The notes beneath the pieces were generated by a model, which was not told the origin of the DNA, did not search any database, and saw only the letters and a program-made list of their open reading frames with translations. The translations under genes were made by a program, and so were the position numbers. Of a DNA stretch of 64,000 nucleotides, positions 1 to 64,000 are shown one piece after another. Source of the stretch: Alphaproteobacteria bacterium (GTDB taxonomy: Bacteria > Pseudomonadota > Alphaproteobacteria > GCA-2731375). Positions within the stretch are counted from its first letter, which is position 1. Each line of letters begins with the position of its first letter. The stretch covers positions 128,001-192,000 of the forward strand of contig CBDDBZ010000032.1 of assembly GCA_965225945.1 (NCBI GenBank), written 5' to 3'.

Positions 1-1
1 C

Positions 2-1237
2 GCGACCATCGCCGGCGCGGCCCGGGACAGCGCCCGGGCGATCGCCGAGGAAAGCTTGCGGGACCAGCCGCCGCCACCCGCGCCGCCGATGCCCGCGACC
101 GTCCGCGACTCGCGGACCCGTCTCGGCTACCTGCTGCCCTACACCCACCTTCACAGCCTGCCGCTGGTGTTGAAGGAGATCGTGGCAGATCATCCGAGGG
201 CGCGCTTCGAGGTCCTGGGCTACGGCACCCAGCCCTGCAACGGCAGCAAATTCAGCCGCGACTATCGCGCCGCCTTCGATCGATTTACCGATCTGCCGGC
301 CAGCCGGCCGGAGGCGGCGGCGACCGCGATCGCCCGGGACGGGCTCGACCTGCTGATCGACGTCGCCGGGCTGACCGCGGTCAATTGCATGCCGATCCTG
401 GCCTGGCGCCCGGCGCCGGTGCAAGCGCACGCCTTCGGTTATTCGATCACCACGGGCGCCGACTACGTCGACTATCTGATCAGCGATCCGATCTACATCC
501 CGCCGCGCGACGCCGCGCTCGGACCCAAGGCGCTGGTCTACCTGCCGGAGACCTTCATGCCGACGCTGCGCGCGCCAGTGGCCGACCAGCGACTCCGCCG
601 CGCCGCGCTCGGCCTGCCGGAAGAGGGCATGGTTCTGGCCAACTTCAACCATACCTGCAAGTTCGAGCCGGCGATTTTCGAGGTTTGGATGGGACTGTTG
701 CGGGAGTTCGGGAACGCGGTGTTGTGGCTCGGCGACTGGCTGCCGGCGGCCCGGGCCAACCTCCGGCGAGAGGCGGCGTCGCGCGGCGTCGCGCCGGAAC
801 GGCTGGTGTTCGCCGCCATCGTCGAGCACGACCAGCACCTGGCCCGGCTCGCGCTCGCCGATATCGCCGTCGACAATCGACGCCACGGCGGTGGCATCAC
901 CACGGTGGACGCGCTCTGGGTCGGTCTCCCGGTGGTGACGATCGAGGGCGAGACGCCATCGGCCCGCCTGGGCGCAACGTTGCTGACCGCCGCCGGGGCG
1001 CCGGAGCTGATCACCCGGAGCCTGGACGACTATGTGGCGCTGATAGGGGAACTGGCCCGCGACCCGGCGCGGCGCGCGGCGCTCCGGGAGAAGCTGATCC
1101 AAGCGCGGGACAGCGCGCCGCTGTTCGACACCGGGCGTTTCCGGGGGCACTTGGAGACGGGCTACGAGATGATGGTGGCGCGGGCCCGACGCGGCTTGGC
1201 CCCGGCGACCATCGAGGTGCCGGCGGCGCCTCGTTGA
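2..1237 (+). CDS. O-GlcNAc transferase/SPINDLY-like (GT41) protein, C-terminal catalytic part; 5' end lies outside the window
   Basis: Frame is open from the window edge. Motifs DGLDLLIDVAGLT, RPAPVQAHAFGYSITTG..VDYLISD, NFNHTCKF and TTVDALWVGLPVVT are typical of the SPINDLY/OGT C-terminal domain. Confidence 0.85.
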   Translation, partial: ATIAGAARDSARAIAEESLRDQPPPPAPPMPATVRDSRTRLGYLLPYTHLHSLPLVLKEIVADHPRARFEVLGYGTQPCNGSKFSRDYRAAFDRFTDLPASRPEAAATAIARDGLDLLIDVAGLTAVNCMPILAWRPAPVQAHAFGYSITTGADYVDYLISDPIYIPPRDAALGPKALVYLPETFMPTLRAPVADQRLRRAALGLPEEGMVLANFNHTCKFEPAIFEVWMGLLREFGNAVLWLGDWLPAARANLRREAASRGVAPERLVFAAIVEHDQHLARLALADIAVDNRRHGGGITTVDALWVGLPVVTIEGETPSARLGATLLTAAGAPELITRSLDDYVALIGELARDPARRAALREKLIQARDSAPLFDTGRFRGHLETGYEMMVARARRGLAPATIEVPAAPR

Positions 1238-1268
1238 CGGGCGGCCCGGCGCCCGCCCAGAATTGGTC

Positions 1269-1985
1269 ATGGGCGTGCATCCCTTCCTCGCCGGCTTTCG
1301 GGCCCTGCTGCTCGATCTGAATGGTACCTTCATGTTCGGGCAGGACCGTTTTGGCCCGGCGGAGGACTATCACGCCACCTACCGCGCGCTCGGCGGCCGT
1401 GACCTCGACGCGGCGCGACTCCGCGCGGCGGTCGACGGCGTGGTGGCGGAGATGGAGCGCCTGGTCATGGAGCCCGCGCGCCAGGGCGATTTCCCGCGTC
1501 TGGCGGAGGCGCTTCGGGCCCACGAGGCCACCTCGGGGCTCGGCTCGGGAGAACTCGCGCTGATCGAGCAAACCGTGGCCGCGCATGAGGTCGGCCGGGT
1601 GCCGGCGGCGCATGCCGGCGTGTTGACGGCGCTTGCCCGGGGCCATCGCCTGGGTGTCGTCTCCAATATTTTCTCGGCCAAGGATCACTATGTCGCGGAA
1701 CTCGGCCGCGTCGGCCTCGCGGAGCTGCTGTCGCCGCTGGTCTTCTCGTCCGACGGTCGCGCGGTGAAGCCGGCGCCGGCGATCTTCGATAGGGCGATCG
1801 CAGCACTCGGACTCGAGGTGTCGGAGATCGTCTTCGTCGGCGACAATCCCGTGGCCGACATCGCCGGTGCCCGCGCCCTCGCCATGGCGACGATCTGGAT
1901 CGACGACGGACGTTTCGCCATGCCCGCCTCCGAGGTCGGCGCCGATCTGGTGGTCTCCAGCCTGCTCGACCTCGCCCAAGCATAA
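1269..1985 (+). CDS. HAD-family hydrolase
   Basis: Motif I variant LLDLNGT, plus VVSN, KP..IF and FVGDN..ADIAGA. ATG at 1269 chosen; start uncertain. Confidence 0.85.
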   Translation: MGVHPFLAGFRALLLDLNGTFMFGQDRFGPAEDYHATYRALGGRDLDAARLRAAVDGVVAEMERLVMEPARQGDFPRLAEALRAHEATSGLGSGELALIEQTVAAHEVGRVPAAHAGVLTALARGHRLGVVSNIFSAKDHYVAELGRVGLAELLSPLVFSSDGRAVKPAPAIFDRAIAALGLEVSEIVFVGDNPVADIAGARALAMATIWIDDGRFAMPASEVGADLVVSSLLDLAQA

Positions 1986-1992
1986 GCAACAG

Positions 1993-3363
1993 CTACGAGG
2001 TCGCGACAAGTTCCATCAGCCGGGCGATCTCGCCCGTGTCGAGCTCGTCGAGGCGGCGGCACAGGCCGATCACCGCTTCGGCGCCTTCCTCGTCGAGCCG
2101 GACCGCGAGGCAATCGCGCACCTTGGCGAGATGGGCGGCCTCGCTCACCGCTTCGGCGCCCCAGCAGCCGGGCGGCCCGTCGCATCGGCTCGCGACCTCC
2201 CGGCCGTCGGCGAGCAGCACCCGGGCCTCGACATACATCTCGTCGAACCGGCCCGGTATCTCGTCGCGCGCGTCGATCGTGATCCGCGCCAGAATCGCCA
2301 CCATGTCCGGGGCGAAGCGGCGCGCGTCCTCGAAACTCGCCATCGTCACCCTGCCGTCGAGGAGGGCGGCGGCGGCCGTGTACTGCCAGGAAAACTTGCC
2401 GGCGAGGCCGTTTACCGGTTCCGGCCGGTCGATATAGGGCATTCGTGGCGTGGTGAGCACCACCGCCTCGATCTCGTTCGGATCCTCGAATTGGGCCCGG
2501 AGCGCGAGCGCGGCGGTGATTGCGAAATGCGTGCCGTACTGGCTCGGGTACATCTTGAGTGCATAGCCGGGGGAGGTTATGCGGAAGGGCGGGCCGTAGT
2601 TCGCCAACTCCTCGAAGCGGAAGCCGTCGTCGAACAGGGCGGCGACATAGCCTTGCGGCGCCTCGATGATGTCGGGATTGCCGGTGAAGCCGCGCGCGGC
2701 CAGCATCGCCGCCTCCAAGCCCGCCGCCACCGCGACGGCGCAGTTGGTCGATTTGGTCATGGTGCCGGCGTTGGCGAGCAGGCTGCCGGCCCGCGAGGCG
2801 GCGATGGCGAGCGCGTTGCGGATCGCGTCCACGTCGAGGCCCAGCAGATGCCCCGCCGCCACCGCCGCGCCCATCGGCCCGACCTGGCCCGGCGGGTGGA
2901 AGTTGATCTGCCGCGTCTCGTACTGGCGCGAGGCCTGGCGGATCCAGCCCTGGGTCTCGATCCCCTTGACCAAGGCGGTGATCGCCGCCCGGCCGTCGAG
3001 CCCGCGCGCCTCGGCCAGCGCCAGCACCGCCGGCAGCGTGGTCGAGGTCTGGTGGTTGGCCGGGTTCCACATCGCCTCGAAATCGAGCACGTGCATGCTG
3101 GCGCCGTTGACCATGGCGGCCTGCACCGGCGAGGTGCGGAAGCCGAAGCCGATCACGCTCGAGATTGGCGCGCCGCCCAATTCACCCACGTGCGCCGCCA
3201 GGATCGAAGGCGGCGCCTCCTGGCGCGACCCCGCCACCGCCACGGCCAAGCCGCCGAGCGTCAGGCGCCGGGCACTTGCCAGCGCCGCCTCGCCGATGTC
3301 GGCGAAATCGATGTCGACGATGCGCTCGGCGAAGGCCCGGGTGGTGCCGGCGGGACCGCTCAA
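1993..3363 (-). CDS. MmgE/PrpD-family protein (IRG1/ACOD1 / iminodisuccinate-epimerase-like subgroup)
   Basis: C-terminal 456 aa of ORF 1993..4710. Motifs [40 protein letters not shown] and [10 protein letters not shown] start at 3363 overlaps the upstream TGA (TTGA). Confidence 0.85.
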
Positions 3364-5321
3364 TCCGCCAACTCCGGCAGGTCGCGGAAGAGTTCCAGCG
3401 CCTCCGGATTGGCCAGGGCGTCCTTGTGTTTGACTGGCCGTCCGTGCACCACGTCGGCCACCGCCAACTCGGTGATCTTGTTGTTGACGGTACGCGGAAT
3501 GTCCGCGACCTCCAGGATCTTGGCCGGCACGTGGCGGGGCGAGGCGTTCTCGCGAATTCGCCGGCGGACGCGGTCTCGCAACGCGTCGTCGAGCTCGGCG
3601 CCCTCGCGCAGCCGCAGGAAGAGGACGACCCGGGTGTCGTCGTCCCAGCGTTGGCCGATGACCAGGGCCTCGACCACCTCGTCGAGCTGTTCGACCTGGC
3701 GATAGATCTCCGCCGTGCCGATCCTGACGCCACCGGGATTGAGCGTCGCATCGGAACGGCCGTGGATGATCATGCCGCCGCTTTCCGTGATCTCCAGCCA
3801 ATCGCCGTGGCGCCAGACGTTGGGGTAGACGTCGAAATAGGCAGCCCGGTATCGGCTGCCGTCGTCGTCGTTCCAGAAGCCGATCGGCATCGAGGGGAAG
3901 GAGGCGGTGCAGACCAGCTCGCCCGGCGTGGCCGTGATCGACGCGCCGGTCTCGTCGAAAACCTGGACGTCCATGCCCAGGCCCTTGGCCTGGATTTCGC
4001 CGCGGAACACGGGCGCCATCGGATTGCCGCCGACAAAGCAGGAGACGATGTCGGTCCCGCCCGAGACCGAGGCCAGATGGATATCCGCCTTGACCTTCTC
4101 GTAGACGTAGTCGAAGCCCCCCGGCGCCAGGGGGGAGCCCGTCGAGAGCATGGCGCGCAAGCTGTCGAGGCGATGCGTCTCCCGAGGCGCGATGCCCGCC
4201 TTGGCGAGCGCGTCGATGTATTTGGCGCTGGTGCCGAAGTGGGTCATGGCGGTTTCGTCGGCGAAGTCGAACAGCACGTTGCCGTCGGGATGGAAGGGCG
4301 CGCCGTCGAACAGCAACAGCGTCGCCCCGGAGGCGAGGCCGCTCGCCAGCCAATTCCACATCATCCAGCCACAGGTGGTGAAGTAGAACAGGCGGTCTCC
4401 CTCGCGCACGTCGGCGTGCAGGCGATGCTCCTTCAGATGCTGCAGCAGCGTACCGCCGGCGCCGTGGACGATGCATTTCGGCGCTCCCGTAGTGCCGGAG
4501 GAATAGAGAATGTAGAGCGGCGCGTCGAAGGGCATCGCTGTGTATTCGATGACGCCCGGGGCGCCCGGCGTCGCGTCGGCGAGGAAGTCTTCCCAGAGAA
4601 CGGCCGGCCCGAGACGATCGAGCCCGGGCGCGTCGTCGGTATGGGGGACCACCACGATCAGGGCGAGGCTGGTCAATTCCCTGGCGATCTCGGCGGTCTT
4701 CGCCAGGCAATCGAAGCGCTTGCCGTTGTAGATGTAACCGTCGGCGCAGAACAGCAGCTTGGCCTCGATCTGGCCGAAGCGGTCGAGCACGCCGGCCACC
4801 CCGAATTCAGGCGAACAGGAGGACCAAATGGCGCCGAGGCTGGCCGTCGCCAGCATCGCCATGATGGTCTCCGGCAGGTTGGGCAGGAAGCCCGCCACCC
4901 GGTCGCCCGGGCCGATGCCCGCCGCCCGCATCGCTCGTTGCAGGCGAGAGACCGTATCGCGCAGTTCCACCTGGCCGATCTCGCGCAAGTCCCCGCTCTC
5001 GCCGCAAAAGAGCATCGCCGGGCCGTCGTGCGGCCGGGCCAGCAGGTTTTCGGCGAAGTTCAGGCGCGCGTCGGGAAACCAGCGGGCACCCGGCATGAGG
5101 TTCTTGTCCACGACGGCCCGATCCCCCTGGGTCTCGGCCACCACGCCGGCGAAATCCCAGACCAGGCGCCAGAACGCCTCGGAATCGGCGACGGACCAAG
5201 CGTGCAGCTCGTCATAGCCGGCGAGTGGTCGGCCCGAACAGGCGCGCGCCGCCTCGAGAAAGCGGGCGAGCCCGGTCAACTCGGCGGCTTCCGGTCTCGG
5301 CCGCCACAGCGGTTCGCTCAC
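3360..5321 (-). CDS. acetoacetate--CoA ligase (acetoacetyl-CoA synthetase)
   Basis: [69 protein letters not shown] and C-terminal [12 protein letters not shown] start VSEPLWRP at 5321. Confidence 0.93.
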
Positions 5322-5517
5322 GTGCCGGTCTCCCTTCCCGCGGCAGCAATCGAGGGGCGAGTATCGCGCGATCGCGCCACCCCGCCAAGGCACCGCCGAC
5401 ACCCTTGGCCCGCTTGTGGCGGCCGCCCTGGGGCCGCTTGTGGTGGCCGCCGCCGGGATGCGATGCTCACCCCGGCGGCGGCCTGGGCCCCGCGCGACAA
5501 TTGGGAGGACGAGGCTA

Positions 5518-6270
5518 ATGAGGCTGCAAGACAAGATCGCCCTTATCACCGGTGGTGCCTACGGCATGGGCGGGACGACGGCGAAGCTTTTCGCCCAGGA
5601 GGGCGCCGCCGTCTTGATCGCCGATCAGCTCGCCGACGAGGGCGCGCTCAGGGTCCAGGAAATCGAGGCCGCCGGCGGGCGCGCGAGCTTTCATCGCATG
5701 GACGTCACCAGCGACGAGAATTGGGCCGCCGTGGTCGCCGAGGCCCTCGCCGTGCACGGGAGAATCGACATCCTGGTCAACAACGCCGGCATCAGTGGCA
5801 GCGCCTACGACGATCCCTTGGACCTCGACGCCTGGTACGCGCTGATGGACGTCAACGCGACGGGCGTCTTCCTCGGCCACCGGAACGTGATCCCGGTGAT
5901 GGCCGAGCGGGGCGGCGGGACCATCGTCAACATCTCCTCGATCTCCGGCAACGTCGGCCAGGACGTGGTGCATCACGGCTACAATGCTTCCAAGGGCGCG
6001 GTCCGTATTCTGACCAAATCGGCCGCCGTTCGCCACGCGCCGGAGGGCATTCGCGTCAACACCGTCCATCCCGGCCTGATGCCGCCGATGCGCACCTCGG
6101 GCGCCACGTCCGATCCGGCGGTCCGCGAACGGATGCTGAAGCGGGTGCCGATGGGCCGCTTCGGCTTGCCGGAGGAGGTGGCGCGCGCGGTGCTGTTCCT
6201 CGCCTCCGACGAGTCTTCCTATACCACCGGCTCGGAGATCCACGTCGACGGCGGTTACCTCGCCGCTTGA
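5518..6270 (+). CDS. SDR-family NAD(P)-dependent oxidoreductase
   Basis: [24 protein letters not shown] and VDGG motifs. ATG at 5518 follows a GGAGG/GAGG RBS. Confidence 0.93.
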
Positions 6271-6334
6271 GGTCGCATCGAGGCGTTGGTGGCTGGGTAG
6301 ACGAGTCGTCCGATGTGACGTAATTGCCGAGCCG

Positions 6335-6754
6335 CTACTCGAAGACGTAGTCGGTCTTGGCGCGGTGCAGGTCGATCGCATCGGCGAGTTTGGGCTCGTC
6401 GGCAATCATGCGGAACAGCACGTCGCTCGTGATCTTCAGCGCCTCGACGTCGGTCTTGGCGATCACGGTCGCGGTTCTGGGAACGTCGTCCAGGACCGCG
6501 ATCTCGCCGATGAAGGTGTGTTGATCCATCACTCGGACATGGCGCGGGCCGTTGCCGGAATCGATGTGGACGTCGGCCATGCCTTCCAGGATCACATAGA
6601 CGTGGCGGCCGACGTCGCCCTGACGGACGAGGATCTGGCCGGCTTGATAGGTCAGTCGGTCGCTGGCGAACGCGAGCAGTTTCAGCCGCGCGATATCCAG
6701 CACCTCGAAGGGGGGTATCGTCGCCAGGAGGCGATATTCGTCGCCGAGGCTCAT
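6335..6754 (-). CDS. stand-alone cyclic-nucleotide-binding domain protein
   Basis: LVRQGDVG..VYVILEG and phosphate-binding cassette FIGEIAVLDDVPRTATVIA. Confidence 0.88.
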   Translation of the reverse strand: MSLGDEYRLLATIPPFEVLDIARLKLLAFASDRLTYQAGQILVRQGDVGRHVYVILEGMADVHIDSGNGPRHVRVMDQHTFIGEIAVLDDVPRTATVIAKTDVEALKITSDVLFRMIADEPKLADAIDLHRAKTDYVFE

Positions 6755-6833
6755 CCGCCCGTCTCCCGGGTCGTGGCCGACAATTGCCTCATATCAACCG
6801 CCGCCGAGGGCGGCGCGAGAGTCGCCCTCAACT

Positions 6834-8000
6834 TCAATCGTCGTCGCCGGCCACGACCTTCGCCGCCTGCTTATCGATCTCCACCTGCACGGCGGTCTGC
6901 GCGGCGGCGAGGAACAGGGGCCGGTTTTCGAAGCTGTAGTCGTAGCTCGCCCGCCTGAGGTCGTTCTTGCTCCGGAAGTGCGGCAGCACGTAGCGCGCCA
7001 TCAGCTCGAAATGCCGCTTGGTGGCGGGGAAGTCGGCCCAGTTGTGGGCCAGCTCCAGGAAGGCGCCGAAGCCGCCCGAGCCCTCCTGCAGCTTCTCGAT
7101 ATAGGCGATGGCGTCGTCCGGCGTGCCGATGCAGGCCAAGTTGTTGTCGAGAAGATATCGATAGGCGTCCTCGATGTCGTCCGGAACGACCGGGAAGGTG
7201 GCGATCTCGCGAAAGTATCGGACCCAAGCCTCGAGGCCGAATTTCACATTTTCCCGCGCCTTCTCCCGCGTTTCGGCGACATGGGCGAGGCTCACCACCC
7301 GCCAGATGTCGCGCGTCACCTCGAAGCCGTTCTTGCTCGCGGTCGAATGCAGCAGGTTCCAGTTGTTGGCGTGATGCGCCAGTGCCTCGTCCGAAGTCCC
7401 GCCGATCGACAGCATGCCGATGCCGTATTTTCCGGCCACGAGCGCGCCCACGGGCGAGCGGGCGCAGGCGACCGCCATTTCGATCCGGGGATAGCTGTAG
7501 GAGGAAAGCTGCAGGCGCGCCTCGCGCAGCTCGAACCAATCGGTCTTCATCGTCACCGTCTCGCCGTCGAGCAGGCGGACGATCGCCTCCATGCCCTCGT
7601 TCAGGCGGCGGCGCAGGTTCGCCGGTTCGATCCCCATGCGGAAGGCATCGCCCACCAGGGCGCCCGGGCCGACGCCGAACATCGCCCGGCCCTTGGTCAT
7701 GTGGTCGAGTTGGATCATGCGATCGGCGATCATCAAGGGATGGTGGTAGGGCACCGAGATGACACCGGTGCCGAGCCGGATGTGCTTCGTGCGCTCCGCC
7801 GCCGCGGCGATGAAGACCTCCGGAGAGGCGATGATCTCGAAGCCGCCCGAATGGTGCTCGCCGACCCAGACCTCATGGTAGCCGATGTGATCGAGGTGCT
7901 CGATCAGCTCCATGTCGCGGTCCATCGCCATCGTCGGGTCCTCGTCCAGGGCATGGAACGGGGCCAGGAAGATGCCGAAGCGCAGATTGTCCGTGTTCAT
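6834..8000 (-). CDS. LLM-class flavin-dependent monooxygenase (limonene 1,2-monooxygenase-like)
   Basis: FGIFLAPFH, WVGEHHSGGFEIIASPE, IRLGTGVISVPYHHP and DHMTKGRAMFGVGPG. Confidence 0.9.
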   Translation of the reverse strand: MNTDNLRFGIFLAPFHALDEDPTMAMDRDMELIEHLDHIGYHEVWVGEHHSGGFEIIASPEVFIAAAAERTKHIRLGTGVISVPYHHPLMIADRMIQLDHMTKGRAMFGVGPGALVGDAFRMGIEPANLRRRLNEGMEAIVRLLDGETVTMKTDWFELREARLQLSSYSYPRIEMAVACARSPVGALVAGKYGIGMLSIGGTSDEALAHHANNWNLLHSTASKNGFEVTRDIWRVVSLAHVAETREKARENVKFGLEAWVRYFREIATFPVVPDDIEDAYRYLLDNNLACIGTPDDAIAYIEKLQEGSGGFGAFLELAHNWADFPATKRHFELMARYVLPHFRSKNDLRRASYDYSFENRPLFLAAAQTAVQVEIDKQAAKVVAGDDD

Positions 8001-8115
8001 TCGGTCTCGCCCTCGAAAATTTCACATCCGACACACACTGTAGCGCCGGCCGGCTGGTTAGTCATCCGAGGTCCGGGCGGATATAGTCCGGACCGATCCG
8101 GCGGGGAGGACGGCG

Positions 8116-8481
8116 ATGAGCGAGGATACGGATTTCTGGCCACTCGAGATCCGTCTGCATCGCGAGGAAAGGGTGCTCGAGATCGCCTATGACGACGGCC
8201 GGCGGGACCGCCTGGAAGCGGAACTCCTGCGCGTCGAGAGTCCCAGCGCCGAGGTCCAGGGCCACGGCGAGGGCAAGACCGTCGTCGCAGGCAAGCGCTG
8301 GGTCGCGATGACCCGGGTGGAGCAGGTCGGGAACTATGCAATTCGCATCCACTTCGACGACGGCCACGACACCGGGATCTACTCTTGGCGCTATCTCCGT
8401 TATCTGGGCGAGAATGGCGAGCGCCTGCTTTCGGCCTATGTGGCGGCCGTCGACGCCAAGGGCCTGAACCGGGATTTCTGA
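8116..8481 (+). CDS. DUF971 / gamma-butyrobetaine hydroxylase-like N-terminal domain protein
   Basis: AELLRVESPSAEVQGH and VGNYAIRIHFDDGHDTGIYSWRYL; GGAGG RBS upstream. Confidence 0.92.
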   Translation: MSEDTDFWPLEIRLHREERVLEIAYDDGRRDRLEAELLRVESPSAEVQGHGEGKTVVAGKRWVAMTRVEQVGNYAIRIHFDDGHDTGIYSWRYLRYLGENGERLLSAYVAAVDAKGLNRDF

Positions 8482-8644
8482 GCGAATTCCACGCCTTGCC
8501 CGGCCTCGAGGAGGCTCGACAGGCGAACCTTTCAGCCCCGTCCACCACGCTCGCCGGAACGAATTTTTTGCCGCTCGGGGCGCGGGGCAAGTCGACCGAC
8601 GACCTCGCGGCCTTTATGCGACAGGCCGCATGAAGTTTTTCAAG

Positions 8645-9423
8645 TATACCCCGACTCCCCGCAGACCCGAAAAAGTTCTGGCAATCCGGCTGCGGATCGA
8701 TTCTTCTCGCGGTCATGATTCGCGGTGGATTTCTGAGCATCGAGGAACGCGCGGCCCTGGAGGCGGTGACTCGGGGCATCCGAGCGAGACCCACGGGGTG
8801 GCGCGCCGCGCGAACGCCGTTCTGCTCTTGGATGACGGCTTGAGCTGCGTCGAGGTGGCGAAGGGGCTCTACCTCGACGACGACACGGTGCGGACGTGGC
8901 TGAAGCGCTACCGTGCGGGCGGCCTGGATGAAATGACGCTGTTCGACTGGCATGGCCGGTCGGGCCATCTGAGCCGGGAGCAAGAGGCGGAGCTTTCGGC
9001 CCATCTGAGCCAACGGCTTTACCGCGATACCGGCGAGGTGGCAGCCCATATCAAGGCGACCTACGGAGTGATCTACAGCCATTCGGGCTGCATCAAGGTG
9101 ATGCATCGCCTGGGCTTCGAATACAAGCGCCCGAAAAGCCTGCCGGCTCAGGGCCGATGAGGCCGAGCAGGCCGCCTTTATCGAGGCCTATGATAAGTTG
9201 CTCAACGGCTTGGCCGCCGACGAGGTGGTCTACTTCGCCGATGCGGTGCACCCGGAATTCCAGTCCCGCCCAGTCCATGGCTGGGTCAAGAAGGGCGACA
9301 AAGTGGCGTTACGCCGGACCTCGGGGCGCCAGCGCATCAATCTCCACGGCGCGCTCAACCTGGAAAACTTCCACTGCCCCTTGGTCCAGGCCGAGAGGAT
9401 CAACGCCGCCTCGACGATCGCGC
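8645..9423 (+). mobile_element. IS630-family element remnant: left end plus frameshifted, 3'-truncated transposase (ATG at about 8715)
   Basis: HTH region RRANAVLLLDDG..TVRTWLKRY, then HRLGFEYKRPK, then DDE start VYFADAVHPEFQ..GWVKKG..RINLHGALNL. Frameshifts at about 8775 and 9152. TA at 8645 is the probable left junction. Confidence 0.82.
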
Positions 9424-10047
9424 ATGGTGCGGCCCAACCAAGACATGATCGGTGGCCAGCCCAAATCCATGTTGCAAGTCGACGAAACCTGGGTTGGCGG
9501 GCGAACGCGTGGGGAAGGCCGTGCTGTTCACCACAAGGTTCTCGTCGCCTGTGTCCGATCGAGGTGCGTCATCGAAAGACCGGGCACCAAGCTCGACAAT
9601 CGGAAAGACGGACGCTATGCCGGACGCGTTCGGCTACGCCGTCGTGCCGACCTAGCGCCATCGAGTCGATTATGGGTTCGTCGATGCACCGTCGCGGGAT
9701 CGCTGTCGACTGACGATTGGAGCGGCATGCTGGCCTCGGTAAGCGCGGCTATGAGCACTTCGCCCGAGTGTGGTGATCCAGAGGCCATCGAGCGATTTCT
9801 GCCGATCATCGATCTGGTTTTCGCCAACCTGAAGACGTGGACGATCGGTATCCACCACGGCGCGACACCAGCACCTACAAGCCTACCTCCGAGTTCACCT
9901 TCCGCTTCAACAGGCGGACCCGTTCAACGCCTTCCGCTCATTGCTCGGCATCGCGGGCGACACCTCTGCTCCAACCTATGCCGAGCTTTACTCGGGAGAG
10001 TGGCGGCACCCTACATGTAGCGGTCATGGGCGTTAACCGGATAGGCA
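9424..10047 (+). mobile_element. IS1595 (ISXO2-like) transposase remnant, 5'-truncated with many indels, and probable right end
   Basis: Pieces VDETWVGGRTRGEGR, GRYAGRVRL, TDDWSG, LPIIDLVFANLKTW..GIHHG and EFTFRFNRR lie in different frames. Ends ...CGTTAACCGGATAGGCA. Confidence 0.78.
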
Positions 10048-10049
10048 AG

Positions 10050-10491
10050 CTTTGTTCGACGATAGAGCCATCGGTCGACTTCGCTTTTGACAGCATGCTA
10101 GCCAACGGGTAGACGTCATGAATCGTGTAATGCACTACGCCTATGACGCATCTTCGCTGCGAGATGCTGGAGGCCACCAATCCGGCGTCGCCGATCAATG
10201 CCCGCTATCTGCCTGGTCCGCCCTCGTGAGCGGCTCACCAGCACCTGTCATGCATCGCGAGGCTTGGTTCTACCCTCTTCACCGAAGCCATCGACGATTT
10301 CTTCCGCCGACGACTGCAGTGGACGACGTGGCGCGCGACAATTTCCGAATACAAGGATTTTCGGGTTCTGGGAGTGAGGCGCTAGCATGCGTTGAAATCT
10401 TTGTTCGACGATAGAGCCATCGGTCGACTTCGCTTTTGACAGCATGCTAGCCAACGGGTAGACGTCATGAATCGTGTAATGCACTACGCCT
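10050..10491 (+). repeat. 93-bp exact direct repeat (10050-10142 and 10399-10491) covering the upstream region and first 8 codons of the lipoprotein gene
   Basis: CTTTGTTCGACGATAGAGCC...GTAATGCACTACGCCT occurs twice, 349 bp apart. A further 16-bp match GCCCTCGTGAGCGGCT lies at 10220-10235 and 10509-10524. Confidence 0.95.
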
Positions 10492-11981
10492 TGCTTCCGG
10501 CGTTTCTGGCCCTCGTGAGCGGCTGTGGTGGTGGTGGCAGCGATACCACCGCTTGCAATCTCGCGGCCGGGGCGGTCGGCGGCGTACCCGGTGGTTGCTT
10601 GGGTGCCGGCGGTGGTGGCGGCGGCGCCGTCGGCGTCGGCGTGGTCACTCCGGTGGCGTTGGCCGACGCGGCGTCGACGAACGAGGACAGCGCCCTGCTG
10701 TTGGAAGTTACCAACAACGACTCCAGTGGTACCGGTGACACGGTGATCGCAGCCGTCGGCGTGACGGTGTTCAGCGTTTCGGGGAGCGGCGGCGTCAATC
10801 CGACGAACGGCGTGGCGGTGATCACCGATGGCGCCGGCGGTCTCGTCACCTATACGCCGGATGCCGGGTTCACGGGCACGGATACGTTCAGCTATACGCT
10901 CCAGGACGCCAACGGCGCGACGGCGACGGCGCTGGTCACCGTCACCGTTTTGGCAGGTTTGAACCCGATCTCGGCGACGGGGACGTTGGAGGGTTTGACG
11001 GAGCGTGCGAGTTTCAGAACCACGTCGGCGGCCATCGGGGGACTCCCCTCCGAGTCCGCGCTTCTCACGCGGGACACGACCGACAGCCGCATCACGATTG
11101 GGCCCCTTGCCTACCCCAGCTTTGATTTCGACGTTCTGCTCGGAACGGGCGGCGGTCTCATAAACGCCGACGTCATCGCTACATATGTGGGCGGTTTCAG
11201 TGGCACTGACGGCACCTTGAACTATTGGTCGATCAACCTCGACGCCGCCTCGGTTGCCCATGGGGCTCTAGGTCCCATTCTAATTCCCTCGGCCCATCCC
11301 CATGCCCCCTTTGACGTCGACGATCCAGCTACGGCTTTCGTCGAAAACCTGCCCGCCAACTTCGCCGCGCAGAGTACCCATTTCACGCGGCTCGCCCTTA
11401 CCATTCCCGGACCGGAGGGAAGCACGCTCAGTTTCGCCGGCTATGGCCTTTGGGAGGTGGAAGGACCGAATGTCTTCGGTACGGGTTTTGTCGGTAGCGC
11501 TTTCTCCTTCGGCGTTCTGACGGCGGCGGGCGCCGTACCGACGACTGGTAATGCGATTTACAACGGAACCATGCGCGGATTGTTCAGCCCGACTCCTGGA
11601 ACAGCCCCCAATGCGCTGTCCACCCTGGCGGGGACGGCGACACTGACCGCCGACTTCGCCGCCCAAACGCTGGCGGCCAGCTTCACCGGCATTACCGCAA
11701 CCAGCAACTTTGGCCCGGTGGCCCGCGTAAATGGAGGACTCGCCGGTTCGTTCGTCGATATCAGCGCGACCGCCACCATAGCGAACAACGGCTTCACGGG
11801 CGTGGCGACGACGGTGGCGACGACGGGTGCCGCGATCGCTCCCCTCGCTAATGGCTTGCAGTTGATGGGCGAGATCGACGGCAACTTCTTCGGGCCGGCG
11901 GCGGAGGAAGCGGGCGGCGTCATTCGCTTGGGCAACCCCAGCGGAGCCCACATCGTCGGCGGCTTCGCGGGAACACGATAA
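10467..11981 (+). CDS. surface lipoprotein with an Ig-like (Big_9/cadherin-like) domain and a C-terminal TbpB-like beta-barrel; putative Slam/T11SS cargo
   Basis: Lipobox LVSG-C20 then GGGGS. Ig-like segment PVALADAASTNED..YTPDAGFTGTDTFSYTLQD..ATALVTVTV. Barrel motifs VPTTGNAIYNG, LTADFAAQTL, IDGNFFGPAAEEAGG and VGGFAGTR. Confidence 0.82.
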   Translation: MNRVMHYALLPAFLALVSGCGGGGSDTTACNLAAGAVGGVPGGCLGAGGGGGGAVGVGVVTPVALADAASTNEDSALLLEVTNNDSSGTGDTVIAAVGVTVFSVSGSGGVNPTNGVAVITDGAGGLVTYTPDAGFTGTDTFSYTLQDANGATATALVTVTVLAGLNPISATGTLEGLTERASFRTTSAAIGGLPSESALLTRDTTDSRITIGPLAYPSFDFDVLLGTGGGLINADVIATYVGGFSGTDGTLNYWSINLDAASVAHGALGPILIPSAHPHAPFDVDDPATAFVENLPANFAAQSTHFTRLALTIPGPEGSTLSFAGYGLWEVEGPNVFGTGFVGSAFSFGVLTAAGAVPTTGNAIYNGTMRGLFSPTPGTAPNALSTLAGTATLTADFAAQTLAASFTGITATSNFGPVARVNGGLAGSFVDISATATIANNGFTGVATTVATTGAAIAPLANGLQLMGEIDGNFFGPAAEEAGGVIRLGNPSGAHIVGGFAGTR

Positions 11982-12056
11982 GGCACGGGACAACCGCCTC
12001 GACCGCGAGGAAGGCTCTTGATACGATCCGATTGTCTCCGATCCGATTGTCGTTGA

Positions 12057-13439
12057 ATGCGTCTGCTCGCCGCCGTGCTGTCGGTCGTGATCGCCTCGAC
12101 GACGGCGTTCGCGGCCGAAGAGGCCGCGAAGCCCGTCGTCGTCGCCGCCACGGAGGCGACCGCGCCGCTCCATCCCGCCGACGCGGCGATGATCGAGAAG
12201 GCCAAGCAGCTCGTCGTCCAGCAGCGCTACGAGGACGCGCTCGCGCTCCTGGACCTGATCGAGCCCAAGACCACGTCGGCGACGATCGAGATCGAATTCC
12301 TGCGCGCGCAAAACGCGGAGTTGCGGCGTGACCTGGAAGCGGCCGTCCCGCACTACCGCAATATCCTGGCCGATCATCCCGAGCTGACGCGGGTCCGGCT
12401 GGAGCTGGCGCGCGTCCTTTTTAGGCTTGAGGACGACGGTGCCGCCCGCCACCATTTCGAGCTCGTTCTGGGCGCGAACCCACCGCCGGCCGTGCGCGAA
12501 AAAGTCGACCAATTTCTGACCGCCATACACAACCGGCGCCGGCTCAAGTTCAAGTTCGGCGCCTCCCTGGTGCCGGACACCAACATCAATTCGGCCACGG
12601 ATGCCAACAAGACCACCCTATTTGGCGTGCCCTTCAACCTCTCGGACGATGCCAGACGGTCCTCCGGCGTCGGCATTTCCTTGAACGGTGGCGTCGACTA
12701 CTCCCGACCGATCCATGAGGGCTCAATCTGGAGACCGGGGCCGCCGCCAATTATCTGGACTATTCCGGCGGCGCCTTCGACGATCTGAGTCTATCGGGCT
12801 ATCTCGGTGACCGGTATTATTTCGGCGCCAACGATATCGGTATCGCCGCGACCAGCTTCAGGCGCTGGTACGCGAATGACGGATACAGCCTCTCGCTCGG
12901 GGGCCGCGCCGACTTCGGCCATCGTTTCACGCCGCAATGGAGCGGACGTCTGCGGGTGAGCGGGCATAGCGTCGACTATGATGGATTTTCCGGCTCGAGC
13001 AGTGGCGTGAGAAGGACCGACCTCGATGGAAGCGTCTATCACTTCCAGGCGGAGGCGCATTACGCCGTCGACGCTCAATCGCAAATTAGTTTCCTCGGTG
13101 GCTCGATCTTGGAGGATACCGACGATCCGGCTTTTTCGAACATTTCGCCCTTCGTCGGCTTCGGCTATCAACGGAAATTCCCGTATCGGATCACCGCCGG
13201 CATTCAGCCGTTGCTGTTTTTCCGCCTCTTCGACGAGCCGCTCGGCGCGTTTGGGAAAACCCGCGAGGATGTTGCCCTCAGGGTCAAGACGACGTTGATC
13301 TATCGCACGGACCTATTCTCGGGGGGGGGGGGGTTTCGCGCCGACGGTCACCTACACCTACACCTACAACGATTCCAACATCGGGCTCTTTGATTACGTC
13401 CGCCATCGCCTCGAGCTCGGCCTCACCCGCGAGTTTTGA
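12057..13439 (+). pseudogene. Slam (surface lipoprotein assembly modulator; TPR + DUF560 barrel), two frameshifts as assembled
   Basis: Signal peptide, TPR RVRLELARVLF and VPDTNINSAT. The reading continues in another frame from about 12722 (LNLETGAAANYLDYSGGAFDD...). After the G13 tract it returns to the first frame: FAPTVTYTYTYNDSNIGLFDYVRHRLELGLTREF*, with terminal Phe. About 460 aa if repaired. Confidence 0.82.
13321..13333 (+). repeat. G13 homopolymer tract inside the Slam coding sequence
   Basis: 13 consecutive G. A length divisible by 3 is needed to join the barrel to its C-terminal strands. Confidence 0.95.
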
Positions 13440-13712
13440 GCCGCGCCTCGCGCGGCGTCGGCGGCGCGGCGCCGGTTGAAGCGCTCGTTCCCTTCCCGGG
13501 CATGGCGCGGCAGGTGCTTGGCGCGGGCCGTCAGTGGATCGTGGAGAAGAACGGTGAGCCCCGCGGATGGTGCCGTGGCACCGCGGGCCGGCCGGGAAGG
13601 TGGTGGTCTTCGCGTGGCCAAGCGGGATGGTGCGCGCACGGGCGCTTACCATCCGAGCCCTCGGCTGATAACGTTATCGGCGACCACCTTGGGAACCGCG
13701 AGGAGCGAGACC

Positions 13713-14639
13713 ATGTCGAAAGTCGATTCCGCCGACGACGGGCAAGCGGACGAACTGCCTTGGCAGTGGCAGGAACAGCGTTGGCGGGCGATCGTCGAGA
13801 AAGTGCGCGCCGGCCGCTCGTTGAAGCCGAAGGTCTGGAAGGACGGCGCGGCTTGTGCCGTCGCGCTCTCGTTCGATTCGGACCACGAGTCGACGACGCT
13901 CCGCTTCGGCCAGACCTCGCCCGGCAAGCTCAGCCAGGGCGAATACGGCTCCCGCGCGGCGATGCCCAGGATCCGCCGCCTGCTGGCCCGCCACGAGATT
14001 CGCGCCAGCTTCTTCGTGCCCGCGGTCGTCGCCAAGCTGCACCCGGAAGAGCAGCGGGCCCTCGTCGACGAGGGCCACGAGATCGCCATCCACGGCTGGA
14101 TCCACGAGTTCAACGGCACCCTACCGCCCGACGCCGAGCGCGACCTCCAGATGCGCGCGGCCGACGTGCTGGAAGAGATCTCCGGCCAGCGCCCCGTCGG
14201 CATCCGCACGCCGTCCTGGGACTTCAGCCAGCACACGCTGGCGATCAGCCGGGAGATGGGTTTGCTCTACGACAGCTCCCTCATGGCCGACGACGAGCCC
14301 TACGAGATCGTCGAAGACGGCGAGCCGACCGGCATGGTCGAGTTGCCGGTCGAATGGATCCGCGACGACGCGGTTTACTTCAACATGGATCGCGGGACGA
14401 CGCTCAGGCCCTACACCGCGCCCTCGGCGGTGCTGGAGATCTTCCGCGCCGAGTTCGACGGGGCCCATGGCGACGGCGGGCTGTTCCTGCTGACCATGCA
14501 CCCCCACATCATCGGCCACCGCTCGCGCCTGGCGCTGCTGGAGACTCTGATCGAGCACATCAAGGGCCACGAGGACGTCTGGTTCGCCACCCACGCCGAA
14601 ATCGCCGAATATTGCCTGGCCCACGGCGGGGAGTGCTAG
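13713..14639 (+). CDS. polysaccharide deacetylase family protein (CE4, PuuE/HP0310-like)
   Basis: ALSFDSD, SQGEYG, ASFFVPA, HEIAIHGWIHE, GIRTPSW, YDSSLM and LTMHPHIIGHRSR; AGGAG RBS before ATG 13713. Confidence 0.9.
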   Translation: MSKVDSADDGQADELPWQWQEQRWRAIVEKVRAGRSLKPKVWKDGAACAVALSFDSDHESTTLRFGQTSPGKLSQGEYGSRAAMPRIRRLLARHEIRASFFVPAVVAKLHPEEQRALVDEGHEIAIHGWIHEFNGTLPPDAERDLQMRAADVLEEISGQRPVGIRTPSWDFSQHTLAISREMGLLYDSSLMADDEPYEIVEDGEPTGMVELPVEWIRDDAVYFNMDRGTTLRPYTAPSAVLEIFRAEFDGAHGDGGLFLLTMHPHIIGHRSRLALLETLIEHIKGHEDVWFATHAEIAEYCLAHGGEC

Positions 14640-14674
14640 TGGATAGAATCCACTAAGTTCCCCGGCGTCCGTCG

Positions 14675-15364
14675 TCAGCCGTCGAGGATGATCCCGGTCA
14701 ACGCGTCGGGCGTGCTCAGCATCGGGTAGTGGCCGGTGTCGAGCTCGTGCCAGCTCGCACCGAGCGCCTCGGCCGAGCGCCGTTGGTGTGCCTCGCCCGG
14801 ATTGGCCGCCTGGCGGCAGTAGAGCACGGCGGCGTTCCACGCCATGGCCCAGAATCGCTCCAGCTCCACCGGTCTCGTGAAGCAGGCAATGGGGTGGAGC
14901 GTGATCCGGTCCACCGTCCAGGCGCGGAGATCGGGCTCCAGGTCCTTGAACAGGCGGCCCTCGGCGTCCGCCCGGTCGGGTCCGCGCGCGATGTCGGTCT
15001 CGATCGCCGCCGGACGGGCGACGATGTCGCGGATCTTCTCGCCGTGCCTCAACGCCAGCGCGTCGGCGAAAACCAGTCGGCTGACGCGTTCGGGCACCGT
15101 TTCGGCAACCTTCGCCATCACCATGCCGCCGCTGGACGTCCCGGCCAGCACCACCTCGTCGAGATCCTCGTAAAACAGCAGCTTGGCGACTTCCTCGGCC
15201 TGGGTCTCGGTCGTGATCCCGGGCCGAATCGAGGCCGAACGTTCACCGCAGCCGTCCAAGGTCGGCGTCAATACCCGGTGGCCGGCATCCCGCAGGCGGC
15301 GCGCCACTCCTCCCCAGATCCAGCCACCCTGATAGGCGCCGTGAAGCAGCACGAACGTCGTCAT
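14675..15364 (-). CDS. alpha/beta-fold hydrolase (esterase-like)
   Basis: FVLLHGAYQGGWIW, nucleophile elbow GTSSGG and C-terminal DTGHYPM. Confidence 0.9.
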   Translation of the reverse strand: MTTFVLLHGAYQGGWIWGGVARRLRDAGHRVLTPTLDGCGERSASIRPGITTETQAEEVAKLLFYEDLDEVVLAGTSSGGMVMAKVAETVPERVSRLVFADALALRHGEKIRDIVARPAAIETDIARGPDRADAEGRLFKDLEPDLRAWTVDRITLHPIACFTRPVELERFWAMAWNAAVLYCRQAANPGEAHQRRSAEALGASWHELDTGHYPMLSTPDALTGIILDG

Positions 15365-15409
15365 CGCCCGCCTCCTACTCTCGAAGAGGTTCGACCGAGG
15401 TGTCCGGCG

Positions 15410-15850
15410 TTACCACTTGCCGGTGTTTTCCATCGAGGCCCAGGGCTCGGCGGCGTCCCTGGGGCCGCCCTTCTGCAACAGCTCGATCGACACGTTGTCG
15501 GGCGAGCGGATGAAGGCCATGTAGCCGTCGCGCGGCGGACGGTTGATGGTGACGCCGTCGTCCATCAGCTTCTGGCAAGTGGCGTAGATGTCGTCGACCT
15601 CGAAGGCCAGGTGACCAAAGTTGCGGCCCTCGCCATAGTCCTCCGGATCCCAGTTGTAGGTGAGCTCCAGCAGCGGCGCCTTGCTGTCGCGCGCGGTCTC
15701 TTCGTCCGACGGCGCCGCGAGGAAGATGTTGGTGTAGCGGCCCTTCTCGCTCTCGGTCCGGCGCACCTCGACCATGCCCAACAAGCCGCAGTAGAAGCCC
15801 AGCGTGTCGTCGAGATTGGAGACACGCACCATGGTGTGCAGATATTTCAT
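15410..15850 (-). CDS. gloA: lactoylglutathione lyase / VOC-family glyoxalase I
   Basis: MKYLHTMVRV, LELTYNWD, RNFGHLAFEVDDIY and FIRSPDNVSIELLQ; GGAGGAG RBS. Confidence 0.85.
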   Translation of the reverse strand: MKYLHTMVRVSNLDDTLGFYCGLLGMVEVRRTESEKGRYTNIFLAAPSDEETARDSKAPLLELTYNWDPEDYGEGRNFGHLAFEVDDIYATCQKLMDDGVTINRPPRDGYMAFIRSPDNVSIELLQKGGPRDAAEPWASMENTGKW

Positions 15851-15918
15851 CGGAACTCCTCCCTGACCGTCGTCCGCTCGGAGATTGATAGCACGTCGTC
15901 GCGGCCCGGCAACCGCCC

Positions 15919-17574
15919 TCAGCCGAAGGGCCGGAGGTTGGAGATCGCCTGTTCCTCGCTGGTGATGAACTCCAGCAGCGCCGCCTGGCCGTTCTCGGTC
16001 GCGCGCCGGGCGCGCAGGATCGCCGGGCCGACCTCGGCCGGATCCTCCACCCGCTCCGCCCAACCTCCGAGCGCGCGGGCGATATCGGCATATTCGCCGC
16101 CGACGTCGCGGCTCCGGTAGCGCTCGTGGCTGCGCGCCATATGGGTGACCTCGACCGCCATGGTCGCGTTCTTCAGAACGATGGTACAGATTGGCAGGTT
16201 CATCCTGACTGCGGTCTCGAAGTCGAGCCCGGTCATGCCGAAGGCCGCATCGCCCATGAAGTTGACGCAGAACTTGTCGGGCGCCGCGAGCTTGGCGCCG
16301 ATGTTCAGGCCCAGGCCCGTGCCCAACTGGTGCGACTTGCCCCAGCCGAGATAACTGCGCGGCCCGTCGGACTGATAGAACGGCATGATCTCGTAGCGCG
16401 GGTTGCCGGAATCGTGGGTGACGATGGCTTCCGCCGGGGGCACGTTTCGCATCAGCTCCCAGATCACCCGGTAGGGGTTGATCGGCACCTCATCGGAGCT
16501 GAGCTTGGCCATCCATTCGGCGAGCCAAGCCTCGCGCGTCCGGGCGATCACGCCGGCGACGTCGCGCGCCTCGCGCGCCGGCCCCGCGCTCAGCAGATCC
16601 TCGGCGCACTCGATGAACTGCCGCAGCACCAACTTGGCGTCACCCAAGATCGGATGGTCGGCGGCGTAGCTCTTGTTGAGATCGATTTCGTCGTTGGTGG
16701 CGTGGATGATGGTCTTGCCGGGCGGGATCGGCGTCACCATGCCGTGCCGCGTCAGGCTGGTGCCGACGGCGAGTATCAGGTCGGCCTGGCTGAGGAAGAG
16801 GCGCACGGCATCGTTCATCACGCCGGAGCCGCTGCCGAGGGCCAAGGGATGGCGGCGCTCGGAAATCGCGCTCTTGCCCTCCATCGTCGTCATGACGGGA
16901 AGTTCGAGGGCTTCCGCCAGCGCTGCGAGCTCTTCCGTCGCCTCGGCGTAGAGGACGCCGGCGCCGGCGACGACGATCGGCCGCGCCGCCGCGAGAAGCG
17001 CGCGCGTCGCCGCCTCCACGTCCGCCGGATCCCCTTGGGCTCGGGTCGCGCGCACCGGCTCATAGGCCTCGACCTGGGCGTCGTCGATTTCGCAAGCGCC
17101 GACGTCCTGCGGCAGCTCCACCATGACCGGCCCGGGCCGTCCCGTCTTGAGGCGCGAGAGCGCGCGGCGCATCGCCGGCACCGTCCGCTCGGGCACCGAG
17201 ATCTGTTCCACCGACTTGGTCATCGATTCATAGCCCCGCGGCGCGCTGAAGAGGGGGAAGACCCCGTCACGCTCGCGCGGGTGGCCGAGCGGCAGCAGCA
17301 GCATCGGGGTCGAGTCTGAATAGGCGGTGGCGATGCCGGGATAGGCGTTCTCGGCGCCGGGCCCGTACTGCATGGCGAAGACCGAGGGCGGCTTGCCGTT
17401 GGTCACCCGCGCGAAGCCGTCGGCGATGCCGACGCCAACGCGTTCCTGCCGGCAGATCACCGGGCGGATGCCGATCGCCGCCGCCGATTCGATCAGCGGC
17501 GTCGTCGGATAGCAGCTCAGATGTTCCACTCCCTCTGCCTCGAGGATCTTGGCGATGGCGTCGACGACGAGCAT
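15919..17574 (-). CDS. thiamine-diphosphate-dependent enzyme (acetolactate synthase large-subunit-like)
   Basis: CRQERVGVGIADGFAR, QYGPGAEN, GRPGPVMVELP and ThDP motif MGDAAFGM...VLKN. Confidence 0.9.
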   Translation of the reverse strand: MLVVDAIAKILEAEGVEHLSCYPTTPLIESAAAIGIRPVICRQERVGVGIADGFARVTNGKPPSVFAMQYGPGAENAYPGIATAYSDSTPMLLLPLGHPRERDGVFPLFSAPRGYESMTKSVEQISVPERTVPAMRRALSRLKTGRPGPVMVELPQDVGACEIDDAQVEAYEPVRATRAQGDPADVEAATRALLAAARPIVVAGAGVLYAEATEELAALAEALELPVMTTMEGKSAISERRHPLALGSGSGVMNDAVRLFLSQADLILAVGTSLTRHGMVTPIPPGKTIIHATNDEIDLNKSYAADHPILGDAKLVLRQFIECAEDLLSAGPAREARDVAGVIARTREAWLAEWMAKLSSDEVPINPYRVIWELMRNVPPAEAIVTHDSGNPRYEIMPFYQSDGPRSYLGWGKSHQLGTGLGLNIGAKLAAPDKFCVNFMGDAAFGMTGLDFETAVRMNLPICTIVLKNATMAVEVTHMARSHERYRSRDVGGEYADIARALGGWAERVEDPAEVGPAILRARRATENGQAALLEFITSEEQAISNLRPFG

Positions 17575-17632
17575 GGCATTCTCCCTGGCGCCCGAATGGC
17601 GCGGTTGGACGCTGCCCCAAGTTCGAGCGCGC

Positions 17633-18778
17633 CTACGCGCGGCCGAAATCGTAGAGTTCGACCGCGTTGGCGCAGACCACGCGGTGGCGCGTCGCCTCGG
17701 GGAGATGGCCGAGCTCGGCCTCGATGAAATCTTGCGAATCGGGCCAGATCCCGTCGGGGTGCGGAAAATCGGAGCCCCACATCACGTTCTCGATGCCGAG
17801 CAAGTCCAGGAGCCGGGTGCCGACCTTGTCGCTTTGATAGGTCGCATGGCACTGGCGGTACCAGTAGTCCGACGGCTTCATGGTAAGCGTCAGGTCCTTG
17901 AACTGGTCCTCCCACTCCAGGTCCATGTGGTCGAGGACGTAGGGGATCCAGCCGATCCCCGCCTCGCCGATCACGACGCGCAGGTTCGACCACCGCTCCA
18001 GGATGCCGCCGAAGATCACCTCCATCAAGATCCGCGCCATCGCCATTTGGAAGCCGGAAATTTGCACCGCGAAGGACTGCCGCTCCTGCAAGGGCGCGAA
18101 ATCGGTCGTATCCGGCTTGGGCGTGCCGATGGTGTGGAAATGGACCGGCAGCCCGGTCTCGGCCGCCGCCTCCCAAAGCGGGTACCAGTCGGGATGGAAG
18201 AGCGGCAGCATGTCGTGGCTGTTGGAGACCTCGACGCCCCTGAGCACGCCACGATTCGCGACCCGGTGGACTTCTTCCACGGCCGCCGCGACATCGTGGT
18301 TGGGGAGCGAGGCGAGACCGGCGAAACGATCCGGCCGCGCCGAACAGAACTCGGCCAGCCATTCGTTGTAAATTCGCGTCATCTCCGCCGCCGCGTCCCC
18401 GTCGCCGAGCCGCATGCAGGCGCCGAGGATGCCGTAGAGCACCTCGCCCTGGATGCCGTCCAGATCCTGGTCCTTGACCCTGAGCTCGGGATCGGTGAGC
18501 CGACGGATCCCCTTCTTGCCGTCCTCGTAGAGACCCTGTTCCGCCATCCGGTCGGAGCGGTGGATGACGCCCGGCACATATTCCCGCCCGGCCGAGCCCA
18601 TGGCGTTCATCAAACCGAACTCGGCGCCGTTATTGGCGACCCACTTCGGCCCCTTCTCGCCGTCGACGACATGTGGCATGCGATCGCGCAAGCCGGTCGA
18701 GGCATTCTCGGTGAAGAGTTTCGGCGGCAGCCAGATCAAGTCGATATGACAGTCGGCCGAGATGACCTTGTATTCCAC
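17633..18778 (-). CDS. amidohydrolase-2 family protein
   Basis: ISADCHI, YNEWLAEFC, LPVHFH, EAGIGWIP and MWGSDFPHPD. Confidence 0.88.
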   Translation of the reverse strand: MEYKVISADCHIDLIWLPPKLFTENASTGLRDRMPHVVDGEKGPKWVANNGAEFGLMNAMGSAGREYVPGVIHRSDRMAEQGLYEDGKKGIRRLTDPELRVKDQDLDGIQGEVLYGILGACMRLGDGDAAAEMTRIYNEWLAEFCSARPDRFAGLASLPNHDVAAAVEEVHRVANRGVLRGVEVSNSHDMLPLFHPDWYPLWEAAAETGLPVHFHTIGTPKPDTTDFAPLQERQSFAVQISGFQMAMARILMEVIFGGILERWSNLRVVIGEAGIGWIPYVLDHMDLEWEDQFKDLTLTMKPSDYWYRQCHATYQSDKVGTRLLDLLGIENVMWGSDFPHPDGIWPDSQDFIEAELGHLPEATRHRVVCANAVELYDFGRA

Positions 18779-18942
18779 GGGTTCTCCCCCCTTTCCTCAT
18801 GCTCGCCCGCGATCCTAGAAAGTCCGGGCGGTCGAGGCAACGGCGCCACCGCCCTCGCCATCATCCTCGGCTTTGACAGTCTTCCGCAAACCGGCTGTAC
18901 TCGGCGCCACTCGGACAAAGCCGAGGAAGACGGGGGGAGATA

Positions 18943-19443
18943 ATGAGTGGTTTGACGCTGAGCAGCCAGAGCTTCGCCGACGGCGATTATCTCGCCAACG
19001 ATCACGTCCTGTCGGAGGCCTATGGCTTCGGCTGCGCGGGCGGCAACCTTTCGCCGCAATTCTCCTGGAGCGGCGCGCCGGACGGCACCAAGAGCTTCGC
19101 GCTGACCTGCTTCGATCCCGACGCGCCGACGGGGAGCGGCTTTTGGCATTGGGTCGTGGTCAACATCCCGGCCGACGTCACCTCGCTCGATCTGGGCGCG
19201 GGCGATCCCACCTCCGCCAAGTTGCCGTCGGGGGCGCTCGCGGTCAGGACCGATTTCGGCGCGCCCGGCTACGGCGGCCCTTGCCCGCCGGAGGGCGACC
19301 ATCCGCACCGCTATCTTTTTACGCTGCACGCGGTCGCTCTGGAGGCGCTGCCATTCGAGCCACCTTCGCCGGCGGTCGCCGGTTTCCTTCTCCACTTCAA
19401 CACGTTGGCGAAGGCGAGCCTGATGGGCCTCTACAAGCGCTAA
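18943..19443 (+). CDS. YbhB/YbcL (PEBP/Raf kinase inhibitor-like) protein
   Basis: GGNLSP, DPDAPTGSGFWHW and YGGPCPP..HRYLFT. Confidence 0.92.
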   Translation: MSGLTLSSQSFADGDYLANDHVLSEAYGFGCAGGNLSPQFSWSGAPDGTKSFALTCFDPDAPTGSGFWHWVVVNIPADVTSLDLGAGDPTSAKLPSGALAVRTDFGAPGYGGPCPPEGDHPHRYLFTLHAVALEALPFEPPSPAVAGFLLHFNTLAKASLMGLYKR

Positions 19444-19552
19444 ACCTCATGTCCGCCCACGCGACGTAATGAGGCGACACGTTACGTTTACACTCCGAGC
19501 CTATCATGGTGTATCCTTCGGGACAGATTGAATCCGACGCAAGGATCGCCCA

Positions 19553-21157
19553 ATGGCGGAAGCACTGGCGAACGGCGAGGCGCTCGGACGCGTCGTTTCC
19601 CTGAACGGTTCCCGAGTGATCGGTATGTTGAAGGCGGCCCCAGCGGCCGCGGACGATGCGGCGAGTTTGCAGATCGGCTCGCTGATCAAGCTGCAGACCG
19701 GCGACGCCCATGTCTTCGGCATCATCAACGGGATGAGCGTACCGATCCCCTCGCAGGCGCCCGAGGAACAGATGAAGGTCGTCGAGCTGGAGTTGATCGG
19801 CGAGGTCGCCGAACCGACGAACGGCGAGGCGCCGGCCTTCAATCGTGGCGTCTCGCACACGCCCTCGCTGGACGATCTCTTCTATGCCGCCGATGCCTCG
19901 GACGCGCGGATGATCTATACCCGCGACGATGCCGGCGCGATCGAGATCGGCAACCTGCATCACGAGAGCGCGGTACCCGTCCACGTCTCGGTCGACGCGC
20001 TGCTCGGCCGCCACTTCGCCATTCTCGGCAGCACCGGGACCGGCAAGTCCTGCGCGGTCTCGATGGTGCTGCACGGCATCCTGGAGAAGCATCCCCACGC
20101 CCACGTCGTCTTGATGGACCCGCACGGCGAATATGCCCACGCCTTCCGCGATAAGGCGGAGTGCATCGAGCCGGGCGACCTGCAAATCCCTTACTGGCTG
20201 TTCAGCTTCGAGGAACTGGTGGAGATCATCTTCGGCGGCGAGAGCAAGGAGATGGTCACCGAGGTCGCGATCCTTCGCGAGTTCGTGCAGCAGGCCAAGA
20301 CCGCGTTCGCCGCCGATTCCGATTCGACCCTCACCATCACCGTCGACACGCCCGTGCCCTACAAGATGGGCGACCTCTCGCGATTCATCGAGGACACGCT
20401 CGGCCGCCTCGAGAATCGCAACGACCTGGTCCCCTATCAGCGGATCAAGAACCGCCTGGCGGCGCTGCAGACCGATCGGCGTTTCTCCTTCATGTTCCCG
20501 AGCTCCGTGCTGGTGCGCGACAACATGGCCGCCTTCCTGGGGCGGATCTTCCGTATTCCGGTCAACGGCAAGCCGATCTCGATCCTCAACCTTTCCGGCG
20601 TGCCGTCGGACGTGTTGAACGTCGTCGTCTCGGTGCTCTGCCGCATGACCTTCGATCTCGCCATGTGGAGCGATCAGGACACGCCAATCCTTCTGGTCTG
20701 CGAGGAAGCGCACCGCTACACCTCCAGCAGCATGGGCGAGGGCTTCGAGCCGACCCGCCGAGCGCTGGAGCGGATCGCCAAGGAAGGGCGCAAGTACGGC
20801 ATCTCCCTCGCCATCGTCAGCCAGCGCCCCTCCGAACTGGCGGAAAGTGTCCTCTCCCAGTGCAACACCATCTTCGCGCTCCGGATGACCAACCAGGACG
20901 ACCAGGACTTCGTGCGCGCCGCGATGTCGGACGCCAGCGGCGGTCTCCTGGACACGCTCCCCTCGCTCGCCAACGCGGAGGCGATCGTGGTCGGCGACGC
21001 GATCTCGGTGCCGATGCGTATGCGGATCAAGGACCTGCCGCCCGAACAGCGGCCGAAGAGCGCCACCGCCGATTTCGCGACGAGTTGGTCGGAGGAAGGC
21101 GACGGCGAAGCCAAGCTGCAGACGATCGTCCAGCGCTGGCGCCACCAACGCCGTTGA
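19553..21157 (+). CDS. HerA/FtsK-like ATPase (DUF87) with N-terminal HAS-barrel-like region
   Basis: RHFAILGSTGTGKS (Walker A), MDPHGEY, LLVCEEAH (Walker B), IAKEGRKYG and SQRPSEL...LSQCNT. Confidence 0.9.
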   Translation: MAEALANGEALGRVVSLNGSRVIGMLKAAPAAADDAASLQIGSLIKLQTGDAHVFGIINGMSVPIPSQAPEEQMKVVELELIGEVAEPTNGEAPAFNRGVSHTPSLDDLFYAADASDARMIYTRDDAGAIEIGNLHHESAVPVHVSVDALLGRHFAILGSTGTGKSCAVSMVLHGILEKHPHAHVVLMDPHGEYAHAFRDKAECIEPGDLQIPYWLFSFEELVEIIFGGESKEMVTEVAILREFVQQAKTAFAADSDSTLTITVDTPVPYKMGDLSRFIEDTLGRLENRNDLVPYQRIKNRLAALQTDRRFSFMFPSSVLVRDNMAAFLGRIFRIPVNGKPISILNLSGVPSDVLNVVVSVLCRMTFDLAMWSDQDTPILLVCEEAHRYTSSSMGEGFEPTRRALERIAKEGRKYGISLAIVSQRPSELAESVLSQCNTIFALRMTNQDDQDFVRAAMSDASGGLLDTLPSLANAEAIVVGDAISVPMRMRIKDLPPEQRPKSATADFATSWSEEGDGEAKLQTIVQRWRHQRR

Positions 21158-21170
21158 GGCATCGACCACG

Positions 21171-22820
21171 GTGTCGTTCGCGGCGGCGGGCCGAGACGAG
21201 AGTTCGGGCGTGTTGGATCTTCCGCGCGAGCGATGGACCATGCTTGACGCGCTCGCCACGCAGGCGGAGCGTTATGGCGAGCGGAACTTCTGCACTTTCG
21301 AGGACGGCCAGAACCTGAGCCTCGCCGGCCTGGCGCGCGAGAGCGACGCGCTGGCCTCCGCCCTCGCCGACCTCGGCGTCGGCCCGGGCGACCGGGTGAT
21401 GGCCTTCGCCTTCAATTCCCGGGCCTTTCTGGTCAGCCTCTTCGCGACGATGAAGCGCGCGGCGATCTTCGTGCCCGTCAACACCGAGCTGAAGGGGGCC
21501 TTCCTCGAGCATCAGCTCCGCAACACCGAGCCCCGGGTGCTCTTCGTCCACGACGCGCTCCGCGCCGTCTTCGACGGCGTGAAGGAGGACACGCTCGCCG
21601 GCATCGAGCACACGGTCCTGATCGACGGCACGGCAGCAGTGCTGGCGGGAAGCGTCGGCCATGATTTCGAGGACCTGGTGGCGACGCGTGCGCGAATCGA
21701 GGACGTGCATACGGCGCGGCCGCACGACATCTGCATGGTCATGTTCACCTCCGGCACCACCGGCCCCTCCAAGGGAGTGATGATGCCACATGCCCATTGC
21801 CGCCACTTCGGCTGGAGCGCCTGCCGCACCATGGCGATGGACGAAGACGACGTGATGTACATCTGCATGCCCTTCTTCCATGCGATGGGCCTGCTGTTGC
21901 AGCTCTTTTCCTGTCTGCTGTCCGGCGCCCGGGCGCACGTCGTCCGCCGTTTCTCGGCCACCCGCTGGCTCGACGACGTTCGCAACTGCGAAGCGACGCT
22001 CACCTACGGTCTCGGCGTGGTTCCGGAGTTCATCTTTCGCCAGCCCGAGACGGACAACGACGCCGACAACCGGCTCCGAATGATGCTCGCGGTGCCGATC
22101 GGCGATTCCTGGGGCCGGGCCTTCGAGGCGCGCTTCGGCCTCGCGCTGAAACAGGCTTACGGCATGACGGAGAGTAACATTCCCATCTATGGCGACATCG
22201 AGGAGCCGCTGATCGGCGGCTGCGCCGGGCGGGTGGAAACCGACTTTTTCGATCTCCGGGTGGTCGACGCCGAGACCGACCAGCCGCTCGAGGTGGGCGA
22301 GGTGGGCGAGATCGTAGTTCGCCCCAAGGAGCCGTCGTGCTTCATGGCCGGCTACTGGCGGATGCCGGAGCGCACCGTCGAGGCATGGCGGAACCTCTGG
22401 TTTCACACCGGCGACGCCGGCAGGTTTGATTCGGAAGGCCGGCTCCACTTCGTCGACCGGATCAAGGATTGCATCCGCCGCCGGGGGGAAAACATCTCCG
22501 CCTACGAGGTCGAGCAGGTGCTGAACGAACATCCCGACGTCGCCGAGAGTGCGGTGATCGGCGTCAGGGTGGCGGACGGCGGCGGCGAGGAGGAGGTGAT
22601 GGCCCATATCGTGCCGCGCGGACCGGACCCCGATCCGGTCTCCGTACTCGAATGGTGCGTCGCCCGCATGCCGCGCTACGCCGTGCCGCGCTTCATCGCC
22701 CTGGCCGGCGAACTCGACAAGACGCCGAGCGGCAAGCTCCGCAAGCAGGCGCTCCGCGATGCCGGACTCGGCGAACGAACCTGGGACCGTGAAGCGGCCG
22801 GCTACGAGGTACCGAGATAG
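21171..22820 (+). CDS. AMP-binding acyl-CoA ligase (crotonobetaine/carnitine-CoA ligase-like)
   Basis: FTSGTTGPSKG, YGMTE, WFHTGDAG, DRIKDCIRRRGENIS and KTPSGK. Start uncertain. Confidence 0.88.
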   Translation: MSFAAAGRDESSGVLDLPRERWTMLDALATQAERYGERNFCTFEDGQNLSLAGLARESDALASALADLGVGPGDRVMAFAFNSRAFLVSLFATMKRAAIFVPVNTELKGAFLEHQLRNTEPRVLFVHDALRAVFDGVKEDTLAGIEHTVLIDGTAAVLAGSVGHDFEDLVATRARIEDVHTARPHDICMVMFTSGTTGPSKGVMMPHAHCRHFGWSACRTMAMDEDDVMYICMPFFHAMGLLLQLFSCLLSGARAHVVRRFSATRWLDDVRNCEATLTYGLGVVPEFIFRQPETDNDADNRLRMMLAVPIGDSWGRAFEARFGLALKQAYGMTESNIPIYGDIEEPLIGGCAGRVETDFFDLRVVDAETDQPLEVGEVGEIVVRPKEPSCFMAGYWRMPERTVEAWRNLWFHTGDAGRFDSEGRLHFVDRIKDCIRRRGENISAYEVEQVLNEHPDVAESAVIGVRVADGGGEEEVMAHIVPRGPDPDPVSVLEWCVARMPRYAVPRFIALAGELDKTPSGKLRKQALRDAGLGERTWDREAAGYEVPR

Positions 22821-22884
22821 TTCCCTCTGTGAAAGTCCCTCGCTTCACTCAGGGTATTTTTCCTCATTTTCATGTCTTTGTCGG

Positions 22885-22925
22885 TTTGCGAGTTTCTGGG
22901 CTGGAGTTGCCCAGAAACTCGCAAA
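22885..22925. terminator. perfect 17-bp inverted repeat between convergent genes (possible bidirectional terminator)
   Basis: TTTGCGAGTTTCTGGGC-tggagtt-GCCCAGAAACTCGCAAA. Confidence 0.6.
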
Positions 22926-22961
22926 TTCGCCCGCGGAGCCGCCACGAGGGCGGACCTACCC

Positions 22962-23537
22962 TCAGTTCAGCGGCAGGTCGATCGTCGGTAAGCGCTTGTT
23001 GAGGCGCGCCAGGACCTCGGGCGAGATGTCGAAGCGGTCGTCGAAGACCAGAATGGCGCTCCGGGGCAACGTCATCTCGATGCCGCGTTCCTTCATCACC
23101 TCGGCGACCGCATAGCCGAGTTCGCGTCTGAGGTTCGCCATGGCGGTATTGAACGCCTTGTTGAGAACCCTGCGCCGTTCCTCGGTCTGCTTGACCACCG
23201 CCTGGAAGCGCTGTTCCAATTGCTTCTTGCGCTGGTTGAAAGCCTCCGTCGCCAGCACCGCCCGCTGCTTGCGGAGCTTGTCCTGCCGGGTCTTGAGATC
23301 CTTTTTTTGCTGCTCGAGCTCGCGCTCGTAGATCGCGCGGCGGGCGTCGATCGTCTTTTTCGCCTTCTTGCTCGCCTCGGCGCTGCTCAACACCTTCTTT
23401 ACGTCGACGACGGCCAGCACCGGCGGCTTGCCGACCTTGGCGGCGGGATCGGCCTTGGTCTGGGCAAGGACGTCGCTGGCGGCGCCCAGAACGAGCAAAA
23501 CCAGCGCGATCAGCGCGATCGGGGTGCTTCTAACCAT
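22962..23537 (-). CDS. skp: OmpH/Skp-family periplasmic chaperone
   Basis: Signal peptide, AVVDVKKVL, long basic coiled coil, and C-terminal DISPEVLARLNKRLP. Confidence 0.8.
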   Translation of the reverse strand: MVRSTPIALIALVLLVLGAASDVLAQTKADPAAKVGKPPVLAVVDVKKVLSSAEASKKAKKTIDARRAIYERELEQQKKDLKTRQDKLRKQRAVLATEAFNQRKKQLEQRFQAVVKQTEERRRVLNKAFNTAMANLRRELGYAVAEVMKERGIEMTLPRSAILVFDDRFDISPEVLARLNKRLPTIDLPLN

Positions 23538-23634
23538 CGGCCTCGCTTTCGCCGCGTCATCGGTGGGTCGATTCGAGGCCAAACTACCAGACCCCGACGA
23601 GGGCGCCAAACGATCCTCTCGCCCGCCCGTCGCC

Positions 23635-24783
23635 TCAGGCCGCCCGCACGGCGGCGGCCAAGAGCCGGGCACGCGGCACCAACACGCGGCCTTCCATCAG
23701 GCGGCGCGCAGTCCGGGAAACGGTGACGGATCTGGCCTCGGCCGGCGGACCGACCGCGACCACCGCGCCGAGCGTCGATATGCCCGATGGTTGGGCGATC
23801 CGGACGCACTCGGTACGAGCGGTCGCCAGCTCGGCGACCAGCGTTCCGGGTAGGCGCGCCGCCACCGCGAGGCACATCGCACCGGTGAGCGGCAACGCGC
23901 GATGCGGCCGCCCCATGGAGATCATTCGCGCGGTCAGGTCCATGGCATCGGCCTCGAGCCGCTCGCCCGCCAGAGTCTCGGCTTCGGCGGGCGGCGCCAC
24001 GATGGCGATCTTCGGCACGCTGGCGGCGTCCGCCGGCAAGCCCATGGCGCGCCCGGCGGCACGGCGGATCGCCTCCAGCCGTGCCAGCGCGCGCCCGTCG
24101 GCCTCGATCGCCTCCGCCGACTCGGTGCCGTCGAGGCCGACGTCCGCCGCCCGGGCGAAGCAGCCCGCGGTGGTGGCGTCGACCATCGAGACCTCGATCG
24201 AACCGACGCCCTCGACCTCGAGCCAATCGAGCGGATTGCCGCTCGGCAGCAGGCGCCCCGTCGCGGCACCGCCCGGATCCAGGAACGAGAGGCGAATCTC
24301 GGCGCCGGTGCCGGCGACGCCGGGCAGCGCATGCTCGCCGCTCACCGCCGCCCGGCCGTCCACCACGGCGAAACGTGATTCGATGATCTTGTCCGAATTG
24401 GTGTTGTAGAGACGCAGCACCGCCTCGCCGTCCGGAACCTCGACCAGCCCCTCGTCGACGGCGAAGGGACCGATGGCGGAGGTAAGGTTGCCGCAGTTGC
24501 TCGCCCGCTCGACCACCGGCTGGCCGACCGACACTTGCGAGAAGGTGTAGTCGATGTCGGCGTCGTCACGGCTCGACGGCGCCACCACCATCACCTTCGA
24601 GAGCGAGGAGATGCCACCGCCCAGCCCATCGAGCTGGCGCCCGTTCGGGTCGGGGCTGCCGATTGCGGCGAGAAAGATCGCGTCGCGCGCCGCCGGGTCC
24701 GCCGGCAGGTCGCGCTCGTGGAAGAACAACCCTTTCGAGGTGCCGCCCCGCATGAAGATCGCCGCCAAGCTCGTCTGGTCCAT
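23635..24783 (-). CDS. prpF: PrpF-family isomerase
   Basis: FMRGGTSKG, GSPDPNGRQLDGLGGGISSLSK, NCGNL, SMGRPHRA and RTARRLMEG. Confidence 0.88.
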   Translation of the reverse strand: MDQTSLAAIFMRGGTSKGLFFHERDLPADPAARDAIFLAAIGSPDPNGRQLDGLGGGISSLSKVMVVAPSSRDDADIDYTFSQVSVGQPVVERASNCGNLTSAIGPFAVDEGLVEVPDGEAVLRLYNTNSDKIIESRFAVVDGRAAVSGEHALPGVAGTGAEIRLSFLDPGGAATGRLLPSGNPLDWLEVEGVGSIEVSMVDATTAGCFARAADVGLDGTESAEAIEADGRALARLEAIRRAAGRAMGLPADAASVPKIAIVAPPAEAETLAGERLEADAMDLTARMISMGRPHRALPLTGAMCLAVAARLPGTLVAELATARTECVRIAQPSGISTLGAVVAVGPPAEARSVTVSRTARRLMEGRVLVPRARLLAAAVRAA

Positions 24784-24807
24784 GGTCTCGCCTCCCGTTC
24801 GGCCTGC

Positions 24808-25719
24808 TCAGTCGGCGTCCGGCGTCACCATGGGCGTGCCGATCGCGGCGTCGAACTTCTGATATTCGCCATAGCGGATCAGCTCGTAGAGCCGCTGGCG
24901 CGGCTGCATCGAGTTCAGCAGATGGGCCTGCGAACCGCGCTCCAAAATGCCGCGCAAGCCTGTTTCCACCGCACCCATGGCGAGGCGCTGCGCCGTCACC
25001 GGATAGAGCACCAGGTCGATGCCGCAGCGCTCCAGCACCGAGGCATCGAGCAGCTCGGACTTGCCGAACTCGGTCATGTTGGCGAGCAGCATCGGACCCG
25101 GCACCTCGGCGCGGTAGTGGGCGAACTCCGCTTCGTCGGCCAGGGCCTCGGGAAAGATCATCTCGGCGCCCGCCGCGTGAAAGGCGCGGCCGCGCTCGAT
25201 CGCCGCCGCCATGCCGTCGACGGCACGGGCATCGGTGCGGGCGATGATCAAGAAGTTCGGGTCCCGGCGGGCGGCGACGGCGGCGTGAATTTTGCTCGCC
25301 ATCTCCTCGATCGCGACGATCCCCTTGTCGTCCAGATGGCCGCAACGCTTCGGATTGACTTGGTCCTCGACATGGCAGCCGGCGAGCCCGCGCGCCTCGA
25401 GCTCGCGGATCGTGCGGGCGACGTTGATCGCCTCGCCGAAGCCGGTGTCGATATCGATGATGGTGGGGAGCGCCGTCACCCGGGCGATGGCGCCACCGCG
25501 CTCCACCGCCTCGGTCTGGGTGATCAGGCCGACGTCGGGCATGCCCAACTCGGTCGAGAGCGTGGAGGAGCCGACATAGACGCCGTCGAAGCCGGCATCC
25601 TCGACGGCCATGGCGACCAAGGGCGAATAGGCCCCGGCGACGCGCAGGATCCGGCGCTCGGCGAGCGCCGCGCGGAGGCGAGCGCGTTTGGCGGCGGGAT
25701 CAATCTCACTCAGCAACAT
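24808..25719 (-). CDS. prpB: 2-methylisocitrate lyase (ICL/PEP mutase family)
   Basis: DIDTGFGE, EDQVNPKRCGH, IARTDAR and LANMTEFGKS. Confidence 0.85.
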   Translation of the reverse strand: MLLSEIDPAAKRARLRAALAERRILRVAGAYSPLVAMAVEDAGFDGVYVGSSTLSTELGMPDVGLITQTEAVERGGAIARVTALPTIIDIDTGFGEAINVARTIRELEARGLAGCHVEDQVNPKRCGHLDDKGIVAIEEMASKIHAAVAARRDPNFLIIARTDARAVDGMAAAIERGRAFHAAGAEMIFPEALADEAEFAHYRAEVPGPMLLANMTEFGKSELLDASVLERCGIDLVLYPVTAQRLAMGAVETGLRGILERGSQAHLLNSMQPRQRLYELIRYGEYQKFDAAIGTPMVTPDAD

Positions 25720-26294
25720 CGGACCGCGGCTCCGGGTTCGCATCGGGACCGGTATAGAGATCGGGAAAGCGCCGGCGCACCATGAAGCCATCCGCCCGGT
25801 AGGCATGGCAAGAGCCGACCGCCTTGCGGTTGGGATCCTCGCCGCCGGTCGCGCGCGAACGGATCTCCTCCTCGCTCCACAACACCTGCAGCGCCGTGGT
25901 CGCCATTTGCGCCAGCATTTCCTTCATGTGGGTGCAGCCCTCGGCGCCGCCCAGCCGTTCGGCCACCGCGCGGTTCCAGCCGCGGCCGATCCGCAGGCCG
26001 ATCAGCCGGCGATAGCGTGGCGTCACCAGATGGCAGATCTGGTAGGCGCCCGTCGGCATCGCGCCCTCGATATCGCGGACGATGCGATCGTCGTCGATGG
26101 TGAGCCTCAGTAGAATATCGTGGATCGGCTCGCCGGCGGCCCGGTCGCGCTCCGGCATGGGACAGGCGGTCGGTCGGCTGTCGACCAGTTGCGCCTCGAT
26201 GTCCCAAAGGCCGTCGTCACGCTTGTAGCCGTTGATCTCGATCCGTCGGGCGCGCGAGCTCGCGCGCCCGAGGCGTACTGAGCGAGAGGGCCAA
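25706..26294 (-). pseudogene. DUF2889 protein with one frameshift near 26252
   Basis: AAGGAGG RBS and TTG at 26294 read MALSLSTPRARELA. The reading then shifts to RRIEINGYKRDDGLWDIEAQLVD...GCTHMKEML...CHAY. Two bases are missing. Confidence 0.78.
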
Positions 26295-26441
26295 GTCCGT
26301 CCTCCTTGCCGAAAGGTGTTGAGGCCGGAACCTAGTGGTCCAAATCCTCGGCGTCCAGCAAAGAGGAGGGGGGCGGCGCGCGGTCCCGATAATGTGGGTT
26401 CGCGCGCCGCCCGGAATGGGAGGTGGATCGGAACGTTCCGC

Positions 26442-28097
26442 TCAGTTGGCCTGGCGGCGCAGGAAAGAGGGGATCTCCAGGAGATCGTCCTCGTTCCGGG
26501 GCGCCAAGCCGTCCAGGCGTTCCTGCGGCTCGGGCACCGCGGTCTCCTCTGGGATCTCCGCCGGCGTTGTCGCTTCCGTCATCGTCGGTTCGGCCCGCTG
26601 GCCGAAGACGGCACGACGCTCGGCCGGCTCCTCGGCGAGCTTGGCCCGGCCGCCGCCTGTCATGCGGTGGAACAGGCTCATGCCCCGAGAGGCCAGGCGC
26701 GGCTCCGAAGCGTCCGTCGGCTCCGGCGTCGTCTCGGGCTCGGGCGTCGGGTTCGGACGGGCCGAGGACGCGCGCCGGAGGCTCGGCGTCACCGGGCGCG
26801 GCGCAATGAAGGGCGTGTCCTCGACCGGCGCCTCCTCCACCACCTGGCGCGGCATCGCCTCGGGCTCGGGCGCGAGCGGCTTGGGCTGTGGCACCGCCTG
26901 GGCTACCACCCCGCCGGCCGTGGCGAAGAGCGGCGCCTGCGGCTCCTCGGCGACCGCGGGTTCGGCCATCGCTGCGGGCGCCGGCGGGCTCGCGATCGGG
27001 GCGGGCTCGACTGCCGCTTCGGCGGTCGCCGGGGCCGACTGGGCTTCGCCCGGCGCGCCGGGCGCGTCGGCGCCGCGATCGGCGACGGCATAGAGCCTGG
27101 GTTGCGCCGTCGGCGCCCGCTCGACGGCGTGCTCGGCGTCGATGCCGGTGGCCACCACGCTCACCCGCATCCGCCCGTTCAGGCTGTCGTCAAGGGCGGA
27201 GCCGACGATGATGTTGGCGTCGGAATCCACTTCCTGGCGGATCTGGTTTGCCGCCTCGTCGACCTCGTAGAGGGTGAGATCGAGCCCGCCGGTGATGTTG
27301 ATCAGCAGACCGCGGGCGCCGCTCATCGAGACCTCGACCAGAAGCGGGTTGGAGATCGCGGCGGCCGCGGCCTCGATCGCCCGGCTCTCGCCCTCGGCCT
27401 CGCCGGTGCCCATCATCGCCTTGCCCATCTCGCTCATCACCGTCTTGACATCGGCGAAGTCGAGATTGATCAGGCCGGGCATCACCATCAGGTCGGTGAT
27501 GCCACGGACGCCGGAGTTCAGCACCTGATCGGCCATCGAGAAGGCATCGGCGAAGGTGGTCTTCTCGTTGGCGACCCGGAACAGGTTCTGGTTCGGGATC
27601 ACGATCAGGGTATCGACAAAGCTCTGCAACTCCTCGATCCCCGACTCGGCCAGCTTCATCCGGCGCGTGCCCTCGAAGTGGAACGGCTTGGTGACCACGC
27701 CCACCGTCAGAATGCCGGCATCGCGGCAGGCCTGGGCGATCACCGGGGCGCCGCCGGTGCCCGTGCCGCCGCCCATGCCAGCGGTGATGAAGACCATGTG
27801 CGCGGACTGCAGATGATCCATGATCTGTTCGATCGCCTCCTCGGTCGCGGCGCGACCGACCTGCGGCTGGGCACCGCAGCCCAGGCCTTGGGTAATCGTC
27901 GCGCCGAGTTGGATCAGCCGCTTCGAGACGCTCGACGACAGCGCCTGCGCGTCCGTGTTGGCGACCACGAATTCGACTCCTTCAAGACCCGTCTGGATCA
28001 TGTTGTTGACGGCGTTGCCGCCCGCGCCGCCGATGCCGATCACGACGATCTTCGGCTGTAGCTCGGTCACCATCGGTGCCGAAAGATTGAGTGTCAT
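26442..28097 (-). CDS. ftsZ: cell division protein FtsZ
   Basis: [27 protein letters not shown], a long Pro/Ala linker and tail [12 protein letters not shown]; GAGGAGG RBS. Confidence 0.98.
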
Positions 28098-28184
28098 ATC
28101 CACCTCCTCGATGTTGTCTCGTGTCGTTCCGCTAACCACTCGTCGATGTACGCGTTCCGCCCCTATCTCGCCTTCGGACGGCCG

Positions 28185-29423
28185 TCAGAAATACTCCTTG
28201 AACCAGCGTCCGATCCGCCTCAGCCCGCCATGGGCGGCGTTCGCCTCCGCCGCGATCTTGGCTTCCTCGGGCCGTTGAATGACGTGCGCCAGCAGTCCGG
28301 CGCAGGTGGCGAAGGCCGGGCCTTCCGTCGCCTCGGCCAATCCGTGTAGGCGCAGGGGCCGCCCGACCCTCACCTGCTTGTCCAAAATGCGCGCCGCGAG
28401 CTCGCGCACGCCGGTGAGCTGGCAGGCCCCGCCGGTCAGCACGAGGCGGCGGCCGGCGACACCCGTCATGCCGCTCGCCACCAACCGGTCGCGAACCAGC
28501 TCCAGCGTCTCCTCGACACGCGGCTGGATGATGCCGATCAGGATCGAGCGCGGCACCTGCTGGATCGCGTCGGCCCCCGCCTCGCCCACCTGGGGCACGC
28601 TCACCATCTCGCGCTCGTCCGCCGGGCTCGGGATGGCGCTGCCGTAGAGCGTCTTCATCCGCTCGGCGTGTTGCGCGGTGGTCGAGAGCCCACGCGCGAC
28701 ATCGCTGGTGACGTGCCGGCCGCCCACGGGCACGACGTCGGCGAAGACCAGCGCGCCCTCGTGGAAGACGGCGACGTTGGTGGTGCCGCCGCCCATGTCG
28801 ACGACGGTGACGCCCAGATCCATCTCGTCCTCGACCAGGCAGGCGAGGCCGGAGGCGTAACCGGAGGCGACGAAGCCGTCGACCTGCAGGTGGCAGCGCT
28901 CGATCGCCGTTTTCAGATTCCTGAGCGGGCCGTTCGCCGCCGCCAGCACGTGGAGGGTGACGCTCAACCGCTCGCCGTACATGCCTCTCGGATCGCGGAT
29001 CCCCCGGTTGCCGTCGATCGCGTGGCCGACCGGCAGCGCATGCAGTAGCCGCGCATCCCCGACGTCGATGCGCGCGCGCGCCTGGTTCATCACGCGGCGA
29101 AGATCGCCCTCGCCGACCTGGTGGCCGGAGATCGCGACTTCGGTGGAGATCGCGCGCGAGACCATTCGCCCGCAGGTGATGTTGGCGACGACGCCGCGCG
29201 CCGGCTCGCCCGCCATCCGCTCGGCCGCGTCGACGGCGCTCCGGATCGAGGCCTCGACCGCTTCCAGATCGGCGACGGCGCCGGAACGGAGGCCCAAACT
29301 CAACTGATGGCCGATACCCACCACGCGCGCCCCCCCGCCGCCATCGGGCCGCGCGATGAAGCAGCAGACCTTGGAGCAGCCGACGTCGAGCGCGGCGACC
29401 AGACCGTTCCGCGCGCCCGCCAC
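28185..29423 (-). CDS. ftsA: cell division protein FtsA
   Basis: LDVGCSKVCC, DMGGGTT, AERMKTLYG and VLTGG. Confidence 0.97.
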   Translation of the reverse strand: MAGARNGLVAALDVGCSKVCCFIARPDGGGGARVVGIGHQLSLGLRSGAVADLEAVEASIRSAVDAAERMAGEPARGVVANITCGRMVSRAISTEVAISGHQVGEGDLRRVMNQARARIDVGDARLLHALPVGHAIDGNRGIRDPRGMYGERLSVTLHVLAAANGPLRNLKTAIERCHLQVDGFVASGYASGLACLVEDEMDLGVTVVDMGGGTTNVAVFHEGALVFADVVPVGGRHVTSDVARGLSTTAQHAERMKTLYGSAIPSPADEREMVSVPQVGEAGADAIQQVPRSILIGIIQPRVEETLELVRDRLVASGMTGVAGRRLVLTGGACQLTGVRELAARILDKQVRVGRPLRLHGLAEATEGPAFATCAGLLAHVIQRPEEAKIAAEANAAHGGLRRIGRWFKEYF

Positions 29424-29478
29424 TATTCCGACTCCCCTCGCCGCATCGCCACCGTTTCCCCCCGGCCGCTCATGACCG

Positions 29479-30315
29479 TCACGTGTCCTTGCCCGGCCGC
29501 CGCCGCTCTTCCGCCGCCTTGGGCGAAAGACGGACGTAGAGGCGGTCCGGCAATCTCAGATCGATCACCCGAATGTCGCGGTCGAGCACGCCGTGCTCCC
29601 GCGCGAGACGCGCGAGGCGGGTCCAGCTCGCCGCCGGATCGTCCGCCGGCAGGCGCGCCTCCACGCCGTTCTTGAACCTGACCGACCAGCGCCGGCCGCC
29701 GATCCGCATCACCGCCTCGACCCGCGCGTCGAGGTCCGGCTCCAGCGCCAGGAGGCCGATGATCTCCGCCGCCCGGCTCGCCGCGCCCTCGCCGACGACG
29801 AGGGGCAGATGGCGAAAGCGGGAGAGCCGCTGGTCCGTGATCACGCCGCCATGGCGGTCGATCAGCACCAAGCGCCGATTCATCTGCCAGAGCGCGAGCG
29901 GCTGGCGCTCGACCAAGTGCACCACGATGGTGTCCGGCAGGCGGCGGGAGACCCGCGCCTCCCGGACCCAGCCGAGGTCGAGCAGCCGGCCGCGCGCCGC
30001 CTCGGGATCGAAGGCCAGGATCGAATCGCCCCGCGCCACATCGAGGGCTTCCAGGATCTCGCTCCGCTCCGCTTGCTCGCGGCCGACCGCATAGACGTCC
30101 CTGACGGTGAGGCCGGCAACGCGGACCACCTCGTCGCGCATGGCCGCGACCCGCCGCTCCCCCTCATCGATCCATCCGACACGCCAGATCCAGTCAGCCC
30201 CGCCGATCAATCCGGCAAGCACGACGATCCCGCCCAGGACGGCGGCGTGCCGACGGCGCCGCCGGCTGACGAGCAACGGGCGCGCGGCGCCGCGTTTGAG
30301 CTTCAGCGCGGGCAT
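29479..30315 (-). CDS. ftsQ: cell division protein FtsQ
   Basis: TM segment, POTRA WVREARVSRRLPDT and IDLRLPDR; lies between ddl and ftsA. Confidence 0.93.
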   Translation of the reverse strand: MPALKLKRGAARPLLVSRRRRRHAAVLGGIVVLAGLIGGADWIWRVGWIDEGERRVAAMRDEVVRVAGLTVRDVYAVGREQAERSEILEALDVARGDSILAFDPEAARGRLLDLGWVREARVSRRLPDTIVVHLVERQPLALWQMNRRLVLIDRHGGVITDQRLSRFRHLPLVVGEGAASRAAEIIGLLALEPDLDARVEAVMRIGGRRWSVRFKNGVEARLPADDPAASWTRLARLAREHGVLDRDIRVIDLRLPDRLYVRLSPKAAEERRRPGKDT

Positions 30316-31211
30316 CCCGCCTCCTCCACCATCCAGCAGACGAGTTCCTGGAACCCGATGCCCCGGTGTTCGGCGATCTCCGGCACCAGGCTGAGCGGCG
30401 TCATGCCGGGTTGCGTGTTGAGCTCCAGGATGAAGAGACCGTCGACACCGCCGACCTCGGGGTCGAAGCGGAAGTCGGCCCGGCTGACGCCCCGGCAGCC
30501 GATCCCGACATGGGCGTCGAGCGCATAGCCGAGCGCCGCCTGGTAAACCTCGTCCGAAATCCGCGCCGGCATGTAATGGCGCGCCTTGCCGTCAGTGTAC
30601 TTGGCCTCGTAGTCGTAGAAGCCGCTCAACGGCTCGATCTCGATGACGCCGAGCGCGCGCTCTCCCATCACCGCGACGGAAAGCTCCAAGCCATCGATGA
30701 AACGCTCGAACATCACCTCTTCGCCGTGCGACCAGTCGGCCAGCGGATCGATGTTGTCGCCTTCGCGAATGATGTGAACGCCGACGGTCGAGCCCTCGTC
30801 GACCGGCTTCACCACATAAGGCGTTGGCAGAGGGGCCGCGCCGCGCGCGTCCTCGACGCGGCGCACCGTGCTCTCGACGCAGGGAATTCCGGCCTCGGCG
30901 AAAATCTCCTTCGCCGTCGGCTTGTGCATTGCAATCGCGGAGGCGCGGACGCCGGAATGGGTATAGGGGAGATCCATGATCTCAAGCAGGCCCTGGATCC
31001 GGCCATCCTCCCCCCAGCGCCCATGCAGCGCGTTGAAGACGACGTCGGGGGCGAGCGCGCCCAGCACCTCGGCGATGTTCCGCTCGACATCGATCTCGCT
31101 GACCCGGTAGCCGGAATCACGTAGCACCTCGGCGCAGGCGGCTCCGCTGACCAGCGAGACCTCGCGCTCGGCGGACCAGCCACCCATCAGAACCGCGACA
31201 TGCCGGCTCAT
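30303..31211 (-). CDS. ddl: D-alanine--D-alanine ligase
   Basis: GGWSAEREVSL, ALHGRWGEDG, YDYEAKY and ELNTQPGMTPLSLVP. Confidence 0.97.
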   Translation of the reverse strand: MSRHVAVLMGGWSAEREVSLVSGAACAEVLRDSGYRVSEIDVERNIAEVLGALAPDVVFNALHGRWGEDGRIQGLLEIMDLPYTHSGVRASAIAMHKPTAKEIFAEAGIPCVESTVRRVEDARGAAPLPTPYVVKPVDEGSTVGVHIIREGDNIDPLADWSHGEEVMFERFIDGLELSVAVMGERALGVIEIEPLSGFYDYEAKYTDGKARHYMPARISDEVYQAALGYALDAHVGIGCRGVSRADFRFDPEVGGVDGLFILELNTQPGMTPLSLVPEIAEHRGIGFQELVCWMVEEAGCPR

Positions 31212-32152
31212 GACGCCACCTCGCCGGTTTCCGCCTCGGCGGTGACGCCGAGGCGGCGGATCTCCCATTCCAGGAGAAGGCCGGTCGCCTCCAGCACGCG
31301 GCAACGAATCTCCTCGCCCAGGGTTTCGAGATCCTGGGCGCTGGCCCCACCTTCGTTGATCAGGAAATTGCAATGCTGTTCCGAGACCCGGGCGCCGCCA
31401 CGGCGGAGCCCTCGGCAGCCGGCTGCGTCGATCAGCTCCCAGGCCTTGGCGCCGGGGGGATTCTTGAAGGTGCTGCCGCCGGTGCGGGCGCGGGTCGGCT
31501 GGCTCGCCTCGCGCGCCTCCTTGACCCGCGCCATGCGCTCGGCCACCACGTCGCGGGCTTCCGCGCGACCCCTGAGGCGGGCGCGGACGAAGATCCAGTC
31601 GGCGGGCGCGCTCGAATGGCGGTAGGAAAGGTCCAGCTCGCCGGCCAGCGCGCGATGCATCTCGCCCCGCGCGTCCAGCGCCTCGACCCAGACCAGCACG
31701 TCGACGATCTCCCGCCCGTAGGCACCGGCGTTCATCCGCAAGGCGCCGCCCAGCGTCCCCGGCACGCCGCGCAGGAATTCGAGACCGCCGATCCCGGCAT
31801 CCCGCGCCGCCAGCGCGATCGCCATGTCCGGCGCCGCCGCGCCGGCGACGACGTCGGCCCCCGAGGTCTCGATCCGGGCGAACTCGCGACCCAAACGGAC
31901 CACCACGCCGGGCAGCCCACCGTCGCGCACCAGCAGGTTGGAGCCGACTCCGATGACAGTGAGCGGAATGTCGCTCGGCCAGGCCTCGAGAAATTCGGCG
32001 AGATCTTCGACGTCGGCCGGCCGGTAGAGCACCTCCGCCGCGCCGCCGACGCGAAACCAGGTCATGTCGGCGAGCGGGACCGCTTCCTCGTAGCGGCCGC
32101 GGACCGCCGGCAAGCGCGCCAGCAGGCGGTCGGGGGATGAATGGCGTGCCAT
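31208..32152 (-). CDS. murB: UDP-N-acetylenolpyruvoylglucosamine reductase
   Basis: TWFRVGG, GVGSNLLVRD, MNAGAYG, GSTFKNP and HCNFLIN. Confidence 0.97.
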   Translation of the reverse strand: MARHSSPDRLLARLPAVRGRYEEAVPLADMTWFRVGGAAEVLYRPADVEDLAEFLEAWPSDIPLTVIGVGSNLLVRDGGLPGVVVRLGREFARIETSGADVVAGAAAPDMAIALAARDAGIGGLEFLRGVPGTLGGALRMNAGAYGREIVDVLVWVEALDARGEMHRALAGELDLSYRHSSAPADWIFVRARLRGRAEARDVVAERMARVKEAREASQPTRARTGGSTFKNPPGAKAWELIDAAGCRGLRRGGARVSEQHCNFLINEGGASAQDLETLGEEIRCRVLEATGLLLEWEIRRLGVTAEAETGEVAS

Positions 32153-33588
32153 CACGACCGCGCCTCCTTCGCCGGCGCCTCGGCCGCGAGCTGGGCAAGC
32201 TCGTCGGGAAGTGCGTTGGCCCACTGGGTGATGGTGCCCGCGCCAAGGCAGACCACCAGATCGCCGGGCTCGGTTTCGCCCGCGACCAAGCGGGCCAGAT
32301 CGCCCGGGCCGTCCAAGGGGATCACCCGGCGGTGGCCATGGCGCCGCAGGCCGGCCACCAGGGCATCGCGATCGACACCGGCTATCGGCCCCTCGCCCGC
32401 CGCGTGGACCTCGGCCACGATCACCGCGTCGGCGTCGTTGAAGCAGGAGCAGAATTCCTCGAACAGGTGCTCGAGTCGGCTGTAGCGATGCGGTTGCACC
32501 ACCGCGACCACGCGCCCGGAGGTAACGGTTAGGGCGGTCTCCAGCACGGCCGTGATCTCCACCGGGTGGTGGCCGTAATCGTCGATCACGGTGACGCCCG
32601 CCGCCTTGCCGGTGCGGGTGAACCGCCGCTTGACTCCGCCGAAGGCAGCGAGCGCGTTGCGGATCTCCTCGTCGTCGAGACCGAGTTCGGCGGCGATCGC
32701 TACCGCGGCCAGGCTGTTCTGCAGATTGTGCCGGCCCGGCATCGGGAGGCGCAGCTTGTCGATCTGCCTGGCGCCCCCCGGCATCCGGTCCGAGAGCGCG
32801 ACGGCGAAGCGGGAGCCGATCGCGTCGGTCTCGATGTCGAGGCCCCGGACGTCGGCCTGCGGGCTGAAGCCGTAGGCGATCACCCGGCGGTCGCCGATCC
32901 GGCCGATCATCGCCTGCACTTCGCCATGGTCGATACACATCACCGCCAGGCCGTAGAAGGGAATGTTCTCGATGAAGTCGAGGAAGGCGGCGCGCACGCG
33001 GTCGAAGTCGCCGTAGAAATCCAGGTGCTCGGGATTGATGTTGGTGACCACCACCATGGTCGCCGGCAGCTTGACGAAACTGCCGTCGCTCTCGTCCGCC
33101 TCGACCACCATCCACTCGCCGTCGCCGAGCCGGGCGTTGGTGCCATAGGCGTTGATGATACCGCCGTTGATCACCGTCGGATCGAGGCCCGCCCCGTCCA
33201 ACAGCGCCGCGATCATCGAGGTGGTAGTGGTCTTGCCGTGGGTCCCGCCGACGGCGATCGACCATTTGAGCCGCATCAGTTCCGCGAGCATCTCGGCCCG
33301 GCGGACCACCGGCACCAGGCGGGCGCGGGCCGTCTCAACTTCGGGATTGCCGGCCTTCACGGCGGAGGAGACGACCACAACCTGGGCATCGGCGACGTTG
33401 GCGGCGTCGTGGCCGACGGCGCAGGCGATGCCGAGATCGCGCAGCCGGCGGACGTTGGCGCCGTCGGCCTGGTCCGAGCCCTGCACCCGATAGCCGAGCG
33501 TGTGCATCACCTCGGCGATGCCGCTCATGCCGATGCCGCCGATGCCGACGAAATGGATGACGCCGATGTCGAAGGGAAGCGCTCTCAT
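32152..33588 (-). CDS. murC: UDP-N-acetylmuramate--L-alanine ligase
   Basis: [41 protein letters not shown] and QPHRYSR. Confidence 0.98.
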
Positions 33589-34721
33589 GCCGCGGCCCTC
33601 CGCTGGTCCGAGGGTGTCCGGTTGCCGTTGGCGGGCGCAATCGAAAGCACCAGCCGCGCCAGCGCCTCGGCGGCATGCGCGCGGCCAGCATCGTGGCTCC
33701 GCGACGCCATGCGGGCCAACACCTCGGGACGGCGGAACAGCGACTCGAGCCGCGCCGCCAGCTCCTCGGCGGTAAACTCGGCTTCTCGGTAAAAGACGGC
33801 GGCGCCGGCATCGGCCAAGCTCGCCGCGTTCCGAGCCTGCTGGTCGTCGCCATGATGGGGATAGGGAATCAGGATCGCCGGCCGGCCAGCGAGGGTCAGC
33901 TCGGCGCAGGTGGTGGCCCCGGCGCGGCCGATGACCAGATGCGCCTCGGCCAGCCGCATCGCCATGTCGTCGAGGAAGGGGCGCACAATCGCCGGCACGC
34001 CCAGCCTCTCGTAATCGGCGCGGACCGCCTCCTCGTCCTCGCCGCGGCTCTGCTGCACCACCTCGAGCCGGCCTCTGACCGCCGGGTCGAGGCGCTCGAT
34101 CGCCCGCGGCACGATCTCGCCGAAGCGGCGGGCCCCCTGGCTGCCGCCGAAGACGAGCAGTCGAATCGTGCGATCGGGTTCGGGCGGCTGGTAGCCGGCG
34201 TCACGGATTGCCGCGATGGCCTCACGCACCGGATTGCCGGTAACCAGCAGGCGACGACCCCCGGATTCGATCACGCCCTCGGTCGCCTCGAACGAAAGCG
34301 CCAGCGCCGTCGCGCGCGACTGCAACAGGCGGTTGACACGGCCGAGTACGGCGTTTTGCTCGTGCAGCACGACCCGGGCACCGGCGCCGCGTGCGGCCAG
34401 CACCGTGGGCAACGAGGGATAGCCGCCGAAGCCGACCACCACGGGCGCGCGCACTCGGCGCAACAGACGGCGGGCCTGGAAGGCGCCGACGGCGATCTCG
34501 CCGCCTGCCCGGAGCGCGCCGAAGGGGCCTCGCCCGCTCGGCGTCGCGGCCCGGACGACGTGGACCTCGGTGCCGGCGAAATCCCGGGCCCAAGCGGCGC
34601 CGCGCGCGTCGGTGAATAGCGCCGTTGCCCGCCCCGCCCGCGCCAGCTCACCCGCCAGCGCCCGCGCCGGGAACAGATGCCCGCCGGTGCCTCCGGCGGC
34701 GATGACGATCGGCCCGGTCAT
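33585..34721 (-). CDS. murG: lipid II GlcNAc transferase MurG
   Basis: AGGTGGH, GFGGYPS, HEQN, TGNPVR, GGSQGA and RAGATT. Confidence 0.97.
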
Positions 34722-35842
34722 TCGCGGATCTCGCGGCGGGGCCGGCGGCGTGTCAGCGCGATCACCAGCCCCATGCCGAAGGCGAACCCCAGCAGGGAGG
34801 AGCCGCCGTAAGAGATGAACGGCAGCGTCATCCCCGTGGTCGGCAACAGGCGCAGGTTCACCCCCATGTTGATCACCGCCTGCAGGCCGAACTGGGTCAG
34901 CAGACCGCCCGCCGCCAACATGATGAAGAGGCTGTCCTCGCCCATCAGCCGGCGATATCCCCTGAGCGCTATGAAGGCGAAGAGCGCCACCATCAGGGTG
35001 CAGACGACGAGGCCGAACTCCTCCCCGGCGACGGCGAAGATGAAATCGGTATGGGCGTCGGGCAGCACCCGCTTGCCGATGCCCTCCCCAGGGCCGCGCC
35101 CCATGAGGCCGCCCTTGGCGAACGCCTCGAGCGCGGTCTCGATTTGGTAAGTGTCGCCTCGGGAGGGATCGAGGAAACGATCGATGCGGCTGGTGAAATG
35201 CGGCACCAGCGTGTAGAGCACCAAGGCGGCGCCGACGCCGGCGCTGATCAGCACGCCGACCCAGAGGAACGGCAGCCCGGCCATGAAGACTTGGGCCGAC
35301 CACACCGCGATCACCACGATCGCCATGCCGATGTCGGGTTGTGCCAGCAGCATGGTACCCACCAGGAGCGCGAGCGCAGCGGCGATCATGTTGCCGGGCA
35401 CGCGCTGGCGTTCCTTCTCCGCCGCCAGCATCCAGGCGGTCACCACGATGAAGCAGGGCTTGACGAATTCGGAGGGCTGCAACGACAGGCCGGCGAGTTG
35501 GAGCCAACGCCGCGCACCGCTGATTTCCATCCCGAAGACGAGGGTGAGGGCCAGGAGGGGGAGCGTCAGCACGAAGCCGCAGACGGCGAGTCTGCGAACC
35601 GTTTTGGCGTCGCAGAGCGAGACCGCCAGCAGCACCGCGATGGCCGGAACCAGGAAGACGAACTGGCGGCCGGCGAAATGAAAGGAATCGAGTCCCAGCC
35701 GCTCGGCCACCGCCGGGCTGGCGGCGAGCATCAGCACCGCCCCCAGCAGCACCAGAAGCCCGATCGCCGACAGCATCCAGCGGTCCACGGTCCACCACCA
35801 GCGGCCGACGATGCTCGTATCGGCGCGGGTGAGCGTCAGCAC
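34718..35842 (-). CDS. ftsW: peptidoglycan polymerase FtsW
   Basis: WWWTVDRW, GARRWL, QPSEFVK, LPDAHTDFIF and GMTLPFISYGGSS. Confidence 0.96.
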   Translation of the reverse strand: MLTLTRADTSIVGRWWWTVDRWMLSAIGLLVLLGAVLMLAASPAVAERLGLDSFHFAGRQFVFLVPAIAVLLAVSLCDAKTVRRLAVCGFVLTLPLLALTLVFGMEISGARRWLQLAGLSLQPSEFVKPCFIVVTAWMLAAEKERQRVPGNMIAAALALLVGTMLLAQPDIGMAIVVIAVWSAQVFMAGLPFLWVGVLISAGVGAALVLYTLVPHFTSRIDRFLDPSRGDTYQIETALEAFAKGGLMGRGPGEGIGKRVLPDAHTDFIFAVAGEEFGLVVCTLMVALFAFIALRGYRRLMGEDSLFIMLAAGGLLTQFGLQAVINMGVNLRLLPTTGMTLPFISYGGSSLLGFAFGMGLVIALTRRRPRREIRE

Positions 35843-37227
35843 GAGCCACCCTCCCATGCCGCCACCAACTCCCGGGCGAGACGGGCGAAGGCCTCGCCTC
35901 GCGCCTCGAAATTGGCGAACTGATCGAAGGAGGCGCAGGCCGGCGACAGCAGGACCACCGCCTCGTCGCGCGCCTCCGTCCGGGCCCTGGCGCCGGCGCG
36001 GGCGACGGCGTGCTCCAGGTCACCGGCGATCTCGTGCGCGACGCGGCCTTCTAGGTCGCGCGCGAAAGCTTCCGCCGCCTCGCCGATCAGATAGGCCGCG
36101 GCGATGTGATCCAGGAGCGGCAGCAGGGGTCGGATGCCCTCGGCCTTGGGCCGCCCGCCGACGATCCAGTGGACCCGGTCGTAGGCCGCGAGCGCGTGGG
36201 CCGTGGCCTCGGCGTTGGTCGCCTTGCTGTCGTTGACGAAGGCGACCCCGGCACCGGCGGCGACCCGCTGCATGCGGTGGGGAAGGCCCGGGAAACTCTC
36301 TAGGCCGGCCCGGAGCTCGGCCGCCGACAATCCGAGGCAATCGGCCACGGCTAGCGCGGCGGCGGCGTTTTGCCAATTGTGCCGCCCGCGCAAGGTCTCG
36401 ATACCCTGGAGGCGGGCGAGCGCGCGCTCCCCATCGGGGCCGACGCGTAGCACCACGCCGTCCTCGACGACGATGCCGTCCTCCGGACGCTCGACCACCG
36501 AGAGGGCGACCACCTCGCGCCCGGCGGCGCGAAGCGCGCCGGCGATTTTCCGCCCGTGGGCATCGTCGATGCCGACGACGGCCAGACCTCGTCCCATCTC
36601 CAGCAACCGCCGCTTGGCGCCGACGTAGCCCGCCATGTCGCCGTGACGGTCCAGATGGTCGGGACTGAGGTTCAACAGCACCGCGATCTCGGGCTCGAGG
36701 CTTCGCGTCAGGTCGATCTGGTAGGAGGAGAGTTCCAGGACATAGACGCCGGGCGCCTCCAAGGGTTCCAGGTCGAGAACGGGACGGCCGAGATTGGCGC
36801 CGAGCTCGACCCGGTGGCCGGCGCCGTTGAGCAAATGGCCGATCAGAGCCGTCGTCGTCGACTTGCCGTTGGTGCCAGTGACGGCGACGACGCGTGCCGC
36901 CGGCCGGGCGCGGGCGAAGAGCTCGATGTCGCCCAGGATCTCCAACTCGAGCTCGCCGGCCAATTCGACCACCGGGTGCGGCGCCGGATGGGTCAGCGGC
37001 ACGCCTGGGCTCAGCACCAGGCCCGAGAGGCCGGCCCAGGCATCCCGGCTCGGCGCCACCGCCTCGATGCCCGCCACGCCGGCTAGAGCATCCAGGCGGG
37101 TCGGGTCGTCGTCCCAGACCCGGACCCGGGCGCCACCGGCGGCGAGCGCCCGCGCACTGACCAGGCCGCTCGCGCCGAGGCCGAAGACGGCCACCGCCTG
37201 GTCCCGAAATGTGGTCACCGCAATCAC
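35836..37227 (-). CDS. murD: UDP-MurNAc-L-Ala--D-glutamate ligase
   Basis: GLGASG, TGTNGKSTT, ELSSYQ, NDSKATN and LSPACASFDQF. Confidence 0.97.
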   Translation of the reverse strand: MIAVTTFRDQAVAVFGLGASGLVSARALAAGGARVRVWDDDPTRLDALAGVAGIEAVAPSRDAWAGLSGLVLSPGVPLTHPAPHPVVELAGELELEILGDIELFARARPAARVVAVTGTNGKSTTTALIGHLLNGAGHRVELGANLGRPVLDLEPLEAPGVYVLELSSYQIDLTRSLEPEIAVLLNLSPDHLDRHGDMAGYVGAKRRLLEMGRGLAVVGIDDAHGRKIAGALRAAGREVVALSVVERPEDGIVVEDGVVLRVGPDGERALARLQGIETLRGRHNWQNAAAALAVADCLGLSAAELRAGLESFPGLPHRMQRVAAGAGVAFVNDSKATNAEATAHALAAYDRVHWIVGGRPKAEGIRPLLPLLDHIAAAYLIGEAAEAFARDLEGRVAHEIAGDLEHAVARAGARARTEARDEAVVLLSPACASFDQFANFEARGEAFARLARELVAAWEGGSC

Positions 37228-37231
37228 CCGC

Positions 37232-38320
37232 TCACCTCAGCTTCAATGTCGCCAGGCCGGCCAGCGCCAGCACCACGGCGATGATCCAGAAGCGGATGAC
37301 TATCGTCGGCTCGGCCCAGCCCTTCTGCTCGAAGTGGTGGTGCAACGGCGCCATGCGGAAAACGCGACGGCCGGTCAACTTGAAGGAGGCGACCTGGACG
37401 ATGACCGAGACGGTTTCCAGAACGAAGAGGCCGCCGATGATCGCCAGCACCAGCTCGTGCTTGGTGATCACGGCGACGGCGCCGATGCCGCCGCCGAGCG
37501 CCAGGCTGCCGGTGTCGCCCATGAAGACCATCGCCGGCGGCGCGTTGAACCAGAGGAAGCCGAGACCCGCGCCGACCAGGGCGCCGCAGAAGATGGCGAG
37601 CTCGCCCGCGCCGGGGACGGACTGGATCTGCAGGTAGTTGGAGAAGACCGCGTTTCCCGCCAGATAGCTGATCAGCAGAAAGGAGCTGGCGGCGATGATC
37701 ACCGGGCCGATCGCCAGGCCGTCCAGGCCGTCGGTGAGATTGACGGCGTTCGAGGCGCCGACGACGACGAAAACCGCGAACGGCAGGAAGAACCAGCCGA
37801 GCGGCAGCAGCACCGCCTTGAAGAAGGGTATCGCCAGACCGGTATCCAGCGGCGACGCCGTCGCGCGGACGACCCAGTACAAGGCGACGAGGGCGATCGC
37901 CACCTCCGCCAGCAGCTTGATCTTGCCCGGCACGCCCTTGCTGTGGACCCGACTCACCTTCGCGTAGTCGTCGGCAAAGCCCACCAAGCCGAAGCCGGTC
38001 GTCACCAACAGCACCGACCAGACGTAAGGATTGGTGAGATCCGCCCAGAGGAGCGTCGAGACCGAGAGCGCCAGCAAGATCAGAAAACCGCCCATGGTGG
38101 GCGTTCCCTGCTTGGTCAAGAAGTGGTGTTCCGGCCCATCTTCGCGGATCGGCTGCCCCTTGCCCTGCTTTTTCTTGAGCCAGCGGATCAGGCTCGGGCC
38201 GAAGACAAAGCTGATCAATAGCGCCGTCAGGATCGCCCCGCCGGTTCGGAAGGTGATGTAGCGGAAGAGATTGAAGCCGAAGAACTGGTCGGTCAGCGGA
38301 TGCAGGAGGTTATAAAGCAT
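37232..38320 (-). CDS. mraY: phospho-MurNAc-pentapeptide transferase
   Basis: [27 protein letters not shown] and MAPLHHHFE. Confidence 0.98.
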
Positions 38321-39737
38321 CGCGACCTCCCCCGCTCCGCAGCCCCGAGGCCGCGCCCCGGGCCCGAAGCGCCTCGACGATCGGTGCCATCGCCATGCCG
38401 AGGGAGCCCTTCACCATCACCACGTCGCCCGGCCGGACCTCGGCCAGTACCAGAGCGAGAAGTTCGCCCGCATCGGCCCGATGCTCAGCCTCCGTCGCCG
38501 CCGTCAGGCACGCCATTTGCGGTCCACAGCTGAAGATCAAGTCGATTCCCGCCTTGGCGATCGGCTCGGCCAGTTCGGCGTGGAACTCCGGGCCTTCCGA
38601 GCCCAGCTCCAGCATGTCGCCGAGGACGGCGATCCGCCGACCGCCCGCGTCGGGGGGCGTGGCGCCGAGAACCGCGAGGGCAGCCCGCATCGAGGCCGGG
38701 TTGGCGTTATAGCTCTCGTCGATCAGGACGAAGGCGCCCGCCTCGGTTTCGACCTCGTGACGCAAGCCGCGGCCGGCGAGCGCCGAGACGTCGGCCAGCG
38801 CCAGGGCGGCGCGGCCGATATCGGCCTCCAGCAGGCGCGTGACCGTCAGCACGGCAAGGCTGTTCATCGCCCAATGCCGCCCGGGCGCGCCGACCTTGTA
38901 GGCCACGGCCTGGCCCATGACATCGGCGGAGACGCAGATGCAGTGGGGATGCTCGACCACCTTGAGCAGGCGGGACTCGGCGGCGCCGTCACGGCCGAAG
39001 CCGACGATGCGGGCGGCGCCCGCCTGGGCCGCCGCCTTCGCCAGGATCTCGTAATGGGGGGCGTCCCGGTTGATCAGCGCGAAGCCACCCGGCGCCAGCC
39101 CCTGAAAGATCTCCGCCTTGGCCCGGGCGATGGCGGCGAGATCGTCGAACATTGCCAGGTGCGCCGGCGCGATGGTGGTGACGAGAGCCACATGGGGCCG
39201 GACCTGCCGGGCCAGAGGGGCGATCTCGCCCGGGTGGTTCATGCCGAGCTCGAAAACGCCATGGGCGCTATCCAGCGGCATCCGCGCCAAGCTCAGTGGC
39301 ACGCCCCAAAGATTATTGTAGCTGGCGGCGCTGGCGTGGGTCGGGGCCGTCGCCGCGAGCGCCTGGCGCAGCGCCTCCTTGGTGCTGGTCTTGCCGGCGC
39401 TGCCGGTGATCGCGACGATGCGGGCCGCCGAGCTCTCGCGGCGCTCGGCGCCGAGCCGCTCGAGGGCGCCGAGGGTGTCGTCGACCCGGATCAGCGGCGC
39501 CTCCGCCGCCACACCCTCCGGCTGGCGCGAGACGACGGCGCCCGCGGCACCCCGGGAAAGCGCGTCGGCGACGAAATCGTGGCCGTCGTGGCTCGGCCCG
39601 GCGATGGCGAAGAAGAGGTCGTCCGGCGCCACGGTCCGGCTGTCGATCGAAACGCCGCGGGCGGACCATTCGCCGCCCCGGCGTCCACCGGTCGCGATCC
39701 GCGCGGCTTCGGCGGTCCAGAGCGCGCGGCCGCTCAT
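38310..39737 (-). CDS. murF: UDP-MurNAc-tripeptide--D-Ala-D-Ala ligase
   Basis: [37 protein letters not shown] and VKGS. Confidence 0.97.
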
Positions 39738-41197
39738 GGCGCCCATCCGCCGTGCTCGCGCGCCCGCGCCTGCGCCTGCGCCTCAGCGGCATCGTCGAAA
39801 GGCCGGATCTCCTCGCCGATGTACTGACCCTGCTCGTGCCCCTTGCCGGCGATCACCAACACATCGCCGATGTCCAAAGTCTCGATCGCGACGCGGATGG
39901 CCTCGCCCCGCTCACCGATCTCGCGCGCCTGCGCACAGCCGCGCATCACTTCGGCGCGGATCGCCGCCGGTTCCTCGGTCCGAGGGTTGTCATCGGTGAC
40001 GATGACGCGATCCGCCATTCGCTCGGCGATCCGCCCCATCTCGACGCGCTTGCCCGGGTCCCGGTCGCCGCCACAACCGAAGACGACGACGAGCCGCCCC
40101 CGGGTCGCCGGACGCAGGGCCCTGAGCACGTTCTCCAGCGCCCCCGGCTTGTGGGCGTAGTCGACATAGATCCGAGCGCCGTTGGCCAGTTCTGCGACTC
40201 GTTGCAGGCGGCCCGGAACGCCGTCGAGCGCCGCCAACCCCGCCACCGTCGCCCGGGCGTCCCCGCCGCAGGCCAGCACCAGGCCGACCGCGGCGATCGC
40301 GTTCATCGCCTGAAAGCGTCCCGGAAGCGGTAGGCATACTTCGCTTTCGCGTCCCAGGACCTCGAGCGTCAAGCGCTGCGCCGAGCCCTCCGTGTCGATG
40401 TCGACGAGGCGCAGGTCGGCCTCGCCGGCGCCATAGGTCATGATATCGAGCCCGCGAGCCCGGCAGGCGCCGATCACCCTGCCCGCGACCGTGCAGTCGG
40501 CGTTGATCACGGCCATGCCGCCCGCCGCCATCACGCAATCGAAGAGCCGCAGCTTGGCGGCGAGATAGGCCTCGGTGTCGGCGTGGTAGTCCAGGTGATC
40601 GCGGCTGAAGTTGGTGAAGGCGCCGGCGGCGATGGCCAAACCGTCGAGGCGGCGCTGGTCGAGACCGTGGCTCGAGGCCTCGATCGCCACGCATTCGACG
40701 CCGCCCGCCGCCAGGCGGTCGAGCTCGCGATGCAGCGTCACCGGATCGGGCGTGGTGTGGGCGATCGAGGCCACCTCGTCGTCGGCCAGGACACCGAGGG
40801 TGCCGATGCTGGCGGCGGGCCGCCCGGCCCCTCGCCACAATTGGCGGGTGAAGTCAACGACCGAGGTCTTGCCGCTGGTGCCGGTGACGGCGACCACGGT
40901 CTCGGGCGCGCGACCGTGAAAGCGGGCGGCCATCAGCGCCAGCTGGCGGCGCGGATCCTCCGCCAGCACCACCGGGATCTCGATGTCACCGCGCACGAGC
41001 GTGCTCGGCGCCAGCAGGGCGGCGGCGCCCCGGCATAGCGCGTCGTCGATGAAGCAAGCGCCGTCGGTTCGCGAGCCCGGCAGTGCCGCGAACAGGTAAC
41101 CCGGCGCCACTTCCCGGCTGTCGGCCGTCAGGCCGGTGATCTCCGCGTCGCCGCCGAGCCTGATCGCCTCGTCTCGGATCAGCTCAAAAAGACGCAA
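39734..41197 (-). CDS. murE: UDP-MurNAc-L-Ala-D-Glu--meso-DAP ligase
   Basis: TGTSGKTS, TTPDP, EASSHGL, DYAHKP, DDNPR (DAP-type motif) and AGKGHE; TTG start at 41197. Confidence 0.96.
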   Translation of the reverse strand: MRLFELIRDEAIRLGGDAEITGLTADSREVAPGYLFAALPGSRTDGACFIDDALCRGAAALLAPSTLVRGDIEIPVVLAEDPRRQLALMAARFHGRAPETVVAVTGTSGKTSVVDFTRQLWRGAGRPAASIGTLGVLADDEVASIAHTTPDPVTLHRELDRLAAGGVECVAIEASSHGLDQRRLDGLAIAAGAFTNFSRDHLDYHADTEAYLAAKLRLFDCVMAAGGMAVINADCTVAGRVIGACRARGLDIMTYGAGEADLRLVDIDTEGSAQRLTLEVLGRESEVCLPLPGRFQAMNAIAAVGLVLACGGDARATVAGLAALDGVPGRLQRVAELANGARIYVDYAHKPGALENVLRALRPATRGRLVVVFGCGGDRDPGKRVEMGRIAERMADRVIVTDDNPRTEEPAAIRAEVMRGCAQAREIGERGEAIRVAIETLDIGDVLVIAGKGHEQGQYIGEEIRPFDDAAEAQAQARAREHGGWAP

Positions 41198-42923
41198 GAC
41201 GAGTCTTCCCCTTCTCGGGAGCGAGGCGCATCGCCCGTTCGATCTCGACGTCGGTCTCGTCGAGGATCGGCAGGCCGACGATCGGGGCGATACGGGCAAT
41301 CACGCGGCCAGCGGTCGGCGCCGCCGTCCAGCCGGCCGTCGCGAAGCCGTGGGTCGCCACGTTGCCCTGCGGCTCGTCCAGCAGCACGAAGACGACGTAA
41401 CGCGGCGCCGTCATCGGGAAGACGGCGACGAAGGAGGACAGAATCGTGCGACGATCGTAACCACGCGGGCCGATTTTGTCCGCCGTGCCGGTCTTGCCGC
41501 CAACGAGGTAGCCCGGAATGCTCGCCTGCTTGCCGGTGCCTTCGCGCACCACCAGACGCAGCAGGCGACGCATGGTATCCGAGGTGCGCCGGGAGATCAC
41601 CCGGGTGCCCTCGGGCGCTGGCCCGTCGCGCCGGATCAAGGTGGCTGGGTGCAGGATGCCGCCGTTGATCACCGCCGCGGTCGCGCTTGCCACCTGCATC
41701 GGGCTTACCGCCAGGCCATGACCGAAGGCGACCGTCATGGTGTTGATCTCGCGCCAGGGACTGGGGCTCAGCGGGGCGCCCACCTCCGGCAACTCGATCG
41801 CCGAGGGTCGGAGCATGCCGAGGCGGTCCATGAAGGCGCGCTGGCGCTCGGTGCCGACGTCAAGAGCGAGCTTGGCCGAGCCGATGTTGGAGGAATACTT
41901 GAAAATCTCCGGCACGCTGAGCCAGCGCCGCTTCGGGTGGTCGTCGCGAATGGTGAAACGGGCGACGCGGATCGGCCGGCTGGCGTCGTAACCGTCTCGG
42001 AGCGTCACCGTGCCACTCTCCAGGCCCATCGCGGTGTTGAACACCTTGAACACCGAGCCGAGCTCGTAGACGCCGAGCGTCACGCGATTGAAGCGGGCGA
42101 ACTCACTCGCCTCGCCCGGGCGGTTCGGATCGAAGTCCGGCAGGGAAGAGAGGGCCAGGACCTCGCCGTTGCGGGCATCGAGGATGATGCCGGCGGCGCC
42201 CACGGCGCGATAGCGCCGCATCGCCGCCCGCAATTCGTCGCGCAGCGCGTGCTGCAGGCGGGAATCGATGGTGAGGCGGAACGCCCTGTCCCGCCCCTCG
42301 GTCAGCGCCTCGTCGCGCGACTTCTCGATCCCGGCAATGCCGCTGTTGTCGATGTCGACAAATCCGGTGACATGGCTCGCCAGCGATCCCAGCGGATAGA
42401 TCCGCCGTTGCTCGTTTTGAAAGGCGAGGCCGGGAATGCCGAGGGCATTGACGTCGTGCAACTGGCGCGGCGTCAGGTTGCGCTTGACCCAGACGAAGGC
42501 GCGGTCGGATGCGAGCTTGGCTTCGACCGCGGCCGGATCGAGATCCGGCAGCACCCGGACCAGCGCGGCGGCAGCCGCCGCCGGATCGTCGATCACCCGG
42601 GCGTCCGCATGCAACGAGGCCGAGGCGAGATTGGTCGCCAGCAGGACACCGTTGCGGTCGACGATGTCGGCCCGCTCGCTCGGCTTCGGCGCGGCCCGGC
42701 CGGCCGTCACCGCCGGCTCCGCGGCCTGGCGCAGCAACATCACGTGAACCAAGCGGCCACCGATGGTCGCGAAAGCGAGCGCGAACAGCAACGACATGAT
42801 CTGCAGCCGGCCCCGCCCGGTCAGCAACCAGCGGGTATCGGCCGCCTGGATGCCGGTGCCGGCCGGCGGGCTCTCCCGTCGATCGAATAGCGGCAAGCTC
42901 CGGTCGTTGGCGCGATGTCTCAT
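41184..42923 (-). CDS. ftsI: penicillin-binding protein 3 (FtsI)
   Basis: RADIVDRNG, SxxK (GSVFK), SSN and KTGTA. Confidence 0.96.
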   Translation of the reverse strand: MRHRANDRSLPLFDRRESPPAGTGIQAADTRWLLTGRGRLQIMSLLFALAFATIGGRLVHVMLLRQAAEPAVTAGRAAPKPSERADIVDRNGVLLATNLASASLHADARVIDDPAAAAAALVRVLPDLDPAAVEAKLASDRAFVWVKRNLTPRQLHDVNALGIPGLAFQNEQRRIYPLGSLASHVTGFVDIDNSGIAGIEKSRDEALTEGRDRAFRLTIDSRLQHALRDELRAAMRRYRAVGAAGIILDARNGEVLALSSLPDFDPNRPGEASEFARFNRVTLGVYELGSVFKVFNTAMGLESGTVTLRDGYDASRPIRVARFTIRDDHPKRRWLSVPEIFKYSSNIGSAKLALDVGTERQRAFMDRLGMLRPSAIELPEVGAPLSPSPWREINTMTVAFGHGLAVSPMQVASATAAVINGGILHPATLIRRDGPAPEGTRVISRRTSDTMRRLLRLVVREGTGKQASIPGYLVGGKTGTADKIGPRGYDRRTILSSFVAVFPMTAPRYVVFVLLDEPQGNVATHGFATAGWTAAPTAGRVIARIAPIVGLPILDETDVEIERAMRLAPEKGKTRLASF

Positions 42924-43249
42924 CGTCTCGTCCCCGCCTCGCCGCGCCGTGCCGCCACCGGATCCGGACGGGTCGGAAGGCCCTCGAACCCGACGATCTG
43001 ATCGGGCGAAACCGGCGCCAAGGCGATCGCCTCGACATGTTGGGCCGCCAGCGCCTGCAACCGTTCCGGCCGATTCAGATAGCTCCACTCGGCCTCGAGA
43101 ACCTGGATCGCTTGGCGATCCGCCAGCAGCTCCGCCTCGAGCCCAGCAAGCCGGCGCTCGAGTTGTTGCACCTGGTTCTCGATCAGGTAGAGCGCGAGCG
43201 CCAGCGTGAGCGCGAGAATCGACGAGACGACGGTGAGGAGGCGTCTCAT
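42920..43249 (-). CDS. ftsL: cell division protein FtsL
   Basis: TM segment, coiled coil and LEAEWSYLNRPERL; lies between rsmH and ftsI. Confidence 0.88.
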   Translation of the reverse strand: MRRLLTVVSSILALTLALALYLIENQVQQLERRLAGLEAELLADRQAIQVLEAEWSYLNRPERLQALAAQHVEAIALAPVSPDQIVGFEGLPTRPDPVAARRGEAGTRR

Positions 43250-43334
43250 GCCGCGTTCTCGATCAGGTAGAGCGCGAGCGCCAGCGTGAGCGCGAGAATC
43301 GACGAGACGACGGTGAGGAGGCGTCTCATGCCGC
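43175..43334. repeat. perfect 80-bp tandem duplication of the rsmH stop / ftsL start
   Basis: 43175-43254 is identical to 43255-43334 (GTTCTCGATCAGGTAG...GCGTCTCATGCCGC). Confidence 0.96.
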
Positions 43335-44276
43335 CATCTCCCGGGCCGGCGCGTCGGTGCGGACGGCGGCCCTGAGGCGGGCCGAGCGGGCCCTGGGGTT
43401 GGACGTGACTTCGGCCTCGCTCGGCCGGCGGGCACCGCGGAAGAGCGGACGGAAGGTGGCGGGGGGGGCCTCGGGCTCCGGCGGTAGGTGGCGAGAACGG
43501 CCCCGCCCGGCGCCCGTGCGATCCTCCAGGAAACGCTTGACTCGCCGATCTTCCAGCGAATGGAAGGCGATCACCGCCAACCGACCTTCGGCCGAGAGCA
43601 ACCGTTCGGCCGCGTCGAGGCCGCGCTCGAGCTCGCCAAGCTCGTCGTTGACGTGCATGCGAAGTGCCTGGAAGGCCCGAGTCGCGGGATGGCGCGGGCC
43701 GCCGCCGCCGACGGCGGCGGCGATGATCTGTGCCAGCTCGCCGGTGCGTCGGATGGGCTGGCGGGCTCGCGCGCGGAGGATCGCCTTGGCGACGGCGCGG
43801 GCGCGGCGCTCCTCGCCGAGGTCACGGATCACCCGGGAGATCTCGGCCTCGCTCGCCTCGTTGACGAAATCGGCGGCGTTCGGCCCATCCTCGCCCATGC
43901 GCATGTCGAGCGGGCCGTCCTCGCGGAAGGAGAAGCCTCGGGCCGCGTCGTCGATCTGGGGGCTGGAGACACCGAGGTCGAGGGCGACGCCGTCGACCGT
44001 CTCGACACCGACCTCCGCCAACAGATGCTCCATGTCGCCGAAGCGCCCGCGAAGCATGATCAGTCGGCCTGGAAACCGGCGGCGCAACGCCTCGCCAGCG
44101 GCGATCGCTTCGGCGTCGCGATCGATCGCGAAGACGAGGCAGTCCGCCGCCTTCAGGATCGCCCGGCTGTGGCCACCACGGCCGAACGTGGCGTCCACCA
44201 AGCGTCCGCCGGCGCGCGGGGACAACGCCTCCAGCATCTCTCGCACCATCACCGGCGCATGCGCGGCCGCGCTCAT
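43326..44276 (-). CDS. rsmH: 16S rRNA m4C1402 methyltransferase
   Basis: HAPVM, DATFGRGGHS, DLGVSSPQID, PLDMRM, FHSLEDR and NPRARSARLR. Confidence 0.97.
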   Translation of the reverse strand: MSAAAHAPVMVREMLEALSPRAGGRLVDATFGRGGHSRAILKAADCLVFAIDRDAEAIAAGEALRRRFPGRLIMLRGRFGDMEHLLAEVGVETVDGVALDLGVSSPQIDDAARGFSFREDGPLDMRMGEDGPNAADFVNEASEAEISRVIRDLGEERRARAVAKAILRARARQPIRRTGELAQIIAAAVGGGGPRHPATRAFQALRMHVNDELGELERGLDAAERLLSAEGRLAVIAFHSLEDRRVKRFLEDRTGAGRGRSRHLPPEPEAPPATFRPLFRGARRPSEAEVTSNPRARSARLRAAVRTDAPAREMAA

Positions 44277-44752
44277 GACTCGTCTCCCCGGCGCCGCTCG
44301 GACTGCATCAGCGCCAGCGCCGGCGCCTCCGCGCGGGCCCGCTCAAGCGCCTCGCTCTCGTAGGTCTCGTAGGCTTCGGGTTGCCAGATCTGGAAGGTCG
44401 CGCCGCGACCGGCAAAGGTGGCAATACCCTCGATACCGGCGTATTCGATCAGCCCTTCCGGCAGCACCACCCGGCCCTCGCCGTCGAACGCCAGCGTATG
44501 GCTGCGGGTCAACAGGGCCGCCGCGAAGGCGCCGTGGCTGTCGCTGAAGGGATTGAAGCCGTCGATGCTCTCGGCGAGGCGCTCGTGGCGGTCCATGCCG
44601 CAGGCCTCGACCGAGGCGGTGACCGGCGAGGGATAGGCGACGATGCCTTGGAACGCCTGCTGGGCAATTATCGCGCGCCAACGAGCGGGCACGGAAACCC
44701 GCCCCTTCTTGTCGACCTTGTTGTCGAAGCGCGAGAAAAAGTAACGCTCCAC
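44273..44752 (-). CDS. mraZ: transcriptional regulator MraZ
   Basis: Two MraZ repeats, VDKKGRVSVP and FDGEGRVVLP, plus FQIW. GTG start at 44752 inferred. Confidence 0.93.
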   Translation of the reverse strand: MERYFFSRFDNKVDKKGRVSVPARWRAIIAQQAFQGIVAYPSPVTASVEACGMDRHERLAESIDGFNPFSDSHGAFAAALLTRSHTLAFDGEGRVVLPEGLIEYAGIEGIATFAGRGATFQIWQPEAYETYESEALERARAEAPALALMQSERRRGDES

Positions 44753-44829
44753 CGTGCCGATCTCCGCCCTGGGCCGAAGACGCGAGCCGGCGGTTCGTCG
44801 CGGTACGCCGGCGGCTGTCCCGGCCAATT

Positions 44830-44865
44830 ATGGGACGGTATGGGATATCATGGGAAATTATGGGC
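44830..44865. promoter_or_regulatory. MraZ operator: four ATGGG(A/C) direct repeats with exact 10-bp period
   Basis: TGGGA at 44831, 44841 and 44851, and TGGGC at 44861, about 80-110 bp upstream of mraZ. Matches the TGGGN repeats bound by E. coli MraZ. Confidence 0.8.
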
Positions 44866-45071
44866 GTCAATGGTAAATGACCTTAATAATTTGGAAACAT
44901 GTCGATAATCACAAGAAAAATCATGGCCTTGCACGACCACCGCCCCGGCTATTGGTGGGTCGCGACAAGTGGTGTGAGCGACGAATTAGACCGACATTGT
45001 GGCGAGAATTTGTTCTTTAAATGTTCTAATCAGGCCGGGCCAAATTGACGGCGTGATTTCGCCTCGCGCGA

Positions 45072-45247
45072 CTTACGCGCGGGGTCTTGTGAAACGCCAT
45101 CGCGAGCCAAGCGCGGCGCCCGAGACGGTGCTTTCGACGCTGGCCGAGCTGCCACCCTTGGACGTGGTGATGGAGGCTTGTGGCGGGGCGCATTACTCGA
45201 GCCGGGAGATCCAGGCGCTGGGGCCCACAAGGTGAGCCGGATCCATC
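45072..45247 (+). pseudogene. IS110-family transposase N-terminal scar
   Basis: LAELPPLDVVMEACGGAHYSSREIQALG, then after a frameshift HKVSRIH. Resembles the IS110/IS1111 MEACGGAHHW...LGHEVRLI segment. Confidence 0.7.
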
Positions 45248-46535
45248 AGATATCGAACAGCAGGCGCTCGGGCGCTTCCACCATCTCCTTGATCCGGACC
45301 AGGAAGGTCACGGCCTCGCGGCCGTCGACGATCCGATGGTCGTATGAGAAAGCTAGGTACATCATCGGCCGGACCTCGACCTTGCCGTCGAGGGCCATCG
45401 GCCGCTGCTGGATCTTGTGCATGCCGAGGATGCCGGACTGCGGCGGGTTGAGGATCGGCATCGAGAGCAGCGAGCCGTAAACGCCGCCGTTGGAGATCGT
45501 GAAAGTGCCGCCTTGCATCTCGTCGATCGTCAGCTTGCCGTCGCGCGCCCGGCGGCCGAAGTCGCCGATGGTCCGCTCGATCTCGGCGAAGCCCATGGTG
45601 TCGGCGTCCTTCAGCACCGGCACCACCAGACCCTGCGGCGTGCCGACCGCGACGCCGATATTGTAGTAGTTCTTGTAAATCAGGCTATCGCCGTCGATCT
45701 CGGCGTTGACCGCCGGCAATTCCTTCAACGCCAGCACCGAGGCGCGCACGAAGAACGACATGAAGCCGAGGCGAACGCCGTGCTTGCGCTCGAAGACGTC
45801 GCGGTAGGAGCTTCGCGCCTCCATGACGCGAGCCATGTCGACCTCGTTGAAGGTAGTGAGCAGGGCCGCCGTGTTCTGCGCCTCCTTCAGCCGCTCGGCG
45901 ATGCGCCGCCGCAGCCGCGTCATCCGGACGACTTCCTCGCGCGCGCTTCCGGGCCTCGGGCCCGGCGGCTGGTCGGAGATCGTGGCCGGCAGCGCGGCGG
46001 GCGTCGGAGCGGGCGCGGCCGGCGGTGGTGACGGCGCCTCCAGGAAGCGCGTGACATCCTCCTTCAACAGCCGGCCGCCCTTGCCGGTGGCCGAAATCTT
46101 GGCGGGATCGAGACCGTGCTCGGCGACCAAGCGACGCACCGCCGGCGAAAGCGGCATCGGTGCCGCCGGGGCCGCGGCGGGGGCTGGCGCCGGAGCGGGC
46201 GCCGGCGCGGCGGCCGCCACCGCCGCGGGGGTCGGAGTAGGTGCTACCTCGGCGGCGGCGGGCGCGGGCGTTGGCGCCACTGTATCCACTGTAGCCGCCG
46301 CGCCCGCCTCGAAGCGGGCCAGCAGGCCGCCCACCTCCAGCGTCGCCCCGACGTCGGCGACGATCTCCACCAACACGCCGTCGGCCGGCGCCGGTATCTC
46401 GACCGCGACCTTGTCGGTCTCCAACTCGCAGAGTGGCTCGTCCCGCGTTACGGCCTCGCCCGGCTGCTTGAACCACTGCGCGACCGAGGCTTCGGTCACG
46501 GACTCGCCCAAGATGGGCACGATGATGTCGACCAT
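45246..46535 (-). CDS. sucB: 2-oxoglutarate dehydrogenase E2
   Basis: Lipoyl motif [23 protein letters not shown] and SYDHRIVDG. Confidence 0.97.
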
Positions 46536-46569
46536 TGGGTGCTGCCCCCCAAACCGCGCGTGCCGCGCC

Positions 46570-49479
46570 CTACACGCCGAGCGCCTTGGCGACGATCTTG
46601 TCCTGTTCCTCGCGATGCACGCTCAACAGGCCCGTCGCCGTCGACGCCGTTTCCGGCCGCCCGACGTAGCGCACGCGCTGACACTTGTGCCCCGCCTTGT
46701 CCAGCGCCTGCTCGATGCGCGGCATGACGAACCACCAGGCACCCATGTTCTGCGGCTCCTCCTGGCACCAGAGGATCTCGGCCTTGGGGAAACGCTCGAA
46801 CTCCTGGATCAAGGGTTGCTTGGGGAAGGGATAGAGCTGCTCCAGCCGCATCAGGTAGACGCTCTTGCGTTTCATCTCCTCGCGCTTCTCCAGCAGGTCG
46901 TAGTACACCTTACCCGAGCAGAGCACGAGGCGACGCACCTTGTCCGGCGCCACCAGGCTCTCGTCGCCCGCCATCTCCAGATCGTCGTAGAGCAGGCGGT
47001 GGAAGGTGCTGCCCGGCCCCATCTCGTCCAGCCGGTTGACGCAGCGCTTGTGGCGCAGCAACGACTTCGGCGTCATTAGGATCAACGGCTTGCGGAACTT
47101 GCGGTGGATCTGCCGGCGCAGGATGTGGAAGTAGTTGGACGGCGTGGTGCAGTTGGCGACCTGGATGTTGTCCTCGGCGCAGAGCTGGAGGTAGCGTTCG
47201 AGGCGGGCCGAGGAATGATCCGGCCCCTGGCCCTCGAAGCCGTGCGGCAGCAGCATCACCAGGCCGCTCATCCGGAGCCACTTGCTCTCGGCGCCGGCGA
47301 GGAACTGATCGATGATCATCTGCGCGCCGTTGGCGAAATCGCCGAACTGCGCCTCCCAGATGATCAGGCCCTTGGGCTCGGCCAGGCTGTAACCGTATTC
47401 GAAGCCCAGCACCGCCGCTTCCGAGAGGGCGCTGTTGATCACCTCGAAGCTGGCCTGATCGCGATCCAGGTTGTTGAGCGGGGTGAACTTGCGTTCGTCC
47501 TCCTGATCGACCAGCACGCTGTGGCGCTGGGAGAAGGTGCCGCGGGCCGAATCCTGGCCCGAGAGCCGCACCGGAAAGCCCTCCAGCAGCAGCGAGCCGA
47601 AGGCCAGCGCCTCCGCCGTCGACCAATCGATGCTCTCACCGGCCTCGATGTTGCGCCGCTTCTGCTCCAGCAGGCGGCGGATCGTGCGATGCACGCGGAG
47701 GTCCTTGGGATAGCTGCTGAGCTCGTTGCCGATCCGCGTCAGGGTCTCGAGCTTGACGTCGGTATGGCCGCGCCGGGCCCCGCCCCGGGCGCGTTCCAGG
47801 CCGCTCCAGACACCTTCCAGCCAATCGGCCCTGTTGACCTTGTAGGTCTCCGCCGCCTCCAGGGATTGTTCGAGGCTGGCATGGAAATCGCCGACTTGCT
47901 GGTCCACTTCCTCGCTCGTGAGCACGCCCGCCTCGACCAGGCGATCGGCGTAGATCTGCCGCGTCGTCGGATGCTCGGCGATCTTGGCGTACATATTGGG
48001 CTGCGTGAACCCCGGCTCGTCGCCCTCGTTGTGGCCGTGCCGGCGATAGCAGAACATGTCGATGACCACGTCCTGCTTGAAGCGTTGGCGGAATTCGACC
48101 GCCAGCTCGGCCACCCGGCAAACCGCTTCGGGATCGTCGCCGTTGACGTGAAACACCGGCGCCTGGACCATCTTGGCGACGTCGGAGGCATAGGGCGAGG
48201 AGCGGCTGGCGATCGGGTTGGTGGTGAAGCCGATCTGGTTGTTGACGATGATGTGGACCGTGCCGCCGATCCGGTAGCCCTCGAGATCGGAGAGCGCGAA
48301 GCATTCCGCCACCAGGCCCTGGCCCGCGAAGGCGGCATCGCCGTGCATCAAGACCGCCATCACCTGGGAGCGCGAGGTGTCCTGTCGCTGCGTCTGCTTG
48401 GCCCGTGCCTTGCCGATGACGACGGGATCCACCGCCTCCAGATGCGAGGGATTGGCGGCGAGCGAGAGATGCACCATGTAGCCGCCGAATTCCCGCTCGG
48501 TCGAGGTGCCGAGGTGATATTTGACGTCGCCCGAGCCCTGCACGTCCTCGGGATGGGTGGCGTGGCCTTGGAACTCGGCGAAGATCTGGCTGTAGGGCTT
48601 GGCCATGAAGGTGGCGAGGACGTTCAGCCGGCCGCGATGCGGCATGCCCAGCGAGATCTCCCGGACGCCCAGTTCGGCGCCCCGGGTCACCAAGGATTCC
48701 AGCGCCGGAATGAGCGATTCCGCGCCCTCGAGGCCGAAACGCTTGGTCCCGGTGTACTTCAGGTGCAGAAAGCGCTCGAAACCCTCGCACTCGGTGAGTT
48801 TGCGCAGGATGGCGCGGCATTCGGCCGGTCGGAAGCCCATCTGGTCGTAACGGTTCTCGACCATCTGCTGGATCCAGGCCTTTTCCTCGGGGCCCTGCAT
48901 GTGCATGTACTCGACCCCAATCGAGCCGCAATAGGTGCGAGTGACGATGTCGAGGATCTCGCGCAGCGTCGCCGATTCCAGGCCGAGGGCGTAGTTGATG
49001 AAGATCGGCCGATCCATGGTGCCGTCGTCGAAGCCATAGGACTTGGGATCGAGCTCGGAATGCTCACGGATCGGTGCGAGGCCGAGCGGGTCCAAGTTGG
49101 CCTTCAGATGGCCACGCACCCGGTAGGAACGGATCATCATCAACGCGCGGATCGAATCCAGTGTCGCCTGGCGGGAATGTTGGGCCGAGACGGCGCCGAT
49201 CGCCGCCGGCGCCTGGGTGGCGATGGCATGGATCTCGGACGGATCCTCCAGCAGCTTATAGTTGCGACCGGCCTCGAGCCGCCGCGCATCCTTGGGTGCC
49301 CAACTGGCGCCCTTGAGCTCCGCCTGCACGTCGCCCGTCTCGTCGCCGAGTTCGTCGAAGAAATCGCGCCAACTCGGGTCCAGCGTGCTCGGGCTGGTCA
49401 GATAGCGCTGATAGAGCTCCTCGATGAAGGCGCTGTTGGCGCCATAGAGGAAGGACGTCGCCTCGGCCGATTCGGTCAT
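46570..49479 (-). CDS. sucA: 2-oxoglutarate dehydrogenase E1
   Basis: [34 protein letters not shown] and [11 protein letters not shown]. Confidence 0.98.
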
Positions 49480-49555
49480 ACCTCACCCCCCGCGCGATGC
49501 TCGGGCGCCGCGTATCGTCTGGTGTCTTGTCCCAAGCCGACGATAACCTACCCGA

Positions 49556-50430
<875 letters not shown>

Positions 50431-50431
<1 letters not shown>

Positions 50432-51600
50432 CACGCCGCCGCCTCGACCGCGCGGACGATCTTCGCCGCCGCGTCGCCCAAGTCGTCGGCGGCGGTGATC
50501 GCCAGGCCGGAATCGTCCAGGATCCGCTTGCCGATGTCGACGTTGGTGCCCTCGAGGCGAACCACCAGGGGCACCGAGAGGTTGACCTCCTTGGCCGCCG
50601 CGACGACGCCCTCGGCGATCACGTCGCAGCGCATGATGCCGCCGAAGATGTTGACCAGGATGCCCTTCACCTTGGGATCGCCCAGGATGATCTTGAAGGC
50701 GGTGGTCACCCTCTCCTTGTCGGCGTCGCCGCCGACGTCGAGAAAATTGGCGGGCTCGCCCCCCTCCAGCTTGATGATGTCCATGGTCGCCATCGCCAGG
50801 CCGGCGCCGTTCACCATGCAGCCGATCGAGCCGTCGAGCTTGATGTAGCTGAGCTCGGCCTCCGCTGCCTCCAGCTCGACCGGGTCCTCCTCGGTGGGAT
50901 CGCGCAAGGCAGCGATGTCGCGATGGCGGAAGAGGGCGTTGTCGTCGAAGTTCATCTTGGCGTCGAGGGCGATGATGTCGCCCGAGGCGGTCACCACCAG
51001 GGGATTGATCTCCACCATGGAGGCGTCGGTCGACTGCATCGCGCCATGGAGTGCCGTGATGAAGCCGACGGCCTGCTTGATCTGGTCACCCTCGAGCCCC
51101 AGGGCGAAGGCGAGGCGGCGGGCGTGAAAGGCTTGCAAGCCGGTCGCCGGATCGATCGCGACGGTGACGATCTTCTCCGGTGTCTTGGCCGCCACTTCCT
51201 CGATCTCGACTCCACCCTCGGTCGAGGCCATGATCGCCACCCGGCCGCTGCCACGATCGACCACCGCGCCCAGGTAGATCTCGCGGGCGATGTCGCAGCC
51301 TTCCTCGATATAGAGCCGCCGCACTTCCTTGCCGGCGGGGCCGGTCTGAGGGGTCACCAGGATCTTGCCCAGAATCTCGCCCGCCAGCGCCTCGACCTCG
51401 TCGAGCGAGCGGGCGATCTTGACGCCGCCCGCCTTGCCCCGGCCACCGGCGTGGATCTGCGCCTTGACCACCCAAAGTTCGCCGCCCAGCGCCGCCGCCT
51501 TCTCCCGCGCCTCGGCGATCGTGAAGGCCGCATGGCCGCGCGGCACGGCCACGCCGTGCTTGGCGAGCACCTCCTTGGCCTGATGTTCGTGAATATTCAT
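50431..51600 (-). CDS. sucC: succinyl-CoA synthetase beta subunit
   Basis: [34 protein letters not shown] and [10 protein letters not shown]. Confidence 0.98.
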
Positions 51601-51648
51601 GGCCTTACCTCTCTGCCGGCATCGCACGCGCCACGCCCCCGAGCGACC

Positions 51649-52770
51649 CTAGTGTCCCGATTCCGAAGTTCGCATGATTTTCGCCTGCTGTTCAGCGATT
51701 TCGATTGTTCGGAGGCAGAAGCGCTGGATGGCGCCGAGGATGTCATCGGCGGATTTGGTCCATTTGAAGGGTTTGGGGTTCTGGTTTGTCGTGTCGATGT
51801 AGTCGAGGATGGTGCGCTCCAGCTCCTTGGTGGAGCGATGGACGCCGCGCCTGATCTGCTTGTCGGTCAGCAGCCCGAACCAGCGCTCGACCTGGTTGAG
51901 CCAGGAGGCGCTGGTGGGTGTGAAATGGGCCTACCAGCGCGGCCGTTTGGCGAACCAGTCGCGGATCGCCTTGGTCTTGTGGGTCCCGTAGTTGTCCATG
52001 ACGATGTGGATGTCGAGATCACCAGGGACGTTCGCCTCGACGAGGTCGAGGAATTTGCGGAACTCTCGGGCCCGATGGCGCGGGAAACATTTGCCGATGA
52101 TCTCTCCCGTGGCGATGTCGAGGGCCGCGAAGAGAGAGGTCGTGCCGTGGCGCTTGTAGTCGTGGCTGCGCCGCTCCGCCTGCCCGGGGCGCATCGGCAA
52201 GAGGGGCTGGGAACGGTCCAGGGCCTGGATCTGGCTCTTTTCGTCGACACAGAGAACCAGGGCACGATCCGGCGGCGCCAAATACAGACCGACGATGTCG
52301 CGGACCTTCTCCACGAAGAAGGGATCGCTCGACAGCTTGAAGGTCTCCGAGCGATGCGGCTGCAAGCCGAAGGCCCGCCAGATGCGATGAATGGTCGAGG
52401 GCGCGTGGCCGCTCGCCCGCGCCATCGAGCGAAGGCTCCAATGGGTCGCGTCCGGCGGCGTCTCTTCCAGCGTCAGCCGGACCGCTTCCGCGATGGCGTC
52501 ATCGCCGATTTGACGCGGCGCGCCGGGGCGGGGTTCGTCGTACAGACCGTCGAGGCCCTCCGCCGCATAGCGGCGACGCCACTTGCCCACGGTGTCCGCG
52601 CTCGCCTCGAGACGAACGGCGATCTCCTTGTTCTCCAACCCTTCCGCCGCCGCCAAGACGATCCGAGCCCGCCGCGCAAGCCCCTGCGACGTCTTGCGAC
52701 GACGAGACAGCGCCTCCAATTCGGCGCGCTCGTCATCGCTCAAAGAGATCGTCACCGCCACTCTCGCCAT
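51649..52770 (-). pseudogene. IS630 transposase with in-frame TAG at 51931-51933
   Basis: [32 protein letters not shown] and VMDNYGTHK. The frame continues past W* as AHFTPTSASWLNQVERWF...SESGH*, with the final stop formed at the target site. Confidence 0.9.
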
Positions 52771-52832
52771 CAATCGCGCCTCCTGAAAACAAATAGAGAC
52801 ATAATCATATCAATTTATCGATCAGGACACTA
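51650..52832 (-). mobile_element. full-length IS630-family element with terminal inverted repeats, inserted at a CTAG/TA site
   Basis: Left end cTAGTGTCCCGAT (51649-51661) and right end ATCAGGACACTAg (52821-52833) are inverted copies with one mismatch. Confidence 0.92.
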
Positions 52833-52911
52833 GCCGCCCCTCCCGGGCCTGGCAACCGGGCCGCATATCGGACCATTATCAGTCCAGACGAGACCAGAGG
52901 GAGAAATGGGG

Positions 52912-53595
52912 ATGGCACTGTTGGGCGCCGGCGTCGCGGCGATCTGGCACAATGTCGCGAAGGAGTCACAGGCCGATTACAACCATTGGCACTGCCACGA
53001 GCACATGGCGGAGCGGGTCGGGATCCCGGGCTTTCGGCGCGGCCGGCGCTATGTGGCGATCGAGGGCGAGCCGGAATTCTTCCATTTTTACGAAACGGAA
53101 TCGCTGGCGACGCTGACCTCGCCCGCCTATCTCGCGCGGCTCGACGATCCGACACCCTGGACTCAGGCAATCGGTCCCCTCATACGCGACAACAACCGCA
53201 CCCTCTCGCAGGTCGTGGCGAGCCGGGGCGTTGGCGTCGGCGCGGCGATCCTGACCGGACGATTCACAGCCCTGGAAGGCCGGGCGGAGGACGCGCGCGC
53301 CTGGCTTGGCGACGATCTCTTCCCCGCGCTCGTGCAGGGCCCGGGTGTCGTGGCGGCACACCTGCTCAGGGGCGATCAAGAGTCGAGCACCGTCGCCAGC
53401 GAGGAGAAGGCAATGCGTGAAGCCCCCGACGACGTCGCCGATTGGGTGTTCCTGATCGAGGCCTTGGAGCCCGACGCGCTGGCGCCGCTCCGCGACGGCG
53501 CCTTCGCCGAGACCGCCCGGGCCAGCCGAGGCATCGGCGCCTGCCATATGGGCCTCTACCGCCTGCACTTCGTGCTCTCCGAGAGCGAGCTGTAG
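52912..53595 (+). CDS. hypothetical protein (DUF4286/EthD-like dimeric alpha+beta barrel)
   Basis: YNHWHCHEHMAERVGIPGFRRGRRY and YLARLDDPTPWT. Confidence 0.7.
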   Translation: MALLGAGVAAIWHNVAKESQADYNHWHCHEHMAERVGIPGFRRGRRYVAIEGEPEFFHFYETESLATLTSPAYLARLDDPTPWTQAIGPLIRDNNRTLSQVVASRGVGVGAAILTGRFTALEGRAEDARAWLGDDLFPALVQGPGVVAAHLLRGDQESSTVASEEKAMREAPDDVADWVFLIEALEPDALAPLRDGAFAETARASRGIGACHMGLYRLHFVLSESEL

Positions 53596-53617
53596 CGCCG
53601 AGGGCCGAGTCAGCCAC

Positions 53618-54982
53618 TCAATAGGCCCGTTCGCTATAGACCGGGTCGACCGAGCCGGCCCAGGGGCCGTCGAAGAGTTCCAGCAGGACCTCCGCCTGGG
53701 TGCGGCGCTCGGCGATGATGGGCTCCAGCGGCTCCAGATACTGGGTCTCGTCCAGCCCGCTCGAGGAGAGGTGGCCGCGGGCCCGGAGCCCGGCCCGGGC
53801 GAGCGCCAGAACCTCCGCCGCGATGTCGCCCACGGCGCCGCCCCGGAACGGGGTGGCGAGCGCCTGTTTCGGCGTCTCGACGCGGAGGTATTCCCGCTCT
53901 TCCGCCGTCCAGTCCTTGACCAGGTCCCAGGCCGCGGCAAGCGTCGGTGGATCGTAGAGCAGCCCGACCCAGAGCGCCGGCAGCGCGCAGAGCTGGCCCC
54001 AGGGCCCCGCGTCGGCGCCGCGCATCTCCAGGTAGCGCTTCAACCTGACCTCGGGGAAGATGGTCGTCAGGTGATCCTCCCAGTCCGCCAGGCTCGGCCG
54101 TTCGCCCGGCAGGGCCGGCAGACGGCCGGCCAGGAAGTCGCGGAAGGACTGGCCGGAGGCATCGATATAGGTGGCGTCGCGGTAAACGAAATACATCGGC
54201 ACGTCGAGCGCGTATTCGACATAGGCCTCGAAGCCGAAACCTTGCTCGAAGACGAAGGGCAGCATGCCGCAGCGATCGGGATCGGTGTCGGTCCAGATCA
54301 TGGAGCGGAAGCTGAGATAGCCGTTCGGCCGGTTCTCGGTGAAGGGGGAGTTGGCGAAGATCGCCGTGGCGATCGGCTGCAGGGCCAGCGAGGCGCGGAG
54401 CTTGAGCACCATGTCCGCTTCCGATTCGAAGTCGAGATTGACCTGGACGGTACAGCTCCGGAGCATCATGTCGAGGCCGTGGCCGCCCTTGCTCGGCATG
54501 TAGCGGCGCATGATGTCGTAGCGCCCCTTGGGCATCACGAAGACATCCTCGCGCTGCCACTTCGGGTTGAAGCCGAGGCCGAGGAAGCCGATCCCCAACT
54601 CCCCGGCCACCTCGCGCACCTGGGCGAGATGGACGTGGACCTCGTCGCAGGTCTCGTGCAGCGTCGCGAGGGGGGCGCCCGAGAGCTCGAACTGACCGCC
54701 CGGCTCCAACGAGACCGAGGCGCCGTCCTGGCTCAAGGCGATGACGTTGCCCTGCTCCGTGACCGGTGCCCAGCCGAACCTTCGCAGGCCTTCGAGCATG
54801 GCGCGGACGCCATGGTCCCCATCATAGGGAATGGGGCGGAGCGTTGCCAAATCGAAGCCGAATTTCTCGTGCTCGGAGCCGATCCGCCACTCGGCGCGAG
54901 GCGTGACGCCGGCCTCGATATAAGCGACGAGTTCGCGCACATCCTCGATCGCCGGCGCGGGGGCCTCCGCGAATTCCGCCAT
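53618..54982 (-). CDS. gshA: glutamate--cysteine ligase (alphaproteobacterial/plant type)
   Basis: [36 protein letters not shown] and [16 protein letters not shown]. Confidence 0.95.
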
Positions 54983-55120
54983 GCGAGTTGCCTCGTCCTC
55001 AACGTCGCGCGGCGACGCGGCCCCCAAACTCGCGCGCGCCTTCACGCCGCCCGGACGATACGGGCAACGTCGCCCGGCGCGCAAGCCCCGCGACCCGCGT
55101 GGCTGGCATTGCGAGCGGAC

Positions 55121-55135
55121 GCGACAAATCGCCCC
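55121..55135. promoter_or_regulatory. possible RegA/RegR-type box between gshA and the cytochrome c gene
   Basis: GCGAC-AAATC-GCCCC has one mismatch to GCGAC-N5-GCCGC. Weak evidence in GC-rich DNA. Confidence 0.25.
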
Positions 55136-55213
55136 GAAACGAGAAAATTCACTGCTTGCGGGCGGCTCGACGAAGCGGCTAAATTCGCCCGCGCAATTCG
55201 CGGGAGCCTGTCG

Positions 55214-55756
55214 ATGGACCTCTTCGAAGCCAACAAATTCCTCGGCGCGTTGTTGGGTGCCGGCCTGCTGGTGATGCTGATCAACGAGGTGGGGAATTTC
55301 GTCGTCCATTCGAGCGTGCCCGCCGAGACGGCGATCGCCGTCGAGACGCCCGAGGCACCAGCCGAGAAGGCGGCCGAGGCCCCGGCGAAGGCGCCGGAGA
55401 TGTCGGCCGTCCGGATGATTGCCAGCGCCGATATCGCGGCTGGCCAGAAGGTGGCCAAGAAGTGCGTAGCCTGTCACACCTTCGACAAGGGCGGAAAGAA
55501 GAAGAGCGGCCCCAACCTCTGGGGCGTGATCGGCCGGGCCAAGGCCGGAAGCGCCGGCTTCCGCTATTCGAGCGCGCTGAAGGGCCTCGGCGGCGCGTGG
55601 AGCTACGCCGACCTGAACGCCTTCCTGATCAGTCCCAAGAAATATGCCAAGGGCACCAAAATGACCTTCGCCGGACTCAAGCGACCCGGCGATCGGGCGG
55701 CCCTCCTCGCCTATCTCCGCCAGGAGCACGACAGCCCGCCGGAAATGCCCGAATAG
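55214..55756 (+). CDS. cycM: membrane-anchored cytochrome c (CycM/c552-like)
   Basis: N-terminal anchor [14 protein letters not shown], heme motif CVACH, GPNLWG and GTKMTFAG. Confidence 0.88.
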
Positions 55757-55779
55757 CCGGCGTCCGAGGGCCGCTTCGC

Positions 55780-56577
55780 ATGGACTGCCCGGCCGAATTC
55801 CTCGACCTCGCCCAGCGTCTGGCGAACGCCGCCGGGGCCCGGATTCGGACCCATTTCCGCCAACCCATCGCTCTCGAGCACAAGGCGGACGGTAGCTTCG
55901 TCACCATCGCCGATTCCGAGGCGGAGGCGGCGATGCGCGAGATCCTGATGCGCGAGGTGCCCGAGCACGGCATCGAGGGGGAGGAATACGGCATCCACAA
56001 CCCGCAAGCCGAGTGGATTTGGCGGCTGGACCCGATCGACGGCACCAACTCGTTCCTTTCCGGCTCCCCCCTCTTCACCACGCTGATCGCCCTGGTGCAC
56101 CGGGACCGCGCCGTCCTGGGGCTGATCGACCAGCCGATCTTGGGCGAGCGCTGGCTGGCCCACGGCAAGGTGGCGACGACGCTCAACGGCGTGCCCCAGC
56201 AATGCCGCGAATGCGCCTCCCTCGCCGAGGCCATCCACTACACCACCGGCCCGCGCTATTTCGAGGGCGGCCACGAGGCGGCCCTGCAGGCGCTGCTGGA
56301 GGGCACGGCGCTCACCCGTTTCAGCGCCGACGCCTATGCCATCGGCCTGCTGGTCGGCGGCCACTGCGACGTGGTGGTCGAACGTGGCCTCGACCCGCAC
56401 GACTATGCCGCGGCCGTGCCGATCGTCGAAAACGCCGGCGGCGCCTGCGCCAACTGGCGCGGCCAACGCCACGACATGCACAGCGGCGACGACCTGCTGG
56501 CCGTGGGCGACGCCCGGCTGATGCAGCCCGTGCTCGAACTGTTGAACGGGCGGGCGGTTGCTTGGCCGGCGAACTAG
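55780..56577 (+). CDS. hisN: inositol monophosphatase family protein, probable histidinol-phosphatase
   Basis: [30 protein letters not shown] and HDYAA. Confidence 0.78.
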
Positions 56578-56620
56578 GCTACATCATGGGTTCGCCTTGA
56601 CCATTTGGGGACGGTCCGCC

Positions 56621-58444
56621 ATGCGCTTCGCGACTTGCCTGCTGCTCGCCCTCGGGCTCAGCCCCACCGTCCTGGCCGGCGAGACCCGAACGATGCACGG
56701 CATGTCGCTCTTCGGCAGCCTCAAGTACCCGGCCGACTTTCGCCATTACGACTATGTCGATCCGAAGGCGCCCAAGGGCGGCGAGGTGCGCCAGGCGGCG
56801 ATCGGGACGTTCGATTCGTTGAATCAGTTCATCATCAAGGGTTCGCCCGCGGCGAGCCTGGGGCTGATCTACGACACCTTGATGGATGACGCCCGGGACG
56901 AGCCGGCGAGCGAATACGGCCGATTGGCGGAAAGCGTGGAGGTCCCGGACGATCTCTCTTGGGTCGCCTTCACGCTCAGCGAGGAGGCGCGCTGGCACGA
57001 CGGCCAGCCGATCACCCCGGCGGACGTCATATTCACCTTCGAATTGTTGAAGAAGAAGGGGACACCCGGCTTTCGCTATTATTACGCCAACGTCATGAAA
57101 CCCGAGGCGACGGGCCCGCGGACCGTGAAATTCAGCTTCACCGGACCGAAGAACCGTGAGCTGCCGCAGATCGTGGGCCAGATGACGGTGCTGCCGAAAC
57201 ACTACTGGGAAGGCCGCGACTTCGAGGCGACGACTCTCGAGCCGCCACTCGGCAGCGGACCGTACCGGATCGACGGTTTCGAGGCCGGCCGCTGGATCCG
57301 CTATGCCCGGGTGGAGGACTACTGGGCGCGCGACCTGCCGACGATGAAGGGACGGTACAACTTCGACAGCTATCGGATCGACTACTACCGCGAGGATCAG
57401 ATCGCGCTCGAGTCTTTCAAGGCGCGCGGCTTCGATTTCCGCATGGAGAACAACTCCAAGCTCTGGGCCACGAGCTACCGGTTTCCCGCCGTCGAGGACG
57501 GCCGGGTGGTGACGGAGCTGCTCGACCACGAATTGCCGAGCGGCATGCAGGGCTTCGTCTTCAATCTCAGGCGGGCCAAGTTCCGAAGTCCCCAGCTTCG
57601 CCGGGCGCTGGCCCATGCCTTCGATTTCGAGTGGTCGAACCGGACTCTCTTCTATGGTCAGTACACCCGCTCGACCAGCTACTTCTCGAACTCGGACCTC
57701 GCCGCGACGGGCTTGCCGAGCGAAGCGGAGCTCGCCCTGCTGGAACCGCTTCGCGGGCGGATTCCGGACGAAGTCTTCACCGAGACCTACGCGCCGCCGA
57801 AGTCCGACGGCTCCGGCAACATCCGCGCTCAGTTGCGGCAGGCGACGCGGCTGCTGAAGAGCGCCGGCTTCGAGATCCGGGATGGCAAGCTGATCGAGCC
57901 GACGAGCGGCAAGCCGTTCACGATGGAAATCCTGCTCGGCTCGCCCGCGTTCCAGCGCGTGGTCGCGCCGATGGTGGAGAACTTGCGCCGTCTCGGTGTC
58001 GAGGCCAGCATTCGCGTGGTCGATTCCGCCCAGTATCGGCGGCGTCTGGACACCTTCGATTTCGACATGATCGTCTCCACTTTCGGCCAGTCGCTGTCGC
58101 CCGGCAACGAGCAGCGCAACTACTGGGGCTCGGCATCGGCCGACCGCAAGGGGAGCTTCAACTACATCGGCATCAAGGATCCGGCGATCGACGAGCTGAT
58201 CGACCACGTCATTTTCGCCGAGGACCGGGCGACGCTGATCGCGGCCTGCCGGGCGCTGGACCGGGTCCTGCTCTGGGGCCATTACGTCATCCCCAACTGG
58301 CATATCCGGAGCTTCCGGGTCGCCTATTGGAACCGCTTCGCCCGGCCGGCGATCCGACCGAAATACGGTCTCGGCTTCTTCGATACCTGGTGGATCGACC
58401 CGGCGAAGGAGGCGGCGATGCAGGCCGAGGGGACGAGGAAATAG
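56621..58444 (+). CDS. yejA: YejA-like ABC peptide-binding protein (copy 1)
   Basis: Signal peptide, KYPADF..YVDPKAPKGG, GTFDSLN, PLGSGPY, FDFEWSN, SLSPGNEQ and DTWW. Confidence 0.88.
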   Translation: MRFATCLLLALGLSPTVLAGETRTMHGMSLFGSLKYPADFRHYDYVDPKAPKGGEVRQAAIGTFDSLNQFIIKGSPAASLGLIYDTLMDDARDEPASEYGRLAESVEVPDDLSWVAFTLSEEARWHDGQPITPADVIFTFELLKKKGTPGFRYYYANVMKPEATGPRTVKFSFTGPKNRELPQIVGQMTVLPKHYWEGRDFEATTLEPPLGSGPYRIDGFEAGRWIRYARVEDYWARDLPTMKGRYNFDSYRIDYYREDQIALESFKARGFDFRMENNSKLWATSYRFPAVEDGRVVTELLDHELPSGMQGFVFNLRRAKFRSPQLRRALAHAFDFEWSNRTLFYGQYTRSTSYFSNSDLAATGLPSEAELALLEPLRGRIPDEVFTETYAPPKSDGSGNIRAQLRQATRLLKSAGFEIRDGKLIEPTSGKPFTMEILLGSPAFQRVVAPMVENLRRLGVEASIRVVDSAQYRRRLDTFDFDMIVSTFGQSLSPGNEQRNYWGSASADRKGSFNYIGIKDPAIDELIDHVIFAEDRATLIAACRALDRVLLWGHYVIPNWHIRSFRVAYWNRFARPAIRPKYGLGFFDTWWIDPAKEAAMQAEGTRK

Positions 58445-58476
58445 CGGGGGCGCGTGGATTCGTGAGGATCGGGGCG

Positions 58477-60318
58477 ATGCGACATGGAATCGTCGGCGCG
58501 GCACTGGCCTGCGTCCTGAGCCTCGGCGCCGGCGCCGAGGAGCGCCACGGCTTCGCGATCCTGGGCACGCTGAAATACGGCCCCGACTTTAAGCATTTCG
58601 ACTATGTCGATCCGCAGGCGCCGAAGGGCGGCACGGTTCGACTCTGGTTCCAGGGCACGTTCGATTCGCTCAACCCCTTCATCCTGAAAGGGGTGCCCGC
58701 GGCGGGCCACAACCCTTTTGCCCCTTCCGGCGGCTTCCTGCTGCCGTTCGAGAACCTGATGGTAGCCTCCGCGGACGAGCCGGATTCGTACTATGGCCTG
58801 GTGGCTCGTTCGGTCGAACTGCCGCCATCGCGCGAGTGGGTGGCGTTCCGCCTTCGCCCGGAGGCGCGCTTCCACGACGGCAGCCGAATCACGGCGGAAG
58901 ACGTGGTTTTCTCGTTCGAAACGCTCAAGACCAACAAGTTCGCCAATCCGAACTACCGCGTGCTCTATGAAGACATCGTCGAGGCGCGGGCGCTTGCCCC
59001 CGATCACGTCCGTTTCACCTTCAAGGCCGGCGCGGTGACCCGCGATCTGGCGAGCCACGTCGCCGTCATGCCGATTCTTTCCAAGGCCTACTACGTTCAG
59101 CACGACTTCGCGAAGGCGAGCCTGGAAGTGCCGCTGTCGAGCGGACCCTACGAGGTCGAGTTGGTCGATCCCGGCCGTTCCATCACCTATCGCCGGGTCA
59201 AGGACCATTGGGCCAAGGACCTTCCCGCCTACCGCGGCCGCTACAACTTCGATCGCCTACAATGGATCTATTTCCGCGAGCGGACGATCGGCCTGCAGGC
59301 GCTCTTCGCCGGCAAGTTGGATTTCCGCGAGGAGTTCACCTCGCGCGACTGGGCCACGCGCTACGACGTGCCGGCGGTGAAGGACGGGCGGATCATCCGC
59401 GAGCTGGTAGCCGACGAGACGCCGTCGGGAAGCCAGGCCTTCTTCCTCAATACCCGGCGAGAGAAGTTCAAGGACCGCCGGGTGCGCAAGGCCCTGGGCC
59501 TGGTCTTCGATTTCGAGTGGACCAACGAGACGATCTTCCATGACGCCTATCTACGCACCAGGTCGATCTTCGAGAATTCCGAGCTCGCGGCCCGCGCCGC
59601 GCCGACGCCGGCGGAGCTGGAACTGCTGAAGCCGGCCCGGGGTAAACTGCCGGATGCCGCCTTCGAGAAACCTTTCCTGCCGCCGGTGAACGGCGGCGTC
59701 CGCGCGCTGCGTCCGAATTTGCGCGCGGCGCGACGGCTGCTGGAAGAAGCCGGCTGGCGCATCGTCGACAAGTTGCTCGTCGATCGTGAGGGAAACCATT
59801 TCCGCATCGAGTTCCTCTCCTTCCTCCAGGGCTTCGAGCGAATCGTCCTGCCCTATACCGAGAACCTGCGTCGGCTCGGCATTGAGGCGACGTTTCGCCT
59901 GGTTGAACCTTCGCAATACCAGCGCCGGCTCATCACCTTCGACTATGACGTCGTCACCTCTCGCTTCGTCAGCTCGCTCACCCCCGGGGTGGGCTTGCGC
60001 AATTTTTGGAGCAGCACATCGGCGAGGGCCGAGGGAAGTCGCAATTTGGCCGGCGTCGCCGATCCGGTGATCGATTCGCTGGTGGAAAACGTCATCGCCG
60101 CGCGCAATCGCGACGAGTTGCGGGTCGCGACCCGGGCGCTCGACCGCATGGTGATGTGGAACCACTATCTGGTGCCGCAGTGGTATCTGGCGAGCCATCG
60201 GATCGCCTATTGGGATGTCTTCGGCCGGCCCGAGAGCAAGCCGAAATACGCCCTCGGCTTCCTCGACACCTGGTGGATCGACCCGGCCAAGCGGGCCCGG
60301 ATCGAGGCAAGCCGATGA
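58477..60318 (+). CDS. yejA: YejA-like ABC peptide-binding protein (copy 2)
   Basis: KYGPDFKHFDYVDPQAPKGG, GTFDSLNPF, FDFEWTN and DTWWIDP. Confidence 0.86.
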   Translation: MRHGIVGAALACVLSLGAGAEERHGFAILGTLKYGPDFKHFDYVDPQAPKGGTVRLWFQGTFDSLNPFILKGVPAAGHNPFAPSGGFLLPFENLMVASADEPDSYYGLVARSVELPPSREWVAFRLRPEARFHDGSRITAEDVVFSFETLKTNKFANPNYRVLYEDIVEARALAPDHVRFTFKAGAVTRDLASHVAVMPILSKAYYVQHDFAKASLEVPLSSGPYEVELVDPGRSITYRRVKDHWAKDLPAYRGRYNFDRLQWIYFRERTIGLQALFAGKLDFREEFTSRDWATRYDVPAVKDGRIIRELVADETPSGSQAFFLNTRREKFKDRRVRKALGLVFDFEWTNETIFHDAYLRTRSIFENSELAARAAPTPAELELLKPARGKLPDAAFEKPFLPPVNGGVRALRPNLRAARRLLEEAGWRIVDKLLVDREGNHFRIEFLSFLQGFERIVLPYTENLRRLGIEATFRLVEPSQYQRRLITFDYDVVTSRFVSSLTPGVGLRNFWSSTSARAEGSRNLAGVADPVIDSLVENVIAARNRDELRVATRALDRMVMWNHYLVPQWYLASHRIAYWDVFGRPESKPKYALGFLDTWWIDPAKRARIEASR

Positions 60319-60352
60319 AGCGACGCGGCCGGGGGCCGAGGGAGCAAGCGCC

Positions 60353-61471
60353 ATGATGGCCTACGTCATCCGTCGCCTGCTGCTGATGATCCCGACCATC
60401 TTCGGGATCATGCTGGTCAACTTCGTGGTCTTGCAGTTCCTGCCGGGCGGCCCGGTGGAACAAGTGATCGCGCAGTTGACCGGCACCGCCGTCGACGTCA
60501 CCGCACGCTACGGCGGGGGAACCGGCGGGGAGATCGACACCAGCGGCCAGGCCGGCAGCGCCGGCGTCGGCGCGGGCCAGATCAACAGCAAGTATCGTGG
60601 CTCCCAGGGCCTCGACCCCGAGCTGCTGCGCGACCTGGAGCGCCAGTTTGGTCTCGACAAGCCGGCGCACGAGCGCTTCGTCACCATGATCGGCAACTAT
60701 CTGCGCTTCGATTTCGGCGAGAGTTTCTTCCGCGATCGGGAGGTCGTCGATCTGGTGATCGACAAACTGCCGGTATCGATCTCGCTGGGGCTGTGGACCA
60801 CGCTGCTGGCCTATCTGATCTCGATCCCGCTCGGCGTCGCCAAGGCGTTGCGGGACGGGTCCAGGTTCGACGTCTGGACCTCGGGCGTGGTCGTCGTCGG
60901 CAACGCCATCCCCGGCTTCCTCTTCGCCGTCTTCTTGATCGTGCTGTTCTCCGGCGGCACCTTCTGGGACGTCTTCCCGCTCCGCGGTCTCACCTCGGAC
61001 AATTGGGAGGAGTTGAGCTGGCCGGCCCGGATCGTCGACTATTTCTGGCACATCACGCTGCCGATTCTCGCTCTCGCGATCGGCGGATTCGCGACCCTGA
61101 CCATGCTGACCAAGAACTCTTTCCTCGACGAGATCTCCAAGCAATACGTGGTGACCGCCCGGGCCAAGGGGTTGAACGAGAACCGCGTGCTTTACGGCCA
61201 CGTCTTCCGCAACGCCATGCTGATCGTAATCGCCGGCTTTCCGGGCGCCTTCGTCAGCGTCTTCTTCACCGGTTCGCTGTTGATCGAAACGATCTTCTCG
61301 CTCGACGGGCTGGGGCTGCTCGCCTTCGAGGCGGTGCTCAATCGCGACTACCCGATCGTCCTCGGCACCCTCTACGTCTTCACCCTGATGGGGCTGGTGA
61401 TCCATCTGATCGGCGATCTCACCTATATGGTGATCGATTCCCGGATCGATTTCGAGAGCCGGGAGGTCTGA
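60353..61471 (+). CDS. yejB: ABC permease YejB
   Basis: RRLLLMIPT, PGGPVEQ, TKNSFLDEI, TARAKGL and RIDFESR. Confidence 0.92.
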   Translation: MMAYVIRRLLLMIPTIFGIMLVNFVVLQFLPGGPVEQVIAQLTGTAVDVTARYGGGTGGEIDTSGQAGSAGVGAGQINSKYRGSQGLDPELLRDLERQFGLDKPAHERFVTMIGNYLRFDFGESFFRDREVVDLVIDKLPVSISLGLWTTLLAYLISIPLGVAKALRDGSRFDVWTSGVVVVGNAIPGFLFAVFLIVLFSGGTFWDVFPLRGLTSDNWEELSWPARIVDYFWHITLPILALAIGGFATLTMLTKNSFLDEISKQYVVTARAKGLNENRVLYGHVFRNAMLIVIAGFPGAFVSVFFTGSLLIETIFSLDGLGLLAFEAVLNRDYPIVLGTLYVFTLMGLVIHLIGDLTYMVIDSRIDFESREV

Positions 61472-61476
61472 GGCGG

Positions 61477-62598
61477 ATGGCTGCGCCGAATCGCTTCCTC
61501 GGCATGCGGATCACGCCGCTGACGCGCCGGCGGCTGGGGAATTTCCGCGCCAACAAGCGCGGCTACTGGTCGGCGGTGATCTTCACCTGCCTCTTCGTCC
61601 TCAGCCTGTTCGCCGAATTTATCGCCAACGACAAGCCGATCCTGGCGCGTTACGACGGCGCCTTCTACATGCCCGTGCTGGTCGCCTATCCCGAGACCGA
61701 TTTCGGCGGCGAGTTCGAGACCGAGGCCGACTACCGCGATCCCTTCGTCCAGGAGCTGATCGAGGAGAAGGGCTGGATGGTCTGGCCGCCGATCCGCTTC
61801 CACTACCGCACCCACGTGAAGGAGGGCCTGCCCACTCCGGCGCCCTCGCCGCCGACGGCACAAAACTGGCTCGGCACCGACGATCAAGCCCGCGACGTCG
61901 CCGCCCGGCTGATCTACGGCGTTCGCATATCGGTGCTGTTCGGCCTCATCCTCACCATCGTCAGCTCCGTCGTCGGCGTCACCGCCGGCGCGGTGCAGGG
62001 CTTCTTCGGCGGCTGGACCGACTTGTTGGGTCAGCGCGCCATCGAGATCTGGTCGGGAATGCCGGTGCTCTACATCCTGATCATCTTCTCGAGCCTGATC
62101 ATCCCCGGGTTCTGGACCCTGTTGATCATCATGCTGCTGTTCAGTTGGATGTCGCTGGTCGGCGTGGTCCGGGCGGAGTTTCTGCGGGCTCGCAACTTGG
62201 ACTATGTTCGCGCCGCCCGCGCGCTCGGCGTCTCCAACGCGGTGATCATGTTCAAGCATCTGCTGCCGAACGCCATGGTGGCCTCGCTCACCTTCCTGCC
62301 GTTCATCCTCTCCGGCTCGATCACGACGCTCACGGCGCTCGACTTTCTCGGCTTCGGCCTGCCGCCGGGCTCCGCTTCCCTCGGCGAGATGTTGCAGCAG
62401 GGCAAGGCCAACCTGCAGGCGCCTTGGCTCGGCATCACCTCCTTCGCCGCCATCTCGATCATGCTGACCCTGCTGATCTTCGTCTTCGAGGGCGTGCGCG
62501 ACGCCTTCGATCCGCGCAAGACCGTGATGGGGCCGGTCGTGGCGGAGGAAACCCGGCCGGGAACGGCGCCCGCCTCGGCGCCGGAGGCGGGGGAATGA
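61477..62598 (+). CDS. yejE: ABC permease YejE
   Basis: FRANKRGYWS, YPETDFGG, LGTDDQARDV and VRAEFLRAR. Confidence 0.92.
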   Translation: MAAPNRFLGMRITPLTRRRLGNFRANKRGYWSAVIFTCLFVLSLFAEFIANDKPILARYDGAFYMPVLVAYPETDFGGEFETEADYRDPFVQELIEEKGWMVWPPIRFHYRTHVKEGLPTPAPSPPTAQNWLGTDDQARDVAARLIYGVRISVLFGLILTIVSSVVGVTAGAVQGFFGGWTDLLGQRAIEIWSGMPVLYILIIFSSLIIPGFWTLLIIMLLFSWMSLVGVVRAEFLRARNLDYVRAARALGVSNAVIMFKHLLPNAMVASLTFLPFILSGSITTLTALDFLGFGLPPGSASLGEMLQQGKANLQAPWLGITSFAAISIMLTLLIFVFEGVRDAFDPRKTVMGPVVAEETRPGTAPASAPEAGE

Positions 62599-64000
62599 GC
62601 GCGCCGCTGCTGGAGATTTCCGGCCTCCGGGTCGCCTTCCGGGGCGAGGCCGGCTGGAACGAAGTGGTGCGCGGCGTCTCGCTCACCATCGAGGAGGGCC
62701 AGACCGTGGCACTCGTGGGCGAGAGCGGCTCCGGCAAGTCGGTGACGGCGCTCTCGGTTTTGCAACTGCTGCCGGCGGGTGTGGCCCGCCATCCGGGCGG
62801 CTCGGTCCGCTTCCAGGGTGAGGAGTTGCTCGGCGCCACGCCGGACACGCTGGCGGGAGTGCGCGGCAACCGGATCTCGATGATCTTTCAGGAGCCGATG
62901 ACCTCCCTCAACCCGTTGCACACGGTGGAGAAGCAGATCAACGAAGTCCTGCTGCTGCACAAGCGGATGAGCCAGGCCCGCGCGCGCGAGAGGACTCTCG
63001 AACTTCTGCGCATGGTCCGAATCCCCGATCCCGAACAGCGGCTACAGAGCTGGCCGCATCAGCTTTCGGGCGGCCAGCGCCAGCGGGTGATGATCGCGAT
63101 GGCGCTGGCCAACGAGCCCGACCTGTTGATCGCCGACGAGCCGACCACCGCTCTCGACGTCACCATCCAGGCACAGATCCTGCAATTGATGGCCGATCTG
63201 CAGCGCCAGTTGGGGATGGCGATGCTGCTGATCACCCACGACCTGGCCGTCGTGCGCAAGGTCGCCGAACGGGTCCACGTGATGACGGCCGGCGAGATCG
63301 TCGAGACCGGCGAGACCGCCCGGGTGTTCGCCGCGCCCAGCCACGACTACACCCGCCACCTGCTCCAGGCCGAGCCCCGGGGCACCCCGCGCGCGCCCGA
63401 GGCCGACGCGCCCGAGGTCGTCCGCGCCGAGGACGTCAAGGTGTATTTTCCGGTCAAACGCGGCGTCCTGCGGCGGACGGTCGACCATATCCGCGCCGTC
63501 GACGGGATCTCGCTCACGGCCCGCGCGGGCGAGACCGTCGGCGTCGTCGGCGAGAGCGGCTCGGGCAAAACCACGCTCGGCCTGGCACTCCTGCGGCTGA
63601 TTTCCAGCCAGGGCGAGATCCACTTCGGCCCGCATCGGCTCGATTTGATGAAGACGCGCGAGCTTCGCCCGCTCCGGCGCGAGATGCAGATCGTCTTTCA
63701 GGACCCCTACGGCTCGCTCTCTCCCCGCCTCTCGGTGCAGCAGATCGTAGAGGAAGGCCTGCGGGTACACGGCCTCGGCGGCGATTACGAGGCACGCCGG
63801 CGGCTCATAGCCGAGGCCTTGGCCGAGGTCGACCTGCCGGCCGAGGCGATGGATCGCTATCCGCACGAGTTTTCCGGCGGGCAGCGCCAGCGCATCGCGA
63901 TCGCCCGCGCGCTGGTCTTGAAACCCCGGTTCCTGGTGCTGGACGAACCCACCAGCGCCCTCGACATGTCGGTTCAGGCGCAGATCGTCGAGCTGCTAAG
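62595..64000 (+). CDS. yejF: ABC ATP-binding protein YejF (two NBDs), runs off the window
   Basis: ATG overlaps the yejE stop (ATGA). [16 protein letters not shown] and ADEPTTALD, then a second set [16 protein letters not shown] and LDEPTSALD. Confidence 0.9.

Follow-up and report, generated by a model that had tools for sequence, protein, structure and literature searches.

An Ig-bearing cargo variant of the type XI secretion pair beside a broken Slam gene in an alphaproteobacterial genome

We describe a two-gene module in a 64,000-nucleotide stretch of alphaproteobacterial DNA (the window), in which a lipoprotein gene is followed by a gene for a Slam outer-membrane protein of the type XI secretion system (T11SS). 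The lipoprotein joins an Ig domain to a TbpB-like lobe, and this Ig-bearing cargo variant of the T11SS pair is what is new here. The genome's sole detected Slam gene is a pseudogene. The reading that we hold with moderate confidence is that of a Slam/T11SS module which was functional ancestrally and whose translocon has been inactivated in this lineage. The genome containing the window (G000) is a draft of 39 contigs, 96.55% complete and 5.58% contaminated, with a size of 6.27 Mb.

The cargo lipoprotein and its likely role

The cargo gene consists of the following parts, with the supporting evidence in brackets.

10467..11981 (+): cargo lipoprotein gene, intact ORF of 504 aa (ORF list; Pfam Big_9 and TbpB_B_D; orthologues in the sister species G001 and G002)
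10467..10526 (+): signal peptide with lipobox LVSG-C, Cys20 (read from the sequence)
10527..10646 (+): Gly-rich tether with conserved Cys30 and Cys44 (orthologue alignment; pLDDT <50)
10647..10946 (+): Big_9/cadherin-like Ig domain, residues 61-160 (PF17963, E 2e-16; PF17892, E 2.8e-7)
10959..11534 (+): handle or pedestal of the TbpB-like lobe, residues ~165-355, including clade-specific low-confidence loops (VIA structure alignments begin at residues 165-183)
11535..11975 (+): eight-stranded TbpB_B_D barrel, residues 357-503, presumed T11SS targeting domain (PF01298; model; structure matches)

The cargo is predicted to be a Sec/SPII lipoprotein with lipobox Cys20. GGGGS follows directly after this cysteine, Cys30 and Cys44 lie within the Gly-rich stretch, and all three cysteines are invariant in 4/4 full-length orthologues; the tether would be disulfide-capable. 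Profile search identified one Big_9 domain (PF17963, 61.1 bits, cut-off 23.6) and, towards the C-terminus, the sole PF01298 match in the genome (TbpB_B_D, E 3.5e-10, 40.9 bits, cut-off 26), with GNFFGPAAEEAGG close to the end of the protein. These elements had all been read from the DNA in a first-pass annotation and were found where it had placed them. The NCBIfam equivalog NF041636 (slam_lipo) reached 39.7 bits (cut-off 80), over model positions 41-154 only. Both the Ig domain and the tether are modelled at pLDDT <50, so that it is the Pfam match which assigns the Ig fold. This domain is 45-48% identical to repeats in a 1607-aa ORF elsewhere in the genome and matches an 'RTX protein' PDB chain (E 0.005).

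A model of cargo residues 161-504 (pLDDT 77, pTM 0.81) was used for a structure search against 48,161 chains (VIA, unbiased). The best 19 rows are all TbpB, LbpB, NHBA, HpuA, fHbp, haemophilin, HphA or PmSLP, with Z scores from 17.6 to 9.0, and the 20th row is OmpW (Z 8.6). We take the families of these 19 matches to be Slam/T11SS cargo. The C-lobe of TbpB (5kkx) aligned to cargo residues 183-504 with Z 17.6, an rmsd of 3.4 and 207 residues aligned; further Z scores were 15.9 for the NHBA C-domain, 15.4 for HpuA, 15.2 for haemophilin and 15.0 for HphA. According to the model, in which the barrel has a pLDDT of 85-98, residues ~165-504 are one lobe of the TbpB/HpuA/fHbp type, made of a beta-sheet handle and an eight-stranded barrel. 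Pfam likewise finds a single TbpB_B_D stretch, and the two-lobe layout of TbpB and LbpB is absent. The middle part of about 190 aa, previously set aside as an unrecognised domain, is mostly the handle of this lobe, together with clade-specific loops. Cargo residues 165-300 are covered by only 4 of the 150 matches listed (309 at E ≤ 0.001).

The fusion of an Ig domain to such a lobe was found in 5 clusters among 5.8 billion proteins. The first-pass annotation did not recognise the architecture as characterised, and we too found no description of it in the accessible T11SS cargo literature; Ig, cadherin and Big have no mention in the main text of PMC12282271.

The annotation had also noted that no receptor adjoins the pair, and this extends to the whole genome. 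Profile search of G000 gave no match to the TonB-dependent receptor barrel (PF00593), the plug (PF07715) or TonB_C (PF03544), while the same profiles were positive in the controls E. coli, Caulobacter and Bacteroides. PF00593 has one match in G001, on a contig other than that of the cargo, and none in G002. That neither a TbpA-type receptor nor a TonB domain was found in G000 argues against a hand-off of the TbpB/TbpA type, and the cargo would therefore most likely serve binding or adhesion. An adhesin role is plausible.

We also considered nutrient capture in the manner of HpuA, haemophilin or HphA: the cargo would bind haem or a metal through conserved His residues in the handle loops and deliver it to an uptake route independent of TonB. 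These three proteins match the lobe about as well as TbpB does, H265, H279 and H305 are invariant in 4/4 orthologues, and characterised cargo consists mostly of haem or metal binders (accessible part of PMC12282271). However, a common fold is no proof of a common ligand, and the receptor and TonB profiles are without a match. In the HPHAP motif (residues 277-281) only the second His is invariant, whereas the first is H, H, W or Y across the four orthologues. Around it, a P-H-x-x-F-x-x-D-D-P patch (residues 278-287) is conserved in the orthologue alignment. The loop holding the conserved His residues has low confidence in the model and carries an insert of ~50 aa in the G001 cargo, and so behaves as a variable surface loop. 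On balance, nutrient capture seems quite unlikely to us.

The Slam gene, its lesions and its alleles

The features downstream of the cargo, together with the repeat and the insertion sequence (IS) debris upstream of it, are given below.

8644..10049 (+): IS debris separating the cargo from a conserved DUF971-like gene, with an IS1595-like fragment and the 5' portion of an IS630-family element (Pfam HTH_29, DDE_3, DDE_Tnp_IS1595)
10047..10142 and 10396-10491 (+): copies of a 96-nt direct repeat duplicating the cargo start region
11982..12056 (+): intergenic spacer, 75 bp
12057..13439 (+): Slam/T11SS outer-membrane protein gene, pseudogene in three frame pieces (stop-to-stop frames; alignment to the intact orthologues of G001 and G002)
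12207..12458 (+): TPR_Slam periplasmic domain (PF24575, E 3.1e-10)
12719..12722 (+): lesion 1, one base missing near 12721 (frames; orthologue alignment; run contigs)
12984..13010 (+): lesion 2, insert of 27 nt that keeps the frame (same sequence as an inner part of an IS3-family element of 1,420 nt)
13321..13333 (+): lesion 3, 13-G run, second frame shift (frames; orthologue alignment)
13349..13366 (+): CACCTA x3 (Thr-Tyr repeat), copy number varying between runs

A TPR+DUF560 gene ending in Phe had been proposed 75 bp behind the cargo, with a hint that it would need repair, and both points hold. Three frame pieces make up the gene (12057-~12718, 12719-~13333 and ~13334-13436), and its product ends in ...LTREF before the stop codon at 13437-13439. 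TPR_Slam matches residues 51-134 of the first piece with 40.9 bits (cut-off 35.2). SlipAM/DUF560 gives 21.2 and 15.8 bits at model positions 77-244 and 254-288, both below the cut-off of 22 because the gene is split. Related sequences score higher, with 48 bits for the allele P0174 of the same species and 83.1 bits (positions 2-288) for the intact G001 orthologue, to which the pieces are 60-77% identical; counting these two, the gene has the DUF560/SlipAM barrel. It is the sole PF04575 match in the genome, and its closest named relatives are from Emcibacter sp. (35-37% identity). The part of the genome absent from the assembly could contain another Slam gene or a TonB-dependent receptor.

Lesion 1 shifts the frame so that the starting frame stops at 12786-12788, and no single frame spans the gene. 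Lesion 2 derives from a 50-copy IS3 element; the 32-mer at 12984-13015 occurs 51 times without mismatch across the genome. Lesion 3 sits at a turn where the orthologues have a short Gly-containing loop.

Public runs were viewed as contigs, with low depths of 4.55 and 3.72 (X1), 3.8 (X2) and 20 (X4). At lesion 1, the X1 and X4 contigs have one extra base and are unbroken, while the X2 contig shares the 1-bp loss. At lesion 3, 10 G fewer are present in X4 and in one of the X1 contigs, X2 has 12 G, and another X1 contig ends within a G run. Span and gap arithmetic on the aligned pieces places lesion 2 in none of the three runs, and P0174 both reads through the site of lesion 1 and is without the 27-nt insert. 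Relative to the window, the CACCTA repeat has one unit more in X4 and one less in X2. X1 and X4, which would represent other populations of this bacterium, appear to carry an allele free of all three lesions; for X4 we infer the complete open frame from the listed differences. Sequence of this bacterium was found in sponge-labelled metagenomes.

The cargo/Slam region is riddled with IS elements, and other genomic copies of the debris at 8644..10049 were found by blastn. In one X1 contig 10049 is followed directly by 10399, so that the 349-bp unit is missing; this upstream duplication, like the 27-nt insert, is present in 0/3 public DNA runs compared. For a neighbouring enzyme, the best plasmid matches are mostly from Novosphingobium and Neorhizobium, which, together with the Emcibacter relatives of Slam, is consistent with an alphaproteobacterial origin.

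The homologue survey suggested earlier showed cargo and Slam gene adjacent in 3/3 genomes of the genus, flanked by the same DUF971-like and luciferase-like monooxygenase genes. Both genes are intact in G001. In G002 an IS5-like transposase gene interrupts the cargo, and an intact 512-aa allele of the G002 type exists (P0169).

The poly-G run could act as a contingency switch that lengthens or shortens by strand slippage; the translocon, and with it surface display of the lipoprotein, would then alternate between on and off within the population. In Neisseria, Slam-dependent cargo genes are subject to poly-G switching. The run here lies inside the ORF, at the Gly-loop turn, and its length varies, with 13 G in the window, 12 in X2, none in X4 and, in X1, one contig with and one without the run. 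The genome holds 15 G/C runs of at least 13 nt and no A/T run of at least 10 nt, and two copies of one genomic repeat bear G/C runs of 14 and 19. However, a random model with 65% G+C leads to an estimate of about 4 runs of at least 13 nt, so the excess is modest. Moreover, the upstream 1-bp loss keeps the window and X2 alleles broken whatever the tract length, no allele among the contigs compared has an in-frame G-run length, and contigs cannot reveal length distributions. We regard such a switch as rather improbable.

Alternatively, Slam may be intact in the organism, with frameshifts arising as sequencing or assembly errors, in which case the T11SS pair of the window would be in working order. 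This would fit a draft assembly, a lesion 1 that consists of one lost base, a lesion 3 that falls in a homopolymer and so at a typical error site, and the absence of both lesion 2 and the 349-bp duplication from the three DNA runs; lesion 2 could be a local assembly chimera. Against this, the independent run X2 repeats the 1-bp loss and has a run of 12 G, and the region of lesion 3 exceeds that of the X1/X4 allele by 10 nt, more than a miscount of one base. Furthermore, 42 clean IS copies (59,640 nt) contain 95 substitutions but 10 indel events; at this rate at most 0.23 indels are expected in the 1,383-nt Slam gene, in which three are observed. The assembly is not indel-prone, and Pfam matches are clean in all seven of the neighbouring ORFs tested. 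Errors as the full explanation are very unlikely.

That the cargo is an ordinary periplasm-facing outer-membrane lipoprotein, independent of Slam and adjacent to it by accident, would fit its intact ORF beside a broken sole Slam gene and the two RNA-library contigs that map within it, but is extremely unlikely given the adjacency kept throughout the genus, the cargo families filling the 19 best structure matches, and the 185 of 353 curated Slam genes that adjoin a lipoprotein gene (accessible part of PMC5449769).

Proposed export and loss of display

Our preferred reading remains the module with an inactivated translocon. Its working form is taken to be the G001 pair together with the allele of the X1 and X4 contigs. 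The cargo would be lipidated and would then cross the periplasm unfolded by the LolA/Skp route known from Neisseria. Slam, with its TPR part and 14-strand barrel, would recognise the C-terminal barrel of the cargo and thread the cargo to the cell surface, where the Ig domain and the variable loops of the lobe would be exposed (mechanism after the accessible parts of PMC9090332, PMC5449769 and PMC12282271).

In the window genome, Slam would have been inactivated by the 1-bp loss, the 27-nt IS-derived insert and the poly-G expansion. With three lesions in the sole Slam gene, now a pseudogene, the surface display that the first-pass annotation had suggested is not expected in this genome; the intact cargo is expected to remain periplasm-side or to be degraded. 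Should the RNA-library contigs stem from genuine transcription, a different use of the cargo may persist. The module is probably dispensable and decaying in a lineage-specific manner.

A bolder and unlikely extension is that a sponge-metagenome bacterium without detectable TonB displays a host-contact Ig lipoprotein through T11SS, with display switched at population level by hypermutable poly-G and IS-derived filler in the translocon and by IS insertion in the cargo, and with on and off lineages coexisting in different hosts. If true, T11SS would here present a surface antigen that is variable, non-nutritional and found outside pathogens. A working pair would mean that the lobe can take an adhesin-type fold to the surface, which would widen the cargo rule and be relevant to surface-display engineering. 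The natural alleles offer a ready comparison of how far the cargo depends on Slam and what its display costs, with both genes intact (G001), the translocon broken (window) or the cargo broken (G002).

Comparison with known systems

The pair resembles Slam1/TbpB and Slam2/HpuA of Neisseria (subcluster 1A) in that a TPR+DUF560 gene adjoins an SPII lipoprotein gene, the translocon ends in Phe, and the cargo has a handle followed by an eight-stranded TbpB_B_D barrel (Z 17.6 for the TbpB C-lobe and 15.4 for HpuA). In contrast to these systems, the cargo here has one lobe instead of two, Big_9 stands between lipid anchor and lobe, no receptor of the TbpA/HpuB type occurs nearby or genome-wide and TonB_C has no match, and the window Slam is distantly related and broken.

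Large RTX-type Big_9/cadherin-like repeat adhesins are exported by type 1 secretion. The Ig domain is related to them by its PF17963 and PF17892 matches and by its identity to the repeats of the 1607-aa ORF, but it is a single copy instead of a tandem array, is held by a lipid anchor and is joined to a T11SS targeting lobe.

Experimentally verified T11SS cargo all belongs to the animal-associated cluster 1 and comprises adhesins, haemophores or metal-binding proteins (accessible part of PMC12282271). The single-lobe members fHbp, NHBA, haemophilin/HrpC, HphA and PmSLP share the layout of effector, pedestal and barrel (Z 10-16), whereas none of the ~10 architectures in section 15 of that source, as far as accessible, has an Ig, cadherin or Big domain, and the handle here bears loops particular to its clade, which occur in only 4 of the 150 matches listed.

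The first-pass annotation described Slam proteins as characterised mainly in host-associated Beta- and Gammaproteobacteria; alphaproteobacterial T11SS is, however, already known from the Sphingomonadaceae of subcluster 1C (accessible part of PMC8406197) and from Sphingomonas surface proteins (accessible part of PMC12282271). These systems are likewise alphaproteobacterial, largely from non-pathogens and equipped with TbpBBD cargo. Sphingomonas cargo, as described in the accessible text, carries several TbpBBD copies and Pro-Thr repeats, whereas the cargo described here combines one lobe with an Ig domain.

Cargo lipoprotein and its TbpB-type lobe

The window carries a genuine type 11 secretion (T11SS) module, in which a lipoprotein gene (the cargo) is followed by a TPR + DUF560 translocon gene (Slam). 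The features are as follows.

10467-11981, + strand: cargo ORF, 504 aa
12057 to 13436: Slam gene, starting 75 bp downstream of the cargo and ending in ...LTREF
~12719-12722: lesion 1 of the Slam gene, one base missing, after which the starting frame stops at 12786-12788
12984-13010: lesion 2, 27 nt (nine residues) identical to an internal stretch of an IS3-family element
13321-13333: lesion 3, a run of 13 G giving another frame shift, at the site of a short loop in the orthologues

The signal peptide of the cargo ends in the lipobox LVSG/C (Cys20). Cys30 and Cys44 lie within the Gly-rich stretch that follows, and all three cysteines are invariant in 4/4 full-length cargo orthologues. Using Pfam, residues 61-160 were matched by Big_9 (E 2e-16) as well as by Cadherin_5 (E 2.8e-7), and residues 357-503 by TbpB_B_D (E 3.5e-10). 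The first part of the Slam gene has a TPR_Slam match above the cut-off, and two later pieces match positions 77-244 and 254-288 of the SlipAM/DUF560 model. These matches confirm the first-pass annotation, which had placed a Slam translocon beside a lipoprotein joining an Ig domain to a TbpB-like barrel. The NCBIfam equivalog slam_lipo matched the cargo only in part, reaching 39.7 bits where its cut-off is 80. Cargo and Slam gene are the sole PF01298 and PF04575 matches, respectively, in the 6.27-Mb genome of the window (G000). Repeats of a 1607-aa ORF of the same genome share 45-48% identity with the Ig domain, which suggests that the domain was acquired by shuffling out of a large repeat adhesin.

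A HMMER search with cargo residues 165-504 against 1.84 billion representatives resulted in 309 matches at E <= 0.001. Among the 150 matches listed, four (P0001, P0005, P0003, P0026) cover residues 165-300, and in the others the alignment begins around residue 300. The AlphaFold2 model of the whole cargo has a mean pLDDT of 69, with residues 305-504 at 85-98, and a model of residues 161-504 reached a pLDDT of 77 and a pTM of 0.81. A VIA structure search of 48,161 chains, independent of Foldseek, returned TbpB, LbpB, NHBA, HpuA, fHbp, haemophilin, HphA and PmSLP entries in all of the first 19 rows, followed by OmpW (Z 8.6). The TbpB C-lobe 5kkx aligned with cargo residues 183-504 at Z 17.6 (rmsd 3.4, 207 residues aligned), and the remaining families at Z 15.9 (NHBA), 15.4 (HpuA), 15.2 (haemophilin), 15.0 (HphA), 14.7 (fHbp) and 10.3 (PmSLP). 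Foldseek, with a second look at its matches by VIA, gave the same picture. These matches to TbpB-type lobes argue that the middle domain, described earlier as unrecognised, is instead the predicted handle ('pedestal') of one TbpB-type lobe, spanning residues ~165-355 of the model.

The handle is interrupted by two low-confidence loops (residues ~214-243 and 263-304), the second of which holds HPHAP. P278, H279, F282 and D285-D286-P287 are invariant among the orthologues, as are H265 and H305. The cargo of G001, one of two other genomes of the genus (G001 and G002), carries a Pro/Asp-rich insert of ~50 aa in the HPHAP loop, as would fit a loop that is exposed and variable. A metal-motif reading of HPHAP was ruled out, since the orthologues have H, H, W or Y in place of the first His. 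A protein-atlas look-up of residues 165-304 matched fHbp/TbpB-type clusters with scores <=0.81, a range also reached by shuffled sequences, so these clusters are a lead at most.

Translocon gene and its three lesions

Stop-to-stop frames and an alignment with the intact G001 and G002 orthologues divide the Slam gene into three frame pieces. P0174 (372 aa), an allele of the same species, has no break at lesion 1 and is without the nine residues present in the window.

Contigs of four public runs (DNA runs X1, X2 and X4; RNA run X19) were compared with the window over 10000-13600. One extra base after 12721 was found in the single X4 contig, at depth 20, and in X1 at depths of 4.55 and 3.72. Ten of the 13 G are absent from X4 and from one X1 contig, and the second X1 contig terminates within a G run. 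X2 (depth 3.8) has the 1-bp loss in common with the window and carries 12 G; by the listed differences its Slam allele is out of frame too. When window span is compared with record span for the long pieces, X1, X2 and X4 come out 27 letters shorter than the listed deletions account for; by this arithmetic the 27-nt insert seems absent from all three. The hexamer CACCTA (Thr-Tyr), repeated near the end of the gene (13349-13366), has three copies in the window, four in X4 and two in X2.

Assembly error was weighed using the IS3-family element. Its 42 clean copies (59,640 nt; 8/50 copies, truncated or interrupted, left out) contain 95 substitutions and 10 indel events, and the G000 assembly is thus not indel-prone; even counting all 10 events as errors, <=0.23 indels are expected in the 1,383-nt Slam gene. 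We conclude that a broken Slam haplotype is present in the window and X2, that X1 and X4 carry a haplotype free of all three lesions, and that other populations of the species retain such an allele.

The element itself measures 1,420 nt, with orfA/orfB and an rve-type integrase, and is found in ~50 near-identical copies in G000 (e.g. at locus L096); the insert in the Slam pseudogene is an in-frame 27-nt piece of its orfA. The 32-mer 12984-13015 occurs exactly 51 times in G000, the remaining 50 occurrences all being inside copies of the element. In 49/50 of these the 60 nt flanking the 32-mer on either side are shared, bar a few single-base differences, and the flanks of the Slam copy differ. 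Either templated filler with a 5-nt microhomology or a local chimera might account for the insert.

As for lesion 3, it is possible that the G run, 13 long in the window and 12 in X2, serves phase variation. G000 has 29 runs of G or C of at least 10 nt, 15 of them at least 13 nt and the longest 24, and no A or T runs of at least 10 nt. Contig C20 has four of these runs in a 10-kb stretch (C20:82001-91169), other examples are C31:96321 and C33:271743, and two copies of one repeat have runs of 14 and 19. These homopolymers may be hypermutable tracts. For the three lesions together, we infer inactivation of the module in the window's lineage, in an IS-rich genome; ancestrally the module was probably functional.

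Relatives, gene neighbourhood and habitat

Among 5.8 billion clustered proteins, with word-sharing proteins of 277-882 aa as candidates, fusions of Big_9 and TbpB_B_D are few and were found in the window's own cluster, P0002 (the G001 cargo, 585 aa), the P0003 cluster, which contains an intact 512-aa member (P0169), P0004 and P0005. P0026 is a truncated form of 268 aa. An Ig family was found in 0/8 long multi-lobe relatives (769-1351 aa). A profile search of genome contigs, using an alignment of 4 orthologues, gave 440 confirmed stretches dominated by generic Big_9 repeats; among the best 80 of the 440 (79 loci), no listed query range extends beyond residue 304, and the search thus added no species with the full architecture.

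In 3/3 genomes the module has the same neighbours, a DUF971-like gene and a luciferase-like monooxygenase gene. Cargo and Slam are intact in G001 (Slam 440 aa, SlipAM 83.1 bits); in G002 Slam is intact and an IS5-like transposase gene splits the cargo. Protein identity between species is 53-66%, and synonymous sites are therefore likely saturated. Debris of IS630-family and IS1595-like elements takes up 1.4 kb between the two neighbouring genes and the cargo in the window.

A 96-nt direct repeat at 10047-10491 (99% identical, spacing 349) duplicates the start codon region of the cargo. Its first copy opens a 98-aa ORF whose first eight residues are those of the cargo, and the 253 nt between the two copies are 80-86% like the 3' end of the IS630-like element. 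The 349-bp repeat unit is absent from an X1 contig. Positions 10000-10049 are the end of another repeat (the 40-mer 10010-10049 has 21 copies in the genome), where summed contig depth is very high in all four runs (58,083 to 112,070 for DNA, 719 for RNA), and numerous contigs diverge past 10049-10061. The 11-12 nt directly 5' of the cargo start codon, common to G001 and G002 (loci L015 and L016), are absent from the window (10455-10466), and homology to these loci is poor upstream of about -30. The ribosome-binding and promoter region of the cargo may be altered in the window.

The stretch was found, whole or in part, in 20 runs from 7 studies. Several carry a sponge metagenome label, and among these X14 ranks highest with 0.56 of the sampled words, followed by X15-X17 (0.40-0.48); X18, labelled marine sediment, has 0.21. 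The habitat is only a lead from run labels. Two contigs of the RNA library X19 lie inside the cargo gene (10624-10856, 2 differences; 11278-11528, 0 differences), a weak hint of transcription as DNA may be present in such libraries. No X19 contig covers the Slam gene, which does not mean silence.

Receptor partners, cargo role and known systems

The first-pass annotation had remarked that no receptor is adjacent, which holds and extends genome-wide: PF00593, PF07715 and PF03544 have 0 matches each in G000, with positive controls in 3/14 named genomes. PF00593 has one match in G001, on a contig other than that of the module, and none in G002; TonB_C was found in 0/3 genomes. Unless there is a sensitivity problem, finding no TonB_C and a single receptor barrel (G001) in three proteobacterial genomes of 6-8 Mb is unusual. 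The lack of any receptor or TonB match in G000 argues against a hand-off of TbpB/TbpA type, within a 96.55%-complete draft. For the cargo a putative role in adhesion or binding is more likely, with haem or metal capture as a live rival.

The cargo variant joins one Ig domain to a single TbpB-type lobe and occurs in a genome without a detectable TonB system; no description of it was found in the literature searched (for PMC12282271, the main text). Nor did the search find a paper tying T11SS or Slam to Ig-domain cargo or to sponges. In published work, T11SS is usually associated with TonB and TonB-dependent receptors and Sphingomonadaceae belong to subcluster 1C (PMC8406197), export follows a Skp/LolA/Slam route (PMC9090332), and a lipoprotein gene adjoins 185/353 Slam genes, with a variable region preceding the barrel (PMC5449769). 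About ten cargo architectures have been given, alphaproteobacterial surface proteins of Sphingomonas included (PMC12282271). The same paper gives the cargo layout as effector-pedestal-barrel, and its main text does not contain the terms 'Ig-like', 'immunoglobulin', 'cadherin' or 'Big' (PMC12282271).
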